Source: Candidatus Altiarchaeota archaeon
GTDB lineage: Archaea > Altiarchaeota > Altiarchaeia > IMC4 > SCGC-AAA252-I15
Direction of reading: 5' to 3'
Assembly (NCBI GenBank): GCA_043804895.1
Contig: JAZDIN010000062.1
Location: 1 to 29,424, forward strand
DNA: 29,424 nt
Under the pieces are notes generated by a model that searched no databases, was not told the origin of the DNA, and saw only the letters and a list, made by a program, of their open reading frames with translations. The translations under genes were made by a program, and so were the position numbers. Positions 1-29,424 of the stretch are shown here, one piece after another (the first letter of the stretch is position 1; each line of letters opens with the position of its first letter).

Positions 1-1193
1 GTGGTTGTGGTAGTTGGTGGGGTGAACATCGCGGAACATCTGCCTTGCACCTCAAGGAATCCGAACATCTCATCCCCGGCACCAGTGTCTCTTATGCATA
101 AGGTGCTAGCGCCCAGAGTATCCATCTTATTCCCCTTTAACACAAGATATGAGCCGTTATACCAATCTGGCAGGGAACAAGTGTACCATCCTAGTGTGGT
201 TCCTGTGTCGTTGAACCAACAATCTGAGGTCAGTATGTCATTAGTACACCCTGCCATATCATCGAGATAGCAGAATCGTATGTCATTGAACGAGCAGACT
301 GAACCATCATCCCCTGAAGTATTCCGTGGGTAAGCGTACAGCCTGAATTGGCTGCAGTTCATCTGCACCGCCCCATCCACACTCCAGTTCATGAGAATCG
401 TCAGATTCCACTCATAGGTTGGGTCGTCAGTGGTTGAAGACAACAACTCATTCCACATCAGGCTGAGGTTACCACCTACTGAGTTGTTCGCAAAGTCCGG
501 CGAAGCAGCCTCCGAAGTCCATCTTGTAGCGTTGTAGAAGGTCACCCAATCAAAGGGCAATGTTGTTGTAGTAGTGGTGGTAGTGGTAGTAGTGGTAGTT
601 GTAGTGGTCGTAGTAGTGGTAGTCGTCGTGGTAGTTGTAATCGTTGTCGTGCTCGTGCGCACAACCCCCTTCTTGTTGTAGAAGGCCTCCAGTTTAACTT
701 CGACCCTTTCGCCGTTGAGTAGCGCGTACCTGCTGACTATCTGCCTCTCGCCTGAGGAGACGATTGCCCCCTTAGAGTACAGTATCACCGGGACTCCGCT
801 CCAATTCTCGCTCACAGTCAACCTATAATCCTCCATCCCAAAACCCAGGATCTTCCTCAACTCACCGTATTCCGCACCAACCATCGCCTCAAGCTTGCCC
901 ACGTCAAGGACGTTAGCCTCGCTCGCCAACCCCATTGCCTTAACATTTGTCGGGTTGACTGGGTTTTCCTCCCAGTTGGGGGGGTTACCCTGCGTCTTAA
1001 CGAGCATTGTTGATATGTCAAGGAGCCTCTCCCTTCTGGCGTCTGAGTCCCGGAATTCCTCTATTCTCCGGTTCGTCTCCCCCCAAACCCAAAGCATACT
1101 CAGCACAATCACTACGAAGAAGAATGTTGCGACCAGTAAGTCCATGGTCATTATCACGCCCCTGCCGTTCCTCCTGTGATTTCTCCTGTCCAC
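1..1193 (-). CDS. Large pilin-like/adhesin protein, class III signal-like N-terminus, poly-Thr linker and Cys-rich C-terminal domain (runs off the left window edge)
   Basis: Not in the ORF track. Hand translation from GTG 1193, 1 nt after the upstream stop (alternative ATGs at 1151/1145), is open to base 1: RRNGRG|VIMTMDLLVATFFFVVIVLSMLWVW...LVKTQGNPPNWE...TSTTTI(T)~25 LPFDW...; about 10 N-X-S/T sequons. Confidence 0.8.
   Translation of the reverse strand, partial: MDRRNHRRNGRGVIMTMDLLVATFFFVVIVLSMLWVWGETNRRIEEFRDSDARRERLLDISTMLVKTQGNPPNWEENPVNPTNVKAMGLASEANVLDVGKLEAMVGAEYGELRKILGFGMEDYRLTVSENWSGVPVILYSKGAIVSSGERQIVSRYALLNGERVEVKLEAFYNKKGVVRTSTTTITTTTTTTTTTTTTTTTTTTTTTTTTTLPFDWVTFYNATRWTSEAASPDFANNSVGGNLSLMWNELLSSTTDDPTYEWNLTILMNWSVDGAVQMNCSQFRLYAYPRNTSGDDGSVCSFNDIRFCYLDDMAGCTNDILTSDCWFNDTGTTLGWYTCSLPDWYNGSYLVLKGNKMDTLGASTLCIRDTGAGDEMFGFLEVQGRCSAMFTPPTTTT
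561..657 (-). repeat. Degenerate ACN trinucleotide tract encoding a poly-threonine linker
   Basis: GTA/GTG/GTT/GTC triplet run on the + strand, equal to about 30 Thr codons on the - strand. Confidence 0.9.
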
Positions 1194-1194
1194 T

Positions 1195-1623
1195 TTAAGC
1201 GTATTCTGTTAGGTATATTGTGCCGTTGACGTTTTCCACGTTGATGGTGCCCGGCGTCAGCGCCATTGCCTCCCCCATGTCGCCGATATCTGAGGTCATG
1301 AACTTCCACTCGAACTCCCGGTCATATGGTGTCACATTCACTATGACAATCCTAGGCCTGACGAACACGGTATACTGGACTCCGCCTACAAGCTTCTTGG
1401 GCAAGGTGACATTCATGTCAGTCCCATCCCCTGCAATATAGACGTAGTCTATTCCGTGCGCAAGCTTCTGGGCAGCATCCTGCGCGTCCAAAGACCATAT
1501 GACCTGGGCGGTTATCCGCCGCTCATTCGCTATGAAATTCAACGTAATGAGGAATATCAGCGACACTATCGCTAGGGAGGCTATGAACTCGACCGTGACC
1601 TGCGCTCTTTTGCTCTTCAACAT
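1195..1623 (-). CDS. Type IV pilin-like protein (class III signal peptide)
   Basis: MLKSKRA|QVTVEFIASLAIVSLIFL: basic leader, Q+1/E+5, hydrophobic helix; 142 aa; overlaps its neighbour, consistent with an operon. Confidence 0.85.
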   Translation of the reverse strand: MLKSKRAQVTVEFIASLAIVSLIFLITLNFIANERRITAQVIWSLDAQDAAQKLAHGIDYVYIAGDGTDMNVTLPKKLVGGVQYTVFVRPRIVIVNVTPYDREFEWKFMTSDIGDMGEAMALTPGTINVENVNGTIYLTEYA

Positions 1624-2045
1624 GAGCCACTGCTCCTACTAATGCTCACATAAGTGCCGGTGTAGTTTACGTCGATGCAGTAACTGCCCGCGCGAGAAGG
1701 TAAGCTGCCAGTCAGGTTAGCGTCTGTGTAAACGTCATAATACTCCTCGTTGCCGTTGACGTAGACCACAGCTTGGATCTGGCCCCGCCCAGAGGATAGC
1801 GTGTTTATGGTGAAGTTGGAGGAGTGAGGTATCGTGACGTGGAGGCGGGTCTGGGCATCCTTGCCTTGGCTGTAGACGAAGTCGACTGAGTTTTTGAGGT
1901 TGTTTAATGTTGACTTCACCTGCCCCACCTGGACGTTGTTTTTGAAGAAGCTATAGTTTTCCTGGTTGAATGACAGCATAAGCGCTAGGATGACTAGGGC
2001 CATGGCAAGTATCACCATCCACTCCACGACAGCCTGTCCCCTCAT
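1617..2045 (-). CDS. Type IV pilin-like protein (class III signal peptide)
   Basis: MRG|QAVVEWMVILAMALVIL: Q+1/E+5 motif, hydrophobic helix; C-terminal Cys pair; 4 N-glycosylation sequons. Confidence 0.88.
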   Translation of the reverse strand: MRGQAVVEWMVILAMALVILALMLSFNQENYSFFKNNVQVGQVKSTLNNLKNSVDFVYSQGKDAQTRLHVTIPHSSNFTINTLSSGRGQIQAVVYVNGNEEYYDVYTDANLTGSLPSRAGSYCIDVNYTGTYVSISRSSGSC

Positions 2046-2205
2046 ATCAAAGACCAGCGGCTAAAGCCGCTGGTTTGGTGTGGGCTAGCGCTTTGCGCTA
2101 GCACACGTGTCGGAGGCAACATGCCTCCGTCACATACGCCGGAACTGCCCAGTCGAGTGGAGTCTATGTGACTGTCCCCTGGAAGGGACAGTTCCGAGCG
2201 TATGA
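2044..2205 (+). mobile_element. Composite palindromic repeat element, copy A (non-autonomous, IS200/IS605/PATE-like), intergenic
   Basis: Hairpins ACCAGCGGC-taaa-GCCGCTGGT, GCTAGCGC-ttt-GCGCTAGC, CGGAGGCA-aca-TGCCTCCG and CATACGC-CGGAACTG...CAGTTCCG-a-GCGTATG. 2044-2077 and 2134-2205 match the reverse complement of 28158-28265 (31/34 and about 66/74 nt by hand alignment). Confidence 0.75.
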
Positions 2206-2276
2206 CAATAGAGTATCAGAGAGGCAGAATATATACGCTGGGTGTTTTTTAGCGTTGAATCAGATTCCTAAACTGG

Positions 2277-2993
2277 ATGAACCCGAAGATAGAGGAGCTC
2301 AGGAAGAAGGCGTTCGTGGTCTACGAGGGCATGGACGGGGTGAGTAACGTCAACAAAGAAATAAAGAAGATGGGCGTTGCAGAGGACGAGCTCAAGGATG
2401 AGCAGTTGAAGGTCCTCATGAACAACATCATAAAGAATGTTTTCATAAACCGCATCGGGATAGAGAAGACCAAGGAGATACTCGCTAAGGAGAATCTCCA
2501 CCTGCCAGGGTACCGCCCCGATTTTAAAACTGAGAAGATGGAGCAGATACGAATATTCGAGCGCATAAGCTTCAACAAGTGGGCTGTGGTATTCATCGCA
2601 ATAATCTTAGTACTCATCGCAGCCTCAGTCGTCTACTACGCGCTGATGTTTGACCTAGCCGACACGTGCGAGCGTAAAAAGGACACGTGGGAGCGTGACT
2701 CATGCTTCGTCACATTGGCCTTGTCAAGGAAGAACGACACCGTCTGCGACAAGGTAGGGGATGAGATGAAGCGCTTCAACTGCTACGCCCAGACCGGTAT
2801 AGAACTGAAGAGCATGGAAGTCTGCAAGAGGATACCCTCAGACGACATTGAGACTACGGTAATGTACGAGAAGTGCGTGATGTGCGTGGCCTACAAGCTC
2901 GACAACAGGAGCCTGTGCTACTCATTCATAAGCCCTTTTAAGCAAAGCGACTGCGTGACACAAATCATGAGGAGACAATCCCTGATATGCTAG
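2277..2993 (+). CDS. Single-pass membrane protein: N-terminal soluble domain, one TM helix, about 4 C-x~11-C(Y/F) cysteine repeats
   Basis: TM WAVVFIAIILVLIAASVVYYALMF followed by CERKKDTWERDSCF / CDKVGDEMKRFNCY repeats, the same family as 23941-25626. Confidence 0.8.
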   Translation: MNPKIEELRKKAFVVYEGMDGVSNVNKEIKKMGVAEDELKDEQLKVLMNNIIKNVFINRIGIEKTKEILAKENLHLPGYRPDFKTEKMEQIRIFERISFNKWAVVFIAIILVLIAASVVYYALMFDLADTCERKKDTWERDSCFVTLALSRKNDTVCDKVGDEMKRFNCYAQTGIELKSMEVCKRIPSDDIETTVMYEKCVMCVAYKLDNRSLCYSFISPFKQSDCVTQIMRRQSLIC

Positions 2994-3049
2994 GGGGATT
3001 ATTTTAACTTATTTAATACCGGAACCTAATTTAATCCGGGGCTTAGGCG

Positions 3050-3418
3050 ATGATACACTCTATTCTTGTGAAACTGGGGCTTCTGAAGCCTCGAGGGGGG
3101 GAGGCTGTAACTACAATCCGCCTGGACATCATCGCTGAGCAAGTGAAGGAGTTCAACGAAGCCAAACGACAGATTAACGACAAGATACATAACCTGGAGT
3201 CAAAAACTGATTCCCTTGGTGAGACCGTATCTAAGACGCTTGAGATGGGTCGCGAAAACAAAAAGCGCCTGGACAGCATCGAGGAGAGCATGCAAAAGCT
3301 GGTGGACCTTTCCGCGGCGCTCTTGAGGGAGGGGGAACCGAATGAGGGCATCCTGAAGATGGGGTCGCCCCCGGCTGATGCGATAGGAAAATCCTCTGGC
3401 AGCCAGCAACACCAATAG
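3050..3418 (+). CDS. Coiled-coil protein, possibly degenerate ArlC/FlaC-like
   Basis: Heptad pattern; RLDSIEESMQKLVDL resembles the FlaC IEEN.KKLLSLYE segment; directly upstream of arlH. The FlaC assignment is tentative. Confidence 0.6.
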   Translation: MIHSILVKLGLLKPRGGEAVTTIRLDIIAEQVKEFNEAKRQINDKIHNLESKTDSLGETVSKTLEMGRENKKRLDSIEESMQKLVDLSAALLREGEPNEGILKMGSPPADAIGKSSGSQQHQ

Positions 3419-3449
3419 ATATATACCAAAGTATAATACTCTAAATAGC

Positions 3450-4178
3450 ATGTTTGAGAAGGAAACTAAACAGGAGTCTTCAGAGGGTTACATAAATATC
3501 AAGATAGCCCGCGACATGCTGCACACTAAACTCGGGGGGGAGTTCCCATACAGCTCTCTGGTTCTGATAGAAGGCAAAGACGGTTCTGGGAAGAGCCTCC
3601 TCGTGCAGCGCCTCGTCTACTCGTTCCTTGTCAACGGGGCGACCGCTACATACATAAGCTCGGAACTTTCCACCAAGGACTTCCTCCAGCAGATGGACTC
3701 GCTGCATTACACCGTAGACGAGTACCTAATAGGGCAGCGCCTGCTGTTCATCCCCATGTTCCCCTTCATAGGGGGTGGAAAACTGAGCAACGACTTCCTT
3801 GACCGCCTGCTTGCAGCCCAGGAGCTTTTCGACAATGACGTTATCATAATAGACACCCTGTCATTCCTCCTCGTCCAGGGTAACATAAAGGAGGAGAACG
3901 CATTCAATGCAATAAAGTTCTTCAAAAAGATAGTCAACAAAGGCAAAATCGTCATATTCACAGTAGACCCGGAACACCTAAACAAGGGCCTGCTCACGCT
4001 AATAAGGTCCATGTCAGACGTATACCTTGAATTCGGGACGAAAACGCTCGGCGGCGAAGCCAAGAAGTACATGACAGTGAGCAGGTTCAAGAGGCCTAAG
4101 CTACAGGTTGTATCGCAGATAGCATTCAGGGTCGAACCAGGACAGGGTATGGTCATAGACATCGGAGGACTAGTATAG
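3450..4178 (+). CDS. arlH: Archaellum accessory ATP-binding protein ArlH/FlaH (KaiC/RecA fold)
   Basis: KLGGEFP, Walker A GKDGSGKS, YISSE, Walker B IIIDTLS, C-terminal FRVEPGQG; precedes arlI. Confidence 0.92.
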   Translation: MFEKETKQESSEGYINIKIARDMLHTKLGGEFPYSSLVLIEGKDGSGKSLLVQRLVYSFLVNGATATYISSELSTKDFLQQMDSLHYTVDEYLIGQRLLFIPMFPFIGGGKLSNDFLDRLLAAQELFDNDVIIIDTLSFLLVQGNIKEENAFNAIKFFKKIVNKGKIVIFTVDPEHLNKGLLTLIRSMSDVYLEFGTKTLGGEAKKYMTVSRFKRPKLQVVSQIAFRVEPGQGMVIDIGGLV

Positions 4179-4188
4179 GAGTGTTAGA

Positions 4189-5844
4189 ATGTCAGACGAG
4201 AAGGAGTTTCAGGAGGCGCAGGCCAGAAACCCACACCTAAAGGAGTATTTAGCCACGAAGGGTCTTGAGAAGCCGGAGTTCTACGTCCAGTTGGACAGGA
4301 GCCTGAAGGATAACGAGTTCCCGAACATTATGTACCCAGTCGGGGACCCCATCTTCATACACATACTCAGAAAGCCGGGGGAGAACGAAATCCAGTACAT
4401 AGCAGTTGAGCCTCAGATGACGCCACGCGAGACCGAGATGTTCAACAAGATATCGGACCAGCTCATCAAGATAGCGCACAGCATGGACACGAGCGACACG
4501 ACGGAGGACCTAAGCGACATACTCGTGAAGCTGATGAACGACCTGGTCACGATAGACGGGAGGGAGATAAGTAGCACAGGCATGAAAAAAGGGACCATAG
4601 AGAGCCTGATGGTGAAGTTGAGCGGCGTCAAGAAGATAAACCTGACGCAATCAGAGTACGAAAAACTGAAGTACTTCCTCATAAGAGAGAGGGTCGGGTA
4701 CGGTATACTGGAGCCGCTCCTGAGGGACCCTTACATAGAGGACATACACTGCATTGGAGTAGCCAGAGTCTATACAATCCACAAGATATTCGAGATGGTT
4801 GCGACGAGCATCATATTCAACACAGACCTGCAGCTCGACAAATACGTCTTCGACTCGAGCGAACGCGTCGAGAGGCCGGTGAGCGAAGCCCAACCGGTGG
4901 TCGACGCCATAATGCCAGACGGCTCAAGGGTCAACTTCATATACGGCAGGGAGGTCAGCCTCGAAGGCTCCAGCTTCACCATACGTAAGTTCAGCAAAGT
5001 CCCGATAAGTGTCACACAACTCGTGAACTGGCACACGTTCCCTCCGGAACTCGCGGCCTACTTGTGGCTGTGCCTTGAGAACGGGATGAGCATTTTCATA
5101 TGCGGGGAAACCGCATCAGGGAAGACAACTACATTGAACGCAATCAGCACATTCATCAAGCCGAACGCGAAGATATACAGCGTAGAAAACACGCCAGAAG
5201 TCACTATGCCCCACCCATGCTGGCAGCACCTGGTAACAAGGGAGTCTGGGAAGGAAACTGACGTGAACATGATGACCCTCCTGGTCGCATCCCTCAGGTC
5301 GAGGCCGAACTACATCATCGTTGGGGAGATTCGTGATAGGGAGGGTAACATCGCGTTCCAGGCCATGCAGACCGGGCACCCTGTAATGAGTACATTCCAC
5401 GCTGGCGACCCCCACAAGATGATACAGAGGATTACGGGTCACCCGATTAACGTACCAATAGCGTCTGTCGACAACCTCAACGTAGTCTTGGTTCAGCAGG
5501 CGGTCTACCTCCACGGCAGGTTCGTGAGGAGGGTGCAAACCGTCACAGAGCTCATAAAATACTACGACGAGCTCGGCAAGGTCGCGACCGCAAACGTCTT
5601 CGAATGGGTTCCAGCGACAGACGAGTTCGGGTTCTTAGGATGGCACAACAGCTACATCCTCGAGGAGAAGATAGCGCGTCAGCTCGGATATAAGGACGTG
5701 AGGGGGATATACGATGAGTTGACCATCCGCACGAAAATAATAAACAAGATGGTAGAAAAGAAGATATTCAACTACTTCGACGTCTGGGAGATTATCAAAA
5801 CCTACTACTACAAGGGTAAGGGGGGTCTTCCCTTCAACATCTAA
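4189..5844 (+). CDS. arlI: Archaellum motor ATPase ArlI/FlaI
   Basis: FlaI-type N-terminus NPHLKEY...YPVGDPIFIHI, DPYIEDIHC, Walker A GETASGKTT, RPNYIIVGEIR, AMQTGH..STFHA. Confidence 0.93.
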   Translation: MSDEKEFQEAQARNPHLKEYLATKGLEKPEFYVQLDRSLKDNEFPNIMYPVGDPIFIHILRKPGENEIQYIAVEPQMTPRETEMFNKISDQLIKIAHSMDTSDTTEDLSDILVKLMNDLVTIDGREISSTGMKKGTIESLMVKLSGVKKINLTQSEYEKLKYFLIRERVGYGILEPLLRDPYIEDIHCIGVARVYTIHKIFEMVATSIIFNTDLQLDKYVFDSSERVERPVSEAQPVVDAIMPDGSRVNFIYGREVSLEGSSFTIRKFSKVPISVTQLVNWHTFPPELAAYLWLCLENGMSIFICGETASGKTTTLNAISTFIKPNAKIYSVENTPEVTMPHPCWQHLVTRESGKETDVNMMTLLVASLRSRPNYIIVGEIRDREGNIAFQAMQTGHPVMSTFHAGDPHKMIQRITGHPINVPIASVDNLNVVLVQQAVYLHGRFVRRVQTVTELIKYYDELGKVATANVFEWVPATDEFGFLGWHNSYILEEKIARQLGYKDVRGIYDELTIRTKIINKMVEKKIFNYFDVWEIIKTYYYKGKGGLPFNI

Positions 5845-5845
5845 G

Positions 5846-7591
5846 ATGGATTTCGAGGAGTCCGTGAGACTAGCCGGCTACCGGAACTTGGATGACTTCT
5901 TCAAGAGGCTGGTCGCCCCAGTGCTTCTGATTACCGTTGTGCTTTTCATCACGTCGTTCCTGTTCGTGATGCTGTACGGCGACCTCTTCGACTTTGGAGA
6001 GTTTACCATGGTGCTTTATATGATGCCGTTTTCGGCGTTAATCCTCGGGTTACTGGTGGTGTTCGGCTACCCCTTCTACAGGATAGAGAGGATCAAGGTC
6101 AACATTCACGAGAACATACACTACTTCATAACATACACCGGCTCGATGTCGACGCTGCACGCCAAACGCCGCGCGCTATTCCGCCTTGCCTCACAGAGAA
6201 TCGAATACGGGGAGATAGCGAAGGTGATGGAGAAGGTGGCCTACCTCTCAGACTACTGGAACCTCGGCATCGTGAAGACGTGCAGGAAGCTCTCTACCAT
6301 GGTGCCGTCGAAGATACTCGGGAACTTCCTTGACAGGATGAGCGCGGCATTCGACTTCGGGGAGCGCATAGACGTCTTCCTTAAGAACGAACAGTCCGCA
6401 GTAATGGAGGATTTCGGCACTGAGTACAAGCAGAGCCTCCAGACCCTCAGCCTCGTCCAGGACGCGCTGGTCTCGCTGACTATTGCGGTGGCGTTCATGA
6501 TGACGATAGCATTCATGCTGCCCTTGATACTTGGATACGACATAGTCTTACTCGTGGCGCTCAGCGGCGCAACGCTGCTTCTGATAGATGTGCTGTCGAT
6601 AATATTCATAGACAGCTTCATCACACACGACGAGATATGCCACCGGCTACCAATCAAACCTCCGGAGTACATTAAGATGAGGTCAATCATCCTGCCAGCC
6701 GTGGCATCATGCACTATCCTGGGGGTAGTGCTCTTCATCACACAACCCCTACCATGGAACTCAGTGCTCATCGCGATGACCCTAACCCCATTGGCAATCA
6801 TAGGCTACATGGCAAACCAGATGGAATCCGCGATAATACGAAAAGACCAGGCCTTTCCCGCGTTCATACGCTCCCTTGGGGGTTCGCTTTCGGCGCGCGG
6901 AGGTACGCTCGGTGGGACATTAGCAGGGCTTAGGATACACGAGTTCGGCGTTTTGAACGAGGCAGTGCAAAAACTCTATGCAAGACTTAAAATCCGGTGC
7001 AACAAATTCCAGGCATGGATGTACTTCGCAGGAGAGACCGGAAGCAACATGATAGAGAAGTTCGGTAGCATATTCATACAAATCATTACCCTGGGAGGGA
7101 ACGCCGAGAAAGCCTCTGAACTGATAAGCACTAACTTCATACAAATTCTCTCGCTGAGGGAGCTGAGGCTACAGATGGCCTCAAGCGTAAAGGGCATATA
7201 CTATGGGACGCTCCTTGGCGTGGCCGGCGCCACCCTTTCCACCCTGAGGATGGTCGGTATCCTGGACAACACATTCAAGAAATCGTTCGCAGCGGTCGCG
7301 CAGACACCCTCCGTCAGCAGCCTCACGGCAGGTTTCCTACCAGCTATCGGCGATATAAACCTCCCGATGGTTGAGGATATGCTATTCATCATACTCTTGA
7401 TACACGCTGGATTCTCGGCATATTCAATCAAGATGGTGGACGGCGGGCCTAAATATTCAGCGCTCTTAGACTTCGTCATCATGGCATGGCTTTTGTCCAT
7501 AGTCGCGGTAGCTGTTCCCTGGGGCTTTGATATCGTGTTCTCGCAAGGCCAGATGGGTTCGGGACTGGTGAGGGGCGTGGGGACGCCCTAG
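5846..7591 (+). CDS. arlJ: Archaellum membrane platform protein ArlJ/FlaJ
   Basis: 581-aa polytopic protein with two GspF-like halves (FLDRMSAA..GE...FLKNEQ; D..FPAFIRSLG; AWMYFAGETGS); follows arlI. Confidence 0.9.
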   Translation: MDFEESVRLAGYRNLDDFFKRLVAPVLLITVVLFITSFLFVMLYGDLFDFGEFTMVLYMMPFSALILGLLVVFGYPFYRIERIKVNIHENIHYFITYTGSMSTLHAKRRALFRLASQRIEYGEIAKVMEKVAYLSDYWNLGIVKTCRKLSTMVPSKILGNFLDRMSAAFDFGERIDVFLKNEQSAVMEDFGTEYKQSLQTLSLVQDALVSLTIAVAFMMTIAFMLPLILGYDIVLLVALSGATLLLIDVLSIIFIDSFITHDEICHRLPIKPPEYIKMRSIILPAVASCTILGVVLFITQPLPWNSVLIAMTLTPLAIIGYMANQMESAIIRKDQAFPAFIRSLGGSLSARGGTLGGTLAGLRIHEFGVLNEAVQKLYARLKIRCNKFQAWMYFAGETGSNMIEKFGSIFIQIITLGGNAEKASELISTNFIQILSLRELRLQMASSVKGIYYGTLLGVAGATLSTLRMVGILDNTFKKSFAAVAQTPSVSSLTAGFLPAIGDINLPMVEDMLFIILLIHAGFSAYSIKMVDGGPKYSALLDFVIMAWLLSIVAVAVPWGFDIVFSQGQMGSGLVRGVGTP

Positions 7592-10134
7592 CAGAATACC
7601 TCGACAATCCTCACGTCCTCCATTAGTGGGTTTGTGGACTCGTTCGCAACGAGTTGGAGGCCTGGTGATGCCTTCACGTCAAGGACGTAGTCGACGTAGG
7701 GTTCCATGTAATTGAAGTAGTACTTTATGCTCTTCTTTTGCCCAGTATCAAATTGTACTATCGTCTTGTACGATTCCACCTGCCTTAGTGTCCGAGCCTC
7801 CGAGATGGAGACTGTGATGTTAGTGTCCATTCTTGGCCTCGGATTCTGGTAGGTTAATATTCCACTGCTCTTCCAACCCCCGTTCCTCGGGGCCCCAGCC
7901 ATCAGGTCACAGTTGAACCTATCCAATCCGACCACAGGATATGTGAGTTCCTTCACCTCGTTCTCGCCAAACTGTTCGTTGTTTAGGAGGTGGTAGGTTC
8001 TGTTGAACGTGTTGTTGCGTATCTCCACTGTTGAGATAATCATCCTTGCAGTTTTGGCTGCCCCGACGTTGATAGCTATCGCCCCCGCAATCGAGGAATT
8101 CATCTCAAGCGGCGTCGGCTCCAAATCGACCTCATAAAGCAGGTACTCCATGCCTGTCACAGGGTCGGTCTCGTTCCTGAGAAGCTTGAAGTAGCGGTCA
8201 GCTGTCTTATGCCTCAGCTTGTATATGGTGTATCTGTTTGAGAAGTCTATTGGTGGGACGTGGTCGGGCGTCATCACGAACCCCCCCATGATGCGGTAGG
8301 CGAGCCCGTCAACCCCTTTAACGACATCAAAGCTCTCGCTCTTGAGGAGTATGTAGCTGACATTGCTTTTTCTGAAATTCACTGCCGCCTGACGGTACGG
8401 CATCCACACCATGTCATGCACTCCCTTTTCTATTTTCGCCGGCGTTGAGACTGACTTGAGGCCTGACACGACCTCTGCCATGTAACCGTAGTCCCAGGCT
8501 GTGAGTATCCTGCCACCGTGATTGTTGTCCTTAAGCCATTTGAGGATGACGTAATCCCCCTCGGAGACCAGCCTCCTGCCCTCAAGTGTGTATATGTAGG
8601 CTAGGTTAGTGACGAACCCGGCCACCAGCACTAATGCGACGACGGCTAACACACGCTTATCGCCCACCCATTTGTATATGACGTAGAGTGTTGCAGCGAC
8701 CCCGAGGAGGAAAATCGAAGAGTATACTCCCCGAACGAACGGGTCGAACACCGCCCTTGACAAGGAGGCATATGAGAAAGCTAAAATCACAAGTGAGAAG
8801 AGGATTGCCGCGTTTAACCTGAACTGAGGATAGGAGAGGAAAAATGCGGCAAGAATGAATCCTGCGAACACCAGCACCCAAAACCACCAGGGGGCAACAT
8901 TCCAGGTCAAGATAGAATAAAGCGCCCCAAGGCATGAGATGGAGGCAATGAACACGGCGCCGACATTCCTCTCCAGGCCGTCCACAGTCACTCTCCTCTT
9001 ATGCTTGTAGAGGAAAGCCATCAGGACAGATAATGAAATGAGCATCACCAAGCCCTTCAAGACACCAACCCCTGAAGACAGGAGTGTGATTATCACGCCC
9101 GCGACAGCAGTTGTGAATGCAAGACTGCTGAAGACAATCCGTTTCAACTTAACACCCCAGTCCGCTAGCGCATACGCTAACAACATCGCTATCCCAATAT
9201 CCGAGATTCTCGTGCCACGGTCCATGACTGTAGCCATCATCAGCCCGAGTATGGTCAGCGTGATTCCGATTGTATCCTTCCTCCCGTATGCTGCGACGAA
9301 CGCGTACGGCAGAAGGAATATGAGCGGATTGTACCGCAGGAAGAATGTCAGAAGCCCCATGGGAACAACGTCTGCGCTGCCCATCCTACCCTGCGGCAGC
9401 CCCCCAAGTTCGCTCTCGAGTATGGCTGGGATAATCCTGCCGCCAAAGCCGAGGAGTAATGCGACCGCAAACGCTATGTATAGGGGGTAGAGTATATCAG
9501 CCATCCGTTTGCCGAGGAATTTACTTCGCAGGTACTCTAAGGTCGTGTACCCGACGTAAACACCAGCGACACCTATGCCGAACAAAATGGTATCGTTCAC
9601 CATTTTTGAAGCCTCAACCACAGCCACATACGCTAGAGACAATAGCAGACCCCTCCAAAACCCGGATTTGGCTGCCTTGACGACGAGCAATAGGCTGCCA
9701 ACCACTACTGCAAGCTGCAGGTGGTCGTGCGTGAATCCCATCAGACTCAAGGACAGCGGCTCAACCATCCCCCCGTATATCATCCCTGCGATGAAGGCTG
9801 TCTTGACATCATACAGTTGCCGCATGAGAAGGTAGAGGAGCATGGCTGTGAAGGCAGAAAGTAAGGCTGACAGCAAAACCACACCATACAATGTCATGTC
9901 GCCAGGCATCAGGGCCCCGACGAAACGCAAAATCCATGTCGTCGGGTCCCTGACACCGTTCGCTGGAAAATGAGTGCCATGAGCGACGCCTACATAAAGC
10001 CACGTCTCAACATGGTTCACAGCATGCCATCCGAAGCGTAGGATGAACACTAGGTCTAGCATCAGCCTAAAAGCAAGCGAAACAAGGAACACAACCGCAG
10101 CCGCGTTCTTCTTCAGGATAGAGTCAACCCTCAT
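7588..10134 (-). CDS. Divergent AglB/STT3-like GT-C membrane glycosyltransferase (oligosaccharyltransferase-like)
   Basis: Many TM helices, then a soluble domain with LKWLKDN...RILTAWDYGY (WWDYG-like); VETWLY, GFTHDH and GSADVVP at positions matching the catalytic motifs. ATG 10134 (TTG 10140 alternative). Confidence 0.7.
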   Translation of the reverse strand: MRVDSILKKNAAAVVFLVSLAFRLMLDLVFILRFGWHAVNHVETWLYVGVAHGTHFPANGVRDPTTWILRFVGALMPGDMTLYGVVLLSALLSAFTAMLLYLLMRQLYDVKTAFIAGMIYGGMVEPLSLSLMGFTHDHLQLAVVVGSLLLVVKAAKSGFWRGLLLSLAYVAVVEASKMVNDTILFGIGVAGVYVGYTTLEYLRSKFLGKRMADILYPLYIAFAVALLLGFGGRIIPAILESELGGLPQGRMGSADVVPMGLLTFFLRYNPLIFLLPYAFVAAYGRKDTIGITLTILGLMMATVMDRGTRISDIGIAMLLAYALADWGVKLKRIVFSSLAFTTAVAGVIITLLSSGVGVLKGLVMLISLSVLMAFLYKHKRRVTVDGLERNVGAVFIASISCLGALYSILTWNVAPWWFWVLVFAGFILAAFFLSYPQFRLNAAILFSLVILAFSYASLSRAVFDPFVRGVYSSIFLLGVAATLYVIYKWVGDKRVLAVVALVLVAGFVTNLAYIYTLEGRRLVSEGDYVILKWLKDNNHGGRILTAWDYGYMAEVVSGLKSVSTPAKIEKGVHDMVWMPYRQAAVNFRKSNVSYILLKSESFDVVKGVDGLAYRIMGGFVMTPDHVPPIDFSNRYTIYKLRHKTADRYFKLLRNETDPVTGMEYLLYEVDLEPTPLEMNSSIAGAIAINVGAAKTARMIISTVEIRNNTFNRTYHLLNNEQFGENEVKELTYPVVGLDRFNCDLMAGAPRNGGWKSSGILTYQNPRPRMDTNITVSISEARTLRQVESYKTIVQFDTGQKKSIKYYFNYMEPYVDYVLDVKASPGLQLVANESTNPLMEDVRIVEVFC

Positions 10135-11206
10135 TATCAAACTCCAGTGTTAAAATAAAACCATCCAACCCCTTAACGATACTGTGACTCTTCAGGCATT
10201 CGAGTATTTCACTGTCGCTTGCCCCTTTCCTCCGCTCCTCTTTGACGTATGACACGATGGCGTTGACTTCATTCATCGCCTGATAGAGGGTGTCTCCTTT
10301 CATCTTCTCGGCGCCAACTCCCTCCCTCGCCCTCGCAAGCGCATCCTCCTGCTTTTTAATTATCTCTCCTATCTTCTTCCTCTTTCCCGCTACATTGGAT
10401 TCGACATCAGCTTTGGATTGTTCTGACTCCCGCATGCTGAAGTACTCGTCCACGGCTTCGTTGAAAGTCTGGTATCCTTTGCCTCCTTTGCCGAACGGAG
10501 TCACATTATCCGCAGATAAGCGTGCTTCAACTTCTGAATCAGCTTGAAGAGTGAAATCACACAATGCATCCCATAACACGCTTCCGTCAGACTCACCCCA
10601 GCCTGCTTTAGGGTCGAGGCCTGCCTTGGCGCACACCTGCTCTGCGTAGAAGCCGCCGAGGCTGAATTTCGTCGCAAGCGTGGAGGCGACACCCCTGCCG
10701 GAGCCTGACATTACCTCTATGAATTTTACCTCATCAACCTCAAAGGGGTTGACGACCGAGGGCGGGTAATCGTAGGTCCTGCCGACGCCCAACACCCTGT
10801 CCCTCCACTTCTGCCAATCCAAGAGACCTAATATCTTCATGTTCTTGTCGCAGAGTATCACATTACCCTTGCTAAAGAGCTCCAGTATTAGGATGTGGTT
10901 GTCGAGGTGGAGTTCTATTATCCTGTCGAAGCCGTGCTGCACGACGTCCCGTACAAAGGACCCCCGGAGGTGTTTGCGCAACTGCATCACAAACGAATCA
11001 GGCCGCTCAGGAGCAGCCCTCTTGTAACGGGTCACGCAAATGAAGTTTGGGGCGCAAACGAGGTCGAGGGAACCTTTACCATAGAGTTTTATTAGAAGCT
11101 CTCGCTCCCCGACAAGGTATACCTTATCGACCCGGGAACCGAGAATCATGCCTTTAAGCTCCCTCACAAGCACCCTAAGGTCAACACTCGACAACTCGGT
11201 TTTCAC
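10124..11206 (-). CDS. rqcH: Ribosome quality control Rqc2/RqcH (NFACT) protein, N-terminal part only
   Basis: KTELSSVDL, P.SFVMQLRKHL, QHGFDRII, LILELFSKGNVIL, GGFYAEQVC, FNEAVDEYF, KGDTLY; about 360 aa with no NFACT-R domain. GTG 11206 is the likely start. Confidence 0.85.
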   Translation of the reverse strand: MKTELSSVDLRVLVRELKGMILGSRVDKVYLVGERELLIKLYGKGSLDLVCAPNFICVTRYKRAAPERPDSFVMQLRKHLRGSFVRDVVQHGFDRIIELHLDNHILILELFSKGNVILCDKNMKILGLLDWQKWRDRVLGVGRTYDYPPSVVNPFEVDEVKFIEVMSGSGRGVASTLATKFSLGGFYAEQVCAKAGLDPKAGWGESDGSVLWDALCDFTLQADSEVEARLSADNVTPFGKGGKGYQTFNEAVDEYFSMRESEQSKADVESNVAGKRKKIGEIIKKQEDALARAREGVGAEKMKGDTLYQAMNEVNAIVSYVKEERRKGASDSEILECLKSHSIVKGLDGFILTLEFDNEG

Positions 11207-11235
11207 ATTAATTAGTATTGTTCCCAATGTTTATT
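11207..11235. promoter_or_regulatory. Compact bidirectional promoter region (rqcH / R15P isomerase)
   Basis: 29-bp AT-rich gap between divergent starts, with ATTAATTA and TTTATT boxes about 25 nt from the opposite start codons. Confidence 0.45.
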
Positions 11236-12120
11236 ATGTCTGTCGGAGCCGTCGCAAGTAAGATTAGGTCGATGGAGGTGCGAGGCGCCCTGATGATTGC
11301 CGTGGCAGCAGCTAAGGCGTTAGAGGAGGAGATAGTTGACGGCTCATCTTATGATGAGCTTGTGAAAGCAGGGGATGTTCTCAAGGATGCGAGGCCTACT
11401 GCGGTTTCCCTACCTAATGCGGTAAATTATGTGTTATACCTGGCTGAGGAGCACAAGAGCGACGACCCCGCAATTGCTAGACCAATGCTCTTGGCTGATG
11501 TCGCTGATTTTATTTCAAGGCTTGAATCTTCGATTGGAAAGGTCGCGGAGATTGGGGCAGGCCTTGTCGAGGAGGGGGATGTCATACTCACCATATGCAA
11601 CAGCACAACGGTTGTCAACGTACTCAGGAAGGCATGGTCTGATGGAAAAAGGTTCAAAGTCTACGCCTGCGAGACGAGGCCGAGACTGCAGGGCCACATC
11701 ACAGCCAAAGACCTTGCAGCCGGCGGCGTGGACGTTACCTTGATAGTCGACTCAGCTGCATATCACACTATGCTGCACAAGGGCGTGAGGAAGGTCATGG
11801 TCGGCGCAGACACGGTTTACGCAAACGGTGATGTCGTTAACAAGATAGGCACAAGCCAGGTGGCTGCTGTTGGCAAACAAGCCGGCGTGGAGTTCATTGT
11901 CTGCACTGAGAGCATAAAATTCTCACCCTACGAGGTTGTGGAGATTGAGGAGCGCGACCCGAAGGAGGTCGCAGACATAAAAGGGGTTAAAGTCTTCAAC
12001 CCAGCCTTTGACGTGACATCAAAGGAATACATAAGCAAGCTAGTGACTGAATATGGTATAATTACGCCAGGCGAAGTGAATCAGATGCTGGCAGAAAAGT
12101 TCGGTTGGATGATAAAGTGA
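11236..12120 (+). CDS. Ribose-1,5-bisphosphate isomerase (eIF-2B alpha/beta/delta family)
   Basis: IRSMEVRGA, RPTAVSLPNA, LTICNS (catalytic Cys), ETRP..QG, VGAD, NKIGT, NPAFDVT. Confidence 0.88.
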   Translation: MSVGAVASKIRSMEVRGALMIAVAAAKALEEEIVDGSSYDELVKAGDVLKDARPTAVSLPNAVNYVLYLAEEHKSDDPAIARPMLLADVADFISRLESSIGKVAEIGAGLVEEGDVILTICNSTTVVNVLRKAWSDGKRFKVYACETRPRLQGHITAKDLAAGGVDVTLIVDSAAYHTMLHKGVRKVMVGADTVYANGDVVNKIGTSQVAAVGKQAGVEFIVCTESIKFSPYEVVEIEERDPKEVADIKGVKVFNPAFDVTSKEYISKLVTEYGIITPGEVNQMLAEKFGWMIK

Positions 12121-12602
12121 ACAGAGTAAGCGAGGCATTGGATGCGGTCTCGAAGGAGGATTCGGTGAAGCTGAGGGAGCTGGCCAGCTACTTCAGCGAC
12201 GATGCCGCCATCAGCCAGAAGGAGGAGGATATTAAGATGGCGATGATAACATACTGCCTCCACAAGATATTCATAAAGGTTCACATGAGGGAGAAGACTG
12301 AATGGCTTGTCGAATCTGTCATGAAACTCCTCTCAAATGGCGACTTGAACGGTGTACTGTCGGAGATAGAAGTATTCGACAGCCAAAACGGCCTCTTCGA
12401 GGGAGGACTCGTCGGGAAGGCGAGAATAAAGATAGCCGCCAGGATGCACAGCCGCGGTATATCTGTCACACAGTCTGCAAGCCTGACAGGAGCTGCCGTA
12501 GGCGACCTACTGGACTACGTCGGAGAGACGCGCGGTTACCAGCATAAAGAGGGGAAAACCATAGCTGAGCGGCTTAACAGGACGCGCGACATTTTCCGCT
12601 GA
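12117..12602 (+). CDS. Hypothetical protein with C-terminal HTH-like segment
   Basis: GTGA overlap with the upstream stop (TTG 12105 alternative); KARIKIAARMHSRGISVTQSASLTG...LLDYVGET. Confidence 0.7.
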   Translation: MNRVSEALDAVSKEDSVKLRELASYFSDDAAISQKEEDIKMAMITYCLHKIFIKVHMREKTEWLVESVMKLLSNGDLNGVLSEIEVFDSQNGLFEGGLVGKARIKIAARMHSRGISVTQSASLTGAAVGDLLDYVGETRGYQHKEGKTIAERLNRTRDIFR

Positions 12603-12667
12603 CCCTTTTTAAAGGCAAACTCCATAATGTTTGGTACTTAAGGGAAGGAGTGAATTGGGGTCTGGTT

Positions 12668-13414
12668 ATGTATCCTCAGGGTCCTGCGGCGTACGACCGC
12701 GCGATAACGGTTTTCAGCCCAGACGGCAGGCTATTCCAGGTGGAATACGCCAGGGAGGCTGTCAAGAGGGGCACCACAGCTGTCGGCATAATATACAATA
12801 CGGGTGTCATACTGGCTGTTGACAAGAACGTCACAAGCAAGCTCATAGTCCCGAAGAGCATTGAGAAGATATTCCAAATTGACGAACACATCGGCGTCGC
12901 CACCTCAGGCCTAGTTGCGGACGCGAGAAGGCTTGTCGAAGACGCCCGCGTGAGGGCGCAGAGGAACAGGCTCGTATACAGCGAACCTATAAGCGTATCA
13001 GCACTGACACGGGACATATGCGACATAAAACAGGCTTACACGCAGTACGGCGGAGCCCGCCCGTTCGGAACAGCACTCCTGATAGCAGGCGTGAACAGCG
13101 AACCGCACCTCTTCGAGACCGACCCGAGCGGGGCGTTCACCGAATTCAAGGCAGGCGCAATCGGAATGGGCAAGAGGGACGTTGAGAAACTCCTAGAGGA
13201 GAGATACAAGCCTGACATCGGAAGGCAGGACGCAATAAACCTCTCGCTGATATCATTGAGCAGCGTGTCAGAAGGGAAAATACAGGCCGAGAACGTCGAT
13301 ATGATATCGATTGAGGTCGGCGGGAAATACGCCCCAGTCAAAACCGCTGAGATAGGGGAGTCGATAAAGCGCCTTGGGAAGGAGCTCGAAACGCACGCGG
13401 AAAAGAAGGAGTAA
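12668..13414 (+). CDS. psmA: Proteasome subunit alpha
   Basis: YDRAITVFSPDGRLFQVEYAREAVKRG signature; YGGARPFG; ETDPSG. Confidence 0.97.
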   Translation: MYPQGPAAYDRAITVFSPDGRLFQVEYAREAVKRGTTAVGIIYNTGVILAVDKNVTSKLIVPKSIEKIFQIDEHIGVATSGLVADARRLVEDARVRAQRNRLVYSEPISVSALTRDICDIKQAYTQYGGARPFGTALLIAGVNSEPHLFETDPSGAFTEFKAGAIGMGKRDVEKLLEERYKPDIGRQDAINLSLISLSSVSEGKIQAENVDMISIEVGGKYAPVKTAEIGESIKRLGKELETHAEKKE

Positions 13415-13433
13415 GGATCATCAGTCAATTCAT

Positions 13434-13513
13434 CATACCGCACCAAGGATGTGCGGTATGAACTTACGAACAGGGATTACGCGGCTTGAAAGCCGCGGTA
13501 TGTCTGTTCGTAA
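13434..13513. repeat. Intergenic tandem hairpins (palindromic element family)
   Basis: CATACCGCAC-caaggat-GTGCGGTATG (13434-13460) and a long stem TTACGAACAG...CGCGGCT-tgaa-AGCCGCG...CTGTTCGTAA (13464-13513). Confidence 0.65.
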
Positions 13514-13549
13514 TCATCTGCCTCTTATGTGTGGATGGGGAAGCAAGAG

Positions 13550-14248
13550 ATGGTAACATTAGATGAAGCCGTCATAGTAAGACTCAAGACTCACGGAGAG
13601 ACGTACGAGATATTCGTCGACGCCGACAAGGCCATGAAGTACAGGGGCGGCGAAAACGTCAGCCTCGAGGACGTCCTAGCAGTTGAACATATATTCAAGG
13701 ACTGCAAGACCGGGGAGAAGGCCAGCGAAGAGCACGTCAAGGACCTGTTCAAAGTCAAAGACGTGAAGGAGGCCATAAAGGAGATACTCCTGAAAGGCGA
13801 ACTCCACCTGACCACAGAGCAGAAGAGGCTGATGCACGAGGAACGCAGAAAACAGATTGCGGGGATAATAGCCAGGAACGCGATAAACCCGCAGACGAAG
13901 ACCCCCCACCCCCTCGCGCGAATCGAAGCTGCAATGGAGGAGGCCCGCGTCGAAGTCGTGATATCGAAGAGCGCCAACGAGCAGGTCGAGAAGGTAGTCA
14001 AGGCATTGAAGCCGATACTGCCCATAAAGTTCGAGAAGATAGAGGTGGCTGTGCAGATACCGCCAGCCTATGCAGGCAGACTCTACCACATCCTAAAGGA
14101 GATGGGGGAGTTGAAGAAGGAGGAGTGGAAGGGCGGGGAACAGTACTGCCTGATAGAGATCCCGGCAGGAATACAGGATGAGTTTTACAGCCGCTTAAAC
14201 GGCGCAACACACGGCGAAATCAAAACTAAGGTAATCAAAAATGAATAA
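13550..14248 (+). CDS. sdo1: Ribosome maturation factor SBDS/Sdo1
   Basis: MVTLDEAVIVRLKTHGETYEIFVD, IFKD.K.GEKAS, INPQTKTPHP..RIE.AMEE, IPAGIQ. Confidence 0.95.
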   Translation: MVTLDEAVIVRLKTHGETYEIFVDADKAMKYRGGENVSLEDVLAVEHIFKDCKTGEKASEEHVKDLFKVKDVKEAIKEILLKGELHLTTEQKRLMHEERRKQIAGIIARNAINPQTKTPHPLARIEAAMEEARVEVVISKSANEQVEKVVKALKPILPIKFEKIEVAVQIPPAYAGRLYHILKEMGELKKEEWKGGEQYCLIEIPAGIQDEFYSRLNGATHGEIKTKVIKNE

Positions 14249-14918
14249 CGTGAATGACAGGGACCTTGTGCTCCCAGGACAACTCATTGGAGAGAACCTG
14301 CGGTGCGACAACTCATGCAGGACAGAGAACGGAAAGACATACTCGCTCGTCAAAGGACTCGCCAGATTCGAGGAAAACGGCGTTTCAGTTATACCCCTGG
14401 ACGGGGCCTACATGCCGAAAGTCGGGGACGTTGTCGTCGGCGTGATAGACACTGACTTCGGAGGAGTCTACGCAGTTGACATAAAAGCCCCCTACAAGTG
14501 CATACTAAGGCCGCCCAAGGACATGGACTCCCGCGGCGGAAGAGGAGGCGGCCCAAGGAGGGATGAGGGGCCAAAGGAGACGTATAATGTCGGTGATTTG
14601 ATAAGCGCTAAGATATCGTCCGTTGACGAGATTAAGGAGGCTCAGCTTACCGGGCCCTTGAGGCTTGATTCAGGCTACGTAATCAGTGTGAAACCAAAAA
14701 GGGTCCCGAGGATTATAGGGAAGAAGAGGTCCATGATAGACCTAATACGCCAGTACAGCGGATCACGGATAGTGGTCGGCCAAAACGGCCTAGTATGGTT
14801 TAAGGAGGGGAACCTACCCCTCGCAGTTGATGCGATAAAGAAGGTGGAAGCCGAAGCGCACACCACAGGCCTCACCAACAGGATGGCTGAGTTCCTGAAA
14901 TCAGGTTCGAAATTGTGA
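14241..14918 (+). CDS. rrp4: Exosome RNA-binding cap protein Rrp4 (S1+KH)
   Basis: [48 protein letters not shown]. Confidence 0.93.
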
Positions 14919-14922
14919 AGTG

Positions 14923-15648
14923 ATGGAAATGAGCGGAAAAAGCGACTTGAAGTTGATAAACAATGGCGTCCGTTATGACGGGCGGAAGTTTGACGAGATG
15001 AGGCAGATAAAGATGAAGGTCGGCGTCCTAAAGAACGCCCAAGGTTCAGCCTACGTGGAGTGGGGTAGGAACAAGGTGCTGGCAGGCGTTTACGGCCCGA
15101 GGGAGATGCACCCGAAGAGGCTGCAGAACCCAACCGAGGCTACGGTGCGGCTGACATACAACATGGCCCCGTTCAGCGTGGATGACAGGAAGAGGCCAGG
15201 GCCTGACAGGAGGAGCGTTGAAATCAGCAAGATATCCAGCGAAGCTCTGACTAACGTAGTCCAAGTGCACCATTACCCGAGCGCCGCCATAGACGTGTTC
15301 GTCGAGGTGCTGCAAGCCGATGCAGGGACACGATGCGCCGGGTTGACCGCCGCATCACTCGCGCTCGCTGATGCTGGGATACCGATGAAGGACCTTATCG
15401 CCTCATGCGCAGCAGGTAAGGTCGACGGCGAGATAGTCCTGGACCTTATGAAGGAGGAGGACAACTTCGGCGAATGCGACATCCCCATGGCAGTGGTCCC
15501 GCGCACAGGAGACATAGTCCTATTGCAGATGGACGGTAAACTGACCCAGGAGGAGTTCAATAAGACTGTTGATATGGCGTACGGAGGCTGCCTTAAGGTT
15601 TATGAACTGCAGAGGAAGGCGCTGTTGGAGAAGGAGGTGCCACAATGA
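14923..15648 (+). CDS. rrp41: Exosome catalytic subunit Rrp41
   Basis: [47 protein letters not shown]; start could be 14920, 14923 or 14929. Confidence 0.96.
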
Positions 15649-16421
15649 ACATAGAATACTACCTGAAGAGGGACTACATAACAAACGTAATATCACAAGG
15701 CAAGAGGATAGACGGGAGAGCATTTGATGAGATGAGGCAGCTAACGATAACAAAGGGCTACGCAGCCGATAAGGCGTGCGGCTCAGCCTACGTCAAGCTC
15801 GGAGACACTGAAGTCATTGCAGGAATCAGCATGGACGTCGGAGAACCATACCCTGACCAGCCGACCTCAGGAATCATGTCAACGTCCACGGAGTTCAGGC
15901 CGATAGCCTCGCCTCAGTTCGAGTCAGGCCCCCCAAGGGAAGACGCGATAGAGGTTGCGAGGGTTGTCGACCGCGGAATCAGGGAATCGAAGATGATGGA
16001 TATGGAAAAGCTCGCCATAGACGCGGAGAAGGTGTGGGCTGTGTTCATAGACATCCACATCCTCAACCACGACGGGAACCTCATAGATGCATCCGGTATA
16101 GCCTCAACGGCAGCCATATTGGACTGCCGCATGCCAAAGCTAGAGAATGGAAAGGTCATAAGGGGCGAATGGGCAGGCAAACTACCGCTCACATGCACCC
16201 CAATACCGATAACCTTCCACAAGATAGGCCACTCGATAATAGTTGACCCGACAATTGAGGAAGAATATGCGATGGACGCCCGCCTGACAGTCACGACGAC
16301 CGATACCCTAAATGCGATGCAAAAGGGAGGCCTCGGCAGCTTCACCATGGACGAGGTCAAAGACTGCGTTGACAAGGCGTTCAAAACCGCGCCCAAAATA
16401 AGGTCAATAGTTGAGGGATAG
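15645..16421 (+). CDS. rrp42: Exosome subunit Rrp42
   Basis: [43 protein letters not shown]. Confidence 0.96.
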
Positions 16422-16457
16422 GGCTTTTAAACGCAAAATACCTACAGTATAGGCACG

Positions 16458-16706
16458 ATGTTCACCCACACAAAAAAGGTAGGAAGCCTCGGCAGATACG
16501 GGCCAAGAATAGGCCGCAAACCAAGGTATGAGGCGCTTAAGATAGAGACTGAGTCTAGGAAGGCTAGGAACTGCCCGACCTGCGGTAGAGGAAAACTCAG
16601 GAGGGAGGCAGCTGGAGTGTGGAAGTGCAAGACATGCGACTACACATTCACCGGCGGAACCCACATACCAGTAATAAAAAGAGTGGTTTCTGAGGAGGAG
16701 AAATGA
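16458..16706 (+). CDS. rpl37ae: 50S ribosomal protein eL43 (L37ae)
   Basis: TKKVGSLGRYGPRIG, CPTC...GVWKCKTC..FTGG zinc ribbon. Confidence 0.95.
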   Translation: MFTHTKKVGSLGRYGPRIGRKPRYEALKIETESRKARNCPTCGRGKLRREAAGVWKCKTCDYTFTGGTHIPVIKRVVSEEEK

Positions 16707-16855
16707 CATACGTCTGCATAGAATGCGGTGCCGAATACGAGTACGACGACCTCTTGAAGAGCAAGATGAAATGCAACTCGTGCACTGAGAAACGAAGCAA
16801 CATCTGGATCAAGAAAAGACCTGAGAACATAACGAAGGACGTAATCGCCAGATAG
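16703..16855 (+). CDS. rpo12: RNA polymerase subunit Rpo12 (RpoP)
   Basis: Below the ORF-track cutoff. MTYVCIECGAEYEYDDLLKSKMKCNSCTEKRSNIWIKKRPENITKDVIAR; ATGA overlap with eL43; canonical position in the operon. Confidence 0.9.
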   Translation: MTYVCIECGAEYEYDDLLKSKMKCNSCTEKRSNIWIKKRPENITKDVIAR

Positions 16856-16860
16856 GCGAC

Positions 16861-16925
16861 CGCAGCCCTAGGCTGCGCTATTCCAAACACGCTCAACTCA
16901 ATTACCCTGCAGCCTAAGGCTGCAG
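16861..16925. repeat. Pair of related intergenic palindromes
   Basis: CGCAGCC-cta-GGCTGCG (16861-16877) and TCAATTACC+CTGCAGCC-taa-GGCTGCAG (16898-16925). Confidence 0.65.
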
Positions 16926-16942
16926 AACCTCGCGTGTTTGTA

Positions 16943-17170
16943 ATGAATGAATTCACTGTCTCCATCAAGGTCTCTGAAGATGTCGCGAAAGCCTGCCTTA
17001 AGTCTATAAAGCCTGAAATAGACTCCGACACGTACGGTCGCTCCAAGGTAGAGCTCAAGTACGACGGAGAACTGACGCTCAGAATAGAGGCGAAAGACCT
17101 CCACGCCCTACGCGCCGCAGCCAACACATACCTGCGCTGGCTTGACATGTGCATAAAACTCGCAAAATAA
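16943..17170 (+). CDS. pcc1: KEOPS complex subunit Pcc1
   Basis: SIKPE...RSKV...LRIEAKDLHALRAAANTYLRWL; between rpo12 and pfdB. Confidence 0.92.
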   Translation: MNEFTVSIKVSEDVAKACLKSIKPEIDSDTYGRSKVELKYDGELTLRIEAKDLHALRAAANTYLRWLDMCIKLAK

Positions 17171-17209
17171 CCCAGTCTTATATACCACCAATTCGTATGT
17201 ATTGTGGCT

Positions 17210-17557
17210 ATGGACGTGCCGAAACAAGTGCAGGACAAGCTAGCGCAGTTCCAGAACATGCAGAACCAGCTGCATGTGGTTTCCATGCAAAAGCAGCAGC
17301 TCATGCTTCAGAACACCGACCTGGACAACGCCAGAAAGGAGGTCGAACCACTCAAGGGGGAGAAGATCTACAGGATGGTCGGCCCCATACTCATAGAGAC
17401 CACGAAAGAGGCTGGCGTGAAATACCTGACAGACGAGAAGGACCTTTCTGAAGCCAAGATAAAGATGCTCGAAAAGCAGGAGAAGAAGCTTGTCGAGCGG
17501 CTGAACGAGATGCGCGGCGAACTACAGAACATGCTGCAGCCGACAAACAACCAATAG
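17210..17557 (+). CDS. pfdB: Prefoldin beta subunit
   Basis: PKQVQDKLAQFQNMQNQL...QKQQ, IYRMVGPILI, LEKQEKKL. Confidence 0.95.
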   Translation: MDVPKQVQDKLAQFQNMQNQLHVVSMQKQQLMLQNTDLDNARKEVEPLKGEKIYRMVGPILIETTKEAGVKYLTDEKDLSEAKIKMLEKQEKKLVERLNEMRGELQNMLQPTNNQ

Positions 17558-17591
17558 GGTTGCGGTTTTTATTATCTTCGGACAATAGTTT

Positions 17592-19088
17592 ATGATGGCA
17601 GAGGTACTCCACTCCTACGACAACGTCAAGATAATGGAGGGCGAAAGCGGCCAGATACCATACTACGTCTACCTTGCGCCTGAACTGACAGATGAGGAAA
17701 GGAGAATACTCGGCAACTGCAGGACGATAGTCGGAGACACAAACGCAACCACCGCACAACTTACGAACATACGCACAACAGGCGAGAAGGAGGCCTACCT
17801 AAGGGAATTCCTCAGGGGAAAGATAAAGAACCTAAACGTCAAGCCTGAAAACGCCGAATACATGGTTTCGTCCATGATGGATGAAGTCTTCCTCGGCTAC
17901 GGCAGGCTCGGACCCCTCATAAGGGATGAGCAGCTCGAGGAGATAATGGTCAACAACGTGAACTCCCCGGTGTTCGTCGTACACCGCAGATACGGCATGT
18001 GTATCACAAACCTGATGTATGAGACCCATGAGCCGCTCAACAACCTGGTTCAGTGGCTAGCAAGATACGCCAACAGGGAGTTGAGCGAACAAAACCCCCT
18101 CCTTGACGCCCAGATGCCTGACGGCTCAAGGGTGAACGTCGCCATACCACCGGCAGCCCCATTCGGCCCAGCAGTCACCATAAGGAAGTTCAGAAAGATC
18201 CCCTACAACATACTCGACCTGATAGAGCTCGGGAGCATCAGCACAGAACTGGCGGCATTCCTTTGGGTGTGTATCGAAGGGCTCGGACTTTCGCCTGTCG
18301 ATTTGATACTAGCAGGAGGAGCAGGCTCAGGGAAGACCACCCTACTGAACGCGCTTGCGATGTTCATCCCAAAAACCGAGCGGGTCATCACAGTCGAAGA
18401 CACCATGGAATTGAACTTCGACTTCATCGAAAACTGGGTGCCGCTCGAAGCCTCACCGACGGCTACCGACCAGTCTAATTACATGAGCATGCACAGCATG
18501 CTCAGAAACTCGCTGCGTATGCGCCCCGACAGGGTCATCGTAGGGGAGGTTAGGGGAAGCGAAGCTGAGACCCTGTTCGTCGCCATGGACATCGGACTTG
18601 ACGGCAGCATGGGCACACTCCACGCGAACAACGCCCGCGAGACGACGATACGCCTTATGGGCGAACCCATGAACGTCCCGATTAGGATGATGCCCCTCCT
18701 CAACCTGATAGTTGTGATAAACAGGCTACCTGACCGCAAGAAGGGGGGGATGTACAGGAGGGTTACCCAGGTGGCCGAAGTATCTGGCACTGAAGGTGAT
18801 GTCGTGCACCTCGGGGACATATTCGCCTACGACATCACAACTGACGCCATAAAGAGGACGAACTACCCCATACTCCTTTTGGAGAAGATTGCGAACAAGT
18901 GCGGCATAACGAAGAAGACTCTTCTCACCGAGCTCCTCGTCAGGGAGAAGGTTCTCCAGTACATGATAAACAAGGGTATAAAGGATAACAGCGAAGTAGT
19001 TAGGTTCTTCCACATATACCACTGCGACCCTAAGGCGATACTGTCCAGGCTGAAGAAGGATGGGCAGATGCCGAACATACAGGAATGA
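17592..19088 (+). CDS. Type II/IV secretion or pilus ATPase (CpaF/TadA/VirB11 family)
   Basis: LEEIMVN, PLLDAQMPDGSRVN, TIRKF, Walker A GGAGSGKTT, TVEDTMEL, LRMRPDRVIVGEVRG.EA, MGTLHAN. Confidence 0.92.
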   Translation: MMAEVLHSYDNVKIMEGESGQIPYYVYLAPELTDEERRILGNCRTIVGDTNATTAQLTNIRTTGEKEAYLREFLRGKIKNLNVKPENAEYMVSSMMDEVFLGYGRLGPLIRDEQLEEIMVNNVNSPVFVVHRRYGMCITNLMYETHEPLNNLVQWLARYANRELSEQNPLLDAQMPDGSRVNVAIPPAAPFGPAVTIRKFRKIPYNILDLIELGSISTELAAFLWVCIEGLGLSPVDLILAGGAGSGKTTLLNALAMFIPKTERVITVEDTMELNFDFIENWVPLEASPTATDQSNYMSMHSMLRNSLRMRPDRVIVGEVRGSEAETLFVAMDIGLDGSMGTLHANNARETTIRLMGEPMNVPIRMMPLLNLIVVINRLPDRKKGGMYRRVTQVAEVSGTEGDVVHLGDIFAYDITTDAIKRTNYPILLLEKIANKCGITKKTLLTELLVREKVLQYMINKGIKDNSEVVRFFHIYHCDPKAILSRLKKDGQMPNIQE

Positions 19089-19089
19089 T

Positions 19090-19482
19090 TCAGGCGTTGC
19101 TAATGCAGCTTTGCTTTATGTTGTCACGGGTTATGCTGTTGCACAGGCTCTTGTCCTTTACCTTGATTGCAATCTTGTAGTAGCAGGTGTCCTTAAGGTC
19201 ACTTGCAGCTACGCTCTTGCAGAGGTTAACTTTGTTTGAAGAGACCGCTATGTCCCTGACACATATGTCCTTTATCCTGCTCTCAGCTATCTGGTTGCAT
19301 TTGCTGATGTCAGACGAGGATACCGCGGCACGGTAGAAGGCACTGTCCTGCTGCAATGACTCTGCCCTACTTAGGGTAGTGGCTGTCGTAGTCGGTTTCG
19401 GAGGGGAAACGCAACCTAAGGCTAGAATTACAATAGAGAGAAACGCTACGTAAACCAGGCCCCGCATAGTAGAGTATCCCAT
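19090..19482 (-). CDS. Putative lipoprotein with about 3 cysteine repeats
   Basis: Lipobox-like LALGC, Thr/Pro linker, CNQIAESRIKDIC / CKSVAASDLKDTCY / CNSITRDNIKQSC; start may be ATG 19467. Confidence 0.8.
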   Translation of the reverse strand: MGYSTMRGLVYVAFLSIVILALGCVSPPKPTTTATTLSRAESLQQDSAFYRAAVSSSDISKCNQIAESRIKDICVRDIAVSSNKVNLCKSVAASDLKDTCYYKIAIKVKDKSLCNSITRDNIKQSCISNA

Positions 19483-19499
19483 TCTATCTTTAAAAGTAC

Positions 19500-19895
19500 C
19501 TATTTTTTCCTGTAGACTTCAGACGGATTAAACAACCGCTCCCCAACAACAGCCAAACCACTCTTCGTGACCTTCCTGTGGAAGCATGTCCTATAGCCCT
19601 CGTGGCATGCGCCGCCAGTTTGTTCCACCCGGTACACTACAGCGTCTCCGTCGCAGTCCACAAGAACTTCGCTCACCTTCTGGGTGTTACCGCTCTCCTC
19701 CCCCTTAAGCCAAAGCCGCCCCCGCGAGGTGCTGAAGAAATGAGCCAACCCTGTCTCGAGAGTCTTCTCGAGAGCCTCACGATTAGCGTACGCCAGCATC
19801 AGAACCTCACCGTTGCCTTTGTCCTGTACGACGACAGACACGAGGCTGCCAACGCCGTCGACATTCCTCGTCTTCAGATTCTCCCAAACGCCCAT
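19500..19895 (-). CDS. hisI: Phosphoribosyl-AMP cyclohydrolase HisI
   Basis: VVQD...[43 protein letters not shown]; true start ATG 19895. Confidence 0.95.
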
Positions 19896-19929
19896 GCTAT
19901 TTAATAAGTCTGCGTTATTATTAAGCACG
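19896..19929. promoter_or_regulatory. Compact bidirectional promoter region (hisI / aIF-1A)
   Basis: 34-bp gap with TTTAATAA and TTATTATTAA. Confidence 0.5.
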
Positions 19930-20286
19930 ATGCCTGAAACGACCAATTTCGAGGAAAAACAGTTGGAGGACACGGCAGCCGAACTCGGAGCCGACGGCCA
20001 GCCGATAATCCGCGTCCGACTGCCAAGGAAAGGCCAGCTCCTGGGGGAAGTCGAACAGCTTCTTGGGGACAGAAGGATGGTAATAAAATGCGCTGACGGA
20101 CACACGAGACTGTGTAGGATACCTGGGAAGATAAGGAAGAGGATATGGATTAAGGAGGGCAACATCGTCATGATCGAACCCTGGGAGGTGCAGACCAAGG
20201 AACGAGGCGACCTATTGTGGCGCTACACGAACCAGCAGGCCGACTGGCTGCGCAGGCACGGACACCTCAAAAGCCTAGAAGACTGA
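19930..20286 (+). CDS. eif1a: Translation initiation factor aIF-1A
   Basis: [21 protein letters not shown]...[27 protein letters not shown]; true start ATG 19930. Confidence 0.96.
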
Positions 20287-20310
20287 TAAGATATTTCTGA
20301 GTCTACCCAC

Positions 20311-21063
20311 ATGAAAGAGGACGACCTATACAGGCAGATAGATTTGAGCGGCCTAAAAACCGAGGAACAGAGGGCTCCAAGCCGCAAAATAAGCGAGGCG
20401 GTATTCGACAACGAGACCCTCAAAAGCCTTTACGACCTTGCGAAAAAAGGAGCCTACACTGAGATGAAGAGCATCATCTCAACAGGGAAGGAGGCGAGCA
20501 TATTCTACGGCGTGAGGGACGGTGAGGAAGTCGTGTTGAAGGTATACCTGGTCGAGACCTCGGACTTCAGGCACATGAGCAAGTACGTCCGCGGAGACCC
20601 GAGATTCCAGGCTTGGAAGAACAGGAGGCAGCTCGTGTACATGTGGGCTCAGAAGGAGTTCAAGAATTTGAGCAGAATCTGCGATAAGGTTCCATGCCCG
20701 AAGCCGATTGACGTCCACAACAACGTGCTTGTGATGGAGTTCATAGGAGAGGATGGGGTGGCGGCGCCGAGGCTTAAGGACAGCAGGTTAGATGACCCGA
20801 AGAAGTACTACAACACGGTGGTGAAGTACATTAAGAAGATGCATGGGGAGAGGCTGGTGCACGCAGACCTATCGGAGTACAACATACTAGATTGGAGGGG
20901 GAAACCGTATGTCATAGACCTGTCAGCAGGCGTGCTCCTAGACCACCCGCAGTCTATGGAGTTCCTGCAGCGCGACATATGGAATATAGTCAACTTCTTC
21001 ACCAAACTGGGAGTGAAGGCAGACTACAACAAAGTCCTCAAGAGCGTACTGGATGACAACTGA
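20311..21063 (+). CDS. rio1: RIO1 serine/threonine kinase
   Basis: ISTGKEA, YVRGDPRF, WAQKEFKNL, VHADLSEYNIL, ID; follows aIF-1A. Confidence 0.95.
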   Translation: MKEDDLYRQIDLSGLKTEEQRAPSRKISEAVFDNETLKSLYDLAKKGAYTEMKSIISTGKEASIFYGVRDGEEVVLKVYLVETSDFRHMSKYVRGDPRFQAWKNRRQLVYMWAQKEFKNLSRICDKVPCPKPIDVHNNVLVMEFIGEDGVAAPRLKDSRLDDPKKYYNTVVKYIKKMHGERLVHADLSEYNILDWRGKPYVIDLSAGVLLDHPQSMEFLQRDIWNIVNFFTKLGVKADYNKVLKSVLDDN

Positions 21064-21499
21064 GACGATCAAGGCAAAAGGCCACATCAACGTCCTATCC
21101 ACCCACAACACAACACTAGAGTTCACGAAGGCGAACCACCTGAGCAAACGCGGAGACTGCATCATCGCAGTAGCGGCCGACAAATCCATGCTAAACCTAT
21201 CTGACGAATTCAAAAAGGCCGTCAGGAACGAGAATGCGAAAGTCGAGATAACAATCGAATGCGGCGGAATCAAAGACACCATCAACGCACACGGCCACCC
21301 AAAACTCACACTCACCCACCCCGCGGATTTCGTCGTGAGAAAAAGCGACTACATCTGCTCCCGAACCCTAGCGATAAAGGCGGACAAAGCCGCATGTGAT
21401 ATAAAAAGAGAATTGGTGGAAGAATTGAAAACTGCTGCTCAGGTAACATTAACCCTTAAAGTAATCAAAAGAAGCTATTTAGAGCAGTGTAAACCGTAA
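21053..21499 (+). CDS. DUF371 family protein
   Basis: I.AKGH.NV.STHNTTLEFTK..HLSKRGDCIIAVAADK, VVRKSDYICSRTLAIKADKAA. Confidence 0.9.
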   Translation: MTTETIKAKGHINVLSTHNTTLEFTKANHLSKRGDCIIAVAADKSMLNLSDEFKKAVRNENAKVEITIECGGIKDTINAHGHPKLTLTHPADFVVRKSDYICSRTLAIKADKAACDIKRELVEELKTAAQVTLTLKVIKRSYLEQCKP

Positions 21500-22367
21500 A
21501 CCATGAAAGTGTTGTTAGTACGAAGACGATGCCTGCAATAGTTGCGTCCACGTGTTGTTTCCCTTGGATTCTGTTAAGGAGATAGAATAACATAACTGCG
21601 ACAATTCCGGGTAGTATACCCACCCAAGTAAAGAGAACTATTGTCATGGAAAACACGCGTAGAAGAGGGTCTAGGAATGACTCAGAGGGGGGGAATATTG
21701 GATAGGAGTCTAAAGGGAGAAAACAGAATAGGCATAATGTAAAGAGGATTATTAAAAATGCCTTTATTAGAAGTCCAGTCTCCTTCAGCCAGGTATTACT
21801 CTCACCCCATAATCTATTAAGGAGTATGGTGAGGATAGTGACAGGTACTGAAAAAAACAGGATAATTAAATATAATAAGGGTAGGGTTGAAATGAAGTCA
21901 TCAATCCTTGTTTCAATCTGTTGCCTCATCTCTTCGTTTTTACACCAGTCATGTTTTCCCCCCTCAAATGGACCCCTTATAGTTCCCTTGTCCGTGCGTT
22001 CTGATATGTTGACCCCGCGGACTTCATAATCAATCTTGACTTCGACGTTGTACAGGAGTCCCGAACACCCTTCCATGCACCCTGTTGCGTTTACTAGGAA
22101 GTTGTCACCAGGATAAACCAGCAGTGGCTCCACATTCCCATAACAGGTTACGCCTTTACCTGATATCTCCACACTTTTAACGTATATGATATTCCCAACT
22201 CCGTTGGTGAAAACCCCTTTAAACTCCCCTGAATACATGCCTGTTGCAGACAACTGCGGCTTGATTTTAGGGAAACCAGTGAAAACCACTGTTTGTCCCG
22301 CACACCAGGCGGAACATAATATAGACAAAATCAGAACTGTTAGGGCAATCTTATAGCGTTGTTTCAT
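21465..22367 (-). CDS. Membrane protein: signal peptide, extracellular GFxKxKPQL domain, about 4 TM helices
   Basis: An about 110-aa domain clearly paralogous to 22476-23888, followed by hydrophobic helices. Confidence 0.8.
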   Translation of the reverse strand: MKQRYKIALTVLILSILCSAWCAGQTVVFTGFPKIKPQLSATGMYSGEFKGVFTNGVGNIIYVKSVEISGKGVTCYGNVEPLLVYPGDNFLVNATGCMEGCSGLLYNVEVKIDYEVRGVNISERTDKGTIRGPFEGGKHDWCKNEEMRQQIETRIDDFISTLPLLYLIILFFSVPVTILTILLNRLWGESNTWLKETGLLIKAFLIILFTLCLFCFLPLDSYPIFPPSESFLDPLLRVFSMTIVLFTWVGILPGIVAVMLFYLLNRIQGKQHVDATIAGIVFVLTTLSWFTVYTALNSFF

Positions 22368-22475
22368 CGTATCTGTTCCATCTAACTATCATACTCCTAA
22401 ATTTAAGAGTATATCCCCCAAGAAAGGATGGTTGGGAGGGGCAGATGAGCAACCCTGGTGAGGATAACGCTTAAC

Positions 22476-23888
22476 CTAATAATTGAACATGAATGAGCTG
22501 AACATAAAAATCAAGTAGAATAGGAGTATTATGCCAAACAGTAGTATCCCCCCGAGCCTTAGAAAGTCTTCAGATATAGTCCGTTGCATATGCCCCCCAC
22601 CGCCCGCGGGCTGTGGGTCTACTCTGCCTTCTTGAGGCTCCTTCGGCTTAGCCTTAATATTCACCTTAAGGAAAACCGCCCCCCCAAGGGTCATAAAGAG
22701 TGCGACTAAAAGTCCTCGGAAATCCAATTCACCAACAGAGTACACTAGAGTGTTCACCCCCCAGATAAAGAATCCAGCAGCCAGTATGAAATAGAGTATG
22801 GCAATGTTCTTTGCGTAGTAGAAGATTTCCGGGGGTTCCCATTCACCAGCACTCTCCGCGAACTTCCTGTTCACTAGGAGATAGGTCACAGCCATTCCGA
22901 TTAGAATCAACACCTCCAAAGTCCAGCCGAACTCTGAAAGCTTAGTTTCAGAAGTAAGCTGTAAAGTTGCCGCTATGGCCCTGAACGGGTAAATGAAAAC
23001 CAAACTAAAGGACAGGAGCGTTATTAACGGCCGTGTCACCGGCACAATCGTTGTTTTCAGCTTATCTTCTCTTCTGATATTGTATTCCGACAACGCGAGC
23101 AACACCACTCCGATAATAAAGTATATCGTCGACTCAATCAACCACCCGTATCTAAGTCTTAACATTATCTCTGGATTGTCTTTTGTGTTGAACAGATGGT
23201 CGAACCCAAAGATGCATATGAATGTTGAGCAAATCAGGAATATGAAAGCATATACCGCCAGCAGTTGTATTGTTGTAGATTTGGTGAACTTATCTAACCG
23301 TGTGTGAACCTCCATTACATAGATGATACTCATTGCTATGACTACTATCCACCATATGCCAAAGTCAAAAGACTTGTGCAGTCCATCAATACCGCCATAA
23401 CCCCAGGAGCTTTCATACCCCCTGGAGCCGCTGTAGGACCCGCTTGAGCCCTCAAACGGGCCTCTTATCGTTCCTGAATCTGTGTGAGATATTGTTTGAC
23501 CGCCAATTTCAGCATCATAGTTTATGGCGACATTTACGTTGTATACACTACCGGAATATCCCTGTATACAATTTTTAGCTCTAACCTGGAAGTTATCGCC
23601 CGGGTTGATTACGCTTGAGGTCAACTCACCATAGCAGGTTACGCCCCCACTGGTTATTTCAACGCTTTTGACGTATATCCTAGCCCCAATCCCATTGGTG
23701 AATACTGCGGTGAATTTCCCGTCATATTCGAGGCCTGTGCCTGCAAGCTGTGGTTTAAGTTTGGCGAAGCCGGTGGATGTTACAGTGCTCCCCCCCATAT
23801 TGAATACGCCAAGCTGCCACGTGAAAAGGCCCATTAGAGACAATATTGCAACAGCAGGGATGAGCCAGGAAGTTTTAGGGTTGGACAT
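22476..23888 (-). CDS. Membrane protein: N-terminal anchor, extracellular GFxKxKPQL domain, about 8 TM helices
   Basis: WQLGVFNMGG..TSTGFAKLKPQL...FTNGIG..IYVKSVEI...GDNF...GTIRGPFE, then a polytopic region. Confidence 0.82.
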   Translation of the reverse strand: MSNPKTSWLIPAVAILSLMGLFTWQLGVFNMGGSTVTSTGFAKLKPQLAGTGLEYDGKFTAVFTNGIGARIYVKSVEITSGGVTCYGELTSSVINPGDNFQVRAKNCIQGYSGSVYNVNVAINYDAEIGGQTISHTDSGTIRGPFEGSSGSYSGSRGYESSWGYGGIDGLHKSFDFGIWWIVVIAMSIIYVMEVHTRLDKFTKSTTIQLLAVYAFIFLICSTFICIFGFDHLFNTKDNPEIMLRLRYGWLIESTIYFIIGVVLLALSEYNIRREDKLKTTIVPVTRPLITLLSFSLVFIYPFRAIAATLQLTSETKLSEFGWTLEVLILIGMAVTYLLVNRKFAESAGEWEPPEIFYYAKNIAILYFILAAGFFIWGVNTLVYSVGELDFRGLLVALFMTLGGAVFLKVNIKAKPKEPQEGRVDPQPAGGGGHMQRTISEDFLRLGGILLFGIILLFYLIFMFSSFMFNY

Positions 23889-23940
23889 CTCAGATTAGCT
23901 ATTAGGGTACCTATTAAAATAGCAGAGGTAATATTCCCTT

Positions 23941-25626
23941 ATGCGCACACTAGACCTCCTAATCGTGCTCGTATCTTTATGGACGCTCCTGCTTGTTCTT
24001 GTAGGCCTTTGGTATCTCTTTGTTACGAATCCTGCAGTGGATGACTCGAACACGTGCGACAAGATACAGAATCCGAAGCAGAGGGAATTATGTTACCCCA
24101 GCAAAAATGTTTCAGTCGATAATAGTGCGGCATGTGATAGGATACAGGACCGGGAAGTTAGTGATAACTGCCATAGACAGGAGGGAGGGGTGTCTAAAAA
24201 CATGTCCGTATGTGATAAGATAGAGAACAGAGTTGTGCGAGAGGGATGTTATTATGAGGTCAGTAGAGCATCGAGTAATTTATCAGCATGTGACAGGATA
24301 CAAGACATATCCCTGAAGGAGTGGTGTTACAACACCTTCGGGGTGAAGTTGAACCGCTCATCAAAAACCGTGGCAGATCAAACATTAGCGGAATGCGACA
24401 GTATATCATCCTCTATTGGAAGGGACAGTTGTTATAAACGGGTTGGAGCGGAATTAAATGACCCGTCAATATGTGATAGAATACAAAACCAGGACCCTAA
24501 GGACGGCTGCTACCATCTGATTGCCTTGGCATTGAAGGATTTAACGCTCTGTGATAGGATACAGAACCAGAAAGCTAAGGATTACTGTTACTATAATTCC
24601 AGAGTGTTGAATGACTCGAGACTATGTGACAGACTGCAAGACGAACATATCCGGCTTGAATGTTACCTTAACGTCGGGGCAAAATCCAATGATCTTTCTA
24701 TTTGTGATAAAGTACTGGCACAGGAGCCTAAAGATGCCTGTTACAACATAATTGGTGCTGCACTGAACGACTCCTCAATATGCGACAGGATACAGGGTCA
24801 AATCCCCCAGAGCGTCTGTTATAGGGAGGTTGGAATATCTCAGGGTAATCTCTCGATTTGTGATAAAATAGAGGAAAAAACGAACAGGAACTCATGCTAT
24901 CTTACCATCACTTCACCATCCAATGACTTGTCGGTATGCGATAAGATACGGGCGCAGGAACCTAAAGATGACTGTTACAAGATAATTGGAACTGCATTGA
25001 ATGACTCTTCAATATGCGATAGGATACAGGGACAATTACCCGGGAGCGTCTGCTATAGGGGTGTTGGCATAGTTACGGGTAACCTCTCCATATGTGACAA
25101 GGCGGAGGAACAATCGAACAGAAACTCGTGTTACTATGAACTTGCTTCATCATCCAATGACTTGTCTGTATGCGATAAGATACAAGAGAAGTACTCCAGA
25201 CAAAGCTGCTACAAGGTTGTTAGCAGTCACTTAAAGGATCTAGCCATATGCGATGGGATAGAATCACAACTTCAAAAGGATGAATGCTATGCCATGGTGG
25301 CGGTGGCCTCAAATGACCCCTCAATATGTGGGCAAATACAAGAATCATCCCACTGGATTGAGACGTGTTATATAGAATTAGCTAAAAAGTCTGCTGAGTT
25401 GTCTATATGCGATAAAATAGAGGGTCAACGGGGTAAGGGTGAGTGTTACACTCATGTTGCCCTGGCTTTAAATGACTCGACCATATGCGACAGGATACAA
25501 TACTCTGGCTGGGATGATGAGTGCTACAGTGGTGTTGCTGTTTCATTAAGGGACGACTCCATATGCGATAAGATAGAGGGACAGATGCAAAAAAAAGGAT
25601 GTTACCAACGGGTTGCATCGTCATGA
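23941..25626 (+). CDS. Membrane-anchored cysteine-rich tandem repeat protein (20 repeats of about 26 aa)
   Basis: N-terminal TM, then 20 units with consensus D(L/S)SICD(K/R)IQ.....D.CY..(V/I)(A/G)...N; 40 Cys by hand count. Confidence 0.9.
   Translation: MRTLDLLIVLVSLWTLLLVLVGLWYLFVTNPAVDDSNTCDKIQNPKQRELCYPSKNVSVDNSAACDRIQDREVSDNCHRQEGGVSKNMSVCDKIENRVVREGCYYEVSRASSNLSACDRIQDISLKEWCYNTFGVKLNRSSKTVADQTLAECDSISSSIGRDSCYKRVGAELNDPSICDRIQNQDPKDGCYHLIALALKDLTLCDRIQNQKAKDYCYYNSRVLNDSRLCDRLQDEHIRLECYLNVGAKSNDLSICDKVLAQEPKDACYNIIGAALNDSSICDRIQGQIPQSVCYREVGISQGNLSICDKIEEKTNRNSCYLTITSPSNDLSVCDKIRAQEPKDDCYKIIGTALNDSSICDRIQGQLPGSVCYRGVGIVTGNLSICDKAEEQSNRNSCYYELASSSNDLSVCDKIQEKYSRQSCYKVVSSHLKDLAICDGIESQLQKDECYAMVAVASNDPSICGQIQESSHWIETCYIELAKKSAELSICDKIEGQRGKGECYTHVALALNDSTICDRIQYSGWDDECYSGVAVSLRDDSICDKIEGQMQKKGCYQRVASS
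24685..25190 (+). repeat. 234-bp (3-unit, 78-aa) internal duplication
   Basis: TCCAATGA recurs at 24685, 24919 and 25153 (234-bp period); repeats 9-11 closely match repeats 12-14. Confidence 0.85.
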
Positions 25627-25674
25627 ACTCAGTACTGCTGCTATTAAAATCAAGGTGTCCTAAATACATCCTGC

Positions 25675-26586
25675 ATGGATTATGATGTTATCATCGTCGG
25701 TGGGGGGCCTGCTGGTTTGACTGCTGCGATATATTGTGTGCGCCGTAAACTCAGGACTGTCGTGGTTGAGAGGATGGCATTGGGTGGGCAGATGAGGACT
25801 GCTTATGAGATATGTAACTGGCCTGGGGTTAAGTCGGCTTCGGGGCAGGAGCTCTCGGACATGATGGGCGAACATGCGAAGTCCCTTGGTGTGGAGTTCA
25901 TATTCGACGAGGCCGTTTCGCTGAAGATGAAGGGGAAGGTTAAGGAATTGCACCTCTCTGATAGGAAAATCACATCAACCGCAGTCATCCTCGCAACCGG
26001 AGGCCACCACAGGAGGTTGAACGCTAAAGGCGAGAAGGAGTACATGGGCCGGGGTGTCAGCTACTGCGCCACATGTGACGGCCCATTCTTCAAGGGTAAG
26101 GTTGTGGCCGTTGTCGGCGGCGGCAACTCCGCAGCAGACGACGCACTGTACCTTTCCACTGTCGCATCCAAAGTCTACTTAATCCATAGGAGGGATTCCT
26201 TCAGGTGTGAGGCAAGGAGAGTTGATGAGATGAAGGCCGCGGGGGTTGAGTTTATACTGGAGTCGCATGTGAAGGAGTTTCTTGGGGACGGCGTTTTGGA
26301 GGAGTTGGTTGTTGAGACGAATAGGGGGTTGAGGAAGGTTAAGGTAGACGGCTGTTTCATATCAGTCGGCGTGGACCCTGCCAACAGCCTTGCGAAGGAA
26401 ATTGGTGTCGAGTTGGACGGGAACGGATTCGTGGAAATCGACCCTGATATGAAGACCAACGTCGACGGAGTGTTCGCGGCAGGTGACGTCACAGGCGGTG
26501 TCATGCAAATCCCGACAGCAGTCGGCGAAGGATGCACAGCAGCGCTGAAGGCATACGAGTACGTGAAGGAAAATCGGTTAGAATAG
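25675..26586 (+). CDS. trxB: Thioredoxin-disulfide reductase
   Basis: [42 protein letters not shown]. Confidence 0.95.
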
Positions 26587-26733
26587 ACTGTTTCTGCGCC
26601 AGTTCCTTCTGGATTTGGGGCTGTCCCTGACCTTCCTGTTGGTCTTGGCGAAAACCCAGACTGGAGCCCTCTTTCTGACGAGGTTGGCTTTGACAAGCTC
26701 GTCCTTCTTAGCCTGCTCCTTGTTCCTGGCCAT
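26578..26733 (-). CDS. rpl39e: 50S ribosomal protein eL39
   Basis: Below the ORF-track cutoff. [51 protein letters not shown] has the P.WV..KT and RRNWRR motifs. Confidence 0.93.
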
Positions 26734-26770
26734 AGTCCTATTTTATAGGCCATCATCATATAAATACGCC
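26734..26770. promoter_or_regulatory. Compact bidirectional promoter region (eL39 / nmd3)
   Basis: 37-bp gap with TTTTATA and ATATAAATA. Confidence 0.5.
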
Positions 26771-27706
26771 ATGGCCGATTTACGCTGTCCTGTGTGCGGT
26801 AGGCCGTCCTGTGGCCTGTGCGCCGAATGCTACCTCAAGGACCATCCCATAGCAGTCAAGCCTGAACCCTACAAGGAGTGCGGCTGTGGGGGGGTTCTCT
26901 TCAAGGGAAAATGGTTCACTGACAAGGATGAGATGATAAGGCAGCTTGCTGAGAGGAGCATCAGGCCGCCATCCGGTGTGAGAACCAGAATCGAGGGCGT
27001 GAAATCCGAGGAGAAGGCGGGGAAGTTGACAGTCCAAGTTGATGTTGTAGCGACTTGCGAGAAGGCCTCATCAAGGCAGGACATCAGCTTCGACGTCTGG
27101 CCTGAGAGGGTGACGTGCGACACATGCAAGAAGTTGAGTTCAGGATACTATGAGGCTGTGCTCCAGGTGCGGGACAGTGACATAGACCTCAACTTGGACG
27201 GGGACCAGGTCTCCAATGTCGAGAAGGTCCGCGGCGGATTCGACTACTATCTGACTTCTGTGAATTACGCCCGAGAGAAGGTCACTTCACTGTTCAACAA
27301 AGGCTACTTCGTGAAAGACTCATCGAAGCTATTCGGGAGGAAGGGGGATAAGGTCCTCTACCGGCATTATTTCTCGATAAAACACCCGCAGTTCCGTAAG
27401 GGGGACTTCATCGAACACAAGGGCAAACTCCTGCAGGTGAGGGATGTCGGAAGAAGCGTGAAGCTCACGGACGTTGAATCAGGCAAGCATGAGTCAGCGA
27501 CATTGAATCAGCTTGAGGATGCGCCGGTGATAGCGAAATCCCCTGAAGTTAAAACCGCGATAATAACTGAGGTCAGGCCTGATGGAATCCAGATAATGAA
27601 CTCACAGGACTGCAGCATACACGAGCTCCCAAGAAGGGATGGTGTAGAGCAAGGTCAAGAGGTGAAGTACATACACGTAAGGGGCAGACGGTATCTCCTA
27701 TTCTGA
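26771..27706 (+). CDS. nmd3: NMD3 family ribosome biogenesis protein
   Basis: CPVCG..GLCAECY, CGCG....KW, TCDTC...SGYYEAVLQVR, GGFDYYL; true start ATG 26771. Confidence 0.92.
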   Translation: MADLRCPVCGRPSCGLCAECYLKDHPIAVKPEPYKECGCGGVLFKGKWFTDKDEMIRQLAERSIRPPSGVRTRIEGVKSEEKAGKLTVQVDVVATCEKASSRQDISFDVWPERVTCDTCKKLSSGYYEAVLQVRDSDIDLNLDGDQVSNVEKVRGGFDYYLTSVNYAREKVTSLFNKGYFVKDSSKLFGRKGDKVLYRHYFSIKHPQFRKGDFIEHKGKLLQVRDVGRSVKLTDVESGKHESATLNQLEDAPVIAKSPEVKTAIITEVRPDGIQIMNSQDCSIHELPRRDGVEQGQEVKYIHVRGRRYLLF

Positions 27707-29044
27707 AAGAGCAAAACCTAGGCCTAGAAGTTTTGTCTTAAGTTCCTCGACTTCCCTCCCCGATTCGGCTGCAGAATCCATTAGCTTAGCTTCAACATCC
27801 TTGAGGTATTCCATGTCATTTTTCAATGAATGTTCCAGCTGGTGGATGTCGTTTGATATCTTCCCCTCAGCCTCCCTGAGAGGAATCATGCTCATCTCAG
27901 CCTGAACATTTTTCAGCTTCGACGTTAGGCTGGCATGTCTTTTCCTGACGTCATCAGTTAGAATAGAGGAGGCGGCCTCGATTTTCTTAATGGTCTTGCC
28001 TGAGTCCTTGAGTGCTATGGACTCTGATTTGCAGGCATTGGCGAGGCCGCTGAAGATTGCCTCAAAGTCGCTTTCCGTTGAGGTGAGGAAGGCCTCAGCC
28101 GGGTTGTCCTGCAGGGACTTGACAATCTTGGAGTGGGTGTTATCCAGAACAGTCTTCTCATACGCTCGGAAACTGTCCCCTTCAGGGGGCAGTCGCATGG
28201 ACTCCACTCGACTAGGCAGTTTCCGGCGTATCAAACCAGCGGCTTCAGCCGATGGTCGTTGATATTTCCTGAGTGCTGGCTTCAGCGGGCTCAGAAGGGA
28301 GTGGATTGTCGATTCTATCTCCCTGATGTCAGACTCGACAGATTCAATCTCAGAATTGAGTTTCCCGACCTTAACCGCATCCGAGCCATTTTTCAGCCTA
28401 TCAAGCTCCGAAGCCGCAAGTGACAGACTCTTCTTGCTCGCATCGATTGCGCGCTTCAGTGACAATGAATCAACCCTCAGCTTCTCCTGAGAAGCTATGA
28501 CCCCAAGGTAACGGCCGTATTCCTTTTTCAATTCAGTGATTTCTTGGAGGCTTTTGTTTGATGAGGATATTCCATCCAACCTCTCCTTCTCAGCCAGAAG
28601 TCGCTTGCAATTCCCCTGTATCTTTATCATGTCATCCTGGAATGCTATCATCAGGAATTTCCCGTCCCCGAAGTTGACTTTGCCTATAGTGTCGAGGGCC
28701 GCGGCGAGGCGTGCCCTGTATGCCTGAATCTCGTCGAATGCGCTTCCCTTGAAGTCAAGCCCCTCAAGGGCTTTGAGCATCGACTTCGCATAGGATGGCT
28801 TGGCTGTCCTCAGAATCTTGTCATAGCGGGGCTCGATGTCGTTGTAGCCTCGGCCATCCAGGAGCGTCACGTCAGAGCGGATTTTCTGCACAAGCTCGCC
28901 TACTGCCATCAATGCATCTTTGGACTCCTTGACTATTCCTTGAGTTTCATACTTTATCCTCTCGTCAATCCACAGGCCAAGGCCAGATAACTTAATATTT
29001 TCCAGGCTCTTCTTGCCTGTGAAGAGTCTGTCAAAGAATCCCAT
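27698..29044 (-). CDS. Hypothetical coiled-coil protein carrying an in-frame 34-aa palindromic-element insert
   Basis: MGFFDRLF N-terminus, long heptad regions; LRK[YQRPSAEAAGLIRRKLPSRVESMRLPPEGDSFRA]YEK is encoded by repeat copy B. Confidence 0.85.
   Translation of the reverse strand: MGFFDRLFTGKKSLENIKLSGLGLWIDERIKYETQGIVKESKDALMAVGELVQKIRSDVTLLDGRGYNDIEPRYDKILRTAKPSYAKSMLKALEGLDFKGSAFDEIQAYRARLAAALDTIGKVNFGDGKFLMIAFQDDMIKIQGNCKRLLAEKERLDGISSSNKSLQEITELKKEYGRYLGVIASQEKLRVDSLSLKRAIDASKKSLSLAASELDRLKNGSDAVKVGKLNSEIESVESDIREIESTIHSLLSPLKPALRKYQRPSAEAAGLIRRKLPSRVESMRLPPEGDSFRAYEKTVLDNTHSKIVKSLQDNPAEAFLTSTESDFEAIFSGLANACKSESIALKDSGKTIKKIEAASSILTDDVRKRHASLTSKLKNVQAEMSMIPLREAEGKISNDIHQLEHSLKNDMEYLKDVEAKLMDSAAESGREVEELKTKLLGLGFALSE
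28158..28265 (-). mobile_element. Palindromic repeat element, copy B, inserted in frame within a CDS
   Basis: The reverse complement ATATCAACGACCATCGGCTGAAGCCGCTGGTTTG-ATACGCCGGAAACTG...CAGTTTCCGAGCGTATGA matches 2044-2077 plus 2134-2205. Confidence 0.8.
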
Positions 29045-29079
29045 GGAAAACAATTAGTGGGGCAGGATATATAGCGAAT

Positions 29080-29424
29080 TCAGATGTAGGGGTTCAGGGA
29101 GCATTCCTTGTCCATTTCAAAGCATTTGAGGCTGTCATTTATCGTGCCGCGTCGGCCTCCGACCCACCCGTCAGCGCCGATTGTGTACTTGTTCTTGTAC
29201 GCCGGAGTTATGCCCTCTATGGTCGTTGAGGTTGTCGGTTGCGAGGTGGACGTGACCGTGGATGTGGAGGTGGTCGTTATGAGAGCCTTCCGCTCTGATA
29301 TCCTGTCGAACAGCCTGCCGAATCCGCTCATGGTTGAGGAAGTGGAGGTACTTGTTGTGGTTAATGATGACATTGTCGTCGAATGTGTCGTCGTGTATGT
29401 GGTCGATGTGACTGTCGTGGATGA
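29080..29424 (-). CDS. Ser/Thr-rich surface protein, C-terminal part (starts beyond the right window edge)
   Basis: Frame open to the window edge (SSTTVTSTTYTTTHSTTMSSLTTT...); ends in a small Cys-pair domain. Confidence 0.7.
   Translation of the reverse strand, partial: SSTTVTSTTYTTTHSTTMSSLTTTSTSTSSTMSGFGRLFDRISERKALITTTSTSTVTSTSQPTTSTTIEGITPAYKNKYTIGADGWVGGRRGTINDSLKCFEMDKECSLNPYI

Follow-up and report, generated by a model that had tools for sequence, protein, structure and literature searches.

A palindromic miniature element of probable IS200/IS605 origin inserted in frame into genes of a Candidatus Altiarchaeota archaeon

The window analysed here, a stretch of 29,424 nt that comprises contig JAZDIN010000062.1 of a Candidatus Altiarchaeota archaeon (assembly GCA_043804895.1), contains a gene for a coiled-coil protein into which 102 nt have been inserted in frame. 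This insert is probably a non-autonomous derivative of an IS200-type (IS200/IS605) transposon, that is, a PATE (palindrome-associated transposable element) consisting only of the two transposon ends required by a Y1 (HUH) transposase and translated as a loop of the host protein. The element is composed of a hairpin (H1) and a branched palindrome (module 2, represented by subfamilies Y and P), with an optional module M. Copies in the genome were counted with nhmmer in the available assembly (1.58 Mb, 71 contigs, 88.7% complete), whereas a covariance model of the miniature element was used for the wider search. The relatives compared were 49 genomes of the order, among them a second species of the same genus (G002).

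Table 1. Positions of the two element copies, their modules and the associated genes in the window.
Feature	Position	Strand	Description
Copy B, miniature element, TAT to TAT	28160-28264	-	105 nt; net 102 nt, equal to 34 codons, in frame; covariance model E 4e-25
Copy B, inserted piece on IS200-type boundaries	28162-28263		
Copy B, H1	28229-28264	-	TATCAAcg, 9-bp stem, 4-nt loop, stem, tTTGATA; supported by folds and covariation
Copy B, module 2 (Y)	28160-28231	-	14-pair outer stem around two small hairpins, forming a three-way junction
Host gene	27698-29044	-	448 aa from ATG at 29044; TTG-start ORF reaches 29053; all-helical coiled coil, function unassigned
Copy A, H1 + M + Y	2045-2203	+	Intergenic; 159 nt TAT to TAT; net 156 nt
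Copy A, H1	2045-2080	+	Left end adjoins the start codon (CAT, 2043-2045) of minus-strand ORF 1617-2045
Copy A, module M	2078-2135	+	Two extra hairpins between H1 and Y, GCTAGCGC..GCGCTAGC and CGGAGGC..GCCTCCG
Copy A, module 2 (Y)	2134-2203	+	Outer stem 1 bp shorter than that of copy B
142-aa ORF with start codon touching copy A	1617-2045	-	Example of an element landing exactly at a gene start

The original prediction described a second, inverted copy of the element in the window, and alignment reproduced this match exactly: positions 2044-2077 and 28232-28265 form inverted arms of 34 nt that are 91% complementary (31/34), and when 2134-2205 is aligned globally to the reverse-complemented 28158-28231, the 74 columns include 6 mismatches and 2 gaps. 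Within the latter segments, inverted arms of 51 nt (2143-2193 and 28171-28221) are 88% complementary. In a blastn search against the whole genome, the two segments matched with E values of 7.7e-20 and 8e-7, far above chance. The two gaps consist of one A missing from GGAAACTG and one T missing from CAGTTTCC and are therefore compensatory, as had been proposed. Two C/T differences had also been read as changes that preserve pairing through wobble; one of these indeed gives a G.T pair in an inner hairpin of Y, but the H1-stem T of copy B makes a T.C mismatch. The proposed TAT borders, with the corresponding net lengths of 102 and 156 nt, were found on both copies, at 28262-28264 and 28160-28162 of the minus strand in copy B, and at 2045-2047 and 2201-2203 of the plus strand in copy A.

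Beyond the window, the genome contains further copies, which bring the counts to 12 H1, 5 Y, and 6 strong and 2 weak P modules, and the covariance model detected the element in 12 of the 49 genomes of the order. Elements of the Y and P types are equal in length and align end to end. Two P-type copies (C3 and C7) contain module M at the corresponding junction, and hairpins resembling M occur inside longer elements without a transposase at other sites of the genome. Across the family, pairing is kept in 93.3% of the cells, compared with 30-40% when the partners are slid, double changes occur in 10 of the 27 pairs of the fold, and the covariation score was reached by none of the 500 shuffles. Folding of the sequence gave z-scores of -4.3 for RNA and -7.6 for DNA. 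Wobble counts taken on the H1-left strand (7 G.T versus 8 A.C, or 1 versus 8 minus one doubtful pair) are ambiguous with respect to the strand that folds. At the Rfam gathering score, no families were found in the window, and only one tRNA in the 77 kb around eight other copies.

A pattern scan of one genome per species returned 31 stretches. Two of these (L048 and L049) are true copies, with the same sequence as the copies in genomes G019 and G023; among the other 29, L042 was inspected and contains no hairpin, and the remainder, all bacterial records, were taken as chance matches uninspected. With a stricter pattern, a metagenome scan yielded 4 stretches including 3 true copies, none of which is an autonomous element. 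A 21-nt orphan match in G023 (L027), located between dnaG-like and Hef-like genes, was rejected as a transposon end.

The resemblance of the first module to IS200/IS605-type end hairpins, suggested originally, extends to hairpins beside actual Y1 transposase genes. The covariance model, built from miniature elements only, produced three matches in genome G026, and all three have a Y1_Tnp match nearby, at 80, 136 and 353 nt, with tnpA on the other strand. Among the 10 Y1 loci searched, H1-like hairpins were located just 3' of tnpA in G026, G020 and G042 (E values of 1.6e-4, 3.3e-3 and 0.013). In alignments, H1 corresponds to the right ends of the IS elements and module 2 to the left ends, the likeness of the left ends being the weaker. 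In copy B read on the plus strand, H1 matches the right-end subterminal hairpin with the terminal TTGAT(A) of IS200-type elements, and the first ~35 nt of module 2 align with IS200-type left ends. The related IS elements encode tnpA only, without tnpB, and are 563-732 bp long; those present in multiple copies in G042 have the left end preceded by TTTAT or TTCAT and the right end closing with the same TTTAT or TTCAT, respectively, so that the target is identical to the right-end word. In the genome studied, transposase-less elements of ~235 nt have left ends that match a model of IS ends only (E values of 8e-7 and 3e-6). Profile HMMs of IS ends only retrieved other hairpin families of this genome but scored the H1 and Y copies not above noise (E > 0.3), so that the link to IS elements depends on the structure-aware model together with short alignments of ~40-55 nt. 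Given that H1 resembles the right end, and module 2 the left end, of Y1 IS200-type elements, we classify the element as a non-autonomous IS200/IS605 derivative, a PATE.

In transposition of the IS608 and ISDra2 type, the Y1 (HUH) TnpA acts on a folded single strand and inserts the element 3' of a short target without duplication. In an analogous manner, a TnpA provided in trans would cut the folded single strand of the miniature element at both ends, and the excised piece would be pasted 3' of a short target, again without target duplication. On the plus strand of the window, the proposed layout consists of the target YCAT(A), followed by the left end (module 2, with its C-TTCA-G-looped hairpin) and the right end (H1, ending with TTGAT(A)). 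The closing word TTGAT is also the target of ISDra2. Under this scheme, one of the two bordering TAT triplets would be the target, and the other the terminal triplet of the element itself.

No candidate for the enzyme was detected in the assembly: searches for Y1_Tnp (PF01797), for TnpB (PF07282 and PF01385; Cas12f1-like_TNB and OrfB_IS605), and for DDE_3 and DDE_Tnp_1, which together were the families searched, gave no matches. The lack of Y1 matches does not imply absence, because assemblies of this kind often lack repeated IS elements. In the order as a whole, a Y1 match is present in 17 of the 49 genomes (16 above the family cut-off), without any association with the element, such matches being found in 4 of the 12 genomes that contain it and in 13 of the 37 that do not.

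Hairpin units that combine in a modular, mosaic manner (H1, M, and Y or P) are also reminiscent of REP/BIME-like repeats, whose spread would depend on a single-copy, domesticated RAYT in place of an IS200-type transposase. RAYTs belong to the same superfamily of Y1 enzymes, and REPs, which like the present element are small Y1-linked hairpin repeats, are known within ORFs of known proteins in bacteria, according to the available part of PMC3733652. Bacterial REPs, as presented there, are tagged with GTAG or CGTC and linked to RAYTs, whereas the sequences of the archaeal element contain neither tag. In addition, the element is 100-160 nt long, with two different, IS-like ends, compared with units of 20-40 nt; no Y1 or RAYT match was found in the genome assembly; and the sequences that match most closely are the ends of IS elements that occur in multiple copies and have defined targets. 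Taken with these differences, a RAYT-driven origin appears very improbable.

The target of ATATGA originally inferred from the two window copies is reflected across the genome: ATGA follows the element in 7 of the 12 copies, and T precedes it in 11 of the 12. On the tnpA-sense strand, YCAT(A) is found ahead of the left end in 9 of the 12 copies, the other three having TTAT or TAAT. Both flanks are TAT in 11 of the 12 copies, a pattern that within this genome is indistinguishable from a 3-bp target duplication. These flanks could be taken to indicate a classical MITE, in which case a DDE transposase (for example, an IS630/Tc1-like one with a TA target) would bind double-stranded inverted repeats and TA or TAT would be the duplication. 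Each module is, indeed, a near-perfect inverted repeat bounded by TA/TAT, with the middle ATA shared between neighbouring modules, and covariation between arms would also be expected of terminal repeats bound by one protein. However, subfamilies in G019, G023 and G039 have the ends TAT...TTT, which speaks against target duplication, and the flanks are not variable. Furthermore, terminal inverted repeats across the element are absent, the palindromes being internal to each end, and the tnpA-sense ends, ACGCTCGG... and ...GGTCGTTGAT(A), are not reverse complements of each other. The H1 stem varies freely in sequence without loss of pairing, a pattern more readily reconciled with a hairpin than with a duplex site recognised by its sequence. 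With no DDE_3 or DDE_Tnp_1 match in the genome and ends that resemble those of Y1-transposase elements, we consider a DDE-mobilised MITE hardly probable.

The proposal that this is an archaeal miniature mobile element is borne out by three pairs of filled and empty sites, namely, the host gene in the window, a gene for a spermidine-synthase-like protein, and purD. In the last case, a P-type composite is located directly before the ATG in G002, and the syntenic site is empty in the genome studied. The P-type copies of G002 and those of the studied genome share no orthologous sites.

The position of copies against start codons would be explained by the target YCAT(A), which is the reverse complement of (T)ATGA. 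Under the IS200-type scheme, insertion would take place immediately 5' of ATG(A), which would place the element at start codons, at stop/start overlaps in operons and, within genes, at Tyr-Glu/Asp codons (TAT GAx). This regularity invites the different explanation that the repeat primarily serves the host in gene regulation, as a cassette with a promoter, a leader RNA or a terminator, which selection maintains and recombination spreads, with the intragenic copies being accidental. In line with such a role, 7 of the 8 P-type copies run precisely up to the ATG of a gene (leuA-like, gatE, ftsZ and pyrophosphatase-like genes among them), GGAGG is present in P upstream of the ATG, the copy number is low, and the distribution is patchy; moreover, when compared with the archaeal TATA-box consensus, the H1 arms of relatives, TATAAA and TTTTTATA, resemble TATA boxes. 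The adjacency to ATG is nevertheless accounted for by the target sequence alone, which reads ATGA on the opposite strand, and the genes are unrelated and differ between the two species of the genus (purD and carA in G002). Furthermore, the Y-type copies lie inside coding sequence and in a toxin-antitoxin junction, and the ends match transposon ends. A host module maintained by selection is therefore improbable.

A transposon origin and a regulatory effect could be combined, in that the P-type element would act as a portable cassette, borne on a transposon, that supplies a 5' leader/promoter and thereby rewires gene expression in a compact archaeal genome, with the same docking rule turning the Y copies into protein loops; we view this as a speculative and rather unlikely possibility. 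Docking onto start codons and stop/start overlaps would follow from the target being the reverse complement of ATGA. The native leaders of the housekeeping genes listed above, and of purD and carA in G002, would have been swapped for a conserved, structured leader of ~105 nt, with TATA-like arms and with GGAGG buried in a hairpin.

With respect to the intragenic copies, the host protein encoded in the window is conserved across the order, and a fold search with its model returned generic coiled coils only, none at E <= 0.001. The insert occupies approximately residues 263-296 in the 451-aa reading of the protein. All 11 aligned orthologues (the best 11 of the 34 relatives with a match) lack the 34 residues, and the closest, from the same genus (G003, L010), reads LRKYEK at the insertion point, which is the sequence that deletion of the insert restores, as had been predicted. 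A second Y copy is inserted in frame into the gene for the spermidine-synthase-like protein on contig C19, at a conserved Tyr-Asp junction, where it makes up residues 349-382; this insert is missing from all 13 aligned homologues, and the Pfam match to the spermidine-synthase domain ends at it. An open frame across a P copy on C24, considered as a third in-frame case, was dropped because, in its upstream portion, it resembles an antisense frame. Altogether, 2 of about 19 family loci in the genome are intragenic. None of the 36 copies in relatives is counted as clearly intragenic; five of them are candidates at most, with an open frame across the element and <=60 aa on one flank.

The prediction that the element creates new peptide segments is thus supported by two genes. 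The host ORFs remain open for 141 and 151 codons past the insert. The sense phase in which TAT is a codon is open in 3 of the 4 copies of 102 nt, the two remaining sense phases contain stops in all 4, and the open phase is the one used by both intragenic copies. In AlphaFold2 models of the whole host proteins, both folds are kept (mean pLDDT of 83.8 and 87.0), and the inserts are low-confidence loops (pLDDT of about 45-64) placed between confident elements. Most likely, both copies are transcribed and translated together with the host gene to yield a disordered surface loop of 34 residues that is tolerated. Of the 8 differences between the two intragenic copies, 7 are nonsynonymous, and so there is no sign of selection on the encoded peptide. 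A search of the insert peptide against 5.8 billion proteins (248-790 aa) recovered only the protein of the window itself; this was a weak search, which also missed the C19 host.

Alternatively, the insert could be removed before the mature protein is made, either by splicing of the mRNA (for example, at a bulge-helix-bulge motif by the tRNA splicing endonuclease) or by precise DNA excision in some cells. The insert is strongly structured as RNA, with the z-score given above, and is bounded by a short direct repeat, so that precise removal would restore the ancestral frame; IS200/IS605-type elements do excise precisely. A bulge-helix-bulge intron, with two 3-nt bulges and a 4-bp helix, was examined and rejected: the modules self-pair in the predicted fold, leaving the exon-intron junctions unpaired with each other, the 5' part of the insert is not complementary to the downstream exon, and no such motif is possible. 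The flanks of the second intragenic copy likewise lack complementarity. The use of the only stop-free sense phase by both intragenic copies would be needless if the insert were removed before translation, and no transposase that could excise it was found in the assembly among the families searched. A search of sequencing runs listed a single DNA run, which shared 0.04 of the sequence words, and no RNA run. We accordingly give little credence to removal of the insert, compared with translation of the IS200-type element as part of the protein.

The element shares with IS608 and ISDra2 a subterminal hairpin at either end, a probable insertion 3' of a target of 4-5 nt with no duplication, and a similar short word closing the right end, features of the IS200/IS605 group that are summarised in the available part of PMC3119063; unlike these transposons, it contains no transposase gene. 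PATEs were described in the same source as IS605-type derivatives in Haloquadratum walsbyi and Natronomonas. As far as the description there extends, the element studied here is similar to them in being too short for a transposase gene; in lacking element-wide terminal inverted repeats; in having near-terminal palindromes like those of autonomous IS, including core-deleted forms with ends only; in its short conserved terminal or targeting oligonucleotide, probably without target duplication; and in the nesting of other small elements or hairpins. It differs from PATEs, as described in that text, by the presence of two copies in frame inside intact genes. Unlike the haloarchaeal PATEs, the element belongs to a different archaeal lineage, is only 102 nt long, and is related to IS that encode tnpA only (size range as above).

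Comparisons with coding-compatible repeats are by analogy only. For Methanocaldococcus jannaschii, Suyama et al. (2005) reportedly described MJREs, a class of palindromic repeats with the potential to code; likened by description only, they would similarly be archaeal palindromic repeats, some copies of which are compatible with coding sequence. Rickettsia RPEs, in the available part of PMC10969869, are likewise palindromic, inserted in frame in unrelated conserved genes, and absent from orthologues, and structure prediction places the added peptide outside the fold. The archaeal element, in contrast to the RPEs as described there, has few intragenic copies, encodes a peptide without sign of selection, and has a traceable IS200-type origin; there is no sequence relation between the two.

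Thus, the family is a new one of a known kind of element, the PATEs, with an in-frame habit like that of Rickettsia RPEs. In the available part of a published census (PMC11602168), Ca. Altiarchaeum hamiconexum ranks at the top among archaea in MITE density, and the family, although undescribed, may already be among the element lists of that census. The findings extend IS200/IS605-derived miniature elements, known in haloarchaea, to another, poorly known uncultured archaeal lineage. A target that is the reverse complement of (T)ATGA would provide a mechanistic reason for positions before start codons, in stop/start overlaps and at Tyr-Glu/Asp codons. Inserts of this type distort gene calls, domain matches and alignments of metagenome-assembled genomes. 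The two insertions found in nature point to sites that tolerate added sequence in a conserved enzyme with a methyltransferase fold and in a lineage-wide coiled-coil protein, and illustrate a route by which single-strand transposon ends can become protein sequence.

The window carries two inverted copies of one repeat, copies A and B, in which a repeat search delimited one pair of arms of 34 nt (2044-2077/28232-28265, 91%) and a second pair of 51 nt (2143-2193/28171-28221, 88%). When 2134-2205 is aligned globally to the reverse complement of 28158-28231, the 74 columns contain 6 mismatches and 2 gaps, exactly the 6 substitutions and 2 indels of the original prediction. The gaps turn GGAAACTG/CAGTTTCC into the shorter GGAACTG/CAGTTCC and, because both sequences are shortened, are mutually compensatory, as had been proposed. 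Both copies are also bounded by TAT...TAT, as described, and the net insertion of copy A is longer due to an additional two-hairpin piece, M. Copy B lies within an ORF for a coiled-coil protein (27698-29053, -) whose frame it leaves unbroken, in agreement with the claim of an in-frame insertion. The element consists of a hairpin, H1 (layout TATCAA-cg-9 bp-4 nt-9 bp-t-TTGATA), and module 2, a branched palindrome in which an outer stem of 14 pairs (ATACGCCGGAAACTG.../...CAGTTTCCGaGCGTAT) encloses two small hairpins. Compared with shuffled sequences, the single-strand fold has z = -4.3 as RNA and z = -7.6 as DNA, neither of which was equaled by any of 200 shuffles; wobble counts leave the folding strand unnamed (G.T 7 vs A.C 8; 1 vs 8 minus one doubtful pair). 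No Rfam family matched the element.

Elsewhere in the window, a 561-aa ORF without a Pfam match (23941-25626, +) is made up of ~78-nt (26-codon) repeats of families D1-D6, with conserved TGYGA...TGYTAY motifs, and thus encodes a Cys-rich repeat protein. The 9- and 12-nt GTNGTNGTN repeats at 553-654, within ORF 3-1193 (-), give a low-complexity stretch on the coding strand, and a 92-nt direct repeat (22138-22229 and 23629-23720, 72% identity) joins the adjacent ORFs 21465-22367 and 22476-23888 (-), suggesting that these are paralogous genes.

The genome-wide copy count that the original prediction put forward gave, with nhmmer, 12 H1 hairpins in the genome under study, G000 (1.58-Mb assembly, 71 contigs, 88.7% complete; the window is its contig C62), along with five module 2 copies of type Y, the type seen in the window, all preceded by H1, and six strong and two weak copies of another type, P. 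H1+Y and H1+P are equal in length and align end to end; thus, Y and P represent two subfamilies of one element. Across 27 pairs in ten copies, standard pairs occupy 93.3% of the cells vs 30-40% with partners slid, two-sided changes occur in 10 of the 27 pairs, and the covariation score was reached by none of 500 shuffles. Three of the ten double changes distinguish the outer stems of Y and P, and the sequence of the H1 stem varies freely with pairing kept. A covariance model, also envisaged at the outset, detected the family in 12 of the 49 genomes of the order, spanning four of its seven families (BLAST alone: 5 of 49 genomes). Outside the order, a pattern scan covering a single genome per species and a metagenome scan found almost nothing: the former returned 31 stretches, of which two are true copies, both matching genomes of the order (of the other 29, one was read and has no hairpin; the rest, from bacterial records, are assumed unread to be chance matches), and the latter returned three true copies.

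Locations of the element, its subfamilies and related elements (C, contigs; L, extracted loci; G000 unless stated)
Feature	Location	Strand	Size or description
Copy A	window 2045-2203	+	net insertion 156 nt
Copy B	window 28160-28264	-	net insertion 102 nt
P copies 1-4	C4:20663-20776, C3:50412-50580, C7:32879-33097, C35:13931-14042		
P copies 5-8	C38:3429-3539, C24:60863-60977, C10:1093-1180, C47:6031-6084		
Y copy, MNT/HepT locus	C4:59558-59671 (L002:4959-5072)		
purD, filled site	G002:C243, about 4620-4925 (L119)		H1-M-like-P composite
purD, empty site	C1:1769-1850		
Transposase-less elements	C25:96560-96790, C45:14300-14540	-	~235 nt, IS200-type left end
Second hairpin family, copies 1-4	C66:3562-3726, C25:21149-21314, C47:14549-14711, C35:28161-28269		
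Second hairpin family, copies 5-8 (and others)	C17:6195-6302, C39:1110-1222, C20:35074-35182, C26:23982-24090		
IS200-type families, G042	L148-L163		three families of 563, about 688 and about 732 bp; 6, 6 and 4 near-identical copies; tnpA only

Three pairs of filled and empty sites were found: the window host gene, a gene on contig C19, and purD. Homologs of the window host protein are present in 34 of the 40 relatives searched, and among the best 11 of these 34, which were aligned, all 11 are missing the 34 residues; the same-genus ortholog reads LRKYEK, precisely the predicted empty site, at the position where the window protein has LRKY-(34 aa)-EK. The second intragenic Y copy resides in a spermidine-synthase-like gene (526 aa) on contig C19: the Pfam match ends at the insert, the 34 residues are absent from all 13 aligned homologs, the insert falls between the conserved Y and D of a (K)YD(V/L)I..D motif, and TATGA occurs once at the insertion point in three of the four closest homologs. 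In the sister species G002, the composite lies directly 5' of the purD ATG, and the syntenic site in G000 is empty. This empty site contains a TATA-like TTTTTATC about 33 nt 5' of the ATG.

Among the four 102-nt copies, the sense phase with TAT as a codon is open in three, and the other two sense phases contain stops in all four; the open phase is that of both intragenic copies (TAT GAG and TAT GAC). The apparent coding compatibility thus reflects the survival of open-phase insertions only. Seven of the eight differences between the intragenic copies alter the amino acid, and the differences are spread evenly over codon positions, which argues that the peptide is a passenger. The two host ORFs stay open for 141 and 151 codons past the insert, and we infer from the sequence that the insert is translated with the host gene. 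In AlphaFold2 models built with homolog alignments, the spermidine-synthase-like enzyme has a mean pLDDT of 83.8, with the insert at about 48-62 between helix 339-348 and strand 383-388, and the coiled-coil protein a mean of 87.0, with the insert as coil (pLDDT <50 at 271-288). A bulge-helix-bulge intron is unsupported: in the predicted fold, the modules self-pair and the junctions lack mutual pairing. Two of the 19 family loci in G000 are intragenic; in the relatives, an open frame runs across 5 of 36 copies, with one flank of at most 60 aa, and none was counted as intragenic. The in-frame habit presumably has a parallel in the MJRE. It also parallels that of the Rickettsia RPEs, as outlined in PMC10969869, and of intragenic REPs in bacteria, as outlined in PMC3733652.

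The G000 assembly has no matches to Y1_Tnp, two TnpB families, DDE_3 or DDE_Tnp_1. Y1 transposase genes occur in 17 of the 49 genomes of the order (above the family cut-off in 16) and are no likelier in element-bearing genomes (4 of 12) than in those without the element (13 of 37). In one relative, G026, a model built from miniature elements only gave three weak matches, located 80, 136 and 353 nt away from a Y1 match and each opposite the tnpA strand; by our own estimate, such three-of-three proximity is very unlikely to arise by chance because the ten Y1 matches occupy well under 1% of this 1.4-Mb genome. A look for Y1 genes with the same end hairpin had also been suggested: when ten Y1 loci were searched with no filter, H1-like hairpins were found just 3' of tnpA in G026, G020 and G042 (E = 1.6e-4, 3.3e-3 and 0.013, respectively). 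The IS200-type families of G042 have the boundaries TTTAT/left end...right end-TTTAT/ and TTCAT/TACAC...GGTTCAT/ (slashes mark element edges): a short, sharply defined target word lies ahead of the left end, and the right end finishes on a matching one. Read in the tnpA sense, H1 aligns with these right ends (AATA-stem-CTTYAG-stem-NGTTKAT/), bearing out the suspected likeness to IS200/IS605 ends, and module 2 aligns over its first ~35 nt with the left ends (TCAT/..CGCA-AGGATACTGCGGGC-TTTA-GCCCGCAG vs TCAT/ACGCT-CGGAAACTGTCCCC-TTCA-GGGGGCAG), a likeness that is short. HMMs built from IS ends only missed the H1/Y copies (E > 0.3); their hits were to other hairpin families in G000.

The left ends of the two ~235-nt elements matched a model made exclusively from IS ends outside G000 (E = 8e-7 and 3e-6); these elements have the left edge CAT/TACAAACTCGCAAGGATACTGC..., contain two internal M-like hairpins and end ...GGTATTTGAT/. 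They show that elements of IS200 type were active in the lineage, despite the lack of tnpA in the assembly. The second hairpin family is more numerous, begins ATCAACGACCACAGCC... and closes ...CTATCTTGGAT; H1 and its first hairpin have the GGTCGTTGAT tail in common, that hairpin is similar to IS200-type right ends, and none of 14 copies is intragenic. M is found at the H1/module-2 junction in three copies (C62a, C3 and C7). Because M-like hairpins are also internal to longer elements, H1-M-Y may equally be ancestral, with H1-Y derived from it by core deletion.

In 9 of 12 copies, YCAT(A) comes just before the left end on the tnpA-sense strand (TTAT or TAAT in the remaining three), and TTGAT(A) is the last word of the right end; on the opposite strand, the element is directly 5' of ATGA in 7 of 12. 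The ATATGA target of the original prediction is accounted for by YCAT(A) read on the opposite strand. The TAT...TAT flanks would then derive one each from this target and the element's own terminal word, and the occurrence of TAT vs TTT flanks in G019, G023 and G039 argues against target duplication.

Among known kinds of element, the haloarchaeal PATE comes closest. The PATEs of Haloquadratum, as characterized in PMC3119063, lack terminal inverted repeats, carry palindromes near their termini that resemble those of IS605-type transposons, and have a short targeting word without duplication, as well as core-deleted forms; the element matches this description, with the lack of duplication probable. 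According to a census, Ca. Altiarchaeum hamiconexum has the highest MITE density among archaea (PMC11602168). Full-text searching on Altiarchaeota palindromic elements and archaeal in-frame MITEs yielded no description of the family; we rate the element as a new family of an already known, PATE-like kind.

A YCAT(A) target would account for landing beside start codons. P copies end exactly at a gene ATG in seven of eight cases, the genes 3' of them being leuA-like, HicB-like, ftsZ, gatE, pyrophosphatase-like and two small ORFs; a start codon adjoins the other side of copy A and of several copies in relatives. One Y copy occupies the stop/start overlap of an MNT nucleotidyltransferase/HepT-like RNase toxin-antitoxin pair, where the antitoxin frame extends into the element for 18 codons, up to a TGA, and the toxin ATG is retained, provided at the element edge. 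P copies contain an AT-rich core and GGAGG within a hairpin, and the leuA-like gene has a native-looking GGAGGT just before the insertion point, now >100 nt from its ATG. The P subfamily may serve as a portable, transposon-borne leader or promoter.
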